DNA of 64,000 nt, from the NCBI GenBank assembly GCA_965262725.1, contig OZ253555.1, forward strand, positions 32,001-96,000, in the 5' to 3' direction. Position numbers and translations under genes: made by a program. Shown piece after piece: positions 1 through 64,000 of this stretch (positions within the stretch are counted from its first letter, which is position 1; the number at the start of each line of letters is the position of its first letter). The notes beneath the pieces were generated by a model. That model was not told the origin of the DNA. It searched no databases and worked only from the letters and a program-made list of their open reading frames with translations. Origin of the DNA: Dehalococcoidia bacterium. Its GTDB lineage: Bacteria; Chloroflexota; Dehalococcoidia; UBA2979.

Positions 1-663
1 TGCCGTTCCCGCCTCCAGATCGAGGTCTACCCACCGCAGACCGAGCAGCTCACCGAGCCGGAGACCCGTCGACACCGCAACAAAGACCAGACGGCGCAGG
101 TCGTCGTCGTCGCAGGCATTCACCAGCCGCTCGACCTCATCCGCGTCGAGCGCCCGCATCTCCACCCGCTCGGGACGAGGTGCCGACACGGCATCCGCCG
201 GACTACGTTCAAGAAGCTGCCAGCCGACCGCGTGGCGCAGGGCCTCCTTCAGGACGCGATGGTGGTGGAGGATGGTGCGGGGAGCCAGGGCGTGCTCCCG
301 GAGCCGCGAGTACGTCGTCTGGATGTGTGCCGGCCGCAGGGCCTGCAGTCTCAGCGCGCCGAGGTGTTCGGTGAGCCGCCTGCATATCTGCTGGTAGCGC
401 TGGAGCGTCGATGGTGCGACGTTCGGCTCGGCGTAATCGCTCAGCCAGCGTTCGAGGTACTCCGCCACGGTGATGCGGCTCGGCGCGATGTCGATCCCCT
501 GGTCCCGCAGCCGCAGCGCCTCGGTCAGCGCACGCTCCGCCTCCTTCTTCGTCCCGCGAATCGTGAACGTGCGCTTGCGGCGCCGGTGAATGACGGGATC
601 AGGTGCCAGTTCCACGGTGATCCGCCAACTGCCCTTCCCGCGGCGCTCCATGTGACCAGTCAT
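1..663 (-). CDS. int: Tyrosine recombinase/integrase (ICE/phage type), runs off the window start
   Basis: Manual translation from ATG 663: MTGHMERRGKGSWRITVEL...TIRGTKKEAERAL (arm-binding region), ITVAEYLERWL (core-binding region), catalytic box I STGLRLGELLGLRWVDLD; GGAGA RBS. Confidence 0.93.
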   Translation of the reverse strand, partial: MTGHMERRGKGSWRITVELAPDPVIHRRRKRTFTIRGTKKEAERALTEALRLRDQGIDIAPSRITVAEYLERWLSDYAEPNVAPSTLQRYQQICRRLTEHLGALRLQALRPAHIQTTYSRLREHALAPRTILHHHRVLKEALRHAVGWQLLERSPADAVSAPRPERVEMRALDADEVERLVNACDDDDLRRLVFVAVSTGLRLGELLGLRWVDLDLEAGTA

Positions 664-772
664 CGTCTCCCGCTTCCTCGACGCGACCGTCCGCTCGTGT
701 CCACTCCAACCACGAGTCCCCCGGTCAGAACAGCCATTATATCCGAACGTTAGTGCTGTTTCCCAGGCTTGT

Positions 773-955
773 TCAGACGTCGCTGGCCTCCGCCTTGATC
801 CGGGCCGTGAGTTCGTCCCGGGGTATCCGGATCACCCTTCCCAACCGAACGGCCGGCAGCTCTCCCCGCGCCACCAGCTCATAGGCGAGGTTGCGCGAGA
901 TCCGAAGCAGCTTCGCGGTCTCGGGAACTGTCAGCAGCAGTGAGTCGTCGTTCAC
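773..955 (-). CDS. Excisionase-family helix-turn-helix DNA-binding protein
   Basis: LLTVPETAKLLRISRNLAYELVARGELPAVRLGRVIRIP, adjacent to the integrase. Confidence 0.9.
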   Translation of the reverse strand: MNDDSLLLTVPETAKLLRISRNLAYELVARGELPAVRLGRVIRIPRDELTARIKAEASDV

Positions 956-1269
956 CTGTCACCCCCGGTGAGCGGCCTCGCGCGCGGCGCCAGGCCAGGC
1001 AGGTCGAGATCGGCGCGGTCCGGCGGGATCCGCTCGGCCCGGGCCTGCGGGTAGGCGGCCCGCAGCTGCGTGAGCGCTCGCTCGAGGCCCTCCTCGGTGC
1101 CGGAGCGCACGTACCAGCGCCCCCCGGCGGCACCCGTCGCGATCTTGAGCGAGATCGACTCGCCGGCCAGCGCGCCGAGCATCCCCCGCGCCGAGGCGAC
1201 GCTCGCCTCGAGATCCCGGGGCGCGACGACCTCGGCGAGATGGGTTGTCTCAGCTGGAGCTCGCGACAT
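952..1269 (-). pseudogene. Short ICE protein, probably the truncated N-terminus of a coupling/ATPase protein
   Basis: Overlaps the primase end and the xis start; ISLKI...RWYVR...LRAAYPQA resembles the N-termini of ICE coupling proteins; no P-loop present. Confidence 0.4.
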
Positions 1270-2339
1270 GCGCTTCCCTCCTCCCTGCATCGAGCAGCCG
1301 GAAGAAGGTGTCGCGGCCGCCGGGACGCGCGCCGAGCTCGCTCACGTCCTTGACGCCCGCGGGCAGCTCGAGGACCTGCGCGCGCCCTCCGAGCTCTGCG
1401 GAGAGCCACCCGGCGGCGTCGCGTCCGGCCTCGTCGTTGTCCATCACGAGCACGACCGAGCGCGCGCGTTCGAGCAGCCGCAGCACGCCGCGGCCGGGCT
1501 GCGTCCCGAGCAGCGCGCAGGCGGGCAGTCCCCAACCCGTGAGCGTCAGCCAGTCGAATGGCCCCTCGGTGAGGAAGAGGCGCCGCCTGCCGCGGTCGTA
1601 GCCGAGCAGCGGCTTCGGGAGCGACAATCCGCGGTACTTCGGCCCCGGGCCGCCGTCCGGCGCGCGGCCGACCATCCAGCCGCAGTGCGCGCCCCGAAGC
1701 TCCGGGATCACGATGCGGCCGCTCATCGCCTCGTCGCCGGAGCGGAACAGCAGGCCGAGCTCCCCGGCGCGCTTCAGGCTGAACCGGCGCCGCTTGAGGT
1801 AGGGCACGAGCCTCCGGCCGTCGCTCGTGCCGAGCCGGCAGCGCTTGGCGACCCAGGGCTGCACCCCCCCGCTCATCCAGATAGCGCAGCGCCCCGGGCG
1901 TCTCGAGCAGCGTCTCGTGGTAGAGCTCGCAGGCCGCCGTGAGGATCAGCCGGTCGTCGAGCGAGAGCACCGGGGCCCGGTCGGCCTTCTCGGGCACACG
2001 GGCCCGCGGCGGGGGCGGGGGTGCGTTGGCGGCGGTCCCGATCGAACTGCCACCGGAACCGCCGCCAGCGGCTCCGCCTCCGAGCCGCAGAACGGCCTCG
2101 CGGAAGCCCAGGTCCTCGGTGCGGAGGACGAAGTCGATCACGTCGCCTGCGGCGCCGCAGCCGAAGCAGTGGAAGGACTTCGTCTCGGGATAGACGCAGA
2201 GGCTCGGGGTGCGATCCTCGTGGAACGGGCAACGTCCCGTCAGCCGCCTCCCCTGCCCGCGCAGCTCGACCCCGTGGCGCCGTACGACCTCGGCGATCGG
2301 GTTGCGGCGCTTCAGTTGCTCGATGTCGACGTGACTCAT
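1250..2339 (-). pseudogene. DnaG-like primase (CHC2 zinc finger + Toprim) with a frameshift near 1864-1870
   Basis: CPFHEDRTPS...FHCFGC zinc finger; second frame has LTEGPFD and MDNDEAG Toprim motifs; the shift lies in a C7 run. Confidence 0.88.
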
Positions 2340-2701
2340 GGCTGCACCTCCGTTACCCCGCTAGCGAGGAACTCCGGGTCTGTGGTCGCCAGCGCGTGTT
2401 CCAGCGGGCTCGCCTCGACGCGCAGCGCGATGTGGTTGCCGCGGGCCAGAAAGAGGCCCTCGCCCCTGCGGCAGGCGAGCAGGACCTCCCGCTCCGCGGC
2501 CGAGAGCCCGAAGGTCTCCGCGACGAGCCCGGCCGTGGAGCTGTCCTGCCGCATCAGGAGCTGCAGCGGTAGCGGCAGGTTGCTCGCGGCGCCGTGGGCC
2601 AGCGCCAGGCCGGCGGCGGCCGAGAGCAGCTGGCGCATCGTCAGGCCGAGGACGGCCCTGTCGGCGACGCCGAGGTGGGTCGGGATCTCGTGGCGCCTCA
2701 T
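2336..2701 (-). pseudogene. In-frame fusion of a PrgI-family N-terminus and a VirB4-like ATPase C-terminus
   Basis: MRRHEIPTHLGVADRAVLGLTMRQLL joined near 2565 to LLMRQD...FGLSAAEREVLLACRRGEGLF...IALRVEASPLEHALATTDP. Confidence 0.75.
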
Positions 2702-2931
2702 CACGCCATCGCCCCCTGCACGATGCCGGCGATCGCGCGCGCGAGCAGCACGATCGCAAACCCCGCGAGCGCGTTGAGGATCGCCGTCTTGCCCGCCTCC
2801 ATCTGGCGCGGCGACCCGGCCGCCGACATGTAGAGGAAGGCCCCCCACATCACGAAGAACGCCGAGACCGCCGCCGCCACACCGATGCCGATGTCGAGCA
2901 GGTTCCCGAACAGCGCGTTGACCTCTTCCAT
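2701..2931 (-). CDS. T4SS pilin (VirB2/TrbC-like)
   Basis: 76 aa with two hydrophobic helices; GAFLYMSAAGSPRQMEAGKTAILNALAG signature. Confidence 0.85.
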   Translation of the reverse strand: MEEVNALFGNLLDIGIGVAAAVSAFFVMWGAFLYMSAAGSPRQMEAGKTAILNALAGFAIVLLARAIAGIVQGAMA

Positions 2932-2945
2932 CCCTGGCTCCCTTC

Positions 2946-3491
2946 TCAGCCGCCGCCCCGTGCGCCGGCTGGCTCTTCCCCAAGCAGCACGACGTCCGTC
3001 ACCAGCCAGCGGCCGCCCTCGCGGACGAGCCGCAGGCGGACCTGCTGCGTGACCTCCTCCCCGGCGGCGCGACCGCTCGCCGGGTCGAGCCAGCTCCGCT
3101 GCTGCAGCGAACGGACCGTCGCCTCCGCGGCAGTGCCGGAGAGCGCTTCGACCGAGACCGACTGGACGGACGCGCGGCTCCGGCGCCGTCCGGAGGTGGC
3201 GGCGGGATCGACCGCGGCGCCCGCGAGCGCGGTGCGCATCTCGCCGCCGGTGAGCCCGGCGAGCCGCGCGGTGTAGCCATCCGGATCGCGGTAGTCGAAG
3301 CCGCCGTAGGCGGAGACGAACGCGGACGCCGCGGCCTCCACGGCGGACGCATCGGCGGCCCGGCGCGCGGCGCCGTCCTCACCGCGCCCGGCGAGGCGCG
3401 AGGCCCCGCTCCAGGCGGAGGCGACGGCTAGCACCGCGAGCAGCGCGGCGAGCCCGAGCAGCGCGTAGCCCGGTCCGCGCCCGGCCGTCAC
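2946..3491 (-). CDS. Membrane-anchored NTF2-like (VirB8-like) conjugation protein
   Basis: GTG start coupled to the upstream stop; N-terminal TM; AFVSAYGGFDYRD and LRLVREGGRWLV. Confidence 0.6.
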   Translation of the reverse strand: MTAGRGPGYALLGLAALLAVLAVASAWSGASRLAGRGEDGAARRAADASAVEAAASAFVSAYGGFDYRDPDGYTARLAGLTGGEMRTALAGAAVDPAATSGRRRSRASVQSVSVEALSGTAAEATVRSLQQRSWLDPASGRAAGEEVTQQVRLRLVREGGRWLVTDVVLLGEEPAGARGGG

Positions 3492-3781
3492 GACGCCGCC
3501 CCGGCAGACGCGGTCGGCACGGGCGGGGGTGCCGGCATGAATGCGGCGTCGGCGGCGCTCACACCGGAAGTGAAGGCGACGTGTTCGGGCGGAATCGGAG
3601 GCGGCTCGGGGCCGTCGACGCCGGGAAGTGCCGCGAGCAGCGTCGCCGCCAGCGCCGCCACGGCGATCACGACCACGAGCACGGAGGCGAGGACGAGCAG
3701 CAGGAGCGCACCGGCGATGCGCAGTGCCTCGCGCGGGAGGTCGCCGAGCAGCGAGCTGGCGATGAGCGCGGCCTGGAACAC
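3488..3781 (-). CDS. Membrane protein, possibly the truncated anchor of a conjugative cell-wall hydrolase
   Basis: Hydrophobic N-terminus plus Pro-rich tail; sits between the VirB6-like and VirB8-like genes; GGAGG RBS. Confidence 0.45.
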   Translation of the reverse strand: MFQAALIASSLLGDLPREALRIAGALLLLVLASVLVVVIAVAALAATLLAALPGVDGPEPPPIPPEHVAFTSGVSAADAAFMPAPPPVPTASAGAAS

Positions 3782-3784
3782 ATG

Positions 3785-4972
3785 CTACCTCCCCACCGCG
3801 CCGGCGGCGGCGGTACCGCGACCGGCCGCGACGCCGGCAACGCGGCCGGCCACGACGAGCGCGACGCCCGCCCCGGTGCCCGCCTGCTGCAGCTGGCCGT
3901 TCAGGAGCGAGGGCACCCGGAGCGTCAGGGCGGCGACGGCGATACCCAGGAGCAGGGTCAGCAGCGCGTCCGCGGCGCCGCCGGGCACCAGCTCCACCAT
4001 CAGCGCCGCGCCGAGGCGCAGCACGACGAGCTGGACCACCTGCTGGAAGACCGTGATCGGGAAGAGATGCGCCCACCAGCGCGTCCAGCCCTGCGTCTGC
4101 GGCAGCACCCAGCAGAGCACCATCAGCGGCGAGAGCACGATCAGGACGTCCAGGAGCGCGAGCCGCATCAGCATCTGGAAGACCAGCAGCAGCGCCATCA
4201 CGGCGTACGCGATCGCCACGAAGACGAGAGCGATCCCCTCCTGGGCGGCGTTCGCCTGCTCGTAGCCGGGCAGTCCGACCTGGCCGATGGCGGCGGCGAA
4301 GGCGTTGTTGACCTCGATGAGGAGGCGCGCGAACGCGAGCGTGAGGTTCACGGCGAGTGCGGCGAGGATGACGCGGGGAAGCAGCTCCATCGCCCCGTGG
4401 TAGGGGCTGCCGATGTGCTGCCTGACCATCACGTTGAAGCCACCCCACATCACCACCAGCGCGAGGCCGGCGTTGGCTAAAGCGCGCGAGAAGTCCCAGA
4501 GGGAGCGCACGGTCGGGCTCTCGTAGGAGCCCGCTGCGGGCGTGCGCGTCACGAAGTTGAGCGAGGAGTCCCCGAAGCCGAGCGCCCAGTCGATGAAGCT
4601 GCGCATCGCCCCGAGCAGCTCCCGCCCGAGCGCGCTCACGACGCCGTCGAGGATCGCGACCGCCCACTCGCGCGGGTCGAGGCCGCTCAGGAGGTCGGAG
4701 GGGCTCGGGAGCCCGGGAATGCCGATTGCGGGCGCGGTGCCCGGCGCTGGTGCTACCGGGGCCGCTGTGGAGGCCACCATCGGCGCCGCCGGTGGGGTGG
4801 GGCCGGCGGATGAGGGCGGCGCCGCGGCGACGAGAGGCGCACCGGCCCGGGTGAGGGCGGCAAGCGGGTCCGCCGCCTGCTCAGCGGAGGCGGGCGCGGC
4901 CAGCAGCAGCCAGCAGACGAGCGCAGCGGCGACGGCGAGCAGCGGACCCCGCACGGCCAGCCCCTTCCGCAT
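3785..4972 (-). CDS. TrbL/VirB6-like conjugal transfer membrane protein
   Basis: Multiple TMs; LMRLALLDVLIVLSPLMVLCWVLPQTQGWTRWW motif. Confidence 0.8.
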   Translation of the reverse strand: MRKGLAVRGPLLAVAAALVCWLLLAAPASAEQAADPLAALTRAGAPLVAAAPPSSAGPTPPAAPMVASTAAPVAPAPGTAPAIGIPGLPSPSDLLSGLDPREWAVAILDGVVSALGRELLGAMRSFIDWALGFGDSSLNFVTRTPAAGSYESPTVRSLWDFSRALANAGLALVVMWGGFNVMVRQHIGSPYHGAMELLPRVILAALAVNLTLAFARLLIEVNNAFAAAIGQVGLPGYEQANAAQEGIALVFVAIAYAVMALLLVFQMLMRLALLDVLIVLSPLMVLCWVLPQTQGWTRWWAHLFPITVFQQVVQLVVLRLGAALMVELVPGGAADALLTLLLGIAVAALTLRVPSLLNGQLQQAGTGAGVALVVAGRVAGVAAGRGTAAAGAVGR

Positions 4973-5032
4973 CGCCGCCCGCTCGCCCTGTTGGCGGGGT
5001 GCGGCGATGCAGGGCTAGCCTCCGATCAGGTG

Positions 5033-5101
5033 GTCCAGCGGAAGTCCACACGAACACCAAAATCGGTCCAAACGGTCCACCGTAGGTCCAAATCTGGTCC
5101 A
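5033..5101. promoter_or_regulatory. Phased GTCCA direct repeats (about 11-bp period) upstream of the conjugation operon
   Basis: GTCCA at 5033, 5044, 5066, 5075, 5086 and 5097, with a degenerate CACCA at 5055. Confidence 0.55.
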
Positions 5102-5108
5102 AAGTCGC

Positions 5109-5125
5109 GTATTCGCGGCGAATAC
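5109..5125. promoter_or_regulatory. Palindromic operator-like site GTATTCGC-G-GCGAATAC
   Basis: Perfect 8-bp inverted repeat; the same motif occurs twice at 17779-17818. Confidence 0.55.
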
Positions 5126-5129
5126 TGCC

Positions 5130-5680
5130 CCCGGCGAGAGAGGCGGCCGCTCGCGCGGCATCGAGAAGGCGCCGTCGGTAGTCCATGCGGTACGGGTCCA
5201 GCCACGTGAAGAACTCCCCCTCGAGGAACTCCCCCGCGTGGAGACGGAGCGCGCGCTCGTACTCGCCGAGTACCTCCGGAGCGAGGAGGTCGGCGGTTCG
5301 CCTGATCGGCCCGTCGAACGAGTCGATATCCACCGTGAAGAGCGAGGGCGGCAACTGGAACCGCTGGCGTGCCGCGAGGAGCGGCTGCATGTCACCTGAT
5401 GAGGCAGCAGCCCGCAGCGTGCTCCTCAGGGTGGTGACCGCGTTGGACAGGATGTGCTTGAGGCTCGCGTCCCAGTCGCAATCCGGCCAGAGCGCCTCGG
5501 CGACGACCTCGCGGGCAACCGAGGCGGGGCCGTGCGCGGCCAGGAACGCCAGGAGTTCGCGGGACTTCTCGAGCCGCCACCTATCGACGGGCGTGTCGTG
5601 CGCCAGAACCCGCAACGGACCGAGGCACTGGATGTGGAAGAGCGGTTCGGCCGTCTTCACCTCGACTTTCAGATCGCTCA
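5130..5680 (-). pseudogene. SARP/BTAD-domain transcriptional activator fragment
   Basis: IQCLGPLRV...KSRELLAFLA...REVVAEALWPD...YERALRLHAGEFLEG; both ends chimeric. Confidence 0.8.
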
Positions 5681-5949
5681 TCTCCCGCGCGCTGAAGAGC
5701 GTGGCCGGCTGGGTCGGTCCGGCAGAGTACGCCCCGTGGTTCTTCTCGCTTCGTCTGATCGAACTCGCCGAGGATCCAATGCCCGAAGTTGGTTTGACAG
5801 GAACTGCGGCACTGACCGCGCGAAAGTGGTTCGACATACACGTCGATCGGGTTCGGGGCCATCTCAAGCCAGACGACGGACTCACTCTGGATGAGCGTAT
5901 CGCGATAGTCCGGGACTGGCTGCGTTCCGCCGCAGGCCCGTCTGGTTAT

Positions 5950-6065
5950 CCCGCTCCGAGAACCCCGGACTCAGATTGAGGACCACGACGCGCGCCCGCG
6001 GGTGGCCGATGAAGGGGGTTGGCAGTAGCTCGGTATGTAGTCCGAACTTGTCCGGCACCCGCAAC
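5950..6065 (-). pseudogene. Fragment of a UDG-like hypothetical protein
   Basis: LHTELLPTPFIGHPRARVVVLNLSPGF motif only. Confidence 0.4.
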
Positions 6066-6210
6066 ATGGGGCCGCTGCGACTGTGCGCCTCAATCCCATC
6101 ACGGTCGATCGGGAGGCCATAAGGCCGATGTCTGGGAAGATCGCCCACGGGTTGCCGATACGGCTGCGCACTTTGTCGCCTCCGGTAATTCTGGCACGCC
6201 GCCCAGGGGT

Positions 6211-6555
6211 TTAGGGGCGCGGGTTTGGAGGGAGTGGCGGCTGCGGGAGGGTTCGGATGGCTCTGTGTGCCTCGTCGGCAATCTTGTCTAGCACATCGCT
6301 CACGTCGCTTCGGAGCTTGCTGAGATGCGCCGGGTTAGCAACTTCAGCCCCCGTGTAGCTGTCCACGATGATGCTGATCGCATGGCGCGCATCCTGATAC
6401 GCAGCATCCACAGCTGACCTGACCATGCTCTCATTCACGCCGGGACCCTCCGCGCCCTTCCTGCTGACGATCTCCGAACCCCGTAGCTCCGGGTTCCGCT
6501 TCCACTGCCGGTAGCGCGCCTCGGGATAGGCCGTGACGGTGACGCGGCAGTCCAT
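6211..6555 (-). CDS. Hypothetical protein
   Basis: 114-aa ORF with protein-like composition. Confidence 0.5.
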   Translation of the reverse strand: MDCRVTVTAYPEARYRQWKRNPELRGSEIVSRKGAEGPGVNESMVRSAVDAAYQDARHAISIIVDSYTGAEVANPAHLSKLRSDVSDVLDKIADEAHRAIRTLPQPPLPPNPRP

Positions 6556-6657
6556 GAGGCGTCGCTCATCCGCTCCGCCGGCCGCGTGCGGGACGGGCCT
6601 CGCGGTCGCTACAGACGCGCGCGTAGAGGGCGACCGGGTTGGGTATGGCGCAGTCGG

Positions 6658-7038
6658 TCATCCGTTCGGCCTCGTTTCCACGTCGAGGTCAGAGAGCGCC
6701 CGGATCAACTCTCTCGCGTCGTCGATACCGCCTCGCACAGACTCCTCGTCGAGGAACGCCTGATAGAAGTTCGCGTGCATGCCTTCCAAGGATCGCACTA
6801 GCCTCCGTCTGGACTCACTGTGGGCGGAGTCCCGGTCGATCATTCTATTGGCATTCTCGATCAAGGCCCTGTGCGAGCCGAGGGGCCAGTGGTTCCGACG
6901 AGCAACAGAGTTCACGTAGTGGGAGAAGGCACCCCAAGCCTTTTCGGAGGCTTGGAGCAGATCGCCTTTCCGAAACTCTTCCTCGGCTTGATCCAGGAAC
7001 TGTGTACTGATCTCTTGGTGCTCCTCGGATGTCGCCAC
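6658..7038 (-). CDS. PaREP1-family (HEPN-like) protein
   Basis: EEFRKGDLLQASEKAWGA and MHANFY motifs. Confidence 0.85.
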   Translation of the reverse strand: MATSEEHQEISTQFLDQAEEEFRKGDLLQASEKAWGAFSHYVNSVARRNHWPLGSHRALIENANRMIDRDSAHSESRRRLVRSLEGMHANFYQAFLDEESVRGGIDDARELIRALSDLDVETRPNG

Positions 7039-7040
7039 TT

Positions 7041-7568
7041 CTACTCCGCCGCGTACGCCGTGGGTTCCGTGTACTCGATAAGGGAGAACTGGCCTTCGAC
7101 GACTAGGAATCGAATGGTAGTCTCAACACCGTACACGTCGACGAGATGGAGAGGTTCACCTATCTTGAAGTGTGCCGCAGGCGTCGCGAGTCTGCCGTTA
7201 ATGGCGATGTTGTCGGCGTATACATAGCCATCCTTATGCGGATTCAGACGGCCTTCAATACCCGGTATGTAGCCGGTGCTCTTGTCGAATAGCATCGCCT
7301 TGCGCCCCTCTTTGGAAGGCTCCAAGCTCAGATGGACCCGCGCCGAGTCGCCGGTCATGAGGATGGAGTGGAAAGGCAAGTATCCCTCCGCAGCTACAAG
7401 GACCGTCATGTCTTGGTCGGTTCGGTACAGGTGGAACTGGCACTCCCCGTTGGCATCGGTCTGGCCTCTGACCGATACCCCGCTGGGGTAGGCTGCCAAC
7501 ACGGCGGCACCCTGGATCGGCTCTTGCTGAAGGCCGTTGATCTCAAAGGTGATATCTGGCATGCGCAA
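7041..7568 (-). CDS. Hypothetical protein with an N-terminal beta-sandwich (carboxypeptidase-regulatory-like) domain
   Basis: PIQGAAV...GQTDANGE...VAAEGY pattern; 2 bp upstream of the PaREP1 gene. Confidence 0.65.
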   Translation of the reverse strand: MRMPDITFEINGLQQEPIQGAAVLAAYPSGVSVRGQTDANGECQFHLYRTDQDMTVLVAAEGYLPFHSILMTGDSARVHLSLEPSKEGRKAMLFDKSTGYIPGIEGRLNPHKDGYVYADNIAINGRLATPAAHFKIGEPLHLVDVYGVETTIRFLVVEGQFSLIEYTEPTAYAAE

Positions 7569-8111
7569 CCACCTTCGCTACACCCAGGGTGTACCGGATG
7601 TCTGCTAGTGCGCGAGACCCTGACTACTGTCCCACTCTCGCCCGCTGGCTCGCAAGACTGGCGACTGTATGGAGGCGACTGGCACTCGCGCTCCGGGGAG
7701 TCTGAACCGCGGTCAGCAGCTTCGCCTCAGTCGTCATCGTCATTCCGGTAGCTCCCGCGCCGCTCCGTCGTCGCCCCCAACAGGCCCGGCTCGGTCCGAA
7801 TAACCCGTCCGACGCCGAACGGGCGTTCATTAGCCCGGCGACGGCGTTCTGCACCAGTTGTCCACTGATCGCGCTGGGGAGGTCGAGGGCGAGCGCAACA
7901 TCCGTATCAGCGCCCGCCGGTTCGCTGGGCTAGTGGCGACCAGCCCGAGGCCGCCCCAGCGGCGCGATGCTCGCCGACGGCGACACCCACGCCCCCGCTG
8001 GCGGAACCAGGGTTGGGGCCCTCCGCTGCGCTCGTCTGCTGGCACGCTACCGCGAGCTCTCGCCGGCCGCGCGAGCGACGTGGCTGAACATCAGTCGTCG
8101 CTAGTGGTCGC

Positions 8112-8511
8112 CTCGTACTCGCCGAGTACCTCCGGAGCGAGGAGGTCGGCGGTTCGCCTGATCGGCCCGTCGAACGAGTCGATATCCACCGTGAAGAGCG
8201 AGGGCGGCAACTGGAACCGCTGGCGTGCCGCGAGGAGCGGCTGCATGTCACCTGAGGAGGACGCGGCCCGCAGCGTGCTCCTCAGGGTGGTGACCACGTT
8301 CGACAGGGTGTGCTTGAGGCTCGCGTCCCAGTCGCAATCCGGCCAGAGCGCCTCGGCGACGACCTCGCGGGCAACTGAGGCGGGGCCGTGCGCGGCCAGG
8401 AACGCCAGGAGTTCGCGGGACTTCTCGAGCGGCCACCGATCGACGGGCGTGTCGTGCGCCAGAACCCGCTGCGGACCGAGGCACTGGATGTGGAAGATCG
8501 ATTCGGCCGTC
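8112..8511 (-). repeat. 400-bp direct copy of 5256-5655 (BTAD fragment)
   Basis: Near-identical sequence with scattered substitutions. Confidence 0.92.
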
Positions 8512-8541
8512 AGGGGAAGGTTCGAGTTGGGGCTGTCCTCC

Positions 8542-8900
8542 CTAATCGTTGAGGAGGTTGCAGCCGGCCATTCCGAGTTCGGTCCGAACGTGCACCCAGA
8601 AACCCACGAGATGCCCCGTCGTCTCCTCCGGCTCGTAGTGGGCGTCGTCCGCGGGCATCACAGACTCCACCATCGCCCCGGGGAGCAGGCAGGCGAGGCT
8701 CGCCGACGCAACGTCGGGAGCCTCGCGCAGGGGCAGGCACGTCCCACCCGCGTCGACCTCGAGGGCGGTGAGGGCGGCGAACGGCGGCTGATCAATCACG
8801 GGGGGAAGCACCGGGATGTAGCCGCTGCCCTCGTAGGGTCCGCCGGGGACGAGGTGGATTCGAAGCTCGTCGCTGGTGAGGCCCAGGACGTCCGGGCGAA
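8542..8900 (-). pseudogene. Fragment of an SH3-like exported protein
   Basis: GGTCLPLREAPDVASASLACL...WVHVRTELG. Confidence 0.4.
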
Positions 8901-9004
8901 GTAGTGGCCGGGGACGAGTCGCAGCGTCAGTCGTACAGAGACCAGTTCACGGTCGCTTACGTCCACAACCCGCGAGCGCAGGATGCGGCATTCGCTGTCG
9001 TCGC

Positions 9005-9266
9005 CGAGCAGCTACTGCTACCGGACCCGATCGTGGCCGAGGTGCCCCATGTGCTGCAGTCCTACTACGAGGTCGCGCGCCATCAAGTAGCAGGGGCGCT
9101 GCGCGCACCCTCTCGTTCCGCGCCACGCGCGTGGTCGACGCTGCACTCCTGCATCGCGCCGTTGAGCTCTACGACGTGCACCGGTTGGACTTCGCCGATG
9201 CATACCTGGTAGCCACGGCAGAGCGCACGGGCATCGGCGTGGTCGCCTCCTTCGATCGCGGACTCG
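9005..9266 (+). pseudogene. PIN/VapC toxin fragment, frameshifted
   Basis: [21 protein letters not shown], then in another frame [27 protein letters not shown]. Confidence 0.8.
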
Positions 9267-9439
9267 AGTGGCTCCTGACAGCCACGACGGCCACCGCGCG
9301 TGGATCCTCCTGCGTCCTCACTCCAGCCTCCGTACCGTCTGGGGCCGCGGCAGTCCGCGTCGCCCGCACGGCCGCCAATCGCCGAACGCTCGACCCTCAG
9401 TACACGAAACTGAGGCTCATGCGAGCCAGGAAGCGCTCT

Positions 9440-9970
9440 GGACACGGCGTCCACACCGATCGCGCCGAGCTGCGTGAGCCGCTCCAGGCGGCGACTGGTC
9501 AGTTCTCCCGATTGGTCGGTGAGCGCCGCGAGCTCGGCGGCGCTAAGGAGCGGATGGCGCGCCGCCCATTCGATGAGGGTCTTCTCGGCCGGGCTTGTCA
9601 CGAGCGCGAGATCGCCGAGGCGTCGCGAGACCGGTTGCGCCTCGCCGCCCGTCGCCCACGCACGCGGGGTTCTGCTCGGCGCTGCGCCGGTGCGGCGGGG
9701 CGGCGGCCTGTAGCCTTCGAGCGTTCGCGCGATCCGGGCCGCGTCCAGGACCGGTGCCTCCCCCCATCCGAGCAGCTCGACGAGCGGTGCCGCCGCGCGG
9801 CCGGGCCGCCACCACCGCGCATCGCCCGCGCCGGCCGCGTGCAGCTCCTTGCGAATCGTGAACAACAGGTCGATGCGCCCGTAGCCTGCTTCGTCCCGCC
9901 TCGCCAGCGCCTCCTCCCACACCCGCCGCTGCCAGGCGGAGCGGCAGATCACGAGCACGGGCGGCAGGCC
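9440..9970 (-). pseudogene. Internal fragment resembling an ICE replication-relaxation protein
   Basis: [22 protein letters not shown]...[10 protein letters not shown] winged-helix-like segment. Confidence 0.45.
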
Positions 9971-9984
9971 ACCACGACCCCACC

Positions 9985-10132
9985 CTCGCACGTGCTGTCC
10001 CGCGTGCGCCCCGGCGCGATCGTCCTCATGCACGATGGTGGCGGCGAGCGCTCGCAGACCGTCGCCGCCCTCGAGACCGTGCTCGACGGGCTGACAGAGC
10101 GCGGCTACCAGTTCGGCCTGCTGTGCCGCTGA
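9985..10132 (+). pseudogene. C-terminal fragment of a polysaccharide deacetylase (NodB domain)
   Basis: [21 protein letters not shown]...GYQF. Confidence 0.8.
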
Positions 10133-10363
10133 GCCGGGACGCGACGTGCCTCGTCACGACGGGCCTCACGCTGCTCTTCCTGCGGAACGCTCCCAGAACT
10201 CCCGACCCCAGTGCCGTGCGCGTTCCGAGGGGGCACGACGCGGTCGGGCCCAGCCTCGCGGTCCCGGGCGCCGCGACGACCGCCGGCAGCACTGGAGGCC
10301 GACGAGGACGGTGACGGTATCGTGTGCGAGGGTTTGGGCTCGAACACCGAGGAGGGCGCCGTC

Positions 10364-11589
10364 GTGAAGATCGTGGTCATCGCCGTGTTGGTCCCCCTGG
10401 TCGCGATTGGCGGGGCGATCAGCGCCTTCGCCGCCGACCGGACTCTCGAGACGAACGCGAGCGTCGAGGTGCGGGTCTGGCAGAACCTGCTCGACCGCTC
10501 GCTCTACCTGAGCACCCGCCCGGAGGGGGGAGAGTGGACGACCCATGACGCCCCGATGGAACTGCGCGGCGCCCGCAAGTCGGGATACTACGAGCTCAGC
10601 AGCGCCGCGACGATCTCCGTGCCCGTCGTGGTGGAGGTCCCCGAGCCGGAGCTCAAGCGCTCGGAGACGACGGATGTGCCCGTCTCGGCCGGTGGCCCAC
10701 CCTCCGGGCCGGCCAGCTGCTGCACGGTGCGGGGGATGTCCGACAGCCCCGCGACACGGAAGGCCGTCGTGGCGGCGATGCGCGGGTGATCGCCTTCGCC
10801 CGGGAGCACTTCGGGTTCACGCACAGGGGGCCGATCACCATCAACATCGCGCACACGACCGGGGGCCTCATCGCGCGCCACGAGGAGACGTTCGGGGAGG
10901 GCCTTCGCGAGCTGCCGAGCGAGTGCTCGTTCCAGCAGGGCGAGCACATGTTCTTCGGACCCGCGTGCAGGTCGGACGAGCGTGCGATCGTCACGGAGTG
11001 GATCAACCGCGCGACGGATGCGCCCCACGTGAGTCCGAGATGGGCGAGCATCGCCACGGTCGAGTACCACCTGGCGCACTACCTGGAGGAATCTCCTCCC
11101 ACCCTGCGGGATGATCGTTTCCGGCGGGTCCTCTTCTACGAGGATGCCACGGACTTCCGCGGCGGCCAGGCGAGTGACGAGATGACGACCGCGGCGATGC
11201 TGTACGCGATCCGCGCGTACGGCTCGATCGAGGACTGGCTCGAGTTCTATCAGGAGGTCCGGGACGGCGGGGAGGAGGACGCGGCATTCGAGGCGGCGTT
11301 CGGCGTTTCCCTGCCCCGATTCTACGCGGACTTCGAGGAGTGGGCCGCGCGGCAGAAGGCGATCCTCCACACGACAGCGTACGGTTCGTGTCTGGATGCG
11401 TCGCGCCATCTCCGCCCGCGGCCGTTGCCCGAGGGCGGAGGGTTTGCCGACTACCGCGTACCGCTGGAGTGGGACGATGACGGCAACGGGTATGTGTGCG
11501 AGGACTACTCGGCGTTTCCCACGGAGACGCTGGCATGCCTGGTGGTCGGCGAGGGGCCGGCTGACGACGGGGCCGGTGGCGGCCAGTAG
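10364..11589 (+). CDS. Exported protein with a C-terminal Excalibur-like motif, split by a frameshift near 10785
   Basis: Signal peptide; VEVRVWQ...LYLSTRPEGGEWTTH; C-terminal YGSC...WDDDGNGYVCE; adding one G joins the two ORFs. Confidence 0.7.
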
Positions 11590-11630
11590 GGAGGTTCACC
11601 CATCACCCGCGGGGCACGGCCGTGAACTCC
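11590..11630. terminator. Hairpin between convergent genes
   Basis: GGAGGTTCAC...GTGAACTCC; no U tract. Confidence 0.35.
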
Positions 11631-11725
11631 GGGCAGTGTGCTCTCCCGCCGGGATCCTGCGACCGATCCTGCCCGGAACCAGCCGTGGCTACGAGTGAGA
11701 CCGGAGCGGGGCAGACGCGCCACGT

Positions 11726-13303
11726 CTACTCGTCGCAGGGCGCGAGGCCCAGGCTCCCGAGGTCGGTGTCATCCGCGCTCCACAGGGCCGGCGGAACGCA
11801 GCCGGTCAGGGAGTTCCCGCCCAGGCGGAGGACCTGCAGCCTGAGAAGGTCGCCCAGTTCTTCTGGGATCTCGCCCGTCAGACTGTTGTCGCTCAGCGAG
11901 AGCCCCCTGAGCCTGCGAAGGTCGCCCAGCTCCGCGGGGATCTCTCCCGTGAGATCGTTGCCTCCGAGCCACGGGTACCAGAGGCGTCCCAGAGCGCCGA
12001 GCTCGGGCGGGATGGGGCCGGTGAGCTCGTTCTCGTCCAGCTGGAGGGACCAGAGGTTGCCCAGCTGGCCCAGCTCCCCGGGGATGGGTCCTGAGAGCCG
12101 GTTCCGGTCCAGCCGCAGGTAGAAGAGGTTGGCCAGGTTGCCGAGCTCGGGCGGGATGGAACCGGTGAGCTCGTTCCCGTCGAGCCGGAGATCTCGCAGC
12201 CCGGTCAGGGCGCCCAGCTGTGGCGGAATACTGCCGGAGAGGCCGCGCGAGGGCAGTTCCAGCGTCCACACGCGGCCCGGCTGGCCGATCGAGGGGCCAC
12301 CGATGGTGACGCCCTCCCACTCCGCGATCGGCGTTCCTGCATCCCAGTTGAGCACGGCGTCGCCAGCGAGCACCTGCTCGGACTCGAGCAGGGCGGCGCA
12401 ATCGCTGACGAGGCCGGGGTTGTCGTCGGGGCTCGCCACGGCCGCGCCGGACTCACAGGCGAAGGCGTTGCCGCTCAGGAGCGAGAATTGCAGGCTGGCG
12501 CGGTCGGCCAGCCCCGCCGGGATCACCCCGGTCAGGGCGTTCCCGCTCAGGTCGAGGAATTGCAGGTAGCGGAGTCCGCCCAGTTCCGCGGGGATATCGC
12601 CTGCCAGATTGTTGTCGCTCAGTGAGAGTCCCCTGAGCCTGAGAAGGTCGCCCAGCTCCGCGGGGATCTCTCCCGTGAGATCGTTGCCTCCGAGCCACAG
12701 GTACCAGAGGCGGTCCAGAGCGCCGAGCTCGGGCGGGATGGGGCCGGTGAGCTCGTTCTCGTCCAGCTGGAGGGACCAGAGGTTGCCCAGCTGGCCCAGC
12801 TCCCCGGGGATGGATCCCGTGAGCCGGTTCCGGTCGAGCCGCAGGTAGAACAGGTTGCTCAGGGTGCCGAGCTCGGGCGGAATGGGCCCGGCGAGTTGGT
12901 TCCCGTCGAGCCGGAGCTCCCGCAGCTTTGTGAGAATTCCCAGTTGCGGCGGAATGCTGCCGGAGAGGCCGCGCGAGGGCAGTTCCAGCGTCCACACGCG
13001 GCCCGGCTGGCCGCTCGAGGGGTCGCTGAGGGTGACGCCCTCCCACTCTGTGATCGGCGTTCTTGCGTCCCAGTTGAGCACGGCGTCGCCAGCGAGCACC
13101 TGCTCGGACTCGAGCAGGGCGACGCAATCGCTGACGAGGCCGGGGTTGTCCGGGGGGCTCGCCACGGCCGCGCCGGACTCGCAGGCCGCGCGAGCGTCGG
13201 AGGCGACTGTTGCACTTGAGGTTTCGGACGGTGGCTGCGGCCACGGCGCGAGGAACGCTGCCAGCAGGGATGCGAGGATCACGGCCGGGTAACGAATGCG
13301 CAC
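11726..13303 (-). CDS. Secreted leucine-rich-repeat protein (plant-type LRR) with two duplicated modules
   Basis: Repeats of LxLxxNxLTGxIPxELGxL; signal peptide; cap+LRR module repeated at a 726-bp offset. Confidence 0.95.
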   Translation of the reverse strand: MRIRYPAVILASLLAAFLAPWPQPPSETSSATVASDARAACESGAAVASPPDNPGLVSDCVALLESEQVLAGDAVLNWDARTPITEWEGVTLSDPSSGQPGRVWTLELPSRGLSGSIPPQLGILTKLRELRLDGNQLAGPIPPELGTLSNLFYLRLDRNRLTGSIPGELGQLGNLWSLQLDENELTGPIPPELGALDRLWYLWLGGNDLTGEIPAELGDLLRLRGLSLSDNNLAGDIPAELGGLRYLQFLDLSGNALTGVIPAGLADRASLQFSLLSGNAFACESGAAVASPDDNPGLVSDCAALLESEQVLAGDAVLNWDAGTPIAEWEGVTIGGPSIGQPGRVWTLELPSRGLSGSIPPQLGALTGLRDLRLDGNELTGSIPPELGNLANLFYLRLDRNRLSGPIPGELGQLGNLWSLQLDENELTGPIPPELGALGRLWYPWLGGNDLTGEIPAELGDLRRLRGLSLSDNSLTGEIPEELGDLLRLQVLRLGGNSLTGCVPPALWSADDTDLGSLGLAPCDE

Positions 13304-13664
13304 CGGTGGCTCCGATGGGTTGCATCCTGCGGGCGCAGCTACTCTACAGGAGCGTGTGTGGCCTTTCGAGCCCGCGTGTGCGCACGAGACCCCGGCGTCT
13401 CAACCGTCGGCCATCGGCACCGCTCCCGTAGCGGGCAGATTGGGGTGCGTCACCATTGGTGGCACCGGGCTCCTTCGTGGCTCGCGCGTCTGACACTCAT
13501 CGCTGCGGCTCGGCGTGATGGACCGTGTTCCTGTCGGACCGGATTGCCCGGGACACCACGTCGTGAGAGTCCGGCGGTTGCTGCCTGCGTTTCACGAATG
13601 CGGCTCGTGGTGCGGTGGCGGATCCCGGAGGCGCGTGTGTGCCTTGCCGCGTGGGTGAGGACCG

Positions 13665-14327
13665 CTAGCGGACGCGGATGGCAACGATGTCGTCGCGGTC
13701 GACCCACAGATAGTCGCTGACGATGGAGGGTGCCCCCGGAATATAGATGCGGTAGCTCTGGCTGGTCACGTCCCAGTAGCCCACGGACTCGATGTCGCGC
13801 GGGATCGTGGTGACCGCGGCCGCGATGGGGGTTGCGGAGGCGCCTGTCCAGCGCATCAGCCCGATACCCGGGCCAGGAGGCAACTCGCCGACGAATGCTC
13901 CGAACGTGGCATCGGCGACTGGTGAGAGATCGAGGCGCTGAGTGCCGACTCTCCACGCCTGCGTCTGTGCGGCGGGTGATCCGGAGTCCACTTCCCCGGC
14001 CAGGAACAAGAACGTGACCGGAGCGTCTTCCACTCCGCAGCCCACCTTCGTATCGGCGGAGGCCACCGTGAGGAGGTAGAAGCCGAGCCCGTTCTCGAGG
14101 GGTGTCACGTCCGCCGTACCGCAGGTGACGTCGGAGACGGTCGCTCGCACCTTCGGGGGGATCACGCCCTCATCGCCGGGGGAGATGAAGCCGTAGAAGA
14201 TCGAGGCGGTCGTCACCTGCGCGTGAGCGCGGGAGACGACCGCCTCGGAACTGGCCATGACGGCCAGGCCGGCGGCGATGACGAGCGCCGCGACGAGTGT
14301 CGAGCGGATCGCCATACCGCCGGCCAC
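13665..14327 (-). CDS. Exported hypothetical surface protein
   Basis: Signal peptide ending in AHA; C-terminal YIPGAPSIVS. Confidence 0.8.
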   Translation of the reverse strand: MAGGMAIRSTLVAALVIAAGLAVMASSEAVVSRAHAQVTTASIFYGFISPGDEGVIPPKVRATVSDVTCGTADVTPLENGLGFYLLTVASADTKVGCGVEDAPVTFLFLAGEVDSGSPAAQTQAWRVGTQRLDLSPVADATFGAFVGELPPGPGIGLMRWTGASATPIAAAVTTIPRDIESVGYWDVTSQSYRIYIPGAPSIVSDYLWVDRDDIVAIRVR

Positions 14328-14336
14328 TACTCCACG

Positions 14337-14927
14337 CTAGCGAGACCGGCCCGTCACCGAGCGCGCACCCGCGAGCATCGCCACGGCGAGGGCGCCGAGG
14401 CCAAGCGCGAGCCCGTTGCTCGAGGACGAGGTGCCGGCGAGGCCGGCGTTACCGGTGTCCGGTGGCTCCGGCGTCATGGTTTCCGTCGGCATTTCCGTCG
14501 GCATTTCCGTCGGCATTTCCGTCGGCATTTCCGTCGGCGTCTCGCCCATGTCGTAGGTCAGCGTGATGCCGTTGAAGACATCCTCCGGCGTGCCGCCAGC
14601 CGACCACTCCAGAGTCTCGGCAGCGGCGTTGCCGTCAACCGTGAAGGAGATCTCGGAGCCACCGCTGGCCTCGCACTCGCCGTCGCCGATCGTGGTCGAC
14701 CACAGGTAGCCGGTGGCACTGTCGGATGTCGCATCGACACCGGCAGTCTTGCACTCCACGCCGTCGACGGAGACGACGATCGCCGAGTCCGCAGACGCTG
14801 CGGGTCCGTAGAGGGTCATCGGCGCCTGAGCGAGCGCTGATGTCACGGAGGCGAGACCAAGGCTGAGCATGAGTGCCGCAAGAGCGAACACTCCACCCAG
14901 GCGGGTCACGCCCTTTCTGAGGATCAT
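14337..14927 (-). CDS. Cell-surface protein with a PTEM linker and a sortase-like C-terminal signal
   Basis: Signal peptide; PPDTGNAG, hydrophobic helix and Arg-rich tail; GGGAG RBS. Confidence 0.85.
   Translation of the reverse strand: MILRKGVTRLGGVFALAALMLSLGLASVTSALAQAPMTLYGPAASADSAIVVSVDGVECKTAGVDATSDSATGYLWSTTIGDGECEASGGSEISFTVDGNAAAETLEWSAGGTPEDVFNGITLTYDMGETPTEMPTEMPTEMPTEMPTETMTPEPPDTGNAGLAGTSSSSNGLALGLGALAVAMLAGARSVTGRSR
14480..14538. repeat. 12-bp tandem repeat, about 5 copies (TTTCCGTCGGCA), coding
   Basis: Encodes (PTEM)n. Confidence 0.95.
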
Positions 14928-15057
14928 ACGTTTCTCCCTTGTGCCTGGTGAGGGGTTCGAGGCCCCGTCCCCAGGAGTTTGGTGGTGCCTCCGGACCGCG
15001 CCTTTCTGCGCGATCCGGAGGCGATGTGCTGGTCTCAGCAGCTACCTATGCAGCTAC

Positions 15058-16956
15058 CTACCTGCACGACACGTACGCGCCTGCGTTCTCGAGCGGGAAC
15101 TCGACGTTAGCCGCGAACGCTGCGTTCACAACCGACGGCGCACCCACGATGTAGGTACCATCGTTCAGCGTGACCGTCGTGCCGGCCTCACCGCCACAGT
15201 CGAGGGCTCCGAGGAGAGCCTCCAGGCTGTCGGCGTTCAGGACGACTACCAGACCCGACTGCCCCACGACCGACGCTGCCGGCGCAGGCGGCGCAGGCGG
15301 CTCCGGCGGAGCCTCCGTGCCGATGTTCAGCGTCAGGGACTCGCGGTAAGGAGTTGTACCCTTGCCGGCGTCGATGACGAACGTCACCACGCCCGGTCGC
15401 GACGGAGCGGTGAAGGTGACCGACGCCTGACCATCCTTGGTCGTGGTGCCGTCATCACCCGTCGCGGCGCCCTCGACCAGGCCGCCGCCCTCGAGCCTGC
15501 GGATCCGGAGCTTGGTCGCGCCGACGAGCACGCCCTCGTCGTCCGTGACCGTGACCGTGATCTTGGTCTCGCTCAGAAGACCCACGTAGGAGCCTTCGGC
15601 CGGGTCGGTCGAGATGTCGGCCGGCGCACCGGCAACCTCGATCTCGGCCGAGGCCGTGAGCTTGGCCAGCGCGAAGTTGAGCGTGTGCACGCCGCGGGTC
15701 GCCGCCTCGTCGGTACCCGTCGTGGTTGCGTCGTCCTTAGGCGCCTTCACCTGGACGACACACTGGCCGGCGTTGTTGGTACCGGTCGACGCGAACACAC
15801 CCTGAACGACCCGGTCCACGGTGGAGTCACCTTCAACAGCCTCCACAGGCCCACAGGCCGGGATGTCGCCCTTGTCGACCGCGCCGTCGCCGTCGACGTC
15901 CTTGTTGACGTTGTACGGCGAGGTGGCGGCCTGGTTGTCATCTGCAACCTGGCTTGTCGTGACCTTGTTGGCATCCTTATCCGGACCGACGATCGCATCC
16001 TTGGCCGCCGGCTGGGGCTGTGCCATGGAAACCGGGTTGCCCGCGCCGTCGGTCACCGTCAGGACGACGAAGACCGACCCGCTGATCTCGACCGAGCCCT
16101 GCTCGGCCTCGGCCGTCAGGTTCTTGGCCTCGCCGAACATCGTGACCTCGACGGTCGCGGGGTCGAGGGTCCCGTGTGTGACCGTGACCACCGCGGTGCC
16201 CTCGCGTCCGGCGCCCGACAGCGTCACGACGGCGTTGCCGTTGGCCATGGGGGTGCCGCTGTCGCTGGTGAGGATCTGGCACACCTGCACGTTATTGGCC
16301 GCATTGATCTCGCTAGCGCCAGATCCGGACTGCGGGCAGTTCAGCGTGCCGAGCGTGGTGACGAACGTCAGTCGCTGATCGTTCATCCCAACCGCCGGGC
16401 TTCGGTCGTTCTTGACGTTCGCCGTGACGCTCGTCGAGCCCTCTGTGGCATCGATCGTCGTCGCTGCCGCCTTGGCCGTCAGAGAGGCCGGTTTCGGCTG
16501 GGTCTTGACCGAGATGACGATATTCGTCGCTGCAGTTGTGACGACGGCGCCGCTACCGTCCAGCACGATTTTCTGACTGACGATGATGAAGCCGTCCGCC
16601 GAGTCGTCATCGACGTTCAGCTTCACCGTAACTTCGTCAGGAGTGTTTACGCCCTCGGCGTTAGCATCGGTGTCGCAACTGCCGCTGTCGCTACAGGCGA
16701 GTGTCTGGCCGCCGCCCGAGGCGAAGCTGCCGGTGGACGTGCTGTTCTCCCCGTCGATCGTGAGGCGCACGATCCGGGCGTTTTCGACGCGAATAACCGC
16801 AGTGTCGCCCGGCTGGACGGTCGCCACACTTTGTACCACGGTGATGTCTGCGGCCTCTGCCGCCGGAGTCGAGGACGTCACTAGCACCGCGAGCGCCACA
16901 GCGAAGGCTGCGGCGATCACGAGCGCGGATGCGCCCATCCTTGTTACGTAACTCAA
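15058..16956 (-). CDS. Large exported Ig-like/S-layer-like protein
   Basis: TTG start after a GAGAGGG RBS; signal peptide; Thr/Val/Ala/Gly-rich beta repeats (VTANVKND, LTVTDGAGNPV, VTVTDDEG); strong codon bias. Confidence 0.8.
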   Translation of the reverse strand: MSYVTRMGASALVIAAAFAVALAVLVTSSTPAAEAADITVVQSVATVQPGDTAVIRVENARIVRLTIDGENSTSTGSFASGGGQTLACSDSGSCDTDANAEGVNTPDEVTVKLNVDDDSADGFIIVSQKIVLDGSGAVVTTAATNIVISVKTQPKPASLTAKAAATTIDATEGSTSVTANVKNDRSPAVGMNDQRLTFVTTLGTLNCPQSGSGASEINAANNVQVCQILTSDSGTPMANGNAVVTLSGAGREGTAVVTVTHGTLDPATVEVTMFGEAKNLTAEAEQGSVEISGSVFVVLTVTDGAGNPVSMAQPQPAAKDAIVGPDKDANKVTTSQVADDNQAATSPYNVNKDVDGDGAVDKGDIPACGPVEAVEGDSTVDRVVQGVFASTGTNNAGQCVVQVKAPKDDATTTGTDEAATRGVHTLNFALAKLTASAEIEVAGAPADISTDPAEGSYVGLLSETKITVTVTDDEGVLVGATKLRIRRLEGGGLVEGAATGDDGTTTKDGQASVTFTAPSRPGVVTFVIDAGKGTTPYRESLTLNIGTEAPPEPPAPPAPAASVVGQSGLVVVLNADSLEALLGALDCGGEAGTTVTLNDGTYIVGAPSVVNAAFAANVEFPLENAGAYVSCR

Positions 16957-17778
16957 ATCGTTTCCCTCTCTCTTGGAGGTACTCGCCATCTTGATTCGGA
17001 TCACATCGAGCCCTTCGATCGCCCTCCTCGCGCGGTGGTCCCGGGGCGGGTGGATGCGGTACGGGCTTGTGCCGCCGCTCGAGCTGGACGCCGCAAACAC
17101 GTCCCGCCGTTGCCGCCTGCCGGAACCGGGCTGCCCTTCCCACGCCGAAACCACCCGGTTGGCAGTTCCGGCGCACATGGGAGTTAACGCGCCGCGAAGC
17201 CCCCGGGTTAACGGGGGCGCCCCGCGCTTCGCTCGCCACACACGTTGATAGCGCAGGCAAGCGCAAGAGTCGAGGATGCGGGCCGGGGGCTCCGCCGCGG
17301 CACGCGTCACGATCCGCAAGGGCGGGGTGACGATCGGGAGGAACGCGAGGGGCGCCGGCCATCATCACGCAGGTGCAGTGTAGCGAGGAGCTGCGTGAGT
17401 TCGCGCCTCTCCGCGCCAGCGGCGGGCAGCCAGCGAGGCTGGCGGCTCCGCGCTGCGAATCCGGCCGCCTCCCCGTCCGCGGGAGCACACGAAGGGGTTG
17501 GGACCACCCCGTCGCACGTGCGCTGCCGCCGCGTCCACACGCGCGCCGGATACGGAGCACCGCCTGCTTCCGCCCGCACCCGTTCCGCCGCGACCTGCGC
17601 CGCCGCCTCTGACCTCGCCCGCGGGTCGCGCCGGCCGGTGGAGCGAGGCGCGAGGATGCGTCCGCCCGCAGCAGGAGCGAAGCCCCGGCGCCGCGGAGTG
17701 CGGGGCGGGAGCGCGGATCCCCGCAGCCGCGGCGGCGCACGCAGCGCAGCGGACGGCGCCGCGCGCGGGGGACGCCAC

Positions 17779-17818
17779 CATTCGCCGCGAATGTCGGGGG
17801 ACGTATTCGCCGCGAATA
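17779..17818. promoter_or_regulatory. Tandem pair of palindromes (C/T)ATTCGC-C-GCGAAT(G/A)
   Basis: Perfect 7-bp inverted repeats at 17779-17793 and 17804-17818. Confidence 0.55.
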
Positions 17819-18486
17819 TCCGGCGCCGCGTCCTGCGAGCGGACCTCGCGCGCAGGGGGGTCGCGCGGCAGTAGCGACCGCCGGCGAGCTCGGCGAAGGA
17901 GGCCGGCCGCGAGCACCGCATAGCTGCCGCGCGTCCGCGCGTTCCGCCGCCCGGGGCCGGGGCCGGCGCCGTGTCCGGGGAGAGGGCGCGGGCGGCGAGG
18001 CATGCCGCGGGTGCCGAATCTATACTGCCCGCGAAACCTGCGGAGGCCGCCCTGGCAGACGCATCGCCCGCGGGCCGCGCTCGCACGGGGCTCCCGCTCG
18101 CGCGTGAGCGGGAGCGGGTCCGCCCGCTGCGGGCCGATGGCGGCGACGCGTTCACCAGTGCCCGCGGCCACTCACTCCCGTCGTCAGGCCGCTGCTGCCC
18201 CGGCGCGCGCGCGCAGGCCGCGCTCCATCACCGCGGGGATGTGCGGCCCCTCAGCCGGCGTCCCCCCGGCGGGCGGCGAGGCCACCGGAGCTCGCGGGGC
18301 ACGGCGAGGGGAGCGAGCAGGCCTGCGGCGCCGGGCCGGGGTGAGGCGGGCGCCGCGAGGTGAGCAGGGCGAGGCCCGGTACCGCCGCGGCCGTCCCCCG
18401 GGGCGCGCATGCGGGCCGGGCGGCGTTCCCGCCGGGCCGGAGGGCGAGGCGGCGCCGGGGGCAGCAGGACAGAGAGGGCGTGCACC

Positions 18487-19688
18487 GTGGAGTACGAGAG
18501 CCTGACCCGGGACCGCATCAGGGCGGCCCTGGGCGACGGTCGCGCCGCCGCGTTTCGCAGCGTCACCGACTACCAGCCGGCGGGCGGTCCCGGCGACAAG
18601 GTGTTCCCGCCGACCTACGAGGGCGGGGTGTACGCCCTGGAGGAGCGCCACATAGACGGCGCCGTCGTTCCCTGCGTGCTGCTCGACGCCGTCCAGTCGC
18701 AGGCCAACCGGATGGAGCTGGCCCTGCTCGCTGACTGGAGGGCGGGGAACATCACCCTCCCGGTCGTCACGGTCGACTTCACGGGCTGCGATCTGCCGCG
18801 GCTGTTCGCGGTCACCAGCCTGGAGGCCCCGCACCGCATCGCGGATGCGCTGTTCCGCGACAGCCTGCTCGAAGGTGTTCCGTTCCGGCGCTCCGAGCCC
18901 GGCACGCGCCTCGACCTCGTGGACATCGACGACGCCACCGGCCTCTTCGAGCTGTGCCCGACGGCGCTCGTGTTCGGCTTCTGAGACTCCACCGGCCCGC
19001 GGGGCGGGCAGGGCGTCACGCTCCAGCGCGCGATCGTCTCCGAGTTCGTCGGCCTGCATGCCCGGCGCGGAGTGATGACCACAAGCCGCATCGATCCGGC
19101 CGGGATCGTGGGAAGCGCCGGCCCCATCTACCGGACCGCCGGCGGCGGGCTGTCGCTGGCCGCCTCCGACGCCGCCCCCGGCGGGGGGGCCGGCCTGCGC
19201 CCGGCCGCGGTCAACCACGGCAACCTCACGCCGAGCATCTCCGCCCCGGGCGGCGTCACGGTGAGCAAGGCCGTCCAGACGACCGTGCTCTCCCTGCCCG
19301 CGCTGAGGAGGCTCCGCTTCCCGGTCGACGGGGCCGGGGGTCCAGCGCTGGACCTGGCGGCCCGCACCGTGCTCGCGGCGCTGGCGCTGCTCGCGGCGGC
19401 GCTGGTCAGGGAGCAGGGAGCGGACCTGCGCAGCCGCTGCCTGCTGGTCGCCGAGGCCCCGGCGGTCTGGGAGCTGCTCGACGGCTCCGGCGGGGCGACC
19501 ACGTTCGCGCTGCCGTCCCAGGCGGCCCGCGAGGCGTACGAAGGGGCCGTCCTGGCCGCGCGGGCCGCCGGCCTCCCCTGGATGGATGAGGAGCTGGTGC
19601 TTGAGCCGAGCCCCTCCTGGTCGAGCTGGTGCGCCGCAGCCAGCAGCTCGCGGCCGACCCCGCGGAGGACGAGGACCCCTCCGCCTGA
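18487..19688 (+). pseudogene. csb1: Type I-G Cas7 (Csb1) with an in-frame TGA at 18982 and a frameshift near 19616
   Basis: QPAGGPGDKVFPPTY, LLDAVQSQANRME, APHRIAD, PTALVFGF*DST, LRSRCLL. Confidence 0.92.
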
Positions 19689-21149
19689 TGCTCGCCCTCT
19701 CCGTCCGCTACCTGATGGGCTGGGCGATGGCGACCGATCCGACCGACCGGAGCCGCCCGGAGTGGCCCCCGCATCCCGACCGCGTCTTCATGGCGCTGGC
19801 CGCCGCCTACTTCGAGGGAGGGCGGCCGCGCGCCGGGCGCGAGGCGCTCACGTGGCTGGAGCGACAGCGCCCGCCCTCCCTGTGGGCCAGCGAGCACACC
19901 GAGCGGAGCCCCGCGACCGCGTTCGTGCCCGTCAACGATTCGGCGCTGCCCCGCACCCGGCCCGGGCAGGCGATCTCCCGGGACGCGGCCAGGCGCGCGC
20001 TGCAGCTCGTGCCGGAGCACCGCCCGAGGCAGCCCCCGGCAGTTCCCGGTCGCCGTCCCCCGCGACCCCACGATGCACCTGATCTGGGACGCCGATCCGC
20101 CGGCGGAGATCCACGGCGGCCTCGACGCACTCTGCCGCAGGGTCGTCCGGGTGGGCCATTCCGCGTCGCTGGCGGCGGCGCGCCTGGAGGGGGATCCCCC
20201 GGCTCCGAACCTGGTTCCCCGGGAGGGCTCGGGGCGGATGCGGCTGCGCGTGCCCGCGCCCGGCAGGCTGGAGCACCTGGCGGAGCAGCACCGCCGCGGC
20301 CTGCGCCCGGAGCATGCGCGGTGGGTGGGATACGGGGCGTCGGCGCACGAGCCGCCGGCGCCGGCCGCTCTGTCCGTGTTCGACTCCCGGATGCTGCTCC
20401 TGCGCAGAGTGGCCGGCCGCGAGCTGGGGCTTCCGAGCACCCTCGCGCTGACGGCGTCCTTCCGCGACGCCCTGATGGCCCGCTGCCCTGAGCCGGTGCC
20501 GGAGTGGCTGAGCGGCCACGCCCCCGGCGGAGGCCCGTCGCGGGATCCACACCTCGCGTTCCTGCCGCTCGCCCGCACCGCGGGCCCGCGCGCCGACGGC
20601 GAGCTGCTGGGAGTCGCGCTGGCCGTGCCCCGGCGGGTGAGCGTCGCCGAGCTGGCCGCGTGCCTGGGCCCGGTGATCGGACCCGGGCCCGACGGCTCGA
20701 ACCGGAGGATCCGCCTCTACGCGGGGCCGCTCTTCGAATGGGAGCTCCAGGTGGAGGAGCGCGAGGCTCCCCCCGCCCCCCTGCGCAGCGAGACCTGGAC
20801 CCGGCCCTCCGCGCGCTGGGCGACCGTCACGCCGGTCGCGTTCGACCGCCATCCGAAGGGACGGGACCAGGAGCGCCAGGTGGAGCGGATGGTGGGGCGG
20901 GCGTGCGAGCGGATCGGCCTGCCGCATCCGCTCGCCGTCGCCGCCTCCGCGATCTCGCCGCACGCGGGCGTCCCGCACGGCCGCGCCTTCCCGCCGCTGA
21001 GCCGGCGGCCGGCGGGCGGGCGGCGCCATACCCATGCGGTCATCACCTTCGAGGAGCCGGTCGCCGGTCCGGTCGTGCTCGGGGCGGGGAGGTACCGGGG
21101 CTACGGGTTCTGCCAGCCGCTGGACGGGGCCGGGGCGGGTGACCCGTGA
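19688..21149 (+). pseudogene. csb2: Type I-G Cas5/Cas6 fusion (Csb2) with a frameshift near 20035
   Basis: EWPPHPDRVFMALAAA; WATVTP; G-loop GPVVLGAGRYRGYGFCQP; shift in a C5 run. Confidence 0.9.
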
Positions 21150-23805
21150 CGGCGCTCTCCCCGGATCGCTTCTCCGAGTTCTTCCGGGCGGTGCACGGCA
21201 CGGAGCCCTTCCCCTGGCAGGAGCGGCTGGCGCGGCAGGTCGCCGGCGCCCGGCCGGGCGAGCCGTGCTGGCCGGACGCGCTCGCGCTGCCCCCCGCCGC
21301 CGGCACGACGGCATGCGTCGACATCTCCGTGTTCGCCCTCGCCTGCCAGGCCGGCCGCGCGCCCCCGGACCGCACGGCGCCGCGCCGCATCTTCTCCGTG
21401 GTGGACCGGCGCCTCGCCCTCGACGCCACCCTGGAGCGGGCGCTGGTGCTGGCCGGGGCGCTGGCCCGCGCCACGGGCGGCATCCTGGGGGAGGTCGCCT
21501 CCCGCCTGCGCTTCCTGGCCACGGGCGGCGAGACGGGCGCCGCCTCCGCGGAACCTCTCTCCGTCTTCGGGCTGCGCGACGGGATGTACCGCGACGACCG
21601 GTGGTTCCGCTCGCCCCTTCAGCCCGCCGTCGTCACCGCCACCGTGGACCAGTTCGGCTCGCGGCTGCTGTTCCGGGGGTACGGCCCGAGCAATTACATG
21701 TGGCCGGTGCACGCCGGCCTCGCCGCGAACGACAGTCTCGTGCTGCTGGACGAGGCCCACTGCGCCCGGCCGTTCCGGCAGACGCTTCGGCGCGTCATGC
21801 AGTACCGGCAGTGGCGCTCCGCGCCCGCGGCGGTCCCGGGCGCTCCCTTCTCCGTGACGCTCGCCTCCGCCGCCCCGCCCCCGGACGCCGGGAGCACGTT
21901 CACCCTCGGGCCGGGCGATCGCTCCCACCCGGTTCTGGGGCCGCGGCTGAGCTGCTCCAGGCCGGCCAGGCTCGTCCTGGTGCGGAGCCCGCGGGGGGAG
22001 GATGCCGCCGCTGCCTGGGCGTCGCGGATCGCCGGCGAGGCCGCCTCGCTCGCCGGGTCCGGCCGCACCGCCATCGGCGTGATCGTCAACCGCGTCCAGA
22101 CCGCGAGGGCGGTCCACGAGCAGCTGGAGCGGCTCGGGCACCCGGCGGTGCTGCTCAGCGGCCGCATGCGGCCGCTGGATCGACACCAGGTCGCCGCCGG
22201 GCTGGGAGCGCTCGGGACGGCCGAGCCGCGAGGCTCCCTGGAGCCGATCTTCGTCGTGGGCACGCAGGCGCTGGAGGTCGGCTCCGATCTGGACGTCGAC
22301 GGGCTGGTCACCGAGTGCGCGAGCCTGGATGCCCTCAGGCAGCGCTTCGGACGCCTCAACCGGGCGGGCCGCCCCGTCCCGGCCCGCGCCGTCATCCTGG
22401 CCGAGTCCGCGCGGATCGGCCGGAGGAGCGGCCCCGACGTGGTCTACGGCGGGGCGCTGGCGGCGACGTGGCGGTGGCTCGAAGGCCACGCCTCAGGCGG
22501 CGAGATCGACCTCGGGCAGGAGGCGCTCCAGCGCCTCCTGCCGGCGGAGCACGGCGAGCGGGCGGCGCTGCTTGAGCGGCTCTCCGCCCCGGCCGCCGAC
22601 GCGCCGGTGATGTTCCCGGCCCACCTGGACGCCTGGAGCCAGACCTCGCCGGTGCCCGCTCCCGACCCGGACGTCTCGGTCTTCCTGCACGGCCCCGGGC
22701 GCGGAACGCCCGACGTGCAGCTGTGCTGGCGCTCGGATCTGCCGGCCGCGCTGACGGGCCCGCGGGCGGCGGACCCCGCCGCGTCCATCGTCAGCCTCTG
22801 CCCGCCGGCCTCCGGGGAATGCCTGCCCGTGCCCCTCTCCGTCTTCCGCCGCTGGCTCCGGGGCGACGACCGGGCGCAGCCCTCGAGCGACGTCGAGGGC
22901 GGGGGCCCGGGTGACGGCGACGGGCGGCGCGAGGTGCCCCGCGGCGCGCGCGTCGTGCTCAGGTGGCGCGGCCCGGAGGAGAGCGCGCTGGTCGGCGCGG
23001 AGGACGCAGGCGAGCTGCAGCCCGGCGACACCCTGGTCGTGCCCGCGGAGCTGGGCGGATGGGATCTCCTCGGCGCCGTGCCGGCGCCGCACGCAGCGCC
23101 CCTCGACATCGGTGACGCGGCGCACCGTGAGTCGCGGTCGGTGCCGCTCCTGCGCGTGCACGAGCGCACGCTTCAGTCCTGGCCGCAGGGCCCGGAGCGC
23201 GATGCGCTCTCCGGCATGCTCCGCCGCGGCGAGATCCCGGAGGAGGCCGACGAGTTGCTGCCGCTCGTGTCGGCGATCGCCGGGCGGGACGACGCCCCCG
23301 GCTGGCTGCGGGCGGCCGCGGCGGCCTGGGCCGGCGGGCACAGGCGGACGATACTGCCGCACCCGGGCGGCGGCTTCGTGCCGCGCGGCGCGCGCGACCC
23401 GGCGTCCGGTCTCGAGGCGGGGACGCCCACCGACGAGGACGACGCCTACTCCGCGACCGTGGAGGTGGCGCTTGAGGATCACGTCGCCGGCGTCGCCGCG
23501 TGGGCGACGCGCTTCGGGCGGGGGGCGGGGCTCCCCGAGGAGCTGACGCACGACCTCGCCCTGGCCGCGCGCCTCCACGACCGGGGGAAGGTGGACCCCC
23601 GGCAGCAGGTGATGTTCCACGGGGGCAACCCCTTGGCGGCCGCCACCCGCGCGCCCCTGGCCAGGTCCGCGCGGTACCCGTCGAGCCGCGCGGAGTACCG
23701 GCGGGCCTGCCGGGAGAGCGGCTTCCCGGTCGGCGGCCGGCACGAGCTGCTCTCCGTCGCCCTCGCGGGGAGCGCACCCGACCTGCTCGCCTCCGCCCAT
23801 GATCC
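21146..23805 (+). pseudogene. cas3: Type I-G Cas3 (helicase + C-terminal HD domain), Walker A degenerate and HD truncated
   Basis: PFPWQ, VVDRR, TVDQFGSRLLFRGYG, LLDEAH, QRFGRLNR, LHDRGKVDPR, RHELLS; homology ends at SAHDP although the ORF reads on to 24244. Confidence 0.92.
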
Positions 23806-24086
23806 GACGGGGCCGCGCGCGCAGGGGGGGGGGTCGGACAGAGTTCGGCGCCCGCCGCGTGGGGGCCGGTCGCGAGGGCGCCGCGCTCCCGGCATGCGGC
23901 CGGCAGGAGACGCAGAGGGGCCGCTTCAGCCGGATGCTCAGCCGTCGGTTCCGCGTTGGGGGCGGCTCTGCCGGGCGGCGGCGTCGTACCCACCTCCGAT
24001 GCGGGCCGGGCGTGCCGCGACGTGCCGGGCGGCCGTGTTGCGACGAGCACCGCTCGCCGCCATCCTGAAATCTCGGCCTCGCGCGC

Positions 24087-24152
24087 GCGCCGGTAGCTCA
24101 GGGGACAGAGCATCAGTCTTGAGAGATGAGGGTCGAATCCCTCCCGGTGCGT
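24087..24152 (+). pseudogene. Degenerate copy of tRNA-Arg (5' half and about 30 bp of leader identical, 3' half eroded)
   Basis: 24057-24120 matches 34580-34643; anticodon and T arms are broken. Confidence 0.85.
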
Positions 24153-24443
24153 ATCCTTCCCTCTCGCTGCCTGCCGAGACCCACAGAATCGAGGCGCGCC
24201 CCACCGACGCCCCACGTGCTCGCGCCAACGTGCTCGTCGTCTAGGCCGAACTCGCCTCGCACGACTGCCTGCGCGCGGCCTGCGGAGAGCTGAACCACTC
24301 CCGCGTCAACGTGCCGCTGCGGGTCTCGCACCGGGGCGGCACTGGAGCACGGGGGCCGTTGGGAGCGGCCTGACGAACGGTGACCTCCGCTGGGCCGTCG
24401 CTCCCCTTGGCAGGAGTCCGCCTGAGGCCGGCCCATGCGGCGG

Positions 24444-24800
24444 TCACTCCTCCGGCGGTCGCGAGATGCGGATCCTCCCACCGCGAATCGTGATCACCGC
24501 GCGTTCGTCCAGGGCGCCGCCGTGATGCGCGATCACATCCGCCATCAAGGCGATGCGCCGCTCCGCCGGGACGTCCGGCAGCCGCACCAGTCCCGCGTGC
24601 GGCACGTCGTGCACGTAGATCAGCTCCCCGAAGTCGGTGTCGATCGTGACCAGCACCCGGTCCAGCGTCTCGGCGAACTCCAGCAACGCCCGGTCACCGG
24701 GGTCGGGGCCGAGCCTGCGCGCCTCCAGGACATCGTGGCCGCCACTGCGAAGCGACTCCGCGACATGCCGTCGGGCGCAGCGATCGACAAGGAACCTCAC
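24444..24800 (-). CDS. DUF5615 PIN-like toxin
   Basis: MRFLVDRC...GHDV...RVLVTIDTDFGEL. Confidence 0.9.
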   Translation of the reverse strand: MRFLVDRCARRHVAESLRSGGHDVLEARRLGPDPGDRALLEFAETLDRVLVTIDTDFGELIYVHDVPHAGLVRLPDVPAERRIALMADVIAHHGGALDERAVITIRGGRIRISRPPEE

Positions 24801-25048
24801 TACCCGGCGACGGAGACCGTGGCCAGCGTGTCGCGCGCGATGACCGCGTGCGCGTAGGCGGTGCAGGCGAGGATGTCATCGGGCTCAAGGTCCGGGTAGT
24901 CGTCGAGGATAGCCCCCGGTTCGACGCGCTGAGCGAGCAGGCTCAACACCAGCTCCACGGAGATGCGGAGGTCGCGAATGATCGGCTTTCCGCCGAAGAC
25001 ATCGGGCCGCGCGGTAATGCGCTGCAGCAGTTCCTCGTTCGCCGACAT
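24800..25048 (-). CDS. DUF433 antitoxin
   Basis: RITARPDVFGGKPIIRDLRISV...ILDDYPDL. Confidence 0.92.
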   Translation of the reverse strand: MSANEELLQRITARPDVFGGKPIIRDLRISVELVLSLLAQRVEPGAILDDYPDLEPDDILACTAYAHAVIARDTLATVSVAG

Positions 25049-25399
25049 GATCCACCTCCGGCTCCATCGCCGCGGGACTCTCGGCTGCGACTCCCAGCAT
25101 ACCGCGCCCTGCGCGGAGGGAACGTGAGCGCGGCGTGCCGCCCCGCAACTCGCGCTCCTCAAGCGGGCAGTCGACGATTCGCTTCAAGCCAGCGTCGACG
25201 CCTACCCCAGCGAACAGAGGGACTGCTCGCGGGCCGTCCTTCCGGTGAGAGCCGGGAGTCGTTTCGGCGTTGGCTCCAGGCGAAGCGCGTCGGCCGGCCG
25301 CTACGCTCGACGCCCTCTTCGATGGGGGCGACGGAGAACCGTCCCGGAGCAGCCGCGGTTCGAGTCCTTCCCGGCGCCGGTCGACGATACGCTCCCGGA

Positions 25400-25470
25400 G
25401 AGTCGGCAGCGCGTTCAGGACCGCGGCCGGGTCCTGATCGCCGAAGAGATGTCCGCGCGCGACCTCCGGA
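25400..25470 (+). pseudogene. Remnant of an XRE antitoxin N-terminus (paralogous to 29534)
   Basis: RQRVQDRGRVLIAEEMSARDLR. Confidence 0.7.
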
Positions 25471-25481
25471 GCGCGGTGCCG

Positions 25482-25544
25482 TTGTTAGCGACAACGCTGT
25501 CGGTCGATAATAGCGAACACGGCTATTCTCACCGTCGCTAACAA
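25482..25544. promoter_or_regulatory. 11-bp inverted repeat flanking the fic promoter
   Basis: TTGTTAGCGAC...GTCGCTAACAA, ending at the AGGAG RBS. Confidence 0.6.
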
Positions 25545-25555
25545 GGAGCCGCCTG

Positions 25556-26728
25556 GTGATCCACCGGCAGCGACAGCCCCACGGACGCCTCGTGGACTGC
25601 CCCGGCAACTACCGCGCCTTCGTGCCGGCTCCACCCCCGCCATCCCTCTCCTAGGATGAGCATCTCACGCTTGGCCTGTCCGCCGCCGACCGCGCCATCG
25701 GCAGACTCGCCGGTGAAGGACGGCGACTCCCCCACCCGCATCTCCTGATCCGGCCCTTCGTCCGCAGGGAGGCCGTGCTCTCCAGCCGCATCGAGGGCAC
25801 GCAGGCGACTCTGGGGGAGTTGCTTGCGGCCGAGGCCGGCGCCGCCGTCGACCGCAGCCCGGACGACCTGCGTGAGGTCGGGAACTACGTCACTGCCCTC
25901 GAGTACGGCCTGGAGCGCCGTGCAACGCTGCCCGTCTCGCTGCGTCTCGTGCGAGAACTCCACGAACGACTCATGCGGGGGGTCCGTGGGGACGTGGCTA
26001 CCCCGGGAGAGTTCCGGCGCAGCCAGAACTGGATCGGGCCACCGGGCTGCACCCTCTACGAGGCGAGCTACGTCCCGCCCCCGCCTGCCGAGCTGATGCC
26101 GTGCCTCGACGCCTGGGAGCGGTTCCTTCACGATCAGTCCCTCCCCCCGCTCGTGCACGCCGCCGTCGCCCATGCCCACTTCGAGGCGATCCACCCCTTC
26201 CTCGACGGCAACGGCCGCGTCGGGCGCCTGCTCATCACGCTCCTGCTGATCGCGCGCGGCGTCCTCCCCTCACCCCTGCTCTGCCTGAGCGCCTACTTCG
26301 AGTCGACGAGGGACGCCTACTACGCTCACCTGCTGGCACTGACGGAGCGGGGGGAATGGGAGGAGTGGCTGACCTACTTTCTGCGAGGGGTCGTGCTGCA
26401 ATCGGAGGATGCCCTGGAGAGGATCGAGCGGCTCGACGACCTGCTGGCGGGCTGGAGGCGGGGGCTCGCGGCCGCGCGCTCACGACTGCCCGAGCAGGCA
26501 CTCGACCTCTTCGCCGAGAACCCCTTCTGGACGGTGCGCGGCGTGTCCTCACGCCTCGGGGTGGCCTTCACGACCGCTCAGCGGGGCATCGAGCGCCTGC
26601 AGGCGTCCGGCATCGTCACCCGCGTGGGAGAAGGTCGCCGCAACCGCGTCTACTGTGCGGAGGCCGTCCTGAACATCCTGGAGCAGCCCTTCCCTCCTCA
26701 GAGAGGTGCTCCGGCCGCGACGTCCTGA
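25556..26728 (+). pseudogene. fic: Fic family protein with an in-frame TAG at 25652
   Basis: YRAFVPAP, EAVLSSRIEGT, HPFLDGNGRVGR, C-terminal winged HTH. Confidence 0.9.
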
Positions 26729-27057
26729 CCACACCCCGAGGATCCCGCTGCGAGGACTCGCGATTCAGCGCACGATTGCGGATCGTGACGGACCGGGGCC
26801 CGCCTCGGCTGCATCCGCGGGCTGCTTCGATGACCTGCTGCGCTCATCGTCCAGGATGAGCTTCTCGCGCATGCGACGCTGCTCGAGGCGTTCGGGCCGA
26901 CGCTCGGCCGGCCGCACGTGGACACACTGAATGGATCGCGCCACAGCAATATGAAGGAGCTTCGCTTTGGGGATTATATGGGAAAGTGCCACGAGATGAT
27001 AGGCTAGAGCGGTGACCCGCAACGTCCTGAGACAGGCGGGCCACCGCTCTCGACGAT

Positions 27058-27128
27058 GGGGCGTGCAGGCTTGCCGGGGTAGACTTACACCCTGCCCCCG
27101 CCGGGTTCGACTCCCGGACGCTCCACCA
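27058..27128 (+). ncRNA. tRNA-like / tmRNA-TLD-like small RNA (71 nt)
   Basis: Acceptor stem GGGGCGT/ACGCTCC with G3:U70, discriminator A, encoded CCA, T-arm CCGGG-TTCGACT-CCCGG, central helix GGGGTAG/CTGCCCC, no canonical D-arm. Confidence 0.7.
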
Positions 27129-27287
27129 TCACCTTACCAGAGGGAGGGGCAGCCGCCGACTTTGCCGGCAGGCCGAGTACAGCCCGCGCCAACTCCTGCG
27201 GCGACGCGTCGATCCGATTATCTACTCGCTTCGGCACGTCTCAGCCTCTCTTCCCACATCTAGGGTGTTGGACGCGTTCGGCGTTTG

Positions 27288-27782
27288 TCAAGGTGCGTCC
27301 GAGGGGGCGATCTCGACATGCCAGGCCCCGTCGCAGAGCACCAGGAGCTCGATGCGCGCTGTGAGCCGGGCTGTGAAGGTGACCACCTGCACCGCCTCCC
27401 AGTGACCGCGCTCCTTGTTCCAGCCGACAGAGGTGTCGCGAATCGCGACGATGGACGTGCCGTACTTGCTGTGGTCCTCGACCCACTTCGACGCCGAGCG
27501 GTCGAGCACGTGCATGCTGCACAGGTCGAGGAACTCGGTGTGCTCTGCGTCCAGCCACGTGGAGCGGGCAGTGTATCTGCCGGGGGCGAGCACAAAGGAG
27601 TCGCTCGTGAAATCCCCCACCCCGTCAAATGTCCCGGCCGGCGGATCTGGCTCGGGCACCGCGCTCTTGACGAGGGCGCGGTGTTCGTCGGTCAGGTCGT
27701 CCGGAAACAGGGCGCTCAGGTCGCTGCCAGCGAGGTGGGACGCGATCACGATAAGCACGGCCAAGATGAGCGACGACAGCAC
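27288..27782 (-). CDS. Exported hypothetical protein (IS passenger)
   Basis: Hydrophobic N-terminus; FDGVGDFTSDSFVLAPGRY beta-rich domain. Confidence 0.65.
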   Translation of the reverse strand: MLSSLILAVLIVIASHLAGSDLSALFPDDLTDEHRALVKSAVPEPDPPAGTFDGVGDFTSDSFVLAPGRYTARSTWLDAEHTEFLDLCSMHVLDRSASKWVEDHSKYGTSIVAIRDTSVGWNKERGHWEAVQVVTFTARLTARIELLVLCDGAWHVEIAPSDAP

Positions 27783-27977
27783 GTGGAGCCCCCTCGCGGA
27801 GCAGGTCGGGGATTGACCGCTCTCGCCAGATGGCCCTTACACCGGCACAGCCCCGCGAGGAGACATGGGTCTCCCCGACCTCTGAGAGGTGCCGATGCAG
27901 GTCGCTCTGGCGAGAGCTGCGGGATGCTACCACAAATGGCGTGTCGCGCGGCGACACGCTCCGGTACAATCACCGGT

Positions 27978-28322
27978 ATGACCCCCAAGCAGACCGATCA
28001 GGCGATCGCTGAGCTTGTGACGAGCTTTGCTGCGAACCAGCAGGCTCGCGGGTTCGCGCAGATGCGGCTCCAGTCGGTTGGACGCCAGCTACAGGAGCTT
28101 GGGAAGGCTCTCGTCGACACACCCCGCGCCGTGTGCCTCAAGGATGGCGTTATCGCCAAGAACTACGCTGATGCAGGCGCAACCGTCGAGGACGTTACGT
28201 GGGATGGCCATTCTCTGCGAGACATGATCGAAGCCTACCATGAGGCCCTCACCGAGCAGGATCGTCTCTCCGCGACAGCGAGGACCTGCGGGCTGGATAA
28301 CGTCCTCCGGATCGACCCCTAG
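27978..28322 (+). CDS. Hypothetical helical protein (IS passenger), probably leaderless
   Basis: MTPKQTDQAIAELV...; TACAAT -10-like box at 27965, 7 bp before the ATG. Confidence 0.65.
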   Translation: MTPKQTDQAIAELVTSFAANQQARGFAQMRLQSVGRQLQELGKALVDTPRAVCLKDGVIAKNYADAGATVEDVTWDGHSLRDMIEAYHEALTEQDRLSATARTCGLDNVLRIDP

Positions 28323-28340
28323 CTCGGGGGTCTCACGCGA

Positions 28341-29279
28341 CTAGGCCACAAGGTCACAGTAGCGCAGGCGCTTGCCCTGCATCCCCCGCCAGATCGCGGC
28401 CATCTGATCGATCGTGTCCATCGGGCGCTGGTTGTGGCGGCCCGCGAACTCGGCGACGTAGCGGTCGAGGTGCTTCGGGCTCATGCGGTGGTACGTCCCG
28501 TAGTAGCCGCGCTTGAGCATCGACCAGAACGACTCGATACCGTTCGTGTGAGCTTGACCGTTGACGTACTCGCCCACGCTGTGGGCGACCGTCTCGTGAT
28601 TCGGGAGGCCCCGGTACGCGCCGTGGTCGTCCGTGTAGACATCGGCCTCCTGCGCGATGCGCGAGAGGACGAACGGCTTGAGCGTCGCGCCGTCGGTGCG
28701 CTCGACGACGCGGGCGCTCACCTGGCCTGATACACGATCCTTGACGCCGGCGACGGCGGTCTTGCCGACAGGCCCGCGGCCCGCGCGCAGCTTCATGCTC
28801 GCGTGCTTGTTGTGCTCCTTACCGCCGATGTAGGTCTCGTCCGCCTCGACGGGGCCGATGAAGCCGTTGAGGTCGCCCTGCGCCTCCCATGCCTGGCGGA
28901 TGCGGTGTACGAGGTGCCACGCGGACTTCTGCGTGACCTCGAGGTCGCGGTGCATCTTCATCGACGAAACACCCTTGAGCGAGGTCGAGAGCACGTAGAT
29001 CGCGATCGCCCATGTCTGGTAGCCAAGCTTCGAGGACTGCATGGCCGTGCCGGTGCGAACGCTGAAGCGCTTCTTGCAGTCGCGGCAGCGGAAGGGCATG
29101 GACTTGTGGACGGCGTCGGTCTTCACGTCTAGGGAGCCGCAGGCTGTGCAGGCGGGAGAGCCGCCCCAGCGGGTCTCTACGAACCAGTCCTCGGCGGTCG
29201 TGTCGTCGGGGAACAAGCGAAACAACTCTCGCATGCTCATCCCCTTGCGGTGGTACTGGCCCGGCGCCTTCTGCGTCAT
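28341..29279 (-). CDS. tnp: IS1595-family DDE transposase
   Basis: Zn ribbon CTAC...CRDCKKRFS, VEADETYIGG, YTDD, HTNGIESFW; AAGGAG RBS. Confidence 0.96.
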   Translation of the reverse strand: MTQKAPGQYHRKGMSMRELFRLFPDDTTAEDWFVETRWGGSPACTACGSLDVKTDAVHKSMPFRCRDCKKRFSVRTGTAMQSSKLGYQTWAIAIYVLSTSLKGVSSMKMHRDLEVTQKSAWHLVHRIRQAWEAQGDLNGFIGPVEADETYIGGKEHNKHASMKLRAGRGPVGKTAVAGVKDRVSGQVSARVVERTDGATLKPFVLSRIAQEADVYTDDHGAYRGLPNHETVAHSVGEYVNGQAHTNGIESFWSMLKRGYYGTYHRMSPKHLDRYVAEFAGRHNQRPMDTIDQMAAIWRGMQGKRLRYCDLVA

Positions 29280-29533
29280 CTCCGGATTCTCCTTGCTACA
29301 CAAGGATCATATCATCTCGTGGCAGTTTTGTATATAATCCCCTTCGCTTTCGGGCCGCTGGAGGCGTGTGGCGCGTCGCCTTCGCGTTCGACCCACGGCG
29401 GCGGGCCATGCTGCTCGCAGCCGGTGACAAGGCAGGTCTGGATGAGCGGCGCTCCTACCGCCAGTTGATCAGGAGGGCGGACCAGCGGTTCGACTCCCAT
29501 CTCGAGCGGCTGGGGTGAAGCACGGAGGTGACC

Positions 29534-29869
29534 ATGTCGACACTCAACCAGCGGTTGGACGGACTTGCGCCTGAGCGCCGGCAGCGCGTCGAGGACCGCG
29601 CGCGGGTTCTGATTGCCGAAGAGATGTCCCTGCGAGACCTGCGACGAGCCCGGGAGCAGACCCAGGCGAGCGTCGCGGCGAGGCTCGGGATCAACCAGGA
29701 GAACGTCTCACGACTCGAACAGCGCAGCGATCTGCTCCTCTCCACGCTTCGCAGTTACGTCGGAGCGATGGGCGGCACGCTGAACATCGTCGCCGAGTTC
29801 CCCGACCGCCCGCCTATAGCGCTGACCGGTATCGCGGCTCTGGACGGGGAGCAGGACGAGCCGGGTTAG
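29534..29869 (+). CDS. XRE-family HTH antitoxin
   Basis: LRDLRRAREQTQASVAARLGINQENVSRLEQRSDLLLSTL. Confidence 0.92.
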   Translation: MSTLNQRLDGLAPERRQRVEDRARVLIAEEMSLRDLRRAREQTQASVAARLGINQENVSRLEQRSDLLLSTLRSYVGAMGGTLNIVAEFPDRPPIALTGIAALDGEQDEPG

Positions 29870-29891
29870 CCCGGGGGGCGCTTCACCCGTC

Positions 29892-30436
29892 CTATCCCCG
29901 TCTGCGCGGGACCCGCCTGAGAGGTTCCGAGGAGCGGGTGGCTCCTCTGGGACTCGCGAGCTGCCGCTCCAGCGCCGTGAACGCCTCGATGAGTTCGGGA
30001 GCCTCGAACGCACGGTTTCGGCGTCCGACGGTCAACTGCGTGAGGATGCCGGCCTCCTCCAGCCGGTTAATGGCCTGGCTTGTCGCCTGGTACGACCGGC
30101 CGATCAGGTCCGCCGCCGACGCGCGGCGCACCGGCCCCAGCCGCCCGCGCCAGGCGTCCTGGAGCGCCCGCACCTGCTCCTCGAAGCGCCCGGCGTCCTC
30201 GGCGGCGCGTCTGTATGCGCTCGCGAAGAGCGCGATCCAGCGGTTGACGCCGGCGCGGGCATCGTCCGAATCGGGCACGCCCTCGTAGCGCGTCGCCGTG
30301 AGGCCACCCACGTAGTCGCCGGGCCACGTGGCGAGGATCAACGAGATCGGCGGGAGGATGCGTGGTGCGAGCCCGCGTCGTCGTAGCACGAGGTGGATGA
30401 GCGCGCGTCCGGTTCGCCCGTTCCCGTCGATGAACG
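29892..30436 (-). pseudogene. C-terminal fragment of a Fic protein (paralog of 49194-50465)
   Basis: PFIDGNGRTGRALIHLVLRRRGL...RNRAFEAPELIEAFTALER. Confidence 0.85.
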
Positions 30437-30633
30437 GCCTGCTCGACCATCCCGGTTCTCCGGCGCCCGATCTTCCGCTGGCTCTATCCAGCCACGGCCG
30501 CAGCTGCGGGCGTAGTCGAGGAAGCCCCTCGTGAGGCGCTGGTGCAGCGCGTCGGGCGTCGGCCACGGCGGCCGGAACGTTATCGACGGCGAGGTAGCGG
30601 GCACGCTCTCGCAGAAGGCCCAGGCCTCCTCCA
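30437..30633. repeat. About 195-bp direct repeat of 33629-33823
   Basis: Near-identical sequence; looks like the 3' end of an unidentified gene. Confidence 0.9.
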
Positions 30634-30736
30634 GGCCCCTCGAGCACCGCGTCGAGCCGCCGGCTGGTAGTGGGCCAGACGTGGTGGCTCCTGATCCGAC
30701 AGGCAATCGCGGCGCGCGTCGACGAGGGGCGCGACC

Positions 30737-30850
30737 TCCACGAGCCAGGGAATCTCTGGGTGGGCCTACCGCACGGCGTCGGGGACGTTGTCGACCGCGT
30801 CCCCGAGCGCCGCGATGTGCCCGAGCGACATCGTGGAGCACCCGCGCGCC
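30737..30850 (-). pseudogene. HepT/DUF86 remnant
   Basis: LGDAVDNVPDAVR*AHPEIPW, paralogous to 32990-33344. Confidence 0.7.
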
Positions 30851-31080
30851 GCTAGATCAGGGGACACTATCGACGCGGCGTGATCGATATGACCGCCCCC
30901 AGTTGTCCGCGTCGCTGGATGGAGCGGTATCACTTGACGAATCCCGGGGCCGGATGCGGCGATCGCAGCCGACCCTGCTCCGCCACCCTCGGCCCCTGAG
31001 TGATCGAGGACCCCCGCCGCTGGCGGCACTGCAACTGGCCGGCCACGCCCCGGACACCCGTGGCCACGTTGCGTCTGGTC

Positions 31081-31752
31081 TCACGCTGACACGATGGCGA
31101 CACGGTAGGACGCCAGAATCTCTTCGACGTAGAGACGCGCGGCGCCGGTACCGAGACTCCGGTCTCTGAGGGGCACAGGCAGCCCGCCCGTCACCTCCTC
31201 GAAGCAGCCTGCCGGACAGCGGTCGCCGAAGAAGACGTACGCGAAGCCGTCGGGCTCCCGGTGTGAGCGCCACGTCAGGCCGCGTGCCCAAGGAGCCCAC
31301 AGGCGGATTGCCGATGCCCATCGCCGCGTGTTCGCGTAGTCAGCGGCAGAAGACGACGTCAGCCAGCTGTCCTGACCAACTGCTGCGAGCTCCTCGCCCG
31401 AACGGAGACCCACGAGTTCCACATCGAGTGTCGTCCGCAGCCAGCCGATGCTCACGTGCGACAGACGAACTCGCGGGAGCAGCCGTGCCCCACGCTCATC
31501 GATGGGGAGGTCGCGGAGCAGCGCCTCCGAGACCGCCGTCGCGTCGCGATCGGCCGCGTACAGGAACGGATAGTGGTCGCCCGGCACGGCATCGAAACGC
31601 CCCCCGCGAAGGTCGCTCTGGGCCACGGTCGGATTGAAAGCGGTGACGCCGAAAGAGGTGCTGTGGATGCGGGTGAGCATGGTGCCTGCGGGGAGCAGGA
31701 AGGGGGATGGCGTGCCGTTGTACTGCGAAGGTGGCCGTTGATCGGGCGGCAA
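31081..31752 (-). CDS. RES-domain toxin (NAD+ phosphorylase family)
   Basis: LTRIH...FNP...GGRFD...LYAA...SEALLRD...GLTWRSHR. Confidence 0.9.
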   Translation of the reverse strand: MPPDQRPPSQYNGTPSPFLLPAGTMLTRIHSTSFGVTAFNPTVAQSDLRGGRFDAVPGDHYPFLYAADRDATAVSEALLRDLPIDERGARLLPRVRLSHVSIGWLRTTLDVELVGLRSGEELAAVGQDSWLTSSSAADYANTRRWASAIRLWAPWARGLTWRSHREPDGFAYVFFGDRCPAGCFEEVTGGLPVPLRDRSLGTGAARLYVEEILASYRVAIVSA

Positions 31753-31758
31753 TCGCGT

Positions 31759-32475
31759 CTAGCCGATCAGTTCGGTGGCCGCTTCGGCAGCAGCGACGAG
31801 GTCGTTCGCCCGCCGAGTCCCGACGAAGTCGGCGGGGCGGGCACCGAGGCGCGCGTGACGGGCGATCCACCACGATGCAACGCCCCACGGATCGTCCGCC
31901 GCCTCGAGTCGCTCGTTGACGGCCCGCACTTCGGCAAAGACATCGCGCCGCTCGGGGTCGAACTGGAAGGCCGGATACACGTAGCCGCGGCCAGCTGGAA
32001 GCCCAAGAAGCCACGAACGTTTGCGATACTGCCGGACCTTCTCACGATTCGTCGCCCTGGCCCCGAGCGCGACGGCGGCGTCCCGCGGCTCGCGCATGGG
32101 TTCGCGCCAGATCGCCCGGACCGCTTCCCCCTGGACCATCGCTTGTGCCAGCACCCCCTGCCCTGCCTCGTTGAGCACGTGGCGCGGCTCGCCGCCGATC
32201 TGCCGGACAACATCATTCTTGACAGTGAGCAGAGACAGCCAACTCCGAAGCCACGCCTCGTCGCCTGCCAGGGCATGATGCTGTGCGGCAAGAAAGGCGG
32301 CAGCATCCAATACGTCCGACTCCTCCGCCACACGGGAGGTGTAGTGAACGAGGAGCTCCCGCCACGCATCGGTGCGCGACAGCAGCGTCGAGATCAGTTC
32401 GACGAGCTCGTCAACGCTGAAGTCCCTCTCCAAGTCCTGGAGTCGCTCATCGAGAGTAGGCCGGCTGGTCATCAC
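31759..32475 (-). CDS. Cognate antitoxin of the RES toxin (Xre/MbcA-like)
   Basis: YVYPAFQFD...DPWGVASWWIARHARLGARPAD; 6 bp upstream of the RES gene. Confidence 0.8.
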   Translation of the reverse strand: MMTSRPTLDERLQDLERDFSVDELVELISTLLSRTDAWRELLVHYTSRVAEESDVLDAAAFLAAQHHALAGDEAWLRSWLSLLTVKNDVVRQIGGEPRHVLNEAGQGVLAQAMVQGEAVRAIWREPMREPRDAAVALGARATNREKVRQYRKRSWLLGLPAGRGYVYPAFQFDPERRDVFAEVRAVNERLEAADDPWGVASWWIARHARLGARPADFVGTRRANDLVAAAEAATELIG

Positions 32476-32549
32476 CTTGTTCTCCTGACAGTGGTCCTCC
32501 TATCCTACCACCGTCAGGGACGTCAACGCCGTCTCGGCTTGAGCTGCAG

Positions 32550-32755
32550 CCCCAGGCCCGTCGTGCTGCTTTGCGACAGCGGCGCCGGGAAGTCGCACCG
32601 CCAATCGGACTCGGCATGGCCGCCTGCCAGCGCGGCTTGCGGGTGCGCTACACGACGGCGGTCGCGCTCGTGAACGAACTGGTCGAGGCCTCGACGAGCA
32701 CCTGCTCTCCGCGCCTTGTCGCCCGCTACGGCCGGCTCGACCTGCTCTGCCTCGC
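32550..32755 (+). pseudogene. istB: IS21 IstB ATPase remnant
   Basis: VVLLCDSGAGKSH / GLGMAACQRGLRVRYTTAVALVNELVEA / RYGRLDLLCL with frameshifts. Confidence 0.8.
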
Positions 32756-32810
32756 AAGCCGCAGGTGGTGGTTCGAGAGAGCCGCGCGGGACATGGTTGT
32801 CGTCGTCAGC

Positions 32811-32925
32811 AGCTACGTCGGCGCGATGGGCGGCACGGTGAACACGTCGCGAAGTTCCCCGACCGCCCGTCCATAGTGCTGGCCGGGATCGCGGCCCTGG
32901 ACGAGGAATAGGGCGAGCCGGGTGA
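32811..32925 (+). pseudogene. Remnant of an XRE antitoxin C-terminus
   Basis: Matches 29752-29869 (SYVGAMGGT...FPDRP). Confidence 0.75.
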
Positions 32926-32989
32926 GCGCGGGCAGCGCGTCACCACAGCTGCGCGTGGCGGAGGTGGCCCGCTCGTGGCTGGTGGTGCG

Positions 32990-33344
32990 TCAGCCTTGTC
33001 CCTCGGCTTCAGCTAGCAGCGCCCGCAGTTGCGGGATCAGCGTGGGAATGTCGCCGCTGACGATCTCCCAGACGATCTGATCGCGGATGCTGCCGTAGCC
33101 GTGAACGATGCGGTGACGCGTCCCCGTGATGTCGGCCCAGGGAATCTCTGGGTGGGCCTGCTGCACGGCGTCCGGGATGTTGTTGGCCGTCTCCCCGAGC
33201 ACCGTGATGTTCCAGAGCGCGGCATCGTAGAGAACCCGCGCACCGACAAGCTCGTCGCGGCCGAGGCCGGCCGTGTAGTCCTCAGATCCGCGCGCAGCAA
33301 TCGAGCATGTCCCGGACGTAGACGTCCCAGCGCCCCTCAGACAT
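32990..33344 (-). pseudogene. HepT-like (DUF86) RNase toxin with a frameshift near 33283
   Basis: YVRDMLDC / LGETANNIP...HPEIPW...RHRIVHGY (Rx4H). Confidence 0.85.
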
Positions 33345-33642
33345 ACACGGCGTCTGCCTCGATGTAGGGACGTAGTTCGCCTCGCACCTCGGTCTCGACC
33401 ACGAGGTCGATAGGGCGGCCGAACAGGCCCTCCAGGTAGCGCAGGGCTTCGCCGTAGCCGCTCCAGCCGCGCGCCCGCGGCAGCGTGATGAGGATGTCGA
33501 TGTCGCTGTTGGGCCGGGCCTCGTCGCGGGCGGTGGAGCCAAAGAGCGCCAGTGCGCCGACGCCGAAGCGCTCGGCGAGTACGGGCTTGTGCTCGCGCAG
33601 CAGCGCCAGCACTTCGACTTTGCTCATCGCCTGCTCGACCAT
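33337..33642 (-). CDS. Minimal nucleotidyltransferase (MNT) antitoxin
   Basis: LFGSTARDEARPNSDIDILI. Confidence 0.92.
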   Translation of the reverse strand: MVEQAMSKVEVLALLREHKPVLAERFGVGALALFGSTARDEARPNSDIDILITLPRARGWSGYGEALRYLEGLFGRPIDLVVETEVRGELRPYIEADAVYV

Positions 33643-33901
33643 CCCGGTTCTCCGGCGCCCGATCTTCCGCTGGCTCTATCCAGCCACGGCCGCAGCTGCG
33701 GGCGTAGTCGAGGAAACCCCTCGTGAGGCGCTGGTGCAGCGCGTCGGCGCCGGCCACGGCGGCCGGAACGTTATCGACGGCGAGGTAGCGGGCACGCTCT
33801 CGCAGAAGGCCCAGGCCTCCTCCACCTGAGCGCCTACTTCGAGTCGACGAGGGACGCCTACTACGCTCACCTGCTGGCACTGACGGAGCGGGGGGAATGG
33901 G
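33629..33901. repeat. Composite repeat: copy of 30437-30633 plus an exact 77-bp copy of the fic interior 26284-26360
   Basis: Direct sequence comparison. Confidence 0.9.
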
Positions 33902-33980
33902 CGGCTCGGCGGCGTCCCTTAGCGTTGACAGCCCGAGCAGCGCGAGAGGATTATGGCAAGAGATTGAGGGCGGTCTGACC

Positions 33981-34208
33981 ATGGATTGGCGTGAGCACAT
34001 CACTGTCGACCCGAACGTCTGCCATGGGCAGGCTTGCATCGCCGGTACCCGTGTGATGGTCACCGTCATTCTCGACAACCTCGCCGCGGGATTGGCGCCC
34101 GCGGAGATTGCCGAGAGCTACCCGTCCGTGTCTGCCGATGCAGTCAAGGCGGTCCTCCAGTACGCCGCCGAGTTGGCCAGGGAGCGGATTGTGCCGCTGG
34201 GCGCATAG
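33981..34208 (+). CDS. DUF433 antitoxin
   Basis: HITVDPNVCHGQACIAGTRV...IAESYPS. Confidence 0.92.
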   Translation: MDWREHITVDPNVCHGQACIAGTRVMVTVILDNLAAGLAPAEIAESYPSVSADAVKAVLQYAAELARERIVPLGA

Positions 34209-34217
34209 CGACACTCC

Positions 34218-34490
34218 ATGCGGGTCAAGCTCGACGAGAACCTGCCGATTCAACTCAAGCACCTGTTCACGGAATCCGGCCACGACGCGGCTACGGTCGT
34301 CGACGAGGGCCTAGGCGGCGCGCTGGATGAGGCGATAGCATCGGCCTGCATCACCGAGGAGCGGGTGCTCGTCACCTAGGACCTGGACTTCTCCGATATA
34401 CGGACGTACCCGCCGGGCGAGTATGCCGGCATCATCGTGTTCCGGCTGCCCAGCGCGGCGCGGGATGCTCTCCTTGAGGTGAGCGCCATC
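34218..34490 (+). pseudogene. DUF5615 PIN-like toxin with an in-frame TAG at 34377, C-terminally truncated
   Basis: MRVKLDENLP...GHDA...RVLVT*DLDFSDIRTYPP. Confidence 0.85.
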
Positions 34491-34609
34491 CACCCCTCCA
34501 GAACGGGGCCGATGGCGAGCCGATTACGTTTGCGGACAGGGGTCTGGCTTCGCGTCCGCCTTGCGACGCCGCCCGCCCGCCGCCATCCTGAAATCTCGGC
34601 CTCGCGCGC

Positions 34610-34685
34610 GCGCCGGTAGCTCAGGGGACAGAGCATCAGTCTTCGGAACTGAGGGTCGAGGGTTCGAATCCTTCCCGGCGCGCCA
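34610..34685 (+). tRNA. tRNA-Arg(TCG)
   Basis: 76-nt cloverleaf: GCGCCGG/CCGGCGC acceptor, GCTC/GAGC D stem, TCAGT-CT TCG GA-ACTGA anticodon arm, TTCGAAT T-loop, CCA. Confidence 0.93.
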
Positions 34686-35210
34686 CTCACTCGTGCCCGC
34701 GTTGTTACGGTAGCCTTCCGTGCGACTGTGAGTAGCCACAAGAGCTTCGTCGCGGCGAGTCGTCATTCTCTAGCGGGGCCTCTTCGAGTCGCTCCGCAGA
34801 GCGCTCGGGATGCACGGGCCCCGTGCTCAGGCGAGTCGCCGCTTTGCCACGGGCGCGTTACCGAGGCCAATCCCGCACCTGAGTCGCCTACTGCGATGCG
34901 CTCCGCCGCCCGGCGTTCGTGCCTCGGGGTGGTTACGCCACGTGGGCGATGCGTACGGGCACTGTCGCGCGGTGCCTCGTGCTGCAGCACCTTCTGGCCC
35001 GACTTGCCGCGACATTGAACCGTCGCTGCGCCGTCGCGTCGGTCAGAGACTTACTCATCACCAGAGTAGGCACTATATCTGATCCAGCGAAGCGCGAGAA
35101 CGAAGTGGCAGAACAGTAGGGCGCCTCGTGTTGCCACCGGAGGCCGACCGTAGGTAACCTTCCGACGCCTTGACGAGCCGATCTGGCGACTTGGTGGACG
35201 GGGCGCGCCG

Positions 35211-35984
35211 ATGTCGATTTGGCTGGTCGAGCAGCTACGGCTGACGGTCTTCCCTGCTGTGCCGGTAGCACCACTCGCCGAAGAGTGGTGGACGTCGGTA
35301 GTTGGGCTGCCGCCCGACGAGTACCGGGCACGTCCGTCCCAGGGGACCTCCACCGCCACCGGCCCACTGGTTCACGATAGCCTCGCGTCGGCACTACTTG
35401 AACTGAATCTAGCACCAGGTCGTATAGACTGGTTACTGCAGTCTAATGGCGACCTAGACAACAAGGGGATGGAGGGACTCCCAACGATCGGAGGTGTCGC
35501 TGATGTGCTCCCCCTATTCACGGCGAGAATCGGCCCGTGGTTGTTTGAGATCGGCGACCCGCTGCAGCGAATAGCGCTCGGTGCTGTCGTCCATCAGCCT
35601 GTTGAGAGTCGGCGCGTGGGCTATGAGGTCCTGGTACCGTTGATCCCGAGCGTGACGCTCGAACCTGATGCTGTGTCCGACCTGATCTTCCAGATCAACA
35701 GACCTCGGCCGTCACTGACATACCCGGATATCGTGCTTAATCGCATGGGCCATTGGAGCGTGACGCGATGGCAGTTGATTCAAACGTCGATATCGATTCC
35801 TTCGGGCGGCGCACAAGTCCAAGAAAACAGTCACGGTTTCTCTGTACGCTTACAGTCCGAGATTAACACTGCTGTACCGCTTCCGGACGGGATCGAACAA
35901 CTAGACTCGAGTCTCATTGCGGACCTTCTTTCTGAACTACAGAGTGGGCTTGACCGAACAATACAGCACGGAGATATCGCGTGA
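35211..35984 (+). CDS. Hypothetical protein, TIGR04255-like
   Basis: LRLTVF...PGRIDW...RIALGAV...FQINRPR...EINT pattern; lower GC than the flanks. Confidence 0.7.
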   Translation: MSIWLVEQLRLTVFPAVPVAPLAEEWWTSVVGLPPDEYRARPSQGTSTATGPLVHDSLASALLELNLAPGRIDWLLQSNGDLDNKGMEGLPTIGGVADVLPLFTARIGPWLFEIGDPLQRIALGAVVHQPVESRRVGYEVLVPLIPSVTLEPDAVSDLIFQINRPRPSLTYPDIVLNRMGHWSVTRWQLIQTSISIPSGGAQVQENSHGFSVRLQSEINTAVPLPDGIEQLDSSLIADLLSELQSGLDRTIQHGDIA

Positions 35985-36667
35985 GCAATCAAATTGACAC
36001 GGCGACCATCGCAATGGATGGCGATCGTCAGGGGTCTGACTACGCCATTCGGCGTAAGTGCTACCTGCGCAATGATACTGATTGGTCGTGCACTGACGTG
36101 GTCGTTTTGGCTGCCGAAGCAGATGCATCATTCGTCGCTCAAATCGTATCCGCTACTAGTATCCTGCGCGGACCATTACAGGCTTCGCCGCAGAGGACTT
36201 TTATCTCACACGGGGACGATTATCAACCGCTTATGTTCACTGCGATTGAGGCCTTCTCGGCCCCGACCCATCCTGGTGATGTCTCTGATGTTTCTTGGAC
36301 CACGCCGACCGCACTTCAGCATGCCTTGAGTACTTCGTTCCTTAAGCGATTGGAAGACATCAGCCGCCTGCGCGATGGTTGGGTCGATGACGGCATTGCG
36401 ATTGGCGGAGATGTCCTCTCACGTGCCCAGATGCTCGCAAGAGAGACGGCCCAAATCGGTGGCGAACCGGACCTCATCCCCGCGCTTGATGGGGCAGTCC
36501 AACTCATCTGGTACTTTGGTCCGACCCATTATTTCACGCTGTATGTCGACGCAGATGGCGAGTGGCGACCGGGTGCGCTCCGTCGCGGAGCGAACTTCAG
36601 CAGCGTTCTGGCCGAGAGCCTCTCACAGATCAGGGCCGTGCTCCGTGAGGGAAGGGACGGTGAGTGA
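35981..36667 (+). CDS. Hypothetical protein, putative antitoxin/immunity
   Basis: GTGA overlap with the upstream gene; C-domain RLEDISRLRDGW...PDLIPALDGAVQLIW. Confidence 0.7.
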   Translation: MSNQIDTATIAMDGDRQGSDYAIRRKCYLRNDTDWSCTDVVVLAAEADASFVAQIVSATSILRGPLQASPQRTFISHGDDYQPLMFTAIEAFSAPTHPGDVSDVSWTTPTALQHALSTSFLKRLEDISRLRDGWVDDGIAIGGDVLSRAQMLARETAQIGGEPDLIPALDGAVQLIWYFGPTHYFTLYVDADGEWRPGALRRGANFSSVLAESLSQIRAVLREGRDGE

Positions 36668-37076
36668 TGCGATTGCGCCGCATGAGCACGTCGTCCGCTT
36701 CTTCCACCGGCACTGCGTGAGCAGGGGGCGTTTGCGTGGCAGTGTAGTCAGACGAACGCCATACACCGAGCCCAAGTCAGTATTCGTCGTTGAGCGAGCG
36801 CCCGGTGGTACGGCGACCGAGCTACTCGCGACAAAACCGAGTCACGGCTGGATCAGGTGGCGAGTCGATGCGCTTCGTTCGAAGCCCCTCAATTCCGAGC
36901 CGAGGTTCGACGTGAAGTGGAATCCGGAAGGGGCTGTGGGACCCTTTGCTAACTTTCGCGACTCCCACGCGCTCCTAGTCGGCCCCGTATCTGACGCGGC
37001 GGCTGTGGAGGAACTAGTCGCATTAGCCGTTCATGAGAATGCTGGCCTTTTTGTGGATCCTTCTGACCACGACTGA
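36660..37076 (+). CDS. Putative ADP-ribosyltransferase/RES-like toxin
   Basis: VVR...KSVF...DSHALLVG spacing, typical of small ART-fold proteins. Confidence 0.55.
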   Translation: MSDAIAPHEHVVRFFHRHCVSRGRLRGSVVRRTPYTEPKSVFVVERAPGGTATELLATKPSHGWIRWRVDALRSKPLNSEPRFDVKWNPEGAVGPFANFRDSHALLVGPVSDAAAVEELVALAVHENAGLFVDPSDHD

Positions 37077-37149
37077 TGCCGCTCGCCCAGCGGACCGATC
37101 GTCTTCTCCGCTTGACGACGTCGAGCCTTCTCTGGTGGGTGGCGAGTTC

Positions 37150-37555
37150 CGTAGACCGGCCATCTCGAGATCGCGCCGGAGGAGGCCGCACGCAGTTGCC
37201 GGCAGCAGACGAATCGTCTCGGATGCATTGGCCCACCGAGTCGTCTCGTACTGAGCCTCGCGCTACGGAACCGTGTTCGGCAGGGATGGAGGCGCTGGGA
37301 CACCCCTTCGTGGGCCCGCAGGCGCCACACGGACGCAGGCCGATCCATGGCCGCGGGAGCTCCCGAGGGAGAGCAAGAACGTCCCGACGTACCACTCGAA
37401 CCGCCAGACGCCGGGCACGGCGACCCGCCAACTGGACTTCGTCTTCGCATCGAGAGAGCTGGCGGGGTCCGTGCAGGTACGGGCGCTCAACGAGCCGGAT
37501 CAGTGGGGCCCCAGCGACCACTGCCGCTTGGCGATCGGGATTTCGTAGCGAGGCG
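37150..37555 (+). pseudogene. Deleted and frameshifted copy of the 3' half of the EEP gene 41479-42306
   Basis: NVPTYHSNRQTP...QLDFVFAS...PSDHCR. Confidence 0.88.
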
Positions 37556-37773
37556 TGCGCCCGGGCTCACCGCCTCCGCGGAATGCGAGTTCGCGTGGCC
37601 TCGGGGGCCCTGCGTTCGAGCAACCGGACCTGAGTCGACGGTTGGCAGCGCCTTCGCCTGTGCTGCCACCGTGCCTGAGCGTCAGTTTGGCTAACTGGGG
37701 TTGCCGTTCTAGTTCTCACCGGGTACTCAGGTATGTAGTCCCCCAAATATCCTCGGTGCCGGTCGGGCGCGGG

Positions 37774-39558
37774 TCAGGGGAGGAAGAGCTGCTGCCAGCG
37801 CGCCGAGCCCCGGCCCCAGCAGTCGACGGAGCCGTCCGGCCGAACGCCGCAGCTGTGGTCACGTCCCGAGCTGACCGAGACGAACGGCCCGGGCGGGGGT
37901 GTCGCCTCGCCGTAGTCGTCGAGGCCCCAGCAGATGACGGCGCGGTCGGTTGCCACCGCGCAGGTATGGTCCGCCCCCGAGCTGAGGGAGGTGAACGTTC
38001 CGCGTGGTGGTGTGGAGCGCCCGTGCCCGTCCCGGCCCCAGCAGGAGGCGGAGCCGTCCGGCCGGAGGCCGCACGCGTGGCTCCAGCCGGCGCTGACGGA
38101 GGCGAACGTCCCGAGTGGGGGCACGGTCTCGCCGTCGGTGTCCTCGCCCCAGCACGCGAGGGAGCCCACGGCCGTCACCCCGCAGTAGTAGCGCGGTCCG
38201 GCGCTGAGGGAGAGGAACGTCTCCTCCGGTGGCTCGGCCGAGCCACCCCCCTCCGAGCCCCAGCAGACGAGCGTGCCGCCCGGCCGGAGGCCGCAGGTCG
38301 AGAACCACCCGGTGCTGACGGAGGAGAAACTTCCTGCGGGCGGCGTGGCCCTGCCGAACTGGTCGTTGCCCCAGCAGGAGGCGGAGCCGTCTCGCCTGAT
38401 GCCGCAGCTGTGGTACCTCCCGGAGCTGACGGAGCGGAACGTCCCGTCGGGTGGTATCGCCTGCGGGGAGCTGCCCGAGCCCCAGCAGGTGAGCGATCCG
38501 CCCTTCCGCACGCCGCAGGTGTGCTCCGTGCTCGCGCTGACGGAGGCGAACGCTCCGTCCGGCGGCGAGGCGCGCCCGCCGCCGTCGTGGCCCCAGCACA
38601 CGAGGGCGCCGCCCGGTCTGACGCCGCAGCTGTGTAGGACGCCCGCGCTGACGGAGGCGAACCTCCCCGCAGGTGGTGTGGACTGACCATCCTCGGTGTT
38701 GAAGCCCCAGCACTCCACCTCGCCGCCTGGCCGGACGCCGCAACTGTGGAGGTGCCCGGCGGTCACGGAGGCGAACGCCCCGGGGGGGACGTCGATGAGC
38801 GGGTCCCACCCCCAGCAGTCGACGGCGCCACCCGGCCGGACGCCGCAGCTGTGGAGGACGCCCGCGCTGACGGAGACGAACCTCCCGTCGGGCGGGGTGG
38901 ACTGGTGGTTCTCGTCCGATCCCCAGCAGGTGATCCAGCCGTCGGCGGCCACCGCGCACGTGTGGCCGGTCCCCGCGCTGAGGGAGAGGAACCGTCCCGC
39001 GGGCGGCGTCGACCGCGTGGTTCCATCGAGAGCCCAGCAGTCGACGGAGCCATCCGGCCGGAGGCCGCACGTGTGCGCCCCCCCGGCGCTGACGGCGGTG
39101 AATCTCCCGGGAGGCGGCGTCGCCCGCCCGCCACCGCCGTCGCCCCAGCAGGTGGCGGTGCCGTCTGTCCTCACCCCGCAGGTGTGTGCCGTCCCGGCGC
39201 TGACGGAGGTGAACGTCCCCGGAGGTGGCGTGGCCCGGCCGCTCTCGTCGCTCCCCCAGCAGAGAACGGAGCCGCCGGTCGTCACGGCGCACGTGTGGCG
39301 GGTGCTGGCGCTGACGGAGGCGAACGATGCCGGGGGGTCGGTGGTTTCAACGGAGTGCGCCTCCTCCGCGCCGCCGGGGCTCGGGGTGGGGTTCGGCGGA
39401 TCACCGGCCCGGCCGGGTGTTCCGTGTTCCCCGGGAGTGCTGGCCGGTGCGTGCGGCAGAGAGCCCGGTTCGGGCGAACAGGCGGCCGCGAGCGCGAGCA
39501 CCGTCACGAGGGCGAGCGGGCCGGCCCATCGCCGGCGCTGGGGGCGATCGGATGCCAT
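37774..39558 (-). CDS. RCC1-repeat lipoprotein
   Basis: LAAAC lipobox; about 14 repeats of FxSVSAGxxHxCGxRxxGxxxCWG. Confidence 0.93.
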   Translation of the reverse strand: MASDRPQRRRWAGPLALVTVLALAAACSPEPGSLPHAPASTPGEHGTPGRAGDPPNPTPSPGGAEEAHSVETTDPPASFASVSASTRHTCAVTTGGSVLCWGSDESGRATPPPGTFTSVSAGTAHTCGVRTDGTATCWGDGGGGRATPPPGRFTAVSAGGAHTCGLRPDGSVDCWALDGTTRSTPPAGRFLSLSAGTGHTCAVAADGWITCWGSDENHQSTPPDGRFVSVSAGVLHSCGVRPGGAVDCWGWDPLIDVPPGAFASVTAGHLHSCGVRPGGEVECWGFNTEDGQSTPPAGRFASVSAGVLHSCGVRPGGALVCWGHDGGGRASPPDGAFASVSASTEHTCGVRKGGSLTCWGSGSSPQAIPPDGTFRSVSSGRYHSCGIRRDGSASCWGNDQFGRATPPAGSFSSVSTGWFSTCGLRPGGTLVCWGSEGGGSAEPPEETFLSLSAGPRYYCGVTAVGSLACWGEDTDGETVPPLGTFASVSAGWSHACGLRPDGSASCWGRDGHGRSTPPRGTFTSLSSGADHTCAVATDRAVICWGLDDYGEATPPPGPFVSVSSGRDHSCGVRPDGSVDCWGRGSARWQQLFLP

Positions 39559-39992
39559 CGCGCCGTTACCTCTCCCGCCCGCGGGCGGCTCGATCGGGGT
39601 TCCGGCATCCGGACTCGGGGAGGCCGCGACTCACGGCCGCGGCACTCTAGCAGGTGGACGGGCCTCCTGCGTCCGGGCAGGCTCGGGATCCGCACCGGTA
39701 CGGATCCGGGAACGATTCCGCGTGCGTTGCAGGCGAGGCCGGGAGCGTGGCCTCCCCTCGGTGCGGTTCAGGGCCTAGGACGGCCCTTGGTCCCTCCGTT
39801 GAGGCGCTCGTCCGTACAGACAAGTCGCTCCTCGCGGGACTCATACGCGGCGGATCGGTTCGGATTGGGGAGGCGTGCGGAGACGCCCAGCCAGCGCCGT
39901 GTGCGTATGACAGTCTGAAGTCCTACGCCTGCAAGGTGGAGGCGCTGCTCGCGAGGGTTGCAGCATGCGGGCTGCAGGACGACGTCCTCAAG

Positions 39993-40388
39993 CTAGTTCA
40001 TCGTCACCTTGTCCGGCGTGATCTTGAGGATGACGCGCTTGTCGGCGTCGAGCTGCGCGGCGAGGGCGGCGTCATCGGCATTGGACTCCCTGCCGTGGGC
40101 GGCTCGAATTCTGCGGGTGGCCCCAACGCGTACCGGGTCGTCGCCAATGCGCTCAGCGGTGCCATAGAGCACGAGCTGCTGCGGGCCTTCGTTGACAACC
40201 ATCGCGACTTTCGGCTGGCGACCCACGTTGTGCCACTTGGCCCGGTCCGCCGTGACCGACATGAATACGTGGGAGCCGTCGAAGATGTAGGACATCGTGG
40301 AAACCTGCGGGGAGCCGTCGCGACGGCCGGTAGCGAGGACGGCGTGGAGGTGGTCCCGGAGGAACTGCTCTTGCTCGGGGGTCATCAA
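39993..40388 (-). CDS. PPOX-class F420-dependent oxidoreductase
   Basis: AVLATGRRDGSPQVS...RAKWHNVGRQPKVAM. Confidence 0.9.
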   Translation of the reverse strand: MMTPEQEQFLRDHLHAVLATGRRDGSPQVSTMSYIFDGSHVFMSVTADRAKWHNVGRQPKVAMVVNEGPQQLVLYGTAERIGDDPVRVGATRRIRAAHGRESNADDAALAAQLDADKRVILKITPDKVTMN

Positions 40389-40652
40389 TCGCCTCGTTGG
40401 GTTGAGTGTTGAGAGTCTACCGCCGAACCCAGCGCCATGCCCGCTCGCACACGGGATCGGGGGTGGCCCGGCCCGAGCGATCGCAGGGGCCGGTTCCCGG
40501 CAGGCCCGTCCGGTCGGGACTCACCAATCCCAGATGCCACCCGGCCGACACCGTCGCTCAGTTGGCCAAGCTGGCGCTCGGGCCCTGCAACGATTCGGTC
40601 CCTTGTCTGGCCTCGTAGGATTAGCGCCGAAGTTGGAAAGGGCGTCGGCGCA

Positions 40653-41174
40653 ATGCCCAACGGCGGCTCGGATTGCTGCGGGACCTGCTGGTTCAACCGT
40701 GCGAACGGCGGCGAGCCGGGCAGTGCGAATCACAATCACGAGATCCCGAGCTACTGTGAGATTCGCGAACTCGAGATTCCGAACCCGTTCTACACCTACT
40801 GCGCCAACCATCCGTATCACCGCCCGCAGCGCGATCACATCCCGATCGGGCCGGTGACCGTGCATGAGGGCGAGAGTGTCGAGAGTGAGCCGGGCCACCA
40901 CGAGATCCGTTCGTGGCGCGAGCCGTGGCGGCAGTCCCCCGACACGGAGGTCATTCGCCGTCACCTCCTGTCGTTGCTGGAAGACCCGGTCGCCGCCATC
41001 GACGAGGGCTACCATTTCTTCACGAGTCCTGCACTCTGGGTCGCGCTCGATCAGTTGATCGAGTTCCGCGAGCAACGCGCCATCCCCATCCTCGAACGAG
41101 TGATCGGGGAGATGGCCATGTCCGGCGAGGATGCCTCGGAGTTGCGTCGTGTCGTGGAGCAGATCCGAGGGTGA
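40653..41174 (+). CDS. Cys-rich hypothetical protein
   Basis: MPNGGSDCCGTCWFN...YCEIR...TYCANHP. Confidence 0.8.
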   Translation: MPNGGSDCCGTCWFNRANGGEPGSANHNHEIPSYCEIRELEIPNPFYTYCANHPYHRPQRDHIPIGPVTVHEGESVESEPGHHEIRSWREPWRQSPDTEVIRRHLLSLLEDPVAAIDEGYHFFTSPALWVALDQLIEFREQRAIPILERVIGEMAMSGEDASELRRVVEQIRG

Positions 41175-41478
41175 TGCGTCAGTGAAGGAACGGATCAAGC
41201 CGCCACGCCGATCGAAGTGACCGTCGCGTCCCGATGGACTGCTGCCAGCCATCTCGGGATCGGGCCGTTCACCGGGCGCTACGGCGCAGCGGACGCACAG
41301 GGCGTGCTGGTGGCGGCGGCACGGCCGGAGCGCGGTTGAGGAATGCGTGGTCCGGCAGCGAGAGGTCAACGTCTCACTCAGCGTGGCACGATAGGACCTC
41401 GCTACCGCTGGAATCGCCGACCGAGGGCTTCGCTCCCGTTCTCAGGCCACGCCGAGCGCAGGAAGGCACATCCGCCCG

Positions 41479-42306
41479 ATGACAGTGACGATCGTCTCCT
41501 GGAATGTCGCGCGCCGCCGGAAGCCGTGGCGTGTCCTAGGCGACATGGATCTCGATGTCGCGTTGCTCCAGGAGGCAAGCCGCCCGCCGCGGGACGTCGC
41601 AACCCGCATCGAGCTGGACCCGGCGCCCTGGCCGAAGCCAAGCGCGCGCGCATCGCGACGCTGGCGCACGGCAATCGCCAGACTCTCCGAGCGCGTCTGC
41701 CTGGAATGGATCGACGCGAAGTCGCTCGAGGATGCGGCCAGCGGGGAGCTGGCTGTCAGCCATGCGGGCACGCTCACCGCTGCGCGCGTGTCCGCCCCCG
41801 GCATCGAGCCCTTCCTCGCCGTCTCCATGTACGCGCCGTGGAGGAGGCCGCACAAGGTGACCGGCAGCAGACGGATCTTCTCGGATGCATCGGCCCACCG
41901 AGTCGTCTCCGACCTGTCCGTGCTCGTCGGCCGCGAGTCCGGCCACCGCATTCTGGCCGCCGGGGATCTCAACATCCTCCATGGCCATGGAGAGCGCGGC
42001 AGCTCGTACTGGGCCTCGCGCTACCGAACCGTGTTCGACAGGATGGAGGCGCTCGGGCTCCCCTTCGTCGGCCCGCAGGCGCCAGACGGACGCCAGGCCG
42101 ATCCATGGCCGCGGGAGCTCCCGAGGGACAGCAAGAACGTCCCGACGTATCACTCGAACCGCCAGACGCCGGACACGGCGAGGCGCCAGCTGGACTTCGT
42201 CTTCGCCTCGAGAGAGCTGACGGGCTCCGTGCGGGTACGGGCGCTCAACGAGCCGGATCAGTGGGGCCCCAGCGACCACTGCCGCCTGACGATCGACATC
42301 TCGTAG
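41479..42306 (+). CDS. Endonuclease/exonuclease/phosphatase family protein
   Basis: SWNV, LLQEA, AGDLN, LDFVF, SDH. Confidence 0.92.
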   Translation: MTVTIVSWNVARRRKPWRVLGDMDLDVALLQEASRPPRDVATRIELDPAPWPKPSARASRRWRTAIARLSERVCLEWIDAKSLEDAASGELAVSHAGTLTAARVSAPGIEPFLAVSMYAPWRRPHKVTGSRRIFSDASAHRVVSDLSVLVGRESGHRILAAGDLNILHGHGERGSSYWASRYRTVFDRMEALGLPFVGPQAPDGRQADPWPRELPRDSKNVPTYHSNRQTPDTARRQLDFVFASRELTGSVRVRALNEPDQWGPSDHCRLTIDIS

Positions 42307-42362
42307 CGAGGCGTGGGCGTGAGGGCACAGAGGAGCACGCCACGCCGAGAGGGCTTCGTCGA

Positions 42363-42740
42363 GTGAGCGAACACGCGGACCCGCCGCTGGAGCTGCGGTT
42401 TGACCGCCTCGCATCCCTCCTTCCCATGTTCGAACCTCCCGACTTCTCCTTCGGGACGGCGAAGGCTGCCGAGCAGTTCGTCGAAATCGCGTATGAGGAC
42501 GGTTGGGTGCGGCCGGAATTCGCCTGGATGGAGTGGCTTGGCACGGATCACCACCAGCGCTTCGAGCAGGATCACGAGACGGTTGCGGACGCGAGCGCTG
42601 GCGAACTCGCGCAACTGCTCACTACGCACATTCGGCTGGATCGGTTCTCCTATGGCGCTCTGGAGGAAGCGGGTCAGTCAGGCCTCTTCACCGCCATTCT
42701 GCGGCGCATCGACCGACTCCACCGCGAAGCGGCCGGGTAG
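42363..42740 (+). CDS. DUF6508-like protein
   Basis: AYEDGWV..FAWMEW...LLTTHIRLDRFSYG...GLFTAILRR. Confidence 0.75.
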   Translation: MSEHADPPLELRFDRLASLLPMFEPPDFSFGTAKAAEQFVEIAYEDGWVRPEFAWMEWLGTDHHQRFEQDHETVADASAGELAQLLTTHIRLDRFSYGALEEAGQSGLFTAILRRIDRLHREAAG

Positions 42741-42764
42741 GAAGACCCGTCGTCCTCGCGCCAC

Positions 42765-43496
42765 CTATGGCCGGATCCGCTCAATCGTTCCGTCGGTCCC
42801 CCGCTCTCCTGAACCGAGCGGAGGGCCGATCGGCTTCGTGTACCGCCGGTCACGCCGACCGCTTTTCGTGATCCGCCATCCCTCGGTGTCGACGGGATCC
42901 CGCTCGCCGCTCGGCTTGGTCACGTAGCGCAGCGTGGTGACGATCGTCTCGACGGGGAGCTGATCGTGCTCGGGACGCTCCGGCGTGGGAAGCCCCATCG
43001 CTCCCCTGAGCGCGTCCGTCCAGTTGCGCATGTAGCGGTCGATCCCGGCGGTCATCTCACTCATGGCGCGGAGGGCGGACGGCACGTCCACGGAGTCCAG
43101 AAGATCATCGGGAATGGTCAGGTCGAGATGCGAGATCGGGCGCGTCCCCGGAACGCAACTCGAGGGTTCCGTGCTCCCCTCCCCGGAACCACCGGAGACG
43201 ATGTCGCTACAGTGCTCGATGCCCGCGGCCCGGATGCACAGCCCGTCGAACGTCCAGCTCGTTTCGGACGCGACCTTGTGCATCGTCTCGCCGGTCGCCC
43301 CACGATCGGCTGCCAGCATCCCGGCCTGGATCTCGGCGCCCAGGTCGTCGTCGAACGGCCGGCCGTGCACGGCCTCCGCATCGGCTATGTCGAAGAAGAG
43401 CAACTGCTGCAGGGTGTGTCCCGACACGACGATGTTGAGCCGGCGCACGCGCACGCCGGCGATCTCCAGGTTCTGCTCCCTGACCGACGCCGTCAT
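42765..43496 (-). CDS. Hypothetical protein
   Basis: ATGA-coupled to the ADP-ribosylglycohydrolase gene; protein-like composition. Confidence 0.7.
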   Translation of the reverse strand: MTASVREQNLEIAGVRVRRLNIVVSGHTLQQLLFFDIADAEAVHGRPFDDDLGAEIQAGMLAADRGATGETMHKVASETSWTFDGLCIRAAGIEHCSDIVSGGSGEGSTEPSSCVPGTRPISHLDLTIPDDLLDSVDVPSALRAMSEMTAGIDRYMRNWTDALRGAMGLPTPERPEHDQLPVETIVTTLRYVTKPSGERDPVDTEGWRITKSGRRDRRYTKPIGPPLGSGERGTDGTIERIRP

Positions 43497-44473
43497 CGAG
43501 GGACTCCCGGCTGCTGTTCGGCGCTCGGGGTTCGGCGGCTGTGCTCGTGGAGGCGGTCGGCGAGCGTCGCGATCTCGGCCTCCATCGCCAGCTGCTCCCG
43601 CCACGGGGCCGGGATCGCCCCGGCGCCGTAGTGGGCGCCGGCGAGCTGCCCGTAGATCGCACCCGTTGTGTCGGCGTCGTCGCCCAGGTTCACGGCGAGG
43701 AGTGCCCCCTCGCGGAAGTCGCGTGCGCGGGAAAACGCCCAGAGCGCCGCTTCGAGGGACCGGACCACGTAGCCCGAGCCTTGGATCTCGGGAGGATCGC
43801 GTTCCGCGAACGACCCGCCGGCGACGCGCGCGATTTGCCCGGCCAGAGGCTCTCGCTCCCACAGCCCGGCGACCGGGCAGTAGTCCGCGGAGAGGAGGGT
43901 CTCCTTCTCGACGCCTCGCAACGCGCCGACGAGCAGGCCGGCGAAGTAGCGGCAGGCATCGACCGCTTCCCGCACGCGGTGCGTCGTCCTCGAGCTGTCG
44001 GCCGCCCGGCGGATCGCCTCGGCGGGGTCTCCCGCGAAGTACATCGGCACCGGCGCGAGCCGCATCAGCGAGCCGTTGCCGGCCGAGTAGCGATCGCTCG
44101 AGCCGGCGTAGGGCTTCCCCTCCTGCTCGAACCGCGACAGGGCCGCGCGGACGGTGACCCCGATGTCGAAGCAGTGCCCCGTCGAGGAGAGGTAGCCCTC
44201 CCGCCACCACCGCACGTAGCGCCGCATCTGGTCCGCGGCGTCGAAGCCACCCCGCTCGACCAGACTCGTGGCCAGGCACAACGCCATCGAAGTGTCGTCC
44301 GTCCACTCTCCCGGCCCTAGCCCGAACGGCCCGCCGCCGACCATGTCGTCGATCGGTTCGAAGCTCCCGGGCGGACTGAACTCGAGCGCGGTGCCGAGGG
44401 CGTCGCCTGCCGCGAGGCCCAGCAGGCAGCCCCGGAACCGCTCGCTGGCGGTGATCTGACCCGTGCTGCTCAT
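43493..44473 (-). CDS. ADP-ribosylglycohydrolase (DraG/ARH family)
   Basis: GLAAGDALG, WTDDT, GNGSLMR, GDDADTTGAI. Confidence 0.95.
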   Translation of the reverse strand: MSSTGQITASERFRGCLLGLAAGDALGTALEFSPPGSFEPIDDMVGGGPFGLGPGEWTDDTSMALCLATSLVERGGFDAADQMRRYVRWWREGYLSSTGHCFDIGVTVRAALSRFEQEGKPYAGSSDRYSAGNGSLMRLAPVPMYFAGDPAEAIRRAADSSRTTHRVREAVDACRYFAGLLVGALRGVEKETLLSADYCPVAGLWEREPLAGQIARVAGGSFAERDPPEIQGSGYVVRSLEAALWAFSRARDFREGALLAVNLGDDADTTGAIYGQLAGAHYGAGAIPAPWREQLAMEAEIATLADRLHEHSRRTPSAEQQPGVPR

Positions 44474-45021
44474 CGCGCTCCAGGCTCCGTCCAGCCGCGG
44501 ACGTACGCACGCTGTTCCCGTGTCTCCGGCGAGTGAGGCCGGCGATGCGCCTTCTCCACTTCCCTCCACCACTCGGCGACCTGGACCAGGGCCTCGTCTC
44601 CCGTCCTCCCGCATCGCACGAGCCAGCACCCGACCGCGGTCGCGGTCCGGCCGACTCCGCCCCAGCAGTGCAGGTAGACGGTCTCGCCGCCGTGCAGAGC
44701 GGCGTCGATGGCGTCGAGAATGCCGGTCATCTCCGTCGGGCTGGCCGGGATCGAGACGTCGACGACCGGATGCCGCTCATGCACGACGTCTGCGCCGAGG
44801 CGGGCGGCTTCCACCGCCGCGATCTCGGCATACGGCGCCAGGCCCTCGCCCGGCTCGGTGAGATCGACGAAATGGTCGATACTGGCGCTCAGTAGCGCCC
44901 GAAGCCTGGCCGCGGCCTCGTCGGGGTCCTTCGCGCCCGGGTACTCACCGGCCGCGAACCGGCCCGGGACGACCCAGTAGCTGTTGGGAAGCGGGCGGCC
45001 TTCGCCTGCTGGTGCGCTCAT
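44470..45021 (-). CDS. Dual-specificity/protein-tyrosine phosphatase family protein
   Basis: HCWGGVGRT (CX5R); NSYWV...AGEYP. Confidence 0.92.
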   Translation of the reverse strand: MSAPAGEGRPLPNSYWVVPGRFAAGEYPGAKDPDEAAARLRALLSASIDHFVDLTEPGEGLAPYAEIAAVEAARLGADVVHERHPVVDVSIPASPTEMTGILDAIDAALHGGETVYLHCWGGVGRTATAVGCWLVRCGRTGDEALVQVAEWWREVEKAHRRPHSPETREQRAYVRGWTEPGAR

Positions 45022-45276
45022 CTTTGCGGGCGCCTTGGTGCGCTCCGGGCGGCCCGCCCCCTTGCCGGGCGAGCCCCCGATGTACTGTAGCGCCCGCGCT
45101 CGATCCTCCGTGCTGGGCTGCGCGCCGCCGGGGCCGCCCATGGATCGACAGACGACATCCGCGAGCGGGGGCCACCCCTCCCTCTCGCTCTCGGCGCTCG
45201 ACGTGTGCCTGTTCGAGCACGGGTAGGTGTATCGGGGGCGCCGTAACCGGGCGGTGGAGAGGACGCGGAGAAGGCG

Positions 45277-45912
45277 ATGTCACAACTGATCGAGCACCTG
45301 CGCTCCTTCAACAGGAAGGAGCGCTTCATCCTGCTGCGCGAGGCCCTCGGTACCGACGCGCTGGGCGACGACTTCCGCAGTCGGCTCGGGGATCTAATCG
45401 GCACCACGGTCCCCGCCGACGCGTTCGTCGCGATGGACTACCACCTCGACTGGCTGCAGATGGCGCTCTACCTCGCCGGTACTCCCTCGCCGCCGCAGCC
45501 AATTCCCAACGACGACGAACTCGTCGTCGGGAACCAGGAGGATGCGGACCTCATCGTGGCCTTCGAGGGCGACTCCACGACGCACGTCGTGCTGGTGGAG
45601 GCGAAGGTGGAGACGGGGTGGACGAACGGCCAGCTCAAGTCAAAGGCAGAGCGGCTCAGCAGGATCTTCGCCGAGGGCCGGCCCGGTGCTCACCTGGTAA
45701 CGCCCTGCTACGTGCTCGCATCACCCGAACCGCCCCCTCCGGGCATCAGCACCGCCGGATGGCCCTCCTGGATGAACCTCGGCGGCGAGCCGCTCTGGAT
45801 GGAACTCGCACGGCCACCCGGGCTCAAGAAGCCGACGCGCTGCACCGCGCAGGGGGAGACCTCGCGTCGGGGCGGCTTCGTTCGCATCGATTCGTTGAGC
45901 GGCGCCGGCTAG
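45277..45912 (+). CDS. Putative PD-(D/E)xK nuclease
   Basis: QEDADLIV...VLVEAK...W...QL. Confidence 0.7.
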   Translation: MSQLIEHLRSFNRKERFILLREALGTDALGDDFRSRLGDLIGTTVPADAFVAMDYHLDWLQMALYLAGTPSPPQPIPNDDELVVGNQEDADLIVAFEGDSTTHVVLVEAKVETGWTNGQLKSKAERLSRIFAEGRPGAHLVTPCYVLASPEPPPPGISTAGWPSWMNLGGEPLWMELARPPGLKKPTRCTAQGETSRRGGFVRIDSLSGAG

Positions 45913-46732
45913 GCGACGTCGAGCGGCACCGGTCAGCGCGAGACAGGGCGCGGCGGCCCGGGCGTAGACCGTGTGACTCTGTGGGATGCGTCGTCTGGAC
46001 CGCGGGCCGGTGCAACAAGCGCGCCTCAGGAGACCGCTACGCTGTCGCGGGGGAAGTGCATTGCGGACGCACTCCACGATCTGGGCCCGAGAGCGATGGC
46101 GGCGGGGTCGAAGCCGACGAGAGCGTGGCGGGCGTGAGGCCGCAGTACATCCTCACCCCCGGGGCGGTGCCCCGCACGCGCAGCGTGGCATTAGCGGGCA
46201 TCGCCTTCTGTCTGCGAGACGAAGCCGATGCCGTGGCTCGTGAGATATGGGCCCAGCGATGACAGATACGCCACCGGGTCCGATCGCAGAGTGACCTCAC
46301 GCCCGCCGATGCCGAAGTATCCGGGAGTACCCGGGAGCGGGATCGGCTTCGGGCTCATCATCTGCCGCGGACGGCGGCGCCATGCGCGCCTCAATCCGGC
46401 CGGGATGACGCCGCTGCGTGGAGCGATCAGCGCACCGGACGCGTCCACGTCGATTCGGATGCGCCGGTCGGCTATGAGCACCAGAGTCGCTACAGCGGCC
46501 ATCAGAATCCGAACTCCTGGATCGCTTGCCACGCCCGCGGGCCACATTGTGGAGGTCGTCTTCTCGCAGGGCCAACCCGCAACACGTGCGAGCCCCTACC
46601 AATCGCTACACGAGTGGATCTACCCTACGCCCCTAGGAACGCCGCACACGCAATCGCAGCGAGGTCCGGGCAGCACGCACCGCGTTGCCCGTCTCGCCAT
46701 CTGGCAGAATGCGCCGCATGGTCTCCGCTCCA

Positions 46733-47074
46733 ATGCCCGACATCATGACGTTGATCGAGAGCGCCCCCTGGCGAGAGGCAGTGACCTACCGCGACACGTG
46801 GCCCCACGAGTACGTCGTGGCTGGCCGCGATCGCCAGGAAGCGCTGCTCGCGGCGTTCTGTGCCCGCATCGCGCATGGCGAGGGTGTCGAATGCTGCTTC
46901 TTCGGACAGACGCGACGATATCTCTTCCTCGGTGATCACAAGTACTGGACGATGACCGACTGCGCCGAGATCGACCTCGCCTCCGACGACTACGTCCTCA
47001 ACCGCGCACGCCTCTACCGCGACCGCCGCGACTTCGACGTGCGGGCTGGCGACCGCGGTGTGAGGGACGAGTAG
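46733..47074 (+). CDS. Hypothetical protein
   Basis: WREAVTYRDTWPHEYVV...KYWTM...VLNRA. Confidence 0.75.
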   Translation: MPDIMTLIESAPWREAVTYRDTWPHEYVVAGRDRQEALLAAFCARIAHGEGVECCFFGQTRRYLFLGDHKYWTMTDCAEIDLASDDYVLNRARLYRDRRDFDVRAGDRGVRDE

Positions 47075-47859
47075 AGGTCCGGTAGGCTGACCCGCCGACG
47101 GCGGTGACCTCGTCTGCTCGCAGACACAGAACTCGGACGGCTCCGTACGCGGAGCGTCGAGGCCATCGCGCGGCCGGAGCGAATCCGCAGCTTCGGCGAC
47201 CTGCACATCGAGCGAGCCAGTGACCGGCCCCCCGAACTCACCTCGCGCATGCCGCCCCGCATGAGCATCAGTGCGGACAACTGATGGTTCGGTGTTCGAA
47301 TCGTCCCCGGCCCGCATCCCCCGCTCGTCCCGCAGTCATGTGCTGGTGGGGCCCCGCCCCGTCACGACCACGGCACGGAAGAAGGGAACAGCCATGCACT
47401 CGGTAGCGTTCAGCGACGCCGACCGCGACGCACCTTCGCTGATGAAGTAGAGGAATTTGTCCCCGCGTGGTGTGGTCAGCCCGGCGTCGACCGGATCCGT
47501 GGACGCCGTGACGGCGGCAGATCCGCCCACGATGAGGCGGCGGCGCGGGACCTCTGGCGCCACTGAAGCGCGGCCTGTGGGTTGTTCCGGCCTCGACCCG
47601 CAACCGCGGCCCGGCATCGCTCCGCCGGCTACCTGCCGGGGCATTGTCATGACCGCCCTCCCAATGCATGGCGCTCAACATCACCGTTGCGAGGGCGAAG
47701 TTGGCGTCCCGGAAGCTGATGCCCGCGAGGACCGTCCTGACCGGGTCCGTGCAGCGATAGATCCCTGGGACCCCCGTTGCAGCCGGCCCGATGAGAACAA
47801 CAGTGAGGACAGCAAGCAGGGGAGACTCCGCCGAGCATGGACCGCCGCGCCATCGTCGC

Positions 47860-48450
47860 TCAGGTGTGGCGAGTGCGACGGGCCATCACGACGGCTCCCG
47901 CTGTGGCCAGCACGACCGCCGCGACAAGCAGCGACCAGTGCGCGGTGTCGCTCGCCGTCGGCTGGGCGTCGGTCAGACCGGTTCCTGCCGCAGGCGGCTG
48001 CGGAGGCACGGCAGCCTCCCCGGAGTCAGCCACGCCGGCGCCGCCTGGCTGGCCCGCGTCCAGCAGGGCCACCTCGTCCTGTGCGTACTGTAGGGGGACC
48101 GTTCCTCCGCAGAGCCACACCTCCAGTGCTTCATCGAAGGCGTAGACGAGGTACTCCCCTCCCTGCTCGAAGGGGTAGCCGCAGTCTCCCCACCCGAGAC
48201 TCGATGTCGTGACGACGATTTCGGAAGCTTCCGGGCCCTTCCACACGCTGTAGACGTCGAACGTGATGTCAACGGGATAGTCGCCGCTGATGGCGACGGC
48301 CCTGCCGGAGAAGACTGCGGCGGCGTCCTCGAACGCCTCCAGCGGCGCGAGCGGGGCGCAGCTGCACGCGAAGGCGCGCTCGGTGGTCGCTGCCGGAGAC
48401 AGGCCGAGGAGGACGACGATGACGGCAAGACGGAGGAACGAGCGACGCAC
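47860..48450 (-). CDS. Exported CxC (TIMP/NTR-like) protein with a C-terminal sorting-like signal
   Basis: AFACSC, VFSGR, CGYPFEQGGEYLVYA; PPAAGTG, TM helix and RRTR tail. Confidence 0.85.
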   Translation of the reverse strand: MRRSFLRLAVIVVLLGLSPAATTERAFACSCAPLAPLEAFEDAAAVFSGRAVAISGDYPVDITFDVYSVWKGPEASEIVVTTSSLGWGDCGYPFEQGGEYLVYAFDEALEVWLCGGTVPLQYAQDEVALLDAGQPGGAGVADSGEAAVPPQPPAAGTGLTDAQPTASDTAHWSLLVAAVVLATAGAVVMARRTRHT

Positions 48451-48875
48451 CGAGGAAGCCTATCAGATGTCATGAAGGTCGGTCCCCGCTTCGGAGGGGT
48501 GACGACGGGCCGAGGGGCACGGCTCCGTGAGCCGGGCGCACTGCGCTCGCAACCTGGGTCCTCACGAGCGGCCCGTGAGCGCGGACGTCGATCGGCACGA
48601 TTGCGGGTGGGCTGTACGCGTTCGAGCGGCTGAGTGGTGACCACCGTGAGCTGATCGCTCTCATCGCGTCGACCTTCGAGGCGATGGGTGCCCGGCGTGA
48701 CGTTCTATCGCCGGCACGATGAGATCGTGCTGTACCTTCCCGTATCCGGGTCGTAAGCGAGTGGGGTGTTCTGCGGCGGGACAACGGGAGTGACAGCGCG
48801 TCATCCCGACCTCACGCGTGCGCTCCAGCCGGCAGCTGCCTGGGCGTTCATCGGGCGTACCGTCGCGGGCGACGC

Positions 48876-48925
48876 TCAGTTCATGGGACTGGGGGTCGAG
48901 GTTTCGAGTCCTCCCTGGCGCGCCA
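48876..48925 (+). repeat. Degenerate tRNA-Arg 3' half (att-like scar)
   Basis: TCAGT..ACTGG GGGTC GAGGT TTCGAGT CCTCC CTGGCGC GCCA. Confidence 0.75.
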
Positions 48926-49193
48926 CCTCCGCTCCATGCCTCCTGCATGCGATGTCGCGACCACCGACAGATCGTCGATGTCGTCCGGCGGTGGACGCCG
49001 CACGGGCGGGAGCAGTCCGTGGCACCACCACCTCCCGGAGATCATCAAGCGGCAGCGAGAAGAAGAACCTGCGGGTGCGCGCCGGGCTCCAGGTCTCCCT
49101 GAGTGCGCGTCTTTCGACCCATGCCTCTCCCTATTCGAGTTTCGAGTGGTGAGAAGTCGGCCGTCGGTGGTCCTGCGGGCGAGGCAATCGTGC

Positions 49194-50465
49194 TCAGTTC
49201 GGCCGCTGGGGCACGGGCCGTGACGGATCCGCGATAGTCGTATCGCCCTCCGGGCTTGCGAGACCTCGCTCGAATGCCGTGAACGCCTCGATGAGCTCCG
49301 GCGCCTCGAACGCGCGGTTGCGGCGGCCAACCGTGATCTGGACCAGGATCCCCGCGCGAACCAGTTGGTCCATCGCCTGGGTCGTCGCCCGCAGCGAGCG
49401 GCCGATGAGATCCGCGGCGACGGACGTGGTCAGGACCGGCGCCTCGGGGAGCGCGTCGATGAGCAGGCGGAGCGCCGAGCCGCCCCGCGCGGGACCCGCT
49501 CGCTCGAGCCATTCCGCCTGGAGCGCCTGCACCCGCTCCTCGAAGCGCGCAGCGTCGCCCGCGGCACGCAGGCAGGCTTCGGCGGCGAGCGCGACCCAGC
49601 GGTCGAAGCCGTCGCGCGCCTCGGTGCTATCGGACGGCCCGACGTAGCGCGTCGCGGTCAAGCCGGCCACGTAGGCCGAAGACCATGTCGCCAGCACCAG
49701 CGAGATGGGCGGTTGGACGCGGAGCCCCAGGCCGCGGCGTCGCAGCACCAGATGGATCAGGGCACGGCCCACGCGTCCGTTGCCGTCCACGAACGGGTGA
49801 ATGGTCTCGAACTGCGCGTGCGTGATCGCTGCCTGGACCAGCGGTGGCCACGCATCGGCGCTGGCGAAGGCGCAGAGGTCATCGAACAGGTCCTCCACGA
49901 TCTCCGGGGGTGGCGGCACGAACGCCGCGGCGCACGGGTTGTACCCGGAGCTTCCGATCCAGTTCTGCCGGTCTCGCAGGCGCCCGCCGTGTTTCTCGAG
50001 CGGTGTGCCGGCGAGCAGCAGGCGGTGCATCTCCAGCAGGACAGCCGGTTCAATCGGGTCGCCAGGCCCCACCGTCTCTACACCCATCGACATTGCGTCG
50101 ATGTTGGCCAGCACCTCCTCGGCTGTACGGTCGCGCGGGTCATTGCCGAGACGGCGCGCCGCATCGGCACGGAGCAGCCGCCGGCCCCCGACCACCAATC
50201 CTTCGATGCGAGACGACGCGACCGATTCGGCGCGCAGGATCAATCGGGCGAGGGAGTGGCTGCCGGCGAGCGCGGTGGCCGATTCATCGAGGCGCACGAG
50301 CGCGGCCTCGGCCGCGGCGACATCCGCGGTGACCTCGCCCGAGAGCGCGAAGTCGCGGCCGGCGAGTGGATCCGGCAGGTATGTGTCGTAGTTGCAGGGC
50401 CGCCGGTCGCGGTAGGTTTGCCCCGTCGGGCTTCCCTGCCACTGTCGGCGCTCGTAGCCAGCCAT
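49194..50465 (-). CDS. fic: Fic family protein, intact
   Basis: ESVASSRIEG, HPFVDGNGRVGR. Confidence 0.95.
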   Translation of the reverse strand: MAGYERRQWQGSPTGQTYRDRRPCNYDTYLPDPLAGRDFALSGEVTADVAAAEAALVRLDESATALAGSHSLARLILRAESVASSRIEGLVVGGRRLLRADAARRLGNDPRDRTAEEVLANIDAMSMGVETVGPGDPIEPAVLLEMHRLLLAGTPLEKHGGRLRDRQNWIGSSGYNPCAAAFVPPPPEIVEDLFDDLCAFASADAWPPLVQAAITHAQFETIHPFVDGNGRVGRALIHLVLRRRGLGLRVQPPISLVLATWSSAYVAGLTATRYVGPSDSTEARDGFDRWVALAAEACLRAAGDAARFEERVQALQAEWLERAGPARGGSALRLLIDALPEAPVLTTSVAADLIGRSLRATTQAMDQLVRAGILVQITVGRRNRAFEAPELIEAFTAFERGLASPEGDTTIADPSRPVPQRPN

Positions 50466-50492
50466 ATCAACCTCTCTTGCTGAATGTTATCA

Positions 50493-50531
50493 CCTAACCT
50501 CCTATATGGAGCCGTACTATCGGAGGTTAGG
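50493..50531. promoter_or_regulatory. 10-bp inverted repeat upstream of fic
   Basis: CCTAACCTCC-N19-GGAGGTTAGG. Confidence 0.6.
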
Positions 50532-50569
50532 GTCGCCCGCGCTTCGCCTGCGCCGCCTCAGCCCCTGAG

Positions 50570-50632
50570 CGTCCGAGCGCGGCGTGGCCCTCAGCTATCT
50601 CTCCGAGATCGAGCGCTGTCGCAAGCCAGGCT
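50570..50632 (+). pseudogene. XRE HTH remnant
   Basis: GVALSYLSEIERCRKPG. Confidence 0.55.
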
Positions 50633-50956
50633 GCGATCGCAGCATTGACTGGTAGCGCCGGGACCTTCAGCAGGACCATCGACGCCCTGGTAGTCGACTG
50701 ATCGTCATCCGGCTCGTGGTACCCGGTGGCGGGCGCGCCCGAGCGCCAGCCTCATGGACTTGGGGGTACGGGCCGAGCTCGATGGCCGCACGCTTTGTTG
50801 AGACTTCCGTCCGGCCACGTGGGGGCTCGGTCTTGTTGAGTGGCAAGCTCGCCGGGTGTGACCGCATGTGCGCGTAAGCGGGTTTGCCGATCTTGTCGCT
50901 ATGCTGATATTCTCGTATGCGGACCACTTGCAGACTGTTAAGTTCTAGGTTAGCGT

Positions 50957-51328
50957 GTGATTACGCTCAGGCTAGTTCGTCGAGGCGACCAGAAGACGCT
51001 CTACGCGCTAGCGCAGGAGAGCGGCAGGTGTCGCTACGAGAAGTTCATCGATGCGCTCGTTGAGAAAGATCGCATCAAGCTGACCAGTCTACTTGACCGT
51101 ACCGTAAGCCACGGGCTACCGCGGAATACGCAGAGATTCAAGCACTTGGAGGACGGGATCTATGAGTTCAAGTCCGATCAGCACCGGCTTCTGTGCTTCC
51201 AATTGCCCGACAATTTGATCGTCATCACACACGGTCTCACCAAGAAGAAGAACAGAATGCCCCGGGCTGAGATCGAGCGGGCAAAGCGAATGCGAACCCA
51301 GTTCTTGGAAGCGGGAGGAGCGTCGTGA
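50957..51328 (+). CDS. HigB/RelE-like toxin
   Basis: FKHLEDGIYEFK...RLLCF...ITHGLTKKKNRMPRAEIERA. Confidence 0.9.
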   Translation: MITLRLVRRGDQKTLYALAQESGRCRYEKFIDALVEKDRIKLTSLLDRTVSHGLPRNTQRFKHLEDGIYEFKSDQHRLLCFQLPDNLIVITHGLTKKKNRMPRAEIERAKRMRTQFLEAGGAS

Positions 51329-51741
51329 TCGAGAAGGCGGGGTTGCTCGATCGGTATGTCGAGGAATACGAGCGAAATCCGCAGTACGTCGCTGAGGGCT
51401 TGGCGATCGACCTGCTGGAGAATGCCATCTTCATCATGCAACAGAAGAAGCTCACACGAGCGGAGGTCGCACGGCGTATGGGCATCTCGCGCTCCGCTGT
51501 GAGTCAACTCTTTGGGCGGGGTAGCCATAACCTGACTCTGCTCACAATGGCAAAACTGGCCGATGCCATTGGCTCGGAGTTCCGCTGCTACGTCGACGAC
51601 CGCGTGCTTGGCGAATCGCTGCGTGCGCCCGCTCCGGTGCCGGACGACAGCTTCGGATTCATCGAGCGATTCATGGTCGAGATGGAAGGGACCGACGATG
51701 CCCCGGTTCAGGACCCTACAGCAGTCGCGGCTGCAGCCTGA
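51325..51741 (+). CDS. HigA-like HTH antitoxin with a C-terminal extension
   Basis: LTRAEVARRMGISRSAVSQLF...NLTLLTMAKLA plus an acidic/aromatic tail. Confidence 0.9.
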   Translation: MIEKAGLLDRYVEEYERNPQYVAEGLAIDLLENAIFIMQQKKLTRAEVARRMGISRSAVSQLFGRGSHNLTLLTMAKLADAIGSEFRCYVDDRVLGESLRAPAPVPDDSFGFIERFMVEMEGTDDAPVQDPTAVAAAA

Positions 51742-52162
51742 CTTCTTCTGGGTCGACCGGTTCAGCTTCGAGACGCGCCCCGATCGCCAGGAGCGTGCCG
51801 GGAAGGCCGTGGGCGTCAAGGCAAACATCCAGTTCAAGGGGAGCGCCGATGACGAGGCTGGCGTTCTCGTCCGACTGGCTCTCGAGAGCTCCACGTCCAA
51901 GCATGATGGCTCGCCCTACGACTTCGCACTGGATGTCGGCGCCGTCTTCAAGATCGCGAACGATGATGACCCAGTTTCGCGGCGCCGACTGATCCGCTAC
52001 AACGCACCCGCTGTCTTGTATGGCCTCGCCAGGGGCTATGTGGCGTCGGCCACCGCGATGGGGCTGACCCTACCGCTCATGCTGCCGTCCGTTGATCTTG
52101 TTGAATTCCTGAGCCCGCGACCCGCGTTGGAAGAGCGGGCGAGCGAAGCCCCAGTCCCATAG
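51698..52162 (+). CDS. SecB-like chaperone
   Basis: YNAPAVLYGLARGYVASATAMG..PLMLPSVDL. Confidence 0.85.
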   Translation: MPRFRTLQQSRLQPDFFWVDRFSFETRPDRQERAGKAVGVKANIQFKGSADDEAGVLVRLALESSTSKHDGSPYDFALDVGAVFKIANDDDPVSRRRLIRYNAPAVLYGLARGYVASATAMGLTLPLMLPSVDLVEFLSPRPALEERASEAPVP

Positions 52163-52213
52163 CCTCGGTCGACCCCCACGCGCTTCGGCTCGCGGCGTGC
52201 CACCGGGCATGAC

Positions 52214-52265
52214 CATCAGTTCGGGCAACTGAGGGTCGCGGGTTCGAATCCTTCCCGGCGCGCCA
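52214..52265 (+). repeat. tRNA-Arg 3' half (attR-like)
   Basis: AACTGAGGGTCGCGGGTTCGAATCCTTCCCGGCGCGCCA matches the 3' end of 34610-34685 with 1 mismatch; no 5' half. Confidence 0.88.
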
Positions 52266-52406
52266 CCCTCCGCTGCGGGGGGGGGGGGGGCAGACTCCAC
52301 CGAGCTAGGCACCGGGCGGTCGGGGGTAGACGTGTGAGTTCCGGCGCTGACAGCGACAGCCCTTGGGCCAACCGGAATGCGCGGCGTCGCGAGATCGCCC
52401 GCAGCA

Positions 52407-53429
52407 TCAGTGCCCATTGGCCCTCGCTTGAAGGTCCGCGCACCGTCTCATGAGATCGTCGAACGACTCGGCACTCTCGAGCAGCATGCCGTCGCTCACC
52501 ATCCTGGCGTAGTCGTCGGCTAACGCGTCGTACGCAGAGCCGTCCGGCACGAGTTGCAGGTCCCCCGCGACCGCCGCCTCGTAGTCGATCACGTTCCCCT
52601 TGGCGTCGTTCGCCCGGTAGAACATCGACTTGTGCCGTGCAACCGCCATCGCGAGCGACCGGTCGGCGAGCGCGGCCCATCCATAGCCAGCATCATCCAA
52701 CCGCACGAGGTCGTGCCAGTGCCGGGAGAGACGCCCGCCCCGCTGTCGCTGCTGGCGGCAGAAGACGTGTACGGCCGTCGCCTTCTCCCAGAATGTACGC
52801 TCGGCCAACATCACGAAGACGCGGACCGAGGGGAACGCGACTTCCGATATCTCTGCGGCTGCGTCGCACTCGATTGCACGCGCCTCGCGAGGCTCACCGC
52901 TTGAGCGGGCACCGAACTCCACCAGCACCTCGGGCTTTACGAACCCGGACCCCGCGACCAGCGGCGTGTAGTTGACGAATATGCGGTCTCCGTCAGCACG
53001 AAGCTGAACCGCCAGACCGGCCCGGCGCAGTCCCGTATCGACAGCCGGCAACGCATGCTCCTTCACCCACCCCGGCAGCCGCCGCCTGATCTCCCGCGTC
53101 CAGCGTCCCTCCTGGCTGCGGATGGCGGGAAGCGCCTCGTCGTCACCGCCCGCCACCAGGTCAGGCGCGAAGGCGCGGATGTCGAACGTCATGTCGAGGT
53201 CTTCCGAGAACCGTCGAATCGCGTGATACGCCTTCGACAACGAGGTGCCGCCCTTGAAGGTCAGGTGCTCGCCAAACGGCGCTTCTGTGAGCGTCTGCAA
53301 CGTCCGGACGACCCAGATGTCCTTCTCCAGCAGATGCGCGGGGCGCCCGCTGCGGCTGGATGCGACCTCCAACGTGTCACGCCGGTCATCGTCCGAGAGC
53401 GATTGGAACGAGGGGCTATCCATTGGCAA
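52407..53429 (-). CDS. abiEii: AbiEii/AbiGii nucleotidyltransferase toxin (type IV TA)
   Basis: LEKDIWV, FKGGTSLSKAY..IRRFSEDLD, RTFWEK, SRHWHD. Confidence 0.95.
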   Translation of the reverse strand: MPMDSPSFQSLSDDDRRDTLEVASSRSGRPAHLLEKDIWVVRTLQTLTEAPFGEHLTFKGGTSLSKAYHAIRRFSEDLDMTFDIRAFAPDLVAGGDDEALPAIRSQEGRWTREIRRRLPGWVKEHALPAVDTGLRRAGLAVQLRADGDRIFVNYTPLVAGSGFVKPEVLVEFGARSSGEPREARAIECDAAAEISEVAFPSVRVFVMLAERTFWEKATAVHVFCRQQRQRGGRLSRHWHDLVRLDDAGYGWAALADRSLAMAVARHKSMFYRANDAKGNVIDYEAAVAGDLQLVPDGSAYDALADDYARMVSDGMLLESAESFDDLMRRCADLQARANGH

Positions 53430-54012
53430 GCAGGGCGCTCACCGGCTCGGCGATCCAAGCTGGCATCACAGCGCGCGCCGCCGCCAACTCCTCAACGTCC
53501 TGGTGCGAGAGCCTGCGCTGGATTGCCTCCAGGCTTGTCTCCACTTCCTCGGGGCCCAACCAGGCCAGCGCCCGCACGGCGTCGCCTGCGGGCCGGTGGG
53601 GTGCCACCAGCTGCCACCGGGGAGCATGACGCAGTGCGACCGTCACTTCGCCGAATTTCAATCGCCGGTCGGGGCCCGATGTCAGGTAGACCGACCGCAC
53701 AGGGACCTGCGTGGTGAGGCCGAGCGCATTCGCCTCGGCGCCGCCGCAGGGAACGATCGTCTCTCCCCGGAGCTTCGACAGCGACGCGATCACCTTGTCG
53801 ACGGCAGGCGGTCGCGGACCGAAGCGGGTTGCGATGGGCGTGACGTACATTCCCTGGCAGAGCCGCAGCAGGCGTCCGTTGCGGGTCAGACGGGACAGCG
53901 CCTGGTCGATCGCCGTTCTGCTCCCCAGATGTAGCAGTGACTTCGGGTGCAGCACGGTGCCTTCGGGTAGGTCCGAAGCGTATTCTAGTAGGAGTTGCGG
54001 CAGGCTTCTCAT
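53416..54012 (-). CDS. AbiEi-like antitoxin (DUF6088)
   Basis: GSRTAIDQALSRL..G.LLRL.QGMY; ANALGLTTQVP. Confidence 0.92.
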   Translation of the reverse strand: MRSLPQLLLEYASDLPEGTVLHPKSLLHLGSRTAIDQALSRLTRNGRLLRLCQGMYVTPIATRFGPRPPAVDKVIASLSKLRGETIVPCGGAEANALGLTTQVPVRSVYLTSGPDRRLKFGEVTVALRHAPRWQLVAPHRPAGDAVRALAWLGPEEVETSLEAIQRRLSHQDVEELAAARAVMPAWIAEPVSALLANG

Positions 54013-54030
54013 GGTCACGTCGATCCGCTT

Positions 54031-54064
54031 GATGTCAGTAAGATATGGTGATTTCTGACGCATC
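54031..54064. promoter_or_regulatory. Imperfect inverted repeat, putative AbiEi operator
   Basis: GTCAGTAA...TTTCTGAC just upstream of the antitoxin gene. Confidence 0.6.
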
Positions 54065-54277
54065 TCAAGCCCCGGGTCTCTCGCCATGCTTCCCCCGCCC
54101 AACTCCCAAGCAGGATCACGGAGCGGCGGGAGTCCTCACACCAGCACTCCCGAGGTGCCCGAGGTACAGACGACATCCGCGAGCGGGGACCACGCCAAGG
54201 CACGACGAGCGCCGCCCGGCCGCTCTCGGCCGAGCACTTCACGGTGGGCGGGACGCTGCTGGAGACCTGGGCCTCGC

Positions 54278-54850
54278 TCAAGAGCTACCGCCCGAAACAG
54301 CTCCCGTCGGCCCTAGTCGCACTTCGCTGGTGCACGCATCGCACGTCTGCTCGTGAAGCCGGCGCTCCAGGGCGAGCGACTCGTCGGACCATTCCCGGGG
54401 TTGCGGCTCGCCGGGCATCCGCAGCGCGAGGTTGCTCCGCGCCGCCCGGGCGCCGAGCTCGGCGGCGACCTTGATGGCGGTCACCTTGTAGTGGCGCGAC
54501 AGCAGGTACGCCTCATCCATCGTCAGCGCGCAGCCGCCGCCCGCGCCGTACCGCTCGACGAGTCCGTAGAAGTGGCGCCAGAACCGGCGCGAGTGGTGCT
54601 CCGTCGGCGGCAGCACAAGGTGCGCGAGCTCGTGGAGGAGTGTCGACGTGAGGGCAGCATGGCCGCGGTCCGAGGCTGCACGGATCACGATGCGGCGACG
54701 GCGAGGTTCCGCCCAGCTCTTCGGCCTCGAATCGCCCCAGTGCCACTCGATGCGGCAGTGGTACGGGTAGTCCGCGTCGTCCAGCACCCGGTGCGACAAG
54801 GCCTGCGCCCACTCGGGCGTCGGTAGCATGGGGAAGAAGATGTCGGCCAT
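54278..54850 (-). CDS. SprT-like zinc metallopeptidase, copy 1
   Basis: TLLHELAHL....HHSRRFW. Confidence 0.8.
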   Translation of the reverse strand: MADIFFPMLPTPEWAQALSHRVLDDADYPYHCRIEWHWGDSRPKSWAEPRRRRIVIRAASDRGHAALTSTLLHELAHLVLPPTEHHSRRFWRHFYGLVERYGAGGGCALTMDEAYLLSRHYKVTAIKVAAELGARAARSNLALRMPGEPQPREWSDESLALERRLHEQTCDACTSEVRLGPTGAVSGGSS

Positions 54851-55107
54851 CGCCCGCGCAGTCTGCACCAACCTCGGCGCTGAGGCCCACTGGCGATACG
54901 ATCACCCCTAGACGGTGTAGCCGATCATGAACATCGCCGACTGGAGCGCGCGCCGGCGTTCGCAGCGGCGGCGCATCCGAGCGCGAGGAGTTGTCTCTCG
55001 GCTACCGGTTGGTTGTGGCCAAAGCGACGTGAGGGCGTCGCTCCGCTGAACGACGTGGCGCCCGCATTGACGCTTCAGGGAGTCCGGTCGCTGCCTCTAC
55101 TCCCACC

Positions 55108-55821
55108 TCACAGCTCCACCCAGTATCCCCGAGCCGCGAAGAAGAACATGAGCCCGCCGGTCCAGACGGCATGACTCCACGTATGAGTCCGCAGCCGAAA
55201 CCATACGGCGAGGGAGAAGAGGAAGACCACCGCCCCAGTGGCGAGCAGGACAAACTCCAGGCCAACCTTGTCCCGAAAGTCGGGCTCCAGCCACTGTGGG
55301 AACGCGAGAGTGGCGATGCCCAGGAGGATCGGTGACGCCATGGCACCCGCCATCGCCGCGGTCAGCCGCGGATACAGGACCGCTCCGGCGTACGCAACGG
55401 ACGCAAGGAGGACCGCGCCCAGGAGGCGCTCCATCACGGCGGCGACCGTCCATTCAGCAATCTTAGGGTGGAACCACGCCGAGACGAGATACCACGCCAG
55501 GGCCACTAGGATGACCGAGCAGAGAAACGGGAGCCAGGACGCACCGCGCCCGGAGGCGAGTGCCGCGAACCGTCCAAGCCGAGGGCGCGTCAGCAAGCCG
55601 ACGACCGCGCCCAGCGGGAAGAGCGCCAGTTCGATTCCCTCCCGTCCTACTGGACCAGACGAACCAGATTGGGAGAGATAGAAGTACGGCGTGAGGGGTG
55701 AGATCAGAACCGGAGAGATGAGAAGGACCGTCAGTGCGAGCATGGCGGCGATCACCACCGCGATGAGCAGGATTAATCCGCACCGCTCAACTATGGGTTT
55801 CGGCTCGGAGGAGTCGTTCAT
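55108..55821 (-). CDS. Hypothetical multi-pass membrane protein
   Basis: About 7 hydrophobic segments. Confidence 0.7.
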   Translation of the reverse strand: MNDSSEPKPIVERCGLILLIAVVIAAMLALTVLLISPVLISPLTPYFYLSQSGSSGPVGREGIELALFPLGAVVGLLTRPRLGRFAALASGRGASWLPFLCSVILVALAWYLVSAWFHPKIAEWTVAAVMERLLGAVLLASVAYAGAVLYPRLTAAMAGAMASPILLGIATLAFPQWLEPDFRDKVGLEFVLLATGAVVFLFSLAVWFRLRTHTWSHAVWTGGLMFFFAARGYWVEL

Positions 55822-55876
55822 CTCTTCGTTCCCGTGTGCACACATCCTGTCGATATGGATGTGGCTCATGAAGACG

Positions 55877-57091
55877 TTACGGACTTCGTCGGGCACTCTG
55901 CGCCTCCTCAAACTGTTGCCGGACCTTGCCGGTCCCGACCAGCTGCGAGAGGAGCCGGTAGTTGCCTGACTCGTGGCGCAGCCTGCCGGCGACGATCGCG
56001 GGATGGATGCCCACGGAGTTTGCAAAATAGATCACGTTCAGGGTGGCAGGCTCCAGCGAGATCCCGCTCCCCTCCCACTGGTCGCGCGGAATGAGCGCGT
56101 CCTGCGCCCACTCGTCGGCCTCGGCTTCGCGGGCGTCGTCGCCGGGCAGGTCTAGGTCGTCGACGAACCCCTCGGGGCGGCCGTCAAAGTGGCGGCCGAT
56201 GTGAGCGAGCTCATGCATCAAGCAGAACCAGAAGTTGTCGATGCGGTCGTAGCGCAGGGTCAGACCGATGACGGATGGCTTCCCCGGCAGCCTGAAGACG
56301 GCGCCGTCGAGGTGCGTTCTCGGGAGGTGGCGTTCCACCCGCAGCGCAATCCCGTGCTCGGCGAGGAAGTCCCTCGCCTGCACCGGTCCGTCTTCCGACT
56401 GGCTCAGTCGCGCGACATCCCGCAGGAAGTCGGGGGTGACGGCCCCGGGCTCGTATGGAGCGCTCGGGGGGGCGTCGTTCGCGGAGGCGAGTACCTGCCA
56501 GCACCAGGCTCGCAGAGCGTAGGGGTCGGTCTTGGCGTTGATGCGCTGGTGGTCGTTCTTCCGATACATCGGGACCGCAACGAGGGCGTCGCGGCCACCG
56601 GCGCGGTCGAGCAGGCCGGCCACCAGCTCGCTCGCTTGCCCCTTCAGGTCGGCAACGTCGGGGAGCCAGGCGCGCTTCACCATCTCCTTCAAGGGGAAGC
56701 GGTCGGCGTCGAGGCCGGCGTCGTCGGCGGGCGCCGGCTTCTGCAGGAGCACCTCGGCGGGGATGCCGAGGTGCTCGTGAAGGGCCCGCGCCATGGACAT
56801 CGTTATCGCACGCCTCCCTGAGAGAACCTCGGAGACCCTGGCGCGGCTCCCCATGTACGGGACGAGGTCACGCTGGCTCAGGCCCCGCTGGTCCATGCAG
56901 AACTCGATGGCGGCGACCGGGTCGGGGTAGCCCATGGGAACGTGCTTGTCCTCATAGACTCCGACAAGGTCGACGAGCACGTCGAGCTCCTCCCCCTCGG
57001 GCGTTCCTTCGCGGGCATCCATGAGCTCCGCAACACGCGCGAGGGCGGCTTCGTAGTCGGCTTCAGTGCGGACGGGCCTCACGTTGACCAT
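55877..57091 (-). CDS. higA: HigA antitoxin fused to an ImmA/IrrE metallopeptidase
   Basis: RTEADYEAAL...YEDKH; HTH SRARVSEVLSGRR; DNFWFCLMHELAH; EAEAD. Confidence 0.93.
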   Translation of the reverse strand: MVNVRPVRTEADYEAALARVAELMDAREGTPEGEELDVLVDLVGVYEDKHVPMGYPDPVAAIEFCMDQRGLSQRDLVPYMGSRARVSEVLSGRRAITMSMARALHEHLGIPAEVLLQKPAPADDAGLDADRFPLKEMVKRAWLPDVADLKGQASELVAGLLDRAGGRDALVAVPMYRKNDHQRINAKTDPYALRAWCWQVLASANDAPPSAPYEPGAVTPDFLRDVARLSQSEDGPVQARDFLAEHGIALRVERHLPRTHLDGAVFRLPGKPSVIGLTLRYDRIDNFWFCLMHELAHIGRHFDGRPEGFVDDLDLPGDDAREAEADEWAQDALIPRDQWEGSGISLEPATLNVIYFANSVGIHPAIVAGRLRHESGNYRLLSQLVGTGKVRQQFEEAQSARRSP

Positions 57092-57093
57092 TG

Positions 57094-57387
57094 CTACACC
57101 TCCCGTGCATCGATGCGGTCGTACTCGACGTGCGTTCCCACGAAGCGGACATACACGATCCGGTACCGATAGTTGATCTCGACGATCAGGCGGTAGTCGT
57201 TGCCTCTGATCTTGAAGACCGCCCGGTTGCCGCCAACGATGCTGGCCTTGGGGAACCTCGCCGTCACCATCGCCGGTGAGTCCCAGTCCTCGCCCTTGAC
57301 GGTGCGGTACCAGGAGCGCAGCGGTTCCGCAGCGTTCGGATGGCTCTCCCAGTAGTCTCGCAGCGTTCGCTTGGCGATGATGCGCAC
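57094..57387 (-). CDS. higB: HigB mRNA interferase
   Basis: MRIIAKRTLRDYWESHP...VFKIRGNDYRLIV...GTHVEYD. Confidence 0.95.
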   Translation of the reverse strand: MRIIAKRTLRDYWESHPNAAEPLRSWYRTVKGEDWDSPAMVTARFPKASIVGGNRAVFKIRGNDYRLIVEINYRYRIVYVRFVGTHVEYDRIDAREV

Positions 57388-57403
57388 AGGTGAGCCGCTT
57401 CGA

Positions 57404-57416
57404 TCCCATTATGGGA
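57404..57416. promoter_or_regulatory. Palindrome TCCCA-TTA-TGGGA, putative HigA operator
   Basis: Immediately upstream of higB. Confidence 0.55.
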
Positions 57417-57788
57417 CTAAGTATGTACTGATACAAGTGGGATTGTACAACTTCACGCCTGAGTGGGAAACCTCGTGGTGCCTCGTGGCGGCTCGTGGCG
57501 CTGTTGGTCCGAGTGGTGGTCACGTGACAATGTCGCTTGGCTCAAGAGGCTCGGGGCGCTCGATGGAGTTCCCGAACGGGTCGAACGTGCTGGTGCCTCG
57601 GGACGGAGTGGAACCATCAGCCAACGTGAAAGGACGCTATGGGAGGGCGAGAAGTCGATGCCGTCGGAGCAGCACGATCAGTGGAAGCGCGACCTCTTCC
57701 ACTTGGACCGCAACGGGAGCGGTTGTGTCTTGTGCGAGGATGGGCCCTTCGGCTGTGGTGATATTCTTGGCGGACAGTCGTGGGGGCG

Positions 57789-58853
57789 ATGATCCAGAGC
57801 GCCGCGCCCCCGAACAGGGGGCAAGCCACGGATTCTCCTGCTGTGGCCGAGGGTGACGCCGCGGTCATAGTCGAGGGCGTCGCGAAGCGGTTCGGAGAGG
57901 TCGTCGCTCTTGACGGCGTCGATCTCCGTGTCGGTCGGGGATCCGTGCTCGGTTTGCTGGGGCCGAACGGCGCTGGCAAGACGACGCTTGTCCGCATCCT
58001 CACGACACTTCTGGCGGCGGACTCGGGGCGAGCCGTCGTTGCGGGCTACGACGTTGTTCGCGGCGCTTCCGCCCTCCGTCACGTGATCGGATTGGCGGGG
58101 CAGAGCGCCGCCGTGGACGACTACCTCACCGGGCGCGAAAACCTGGAGCTCGTCGCTCGTCTCTATCACCGCCCTAGGCGTGAGGCGCGGCGGCGCGCCG
58201 ACGAGCTCCTCGAGCGTTTCGATCTCGTCGACGCTGGCGGCCGGCAGGCCCGCACATACTCGGGCGGGATGCGCCGCCGCCTTGATCTGGCCGCTAGTCT
58301 CATCTCACAACCGCAGGTCCTGTTCCTGGACGAACCGACGGCTGGCCTCGATCCGCGTAGCCGCGCCGGTCTGTGGGAGGTCATCAAGGGACTGGTCAGC
58401 GAAGGCACGAGCGTGCTGCTGACGACGCAGTACCTCGAGGAAGCCGATGAGCTGGCCGACCGCATCACGGTGATCGACCACGGTCGCGTGCTGGCGGAAG
58501 GGACGGCGGACGATCTGAAGCAGCAGAGCGCGCAGGCGGTGCTTGCCGTGCACGTCGAGCAGCCGGAGCAGCTGGCGGATGCGGTGGCGGTGATTCGACG
58601 CCTGTCGGAGCAAGACCCGGAGATCGAACGGGGCAGAAGGCGGGTCTCGGTTCGTACGTCCCAGGGGTCGTCGCTGATCGTCCGTGCGGTACGTGAACTG
58701 GAGGCGGCCGGCGTGGATGTGGCCGACATCGGGCTGCGCCAGCCGACGTTGGACGAGGTGTTCATGGTCCTCACGGGCCACCACGCCGAGCAACCGGCGA
58801 ATGGTGGCGGGGCTGCACGTCGCGAGTCCGCCGGTGATGGAGGACGTGCGTGA
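57789..58853 (+). CDS. DrrA-like ABC exporter ATP-binding subunit
   Basis: GPNGAGKTT, YSGGMRRR, FLDEPT. Confidence 0.95.
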   Translation: MIQSAAPPNRGQATDSPAVAEGDAAVIVEGVAKRFGEVVALDGVDLRVGRGSVLGLLGPNGAGKTTLVRILTTLLAADSGRAVVAGYDVVRGASALRHVIGLAGQSAAVDDYLTGRENLELVARLYHRPRREARRRADELLERFDLVDAGGRQARTYSGGMRRRLDLAASLISQPQVLFLDEPTAGLDPRSRAGLWEVIKGLVSEGTSVLLTTQYLEEADELADRITVIDHGRVLAEGTADDLKQQSAQAVLAVHVEQPEQLADAVAVIRRLSEQDPEIERGRRRVSVRTSQGSSLIVRAVRELEAAGVDVADIGLRQPTLDEVFMVLTGHHAEQPANGGGAARRESAGDGGRA

Positions 58854-59656
58854 CGTTCGCCAGCACCGTCGCTCCCACCACGGCTGTCGCGTTGAGCAGC
58901 ATCCGCTGGGCGGTGTCCGATTCCCTGTTGATGGCGAGGCGCAATGTCCTGCGCATGAGCCGTAGGCTCGACTACGTCGTCTTCGTGACGATCCAGCCGG
59001 TCATGTTCATCCTCCTGTTCAATTATGTCTTCGGGGGCGCGATAGCCACGCCCACGGAGAACTACGCGGACTTCTTGATCCCCGGCGTGCTCGTGCAGAC
59101 GGTGCTCTTTAGCGCGATGAACACGGGCATAGGACTGGCAGAGGACCTCACCCACGGGATGATCGACCGCTACCGGTCGTTGCCCATGTCACGGGTGGCA
59201 GTGGTAGCCGGCCGCATTCTTGCAGATCTGGCAATCATCGCCATCACCGTCTCGATCATGCTTGTGGTCGGGTACGCCGTCGGATTCCGTCTCCACGGGA
59301 CGCTGATCGAGTCGATGGGCGTCCCGGTGTTCACCGTGCTCTTCAGCATCCCGTTTCTGTGGGTGTCGGCATTCCTCGGCGTCTGGATCCGCAACGTCGA
59401 GACGATGCAAAGCGCCGGCTTCCTGTGGATCTTCCCGCTCACTTTCATCAGCTCCGCGTTCGTTCCCGTGGAGTCGATGCATCCCTGGGTACAAGGCTTC
59501 GCCGAGAGAAACCCGGTGACGATCGCCATCGATGCGGTCCGCGGGTTGTCGGCCGGTGCCGTGGACACGTCGGATCTCTGGCAAACGCTCGCGTGGACGG
59601 TGGTGCTCACGCTGCTCGCCGCTGCTGTGGCCACGAACCGCTACCGGCGGGTCTAG
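58850..59656 (+). CDS. DrrB-like ABC-2 permease
   Basis: QPVMFILLF.YVFGG, GMIDRYRSLP, SSAFVP, NPVT. Confidence 0.95.
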   Translation: MTFASTVAPTTAVALSSIRWAVSDSLLMARRNVLRMSRRLDYVVFVTIQPVMFILLFNYVFGGAIATPTENYADFLIPGVLVQTVLFSAMNTGIGLAEDLTHGMIDRYRSLPMSRVAVVAGRILADLAIIAITVSIMLVVGYAVGFRLHGTLIESMGVPVFTVLFSIPFLWVSAFLGVWIRNVETMQSAGFLWIFPLTFISSAFVPVESMHPWVQGFAERNPVTIAIDAVRGLSAGAVDTSDLWQTLAWTVVLTLLAAAVATNRYRRV

Positions 59657-59900
59657 CCGTCATGTCCGCGCTTGGGCGAGCGGAGCCCGCGTTACCTGTC
59701 CAGGCGGAACGGCCAGCAGGTCCCGGTCGACGACCAGGGTTGGAGACCAGGAAGAACGGCCGGCGTCACCTGCGCTACAGGGGACGGATTGGTCTTCCGC
59801 TCAGCTGAGCGGGCTCTACGTACGGATAGTTCTGGATGAGAAGAGGCCTGGTCCCAATTCCCGCGCGCCGGAACAGCGGGATTGGCATACTGATCGCCCT

Positions 59901-60401
59901 ATGCGACGGCGCCGCAAGTACTACGAGCCTGAGGACCTCGGCCGCGAGCAGGCTCGCCGTGACGCCGCCGACCGCAGCCGGCGGTTCTACGTCTACGCCC
60001 TGAAGACCAACTACGGCCACTACGTCGGCCACACCGCGCATGTGGGGGCACGGCTCCGCCAACACCGTGGCGATGAGGTCGAATCGACGGCTGGAGGCGA
60101 CCCCTCTCTCGTCTGGACGTCCGGGCCGCTTGCCACCCGCAGGGACGCCGCCGCGTTCGAAGCGGCGATGAAGTCGCTTCGCGACCAGCACTCGCCGCGC
60201 TTCGCGGAGATCACGGGCGTCACGCCCATCCCCTGGCGATACGGCCGCCGCCGCGCCGGCTGGCCGGTGCCCGCGTTGCGCCGCGGGACTCGGAGAGCCG
60301 GCCGCAGCCGCCGAAGACGGCGTATGTGGATGGTGATCGTCGTGGCCGCCGTCCTCGTCGGACCTGTCGTCATCGATGCGATTGGCGACGCCCTGTTCTA
60401 A
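59901..60401 (+). CDS. GIY-YIG nuclease-like protein with a C-terminal TM helix
   Basis: FYVYAL...HYVGHT...RLRQH...AAFEAAMK; tail MWMVIVVAAVLVGPVVI. Confidence 0.75.
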   Translation: MRRRRKYYEPEDLGREQARRDAADRSRRFYVYALKTNYGHYVGHTAHVGARLRQHRGDEVESTAGGDPSLVWTSGPLATRRDAAAFEAAMKSLRDQHSPRFAEITGVTPIPWRYGRRRAGWPVPALRRGTRRAGRSRRRRRMWMVIVVAAVLVGPVVIDAIGDALF

Positions 60402-60836
60402 CCGCCCGGACGAGTCGTGACGTATGCGCTTCCCCATCCGACCCGTGGCTGGGAGCGACACGCAACGAGTCCGAAGCCTCGGTAGACGATTTCCGCTGCG
60501 GTGATCAGCCACCCGGGACCTCAGATTCATGGACTGGGTGTTGGCGGTTCGAGGCCATGCCGGCCGCTCGGGGCCCGGCACCGAGCCCTGACGCTCCCAA
60601 AGGGGCGCCGCCCGCTTCTCACGAGGCTGATGCGGGTACTGCTACGTCGCCTCGCACGAGGCTCTTCGCAGCACACCAGCTCCCGGCCGTCCGTGACGGC
60701 GCAGCTGCGCATTGCACTCCCGCCTTCCCGGACGTGCGGTGCCTGCCCTCGGACGTGCCGCCGCGAGTGTGGTTCCGCAGCACTCACTTCGACGTAGCGC
60801 CTCTACGGCCGGGTGGGTCGCGTGGATCGCATCGGA

Positions 60837-61068
60837 ATTGGCATACTGACCGCACTATGCACAGGCGCCACATGCATCTGCTACGAGTCCGGGGACTTCG
60901 GGCGTGAGCGGTCTCTCCCTGCGCGGGCTGAACACGGCGTTGCGCCGCGAGATTCGGACGGTCGGCGTCAGCCATCGACGGCGACGCATCTTGCTGGTGA
61001 TCATCCTGGTCGCCGTCCTCGTCGGACGACACGCCGTCACGTGATCGCTAACGCCCTGTCACGACCGC
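60837..61068 (+). pseudogene. Internally deleted paralog of the GIY-YIG-TM gene
   Basis: Shares the ATTGGCATACTGA promoter, 5' codons and TM-coding 3' end; nuclease part missing. Confidence 0.7.
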
Positions 61069-61360
61069 CCGCGGGGGAAGCCGATGGGGCTCCTGACCTG
61101 CGTCGGGTGCAGCGTTCCGCTGCGCGAGGGCGGCCGAGGATTGGGCTGTCGTAGCAGAAGTGAATCGCTTGGGGCAGGAGCGATCAGGCGGCACCGCACG
61201 TCCGTCGCGGTCGGGCCCCCCGCCCCGCCGGGGCTGCCCATGGATCGACGGACGACATCCGCGAGCGTGGACCACTCCAAGGGCACGACGAGCGCCGCCC
61301 GGCTGCTCTCGGCCGAGCACTTCACGGTGGGCGGGACGCTGCTGAAGGCCTGGGCCTCGC

Positions 61361-61933
61361 TCAAGAGCGACCGCCCGAAAGAACTCCCGTCGGCCCTAGT
61401 CGCACCTCGCTGGTGCACGCATCGCACGTCTGCTCGTGAAGCCGGCGCTCCAGGGCGAGCGACTCGTCGGACCATCCCCGGGGTTGCGGCTCGCCGGGCA
61501 CCCGCAGCGCGAGGTTGCTCCGCGCCGCCCGGGCACCGAGCTCCGCGGCGACCTTGATGGCGGTCACCTTGTAGTGGCGTGACAGCAGGTACGCGTCGTC
61601 CATCGTCAGCGCGCAGCCACCGCCCGCGCCGTACTGCTCGACGAGTCCGTAGAAGTGACGCCAGAACCGGCGCGAGTGGTGCTCCGTCGGCGGTAGCACG
61701 AGGTGCACGATCTCGTGGAGGAGTGTCGACGCGAGGGCAGCATGGCCGCGATCCGCGGCTGCACGGATCACGATGCGGCGACGGCGAGGGTCCGCCCAGC
61801 TCTTCGGCCTCGGATCGCCCCAGTGCCACTCGATGCGGCAGTGGTACGGGTAGTCCGCGTCGTCCAGCACCCGGTGCGACAAGGCCTGCGCCCACTCGGG
61901 CGTCGGTAGCATGGGGAAGAAGATGTCGGCCAT
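61361..61933 (-). CDS. SprT-like zinc metallopeptidase, copy 2
   Basis: LLHEIVHL; lies within repeat 61251-61983, which matches 54169-54900. Confidence 0.8.
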   Translation of the reverse strand: MADIFFPMLPTPEWAQALSHRVLDDADYPYHCRIEWHWGDPRPKSWADPRRRRIVIRAAADRGHAALASTLLHEIVHLVLPPTEHHSRRFWRHFYGLVEQYGAGGGCALTMDDAYLLSRHYKVTAIKVAAELGARAARSNLALRVPGEPQPRGWSDESLALERRLHEQTCDACTSEVRLGPTGVLSGGRS

Positions 61934-62418
61934 CGCCTGCCCAGTCTGCCCCAACCTCGGCGCTGAGGCCCACCGGCGATACGGTCGCCCCCTTCGGCCC
62001 CGACATCGACCTCCGCAGATGGGGTTTGCGGTACGCGGAGTCGGGGGCCGCGATGGGTTGGCGAGCACCCACGCCGACCAGCCTCGTGGGCTGGCCCACT
62101 TGGGCGTTAGTGCAACGCAGCTGACTGGCGTCGTCCAAGAGAAGGCGCCGGCGCAATGCCAAGCGGCGGCTCGGATGGTTCAACCGGGGGCGAAGTTCTT
62201 GGATGACCTGCGTGTTGCTCACACCGGCGAGTGAAGTATCACTAGTAGCCATGGAGCGGATCCACCCATTCAGCCGCGCCTCCCTTCAGGGTGTGGTGAA
62301 GTTGCTCCGCCGCGCGACCAGCCTCTTCGCTTGGGCGCAGGAAGCATCGCGTCGCAAGCTACGGCAGGAGGTCTTGCCTGACATGCTAGCCGAGGAGGCG
62401 CCTGCCCGATCAGGGACA

Positions 62419-64000
62419 GTGATACTCGACACTCCGGGCGCTGCCGAGGCGCTCAACAGCATTTCGCGCAAGGAGCACCGGTTCTACCGGATTCACACCG
62501 CGTTCCAAGAGCACGTCGACACACGTGACAATCCAGTAGTGCAAGCGGTGGTCTGGATGCTGGGCTACCGATTCGTCGACGCCAATGACCGACCGAAGCG
62601 AGAGCGCTACAACACGTTCAAGCCCGACATTGAATTCCAAGACCGTATCTTCCCTCCGTACCTGGATGACGTGGGGCGCCGCGACGATATCCGGTCGATC
62701 TGGGGAGATCTCGCTGGCCTCGTGGAGTCCCCAGCGGTGAGGGCGCGACTGCATGATCTGCTGTGGATCACTGAGCGAGGGCCCGACCGTCACAGTCACG
62801 CCATCAGCGCGATCGAGAACTATCTGCTGGCTGCGACGCCGGCACCGGGCACCGATCCTTGTGTAGAACAGCGACTCGACAGCGTCAGCCAGCTCACGAG
62901 GGCGTCCGAGCTGTCCGGAATGATCGGCGCGCCGGAACTCGCCGCGCGTGTATGCGCCCGCGCTGTGGAAGTCGTCGCTAGCGAACTGTGTCAGGAGGAC
63001 GCCAGTTCTCGTCCCGGTGCCTGGATGCCGCTTCTCGATCTGCTGATCAGCCTTGACGAGGAACAGCGTCCGTCGGATCTGCCGGGATACCTTGCCCGTG
63101 CCCACGAGCTTCTGACCCACCCCAATCACCGCTTGGCGCTCTTCCAGATGGAGGAAAGGCTCGCCCGTGGTCATCAGGATGAGATTGACCGGATCCAGCA
63201 AGCGGAAGCTGACATGCTCATTTCACATGCCCTGCAGCAGGAGGGGGGCTCGCAAAGGCGCACTGGCTCAGACAGGCGCTTGAGCTCACACGAGGCAGGA
63301 GTTGGGCAGGGAGCACCGAGCAACGCATCGTCGGAGAGCTGCAGCAGATCGACCCTGACTCATTCGACTGGCAGCAGATCACGTCTCAGGTCGAGATCTC
63401 AGCGGGGGATGTAGAGCGTGTTGTCGAATCGATCGTTGGCGAGGATCAGATCGAGGCAGCGCTCAAGCGTTTCGCTATGCTCGGTGGATCTCCGGTCGGA
63501 ACCCGCGAAGCGAGCGAGCGGGCGGTAGACGAGGTTGCCCAGAAGCTCGTGATCACGAACCTAGTGAACCGTAGCGTGTTCGACGAGAACGGCTATCCGA
63601 TTCGGCATGCGGAGACCCCCGAGAGCAAGCGTGAACTGGACATCCTTTCGCATGAGGCGCAGAACATTCTGTGGGATGGACTCTTCCGCGTGGTCGCACT
63701 CGACAGAATCGGTGCGCAATACGATCCCGACAGAGCGACGCTCGCAGAGCTCTTTCTGACGGAGGTCATCAATCAAGAAGAGGCGGATGCCTTCGCGCGG
63801 GCATTCGAGCACTACCGGGGGGAACGACCTGACGAGGCGATCCTAGTAGCGATGCCGCGCATCGAAGCGGTATTCCGCAAGCTACTCGAGGCAAGCGGTG
63901 GCGTCATCTATGACCCACCTCGGGGGGAGCGTCCCGGAGGGGTGAGAACTCTGGCCCCCATACTCCGCGCCCTTGGGGCATCGGCCGGGGACGAGATGAC
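62419..64000 (+). CDS. DUF4209-like protein, frameshift near 63245, runs off the window end
   Basis: RARLHDLLW; the second frame stays open to the end with AILVAMPRIEAVFRKLL; shift in a G6 run. Confidence 0.7.

What the first reader, a model, noticed from the sequence alone, without database searches (positions are those of the whole stretch)
27058..27128. Transposon-borne alanine-identity tRNA-like RNA (mini-tmRNA TLD without a tag ORF)
Seen: 71 nt forming a 7-bp acceptor stem with G3:U70, A discriminator, encoded CCA, a perfect T-arm, an 11-nt linker in place of a D-arm, and a 7-bp helix closed by the loop ACTTACACC. Known: G3:U70 plus A73 is the AlaRS identity, and a D-stem-less layout ending in CTCCACCA is the tmRNA tRNA-like domain. 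Both acceptor strands are present and complementary, so this is not a simple att scar. Inference: an IS-encoded tRNA mimic that could be alanylated, titrate SmpB/EF-Tu, rescue ribosomes without tagging, decoy anticodon nucleases, or direct RNase P processing. The loop TTA could alternatively act as a stop-reading anticodon (speculative). This is the best candidate here for an undescribed system.
Basis: partly seen in the sequence, partly recalled or inferred. Interest (0 to 1): 0.85.

Follow-up and report, generated by a model that had tools for sequence, protein, structure and literature searches.

The report
Transposon-borne compact alanine-type tRNA
A 71-base gene for a shrunken transfer RNA that should accept alanine sits near the end of a jumping gene, and its relatives ride on several other kinds of mobile DNA, a combination I could not find described.

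Summary
It lies 89 nt inside the transposase-distal end of a 2374-bp IS1595-family element. That element has inverted repeats, an 8-bp target duplication and a second 99.7%-identical copy in the genome.

It is not a scar or a decayed host gene. I found 10 homologues without fixing the acceptor sequence, and 46 after a metagenome scan. They show strong covariation: 93-94% of cells paired against 71-73% in shuffles, and 15-17 of 22 pairs changed on both sides. G3:U70, A73, CCA and a GG in the short D loop never vary in those 10 sequences.

The "11-nt linker" is a miniature D hairpin. The central helix ends in an anticodon-type loop. It is therefore a compact tRNA, not a tmRNA tRNA-like domain: the tmRNA model does not hit it.

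Relatives sit:
- at IS1595 ends
- as cargo of a 405-bp MITE
- as the left-terminal leader of an IS1-like transposase gene
- in one four-gene array

Most likely it is an alanine-accepting RNA that acts in trans. In 22 of 46 relatives the anticodon positions read UUA. Expression and charging are untested, and the function is unproven.

The parts
26961..26968 (.). Left copy of the 8-bp target-site duplication, TTCGCTTT
   Evidence: The same 8 bp follow the right end at 29343-29350. The second genomic copy has a different duplication, ATTGTTTT.
26969..27001 (+). Transposase-distal terminal inverted repeat (IRL), GGGGATTATATGGGAAAGTGCCACGAGATGATA
   Evidence: It matches the reverse complement of the right end. 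In relatives L027 and L036 this repeat carries an inward TTGAC-type -35 box with a -10-like box just before the hairpin. In the window only a weak match is present by eye, and the scan found no + strand promoter.
27006..27050 (+). 15-bp hairpin (AGAGCGGTGACCCGC ... GCGGGCCACCGCTCT) lying 7 nt upstream of the tRNA-like 5' end; presumed 5' leader
   Evidence: A strong hairpin 4-14 nt upstream is present in every IS-borne member. Its GAGCGG..CCGCTC core is shared by WIN, L019, L027, L036 and by L317, which is borne on an IS1-like unit.
27058..27128 (+). Compact tRNA-like gene, 71 nt. Acceptor 27058-64 with 27118-24 (G3:U70). D mini-hairpin 27065-74 (loop GGCT). Central helix 27075-82 with 27092-27100. 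Loop ACTTACACC at 27083-91. T arm 27101-17. A73 at 27125. CCA at 27126-28.
   Evidence: The covariance model built from 5 members scores it 87.9 bits.
27085..27237 (-). 50-aa ORF with the motif RIDASPQELARAVL; its 3' part overlaps the tRNA-like gene on the other strand
   Evidence: Read by eye from the end sequences, related small ORFs (..RID.TPE.LAKAL..) end many IS1595 relatives that lack the tRNA-like gene. IS2 has one that ends 4 nt from its tRNA. Whether it codes in the window is not shown.
27288..27782 (-). Passenger ORF of 164 aa with an N-terminal hydrophobic segment; no Pfam or PADLOC family
   Evidence: The GC3 periodicity fits this frame. There were no family hits. Passenger genes of the other tRNA-like-bearing ISs are unrelated small secreted or membrane proteins.
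27978..28322 (+). Possible 114-aa ORF (MTPKQTDQAIAEL...); tentative
   Evidence: The only Pfam match was far below its cut-off.
28341..29303 (-). IS1595-family transposase, 320 aa
   Evidence: Pfam DDE_Tnp_IS1595 at 2.5e-38 and Zn_ribbon_IS1595 at 2.2e-05 (24.7 bits, just under its 25.4 cut-off). At least 568 relatives were found in the genome collection, 80 of them fetched.
29310..29342 (-). Transposase-proximal inverted repeat (IRR) with an inward promoter-like site, TATACA-17-TATGAT
29343..29350 (.). Right copy of the target-site duplication, TTCGCTTT

Best explanation
Window 27058-27128 is a gene for a structurally minimised but complete tRNA.

Its parts are:
- a 7-bp acceptor stem stacked on a 5-bp T arm
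- a D arm shrunk to a 3-bp/4-nt hairpin that keeps the GG needed for the elbow contact with the T loop
- no variable loop
- an extended central helix of about 8-9 layers that ends in an anticodon-type loop
- an encoded CCA

It belongs to a family that travels at the ends of transposable elements.

Shown: the structure, its conservation and covariation, and its places on mobile DNA.

Inferred:
1. It is transcribed inward from the IS end together with a 5' hairpin leader.
2. It is released by RNase P and 3' processing.
3. It is charged with alanine by the host AlaRS through G3:U70 and A73, whatever its anticodon.
4. The charged RNA then acts in trans as an alanine donor whose loop does not match alanine codons. 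The most likely effect is a weak, transposon-encoded suppressor or missense tRNA. It would read UAA in the many relatives with UUA at positions 34-36, and GUA or UAA in the window's 9-nt loop.

The step from 'charged' to 'decodes' is the weakest.
For: Structure:
- 10 homologues found without fixing the acceptor sequence give 94.1% paired cells against 71.0 in shuffles. 15 of 22 pairs changed on both sides, and 0 of 500 shuffles were as high.
- 46 sequences give 93.1% against 72.8, with 17 of 22 pairs changed on both sides.

Identity set:
- G1:C72, G2:C71 and G3:U70 hold in 10 of 10, and A73 and CCA too, while acceptor pairs 4-7 covary.
- The three extra genes of the L350 array, found by the model and not by the acceptor-fixing pattern, also have G3:U70.
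- G3:U70 is sufficient for AlaRS, and it makes non-Ala tRNAs accept alanine (passages read in PMC11415595, and PMC5389517).

Features of an L-shaped tRNA:
- GG is in the D mini-loop of all 10.
- The T loop is TTCGA in 9 of 10 (TGCAA in L065), and G53:C61 holds in all 10.

Anticodon-like loop:
- C32 in 9 of 10, U33 in 10 of 10 and A38 in 8 of 10, while positions 34-37 vary (read by eye).
- 22 of 46 loops are N-U-U-U-A-N-N.
- The L350 array holds four such genes in tandem with different loops. One is AUUGUGA, which I recognise as the tRNA-His type (the comparison is recalled). Arrays are what trans-acting tRNAs form.

Mobile context:
- Two copies lie in this genome, each with its own target duplication.
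- The gene is at the same spot, 88-104 nt from the IRL, in 4 of 80 related IS1595 loci.
- It is cargo of a 405-bp MITE with IS1595-type ends, present twice in one genome.
- It lies 34-73 nt upstream of an IS1-like transposase gene in 21 of 66 metagenome loci and 3 genome loci. Homology between diverged copies starts 0-42 nt before it.
- A related IS in the same genome carries a canonical tRNA-Asn(GTT) at the same position and in the same orientation.
- Promoter-like boxes precede the hairpin in L105, L298, L311, L027 and L036.
Against: - No expression data: no RNA run was listed, so nothing can be said either way.
- The window's own loop has 9 nt, not 7, and its central helix carries a bulge and an A.C mismatch.
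- In isolation the middle parts of several members do not fold to the consensus. Helix 3/4 is paired in only 83-89% of cells, against 99-100% for the acceptor and T arms. Constraint is therefore strongest on the top half, which fits roles that need no decoding.
- In most UUA-type loops position 37 is C, and sometimes G or U. From general tRNA knowledge a purine is expected there, so decoding would be poor.
- A suppressor or missense tRNA should be harmful. TAG is the commonest stop in this genome and TAA the rarest (503 and 53 of 986 ORFs). GUA is not very rare (rank 19 of 61).
- Contigs with UUA-type genes show no TAA recoding.
- No sigma-70-like promoter was found on the + strand in the window.
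- 33 of the 46 sequences were fetched with a pattern that fixes the acceptor, so their G3:U70 is not independent evidence.
Confidence: 0.45

Rival explanations
1. It is a cis-acting tRNA-like leader or punctuation mark. The hairpin plus tRNA-like module is part of the transposon's own transcript. RNase P and the 3' processing enzymes cut at it. This separates transposon RNA from read-in host transcripts and sets the 5' end, and so the stability or translation, of the transposase mRNA. Alanylation would be incidental.
For: - In 21 of 66 metagenome loci and in L105, L259 and L260 the module lies 31-85 nt upstream of the transposase start codon on the same strand.
- A promoter-like site lies before the hairpin, and a Shine-Dalgarno sequence follows the tRNA-like part.
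- Homology between diverged units begins at the module and ends at the transposase stop.
- Constraint is strongest on the acceptor/T/elbow half, which is what RNase P reads.
- The best Rfam match, though below its cut-off, is mascRNA, a tRNA-like 3'-end processing signal.
Against: - RNase P does not need G3:U70, A73 or an encoded CCA, yet none of them varies.
- In the window and the other IS1595 elements the module points inward at genes on the opposite strand, so there is no downstream mRNA to mature.
- The four-gene array of L350 and the gene in the phage-like contig L174 have no transposase beside them.
- L299 and L300 carry it with no transposase downstream.
Confidence: 0.25
2. It is a decoy for, or a partner of, a tRNA-directed nuclease or defence-like system. 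The RNA offers a tRNA body with a chosen anticodon loop to a tRNA-cleaving or tRNA-modifying protein of the host, a phage or the element itself.
For: - The loops differ among close relatives and in the L350 array, and one has the tRNA-His type sequence.
- A ~250-290-aa ORF lies beside the module in 8 loci. It matches Pfam DUF5343 in 3 of 7 tested and the PADLOC candidate defence protein PDC-M34A in 3 of 5 tested.
- allo-tRNAs, the nearest precedent, were reported near toxin-antitoxin systems (PMC5389517, passages read).
Against: - The window's IS has no DUF5343 gene, and its passenger ORFs match no defence family.
- Passenger genes of the five IS1595 carriers share nothing.
- A decoy needs no alanine identity or CCA.
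- No nuclease gene was found nearby.
Confidence: 0.1
3. It recodes the element's own genes. The transposase carries the codon read by its own Ala-tRNA at positions that need alanine, so fully active transposase is made only when the element's tRNA is expressed.
For: - In the window's transposase the 3 GTA codons (of 23 Val codons) lie at columns where 70 other transposases have Ala at 0.23, 0.71 and 0.11.
- At the third of these columns the four nearest relatives shown (L020, L027, L036, L037) all have Ala.
- Only 1 of the other 20 Val codons lies at a column with more Ala than Val.
- In L027 (loop CUCAAAA, anticodon CAA) the only internal TTG lies at a column with Ala 0.69 and Leu 0, three residues after a Glu in the conserved YV.EFAGRHN stretch that I take, from memory, to be the catalytic Glu region.
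- Only 11 of 313 columns have Ala at 0.65 or more.
Against: - The test was post hoc and the numbers are small.
- WIN and L019 count as one lineage.
- In L036 (anticodon CCA) all 5 TGG codons lie at conserved Trp columns, and L020 has no CAA codon.
- The independent test on IS1-like transposases failed. GTA codons of L263 and L105 lie at Val-type columns (Val 0.83, 0.33, 0.67), and L261 has no CTA.
- Val for Ala is a common neutral change.
Confidence: 0.07
4. It is a tmRNA tRNA-like-domain mimic. The alanylated RNA binds SmpB and enters stalled ribosomes without tagging, or it titrates SmpB and EF-Tu.
For: - It shares G3:U70, A73, the CTCCACCA end and the T arm with tmRNA, and it has no canonical D arm.
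- TLD-only RNAs without a tag ORF do seem to exist on phage contigs.
Against: - RF00023 reports 11 matches in the genome, including three tRNA-Ala genes, but neither copy of this RNA. It also gives no hit at E up to 10 on the local region.
- The RNA has a paired, covarying D mini-hairpin, not the unpaired stretch seen in the phage TLD-only RNAs.
- The helix is short and capped by an anticodon-type loop.
- It differs from the host ssrA in acceptor pairs 5-7 and in the T arm.
Confidence: 0.05
5. It is a decaying passenger tRNA gene or an integration-site remnant with no function of its own.
For: - tRNA detectors miss it, and the single-sequence fold is not significant.
- The genome holds partial tRNA-Ala(GGC) copies that look like att remnants.
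- The window's loop is irregular.
Against: - Both acceptor strands are kept through compensatory changes in 10 to 46 homologues from different element types and genomes.
- No member carries the broken pairs of a pseudogene in the acceptor or T arms, which are 99-100% paired.
Confidence: 0.03

Closest known systems
Bacterial and phage tRNA-Ala and the AlaRS identity set (G3:U70, A73)
   Same: The acceptor stem starts GGG and ends UCC-A-CCA with G3:U70, on a 7/5 acceptor/T stack with a canonical T loop. Phage contigs hold 71-74-nt tRNA-Ala(UGC) genes with a similarly short D arm set directly against the acceptor stem.
   Different: No member of the 10-sequence core family has an alanine anticodon. 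The D arm is 3 bp plus 4 nt, there is no variable loop, and the central helix is longer. ARAGORN and Rfam tRNA do not call the window's copy.
allo-tRNAs (Mukai et al. 2017, PMC5389517; abstract and passages read)
   Same: They are non-canonical bacterial tRNAs. Some have G3:U70 with non-alanine anticodons (GCG, UUA) and insert Ala in E. coli. They were found near transposon-related genes and toxin-antitoxin loci, and were suggested to be partly non-translational.
   Different: allo-tRNAs are defined by an 8/4 or 9/3 acceptor/T arrangement and a long variable arm. This family is 7/5, has no variable arm and has a minimised D arm. It also has a fixed place at transposon termini.
tmRNA tRNA-like domain (Rfam RF00023)
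   Same: It shares G3:U70, A73, CCA and the T arm, has a reduced D region, and would take alanine.
   Different: It has no mRNA-like domain, no long P2 helix and no unpaired tmRNA-type D loop, and the model does not hit it.
mascRNA/menRNA-type tRNA-like processing signals (Rfam RF01684)
   Same: It has a D-arm-poor tRNA-like shape that RNase P could cut. This is the best, though sub-threshold, Rfam match (24 bits).
   Different: That family is eukaryotic, and its score cut-off of 42.5 bits is not reached. Those RNAs have no alanine identity.
D-arm-reduced mitochondrial tRNAs (review PMC7609411, passages read)
   Same: They show that a tRNA with the D arm replaced by a short connector can still work in translation.
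   Different: Those depend on organelle-specific factors. In the passages of that review that my term search returned, D-arm loss is described only for mitochondrial tRNAs.
IS1595-family insertion sequences with passenger genes
   Same: The element has the DDE_Tnp_IS1595 transposase, terminal inverted repeats and 8-bp target duplications. That extra genes lie between the transposase and the far end in some IS1595 subgroups is recalled ISfinder knowledge.
   Different: I found no report of an RNA gene as IS1595 cargo. A search for 'IS1595' with 'tRNA' returned 98 papers, of which 15 were listed and one was checked; none was on this.

Membership tests
Canonical tRNA (Rfam RF00005 / ARAGORN cloverleaf) | 7-bp acceptor stem stacked on a 5-bp T stem, with a T loop of the TTCRA type | tested here: met
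   both stems are 100% paired in 10 sequences. The T loop is TTCGA in 9 of 10.
Canonical tRNA (Rfam RF00005 / ARAGORN cloverleaf) | D arm of 3-4 bp with a 7-11-nt loop, preceded by nucleotides 8-9 | tested here: not met
   There is a 3-bp stem with a 4-nt loop set directly against the acceptor stem. The loop GG is kept in 10 of 10.
Canonical tRNA (Rfam RF00005 / ARAGORN cloverleaf) | 5-bp anticodon stem with a 7-nt loop, U33 and a purine at 37 | tested here: inconclusive
   The window has a 7-8-bp stem and a 9-nt loop. Most relatives have 7-nt loops with U33, but position 37 is often C.
Canonical tRNA (Rfam RF00005 / ARAGORN cloverleaf) | Recognised by the family's detectors | tested here: not met
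   ARAGORN and Rfam miss the window's copy. ARAGORN calls only 1 of the 4 IS-borne relatives, L036, as 'tRNA-Trp'.
Alanine-accepting RNAs (AlaRS substrates) | G3:U70 wobble pair | tested here: met
   It holds in 10 of 10 core members and in 3 of 3 further genes of the L350 array. In 33 others the search pattern fixed it.
Alanine-accepting RNAs (AlaRS substrates) | A73 discriminator, G2:C71 and a single-stranded CCA end | tested here: met
   all three hold in 10 of 10.
Alanine-accepting RNAs (AlaRS substrates) | Actual aminoacylation with alanine | not testable with these tools
   This needs an in vitro or in vivo charging assay.
tmRNA tRNA-like domain | Match to the tmRNA covariance model | tested here: not met
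   RF00023 finds ssrA at 135.9 bits and tRNA-Ala genes at 30-43 bits, but neither copy of this RNA. There is no hit at E up to 10 on the local region.
tmRNA tRNA-like domain | Unpaired D loop leading into a long P2 helix, an mRNA-like domain and a tag ORF | tested here: not met
   The RNA has a paired, covarying D hairpin, a capped helix and only 71 nt in all. That the D-loop motif defines tmRNA is recalled.
tmRNA tRNA-like domain | SmpB binding | not testable with these tools
   No RNA-protein test was available.
allo-tRNA | 8/4 or 9/3 acceptor/T arrangement | tested here: not met
   The arrangement is 7/5 in all members. The definition is from PMC5389517 (abstract).
IS1595-family insertion sequence (the carrier) | DDE_Tnp_IS1595 transposase, terminal inverted repeats and an 8-bp target duplication | tested here: met
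   Two copies have different duplications. Ends and duplications were also found for 28 of 80 relatives.

The most novel reading that the evidence does not exclude
The transposon runs a private piece of genetic code. It carries its own alanine-charged tRNA for a codon that the host reads otherwise (GUA, UUG or UAA), and it places that codon in its transposase where alanine is needed. Active transposase, and hence jumping, would then depend on the element's own tRNA. More broadly, a family of mobile 'alanine-for-anything' tRNAs would spread on IS elements, MITEs and phages as suppressors.
Probability: 0.08. Interest if true: 0.9.

Novelty: new variant of a known kind. Interest (0 to 1): 0.7.

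Why it matters
It would matter on three counts.

1. It would add a structural class to bacterial tRNAs: a minimised D arm, no variable loop and a long anticodon limb. Standard detectors miss it.

2. It would be the first RNA gene found as a fixed terminal module of DNA transposons. The module occurs at IS1595 ends, as the only cargo of a MITE, and as the leader of an IS1-like transposase.

3. AlaRS ignores the anticodon. Such genes are therefore ready-made missense or nonsense suppressors that can move between genomes. That bears on how codon meanings change and on how mobile elements tune or burden host translation.

Even if it only serves as an RNase P handle, it would be a bacterial counterpart of tRNA-like processing signals.

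Tried and rejected
Expression:
- No RNA holder was listed among 22 runs. Read laying was not used, so expression is untested.

Relatives and host genes:
- The passenger region is not found as DNA in any of 40 relatives. Only short chance matches came up.
- The idea of a copy of host ssrA or tRNA-Ala is rejected.

Passenger genes:
- The carriers share no cargo gene.
- Pfam and PADLOC gave nothing for the window's passenger ORFs.

Obligatory link with the IS1-like transposase:
- 28 of 30 loci with that transposase in a 401-genome phylum sample lack the RNA.
- One of the 28 is L272, from the unpublished genome G426.

TAA recoding:
- Reading TAA as sense gains no more ORF cover than reading TAG or TGA as sense in 20 contigs.

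Rare-codon bias of the loop triplets:
- 5 of 7 sense codons rank 20th or rarer of 61 in this genome's usage.
- My rough estimate is p of about 0.04. It uses one genome as a stand-in for all hosts, so I do not rely on it.

Technical failures:
- The automatic call of the 7-nt loop was unreliable, because mismatches next to the loop shift the register. I read the loops from the model alignment instead.
- Folding the middle part alone did not give the consensus.
- The phylum pattern scan mostly returned what look, by eye, like tmRNA 3' ends. Two hits were true members.
- tRNAs near L034 and L096 lie outside the IS, and L046 is unclear.
- L067 (42.9 bits, no CCA) was left out as doubtful.

Literature:
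- Searches found no description of such an RNA.
- Supplementary files were not opened and could hold relevant tables.
Full report
**What is at the coordinates**

Window 27058-27128(+) reads GGGGCGT GCAGGCTTGCC GGGGTAG ACTTACACC CTGCCCC CG CCGGG TTCGACT CCCGG ACGCTCC A CCA. The minimum-energy fold gives:
- a 7-bp acceptor stem with G3:U70
- a 7-bp helix with a 9-nt loop
- a perfect T arm

Taken alone the fold is not remarkable: z = -1.57, and 13 of 200 shuffles fold as well. ARAGORN does not call it, nor does Rfam at gathering score. With relaxed thresholds only mascRNA-menRNA (24 bits, cut-off 42.5) and tRNA-Sec (18.3 bits) appear. Neither tRNA nor tmRNA matches.

**The carrier**

The 201 bases around the RNA occur twice in the 3.67-Mb genome at 100% identity. 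The repeat is about 2.4 kb long and 99.7% identical between the copies. Its limits are window 26969-29342.

- The terminal inverted repeats read GGGGATTATAT..TGCCACGAGATGAT.
- The two copies have different 8-bp target duplications, TTCGCTTT here and ATTGTTTT at the other site.
- The 320-aa ORF at 28341-29303(-) is an IS1595-family transposase (DDE_Tnp_IS1595, E = 2.5e-38).
- The tRNA-like gene starts 89 nt inside the transposase-distal end and points inward. A 15-bp hairpin (27006-27050) precedes it.
- Between it and the transposase lie a 164-aa ORF with a hydrophobic N-terminus on the minus strand (supported by GC3) and perhaps a 114-aa ORF on the plus strand. Neither has a family.

**Not a copy of a host gene**

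The host ssrA lies at genome 2110198-2110550. It differs from this RNA in acceptor pairs 5-7 and in the T arm, and so do the host tRNA-Ala genes. The tmRNA model RF00023 reports 11 matches in this genome. They include ssrA at 135.9 bits and three tRNA-Ala genes at 30-43 bits, but neither copy of this RNA.

**Relatives on IS1595 elements**

A second, 62%-identical IS1595 element in the same genome (2128009-2131139, target duplication AATGCGAA) carries a canonical 77-nt tRNA-Asn(GTT). That tRNA differs from the host's own. It lies 93 nt from the same end, in the same orientation, and is also preceded by a hairpin.

I fetched 80 loci that encode relatives of the transposase. By their record titles they are mostly metagenome-assembled genomes of Chloroflexota, Acidobacteriota, Binatia and others.

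- Ends with target duplications could be set for 28 of the 80.
- Four of the 80 (L019, L020, L027, L036), all titled Chloroflexi or Dehalococcoidia, hold a 69-71-nt homologue. It lies 88-104 nt inside the transposase-distal end, after a hairpin.
- Their passenger genes are unrelated small secreted or membrane proteins.
- ARAGORN called only one of the four, as "tRNA-Trp".

**The wider family**

A covariance model built from the five sequences found further members.

| Member | Where it lies |
|---|---|
| L065/L076 and two copies in genome G175 | Cargo of a 405-bp MITE with IS1595-type ends (GGGGATTACAGG..) and target duplication TTTCTTTC. The cargo is a hairpin, an 84-nt class-II-like tRNA(CGC) and the compact tRNA. 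|
| L105 | A genome of the window's own family |
| L174 | A phage-like contig. It scored 59.7 bits; only 100 of the 117 viral loci were given to the model. |
| L259 and L260 | Two genomes of the same phylum |

The RNA is rare. It turned up in 1 of 150 other genomes of the class with the model. With a pattern it turned up in 2 of 400 other genomes of the phylum.

**Structure and conservation**

For these 10 sequences, none found with a fixed acceptor sequence:
- 94.1% of pair cells are standard pairs, against 71.0 +/- 1.9 in shuffles.
- 15 of 22 pairs changed on both sides.
- 0 of 500 shuffles reached the observed values.
- The covariation score is 0.635, against 0.09-0.11 when partners are slid.

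G1:C72, G2:C71 and G3:U70 hold in 10 of 10, while pairs 4-7 covary. A73, CCA, G53:C61 and a GG in the D mini-loop are also present in all 10, and the T loop is TTCGA in 9 of 10. The three pairs of the D mini-stem all show changes on both sides.

The RNA therefore keeps everything needed for an L-shaped molecule with a tRNA elbow and an alanine-type acceptor end. G3:U70 is sufficient for AlaRS and turns other tRNAs into alanine acceptors (passages in PMC11415595, and PMC5389517).

**The loop**

In the 10 sequences the loop reads C32 (9 of 10), U33 (10 of 10), then three to four variable bases, then A38 (8 of 10). I read this by eye. That is the pattern of an anticodon loop with differing anticodons: UAC, CAA, UUG, CCA, UAA, UCC and UAG. 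None of them is an alanine anticodon.

The window's own loop has 9 nt. Taking U33 as the U-turn base gives UAC (Val).

**The metagenome scan**

A scan with the window-type acceptor stem fixed and the length limited to compact forms gave 66 loci and 49 distinct sequences.

- Some are 74-nt tRNA-Ala(UGC) with near-normal D arms.
- Many are compact and score 46-67 bits with the model.
- For the final alignment I gave the model 44 sources: the 10 earlier ones and 34 of the 66 metagenome loci, roughly one per distinct sequence scoring 45.8 bits or more. The duplicates and the lower-scoring, mostly 74-nt UGC forms were dropped.
- The 46 aligned sequences are 93.1% paired (72.8 in shuffles), and 17 of 22 pairs changed on both sides.
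- In 33 of the 46 the pattern fixed G3:U70, so that feature is not independent evidence there.
- 22 of the 46 loops are N-U-U-U-A-N-N, with UUA at positions 34-36 and a variable position 37 that is mostly C.
- L350 holds four compact genes in tandem, 4-5 nt apart, all with G3:U70. Their loops are AUUGUGA, CUUGCGA, CUUUACA and CUUCUUA.

**A second carrier**

In 21 of the 66 loci an IS1/IS6-like DDE transposase gene starts 34-73 nt downstream of the RNA on the same strand. Its Pfam matches are DDE_Tnp_IS240 and DDE_Tnp_IS1. L105, L259 and L260 have the same arrangement.

Diverged pairs (66-79% identical) share homology that begins 0-42 nt before the RNA. It ends 754-856 nt after it, at the transposase stop. 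The RNA is thus the left-terminal part of a unit of about 0.95 kb.

Read directly, the order is:
- promoter-like boxes (TTGACA, 17 nt, then a -10-like box)
- hairpin
- compact tRNA
- about 34 nt holding ATTATA and a Shine-Dalgarno sequence
- ATG

The hairpin of L317 shares its GAGAGCGG..CCGCTCTC stem with those of the window, L027 and L036. Hairpin and tRNA therefore move together as one module.

The link is not obligatory. 28 of 30 loci with this transposase in a 401-genome sample lack the RNA. One of the 28 is from the unpublished genome G426.

A 250-290-aa ORF often lies beside the module. It matches DUF5343 in 3 of 7 tested and the PADLOC candidate PDC-M34A in 3 of 5 tested. No paper in the library holds the word DUF5343.

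**Tests of function**

- Contigs with UUA-type genes show no TAA recoding.
- Self-recoding had a hint in its favour:
  - The window's three GTA codons lie at transposase columns rich in Ala (0.71 and 0.23; the third is 0.11 overall, but Ala in the four nearest relatives shown).
  - L027's only internal TTG, matching its CAA loop, lies at a column with Ala 0.69 and Leu 0.
- Self-recoding also had evidence against it:
  - L036's five TGG codons are all at conserved Trp columns, and L020 has no matching codon.
  - The independent test on the IS1-like transposases was negative.
  I keep self-recoding only as the boldest reading.
- No RNA run was listed, so expression is untested.

**Verdict**

It is better described as a compact tRNA of a mobile-element family than as a tmRNA domain.

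Most likely (0.45) it is made, processed and alanylated, and acts in trans. Decoding is plausible but unproven. A purely cis-acting processing role (0.25) is the main rival, because the top half is the most constrained part and the module so often leads a transposase gene.

My searches for IS1595 with tRNA, allo-tRNA, tRNA-like with insertion sequence and AlaRS, mistranslating tRNAs, and D-arm-lacking bacterial or phage tRNAs found no description of it. Supplementary files were not opened.

Noticed in passing
own genome G000:C1:2128009-2131139 (outside the window): A second IS1595-family element (3131 bp, target duplication AATGCGAA, transposase 62% identical). It carries a canonical 77-nt tRNA-Asn(GTT) with CCA, unlike the host's tRNA-Asn, 93 nt from the transposase-distal end.
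   Followed up: partly
L228:1279-1683 (also L065, L076, L229): A 405-bp MITE with IS1595-type inverted repeats and an 8-bp duplication, TTTCTTTC. Its only cargo is a hairpin, an 84-nt class-II-like tRNA(CGC) without CCA, and the compact tRNA. In L065 a full IS1595 has inserted into it.
   Followed up: partly
viral contigs L108, L142, L152, L175, L185, L200, L219 (66 nt each); L199 (73 nt): These look like tRNA-like-domain-only 'mini-tmRNAs' with no tag ORF. Each has a G3:U70 acceptor stem, an unpaired stretch AAUGGUUUCGACGGGA that looks like a tmRNA D loop, a short hairpin, a T arm and CCA.
   Followed up: no
L350:219-511 (-): A tandem array of four 69-71-nt compact tRNA-likes, all with G3:U70, A73 and CCA, and with loops AUUGUGA, CUUGCGA, CUUUACA and CUUCUUA. 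ARAGORN calls none of them.
   Followed up: partly
L299:3112-3861, L300:3875-4666, L317:1953-2723, and more distant L260:4078-4875, L105:557-1405, L311, L298, L295: A 250-290-aa ORF lies next to the hairpin-tRNA module. It matches Pfam DUF5343 and the PADLOC candidate defence protein PDC-M34A. It is either co-directional, ending 35 nt before the RNA, or divergent.
   Followed up: partly
distal ends of many IS1595 relatives (e.g. L049, L068, L092); window 27085-27237(-): A small ORF of about 50-60 aa with the motif ..Y.PTKAE.E..ID.TPE.LAKAL.. ends the transposase-strand genes of many of these ISs. I read it by eye and did not search for it.
   Followed up: no
own genome about 702346-704240: A degenerate IS1595 copy (transposase residues 131-319 only) lies beside a second tRNA-Phe(GAA) gene at 703373-703449, which is preceded by hairpins.
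   Followed up: no
own genome 3613902-3613967 and 361587-361662: Partial copies of the 3' part of tRNA-Ala(GGC). They are probably attachment-site remnants of integrated elements.
   Followed up: no
window 25775-26728(+) and 29892-30647(-): A Fic/DOC-domain ORF lies just left of the IS, and an ORF with a weak Fic match lies to its right. Short repeats of this region occur at about 65.6-66.6 kb of the genome.
   Followed up: no
own genome, many sites (e.g. around 342.5 kb): The genome is crowded with IS copies. One 1.49-kb repeat has at least 14 near-identical copies. An identical 82-nt 'tRNA-Ser(tga)' call by ARAGORN occurs three times, one of them inside a stretch that is repeated elsewhere.
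   Followed up: no
L293:1738-5348: A 24-gene tRNA array on a metagenome contig. Its tRNA-Ala, Met and Arg(cct) genes are 72-73 nt long with the anticodon at position 30-31, so short D arms are not limited to alanine tRNAs on such contigs.
   Followed up: no
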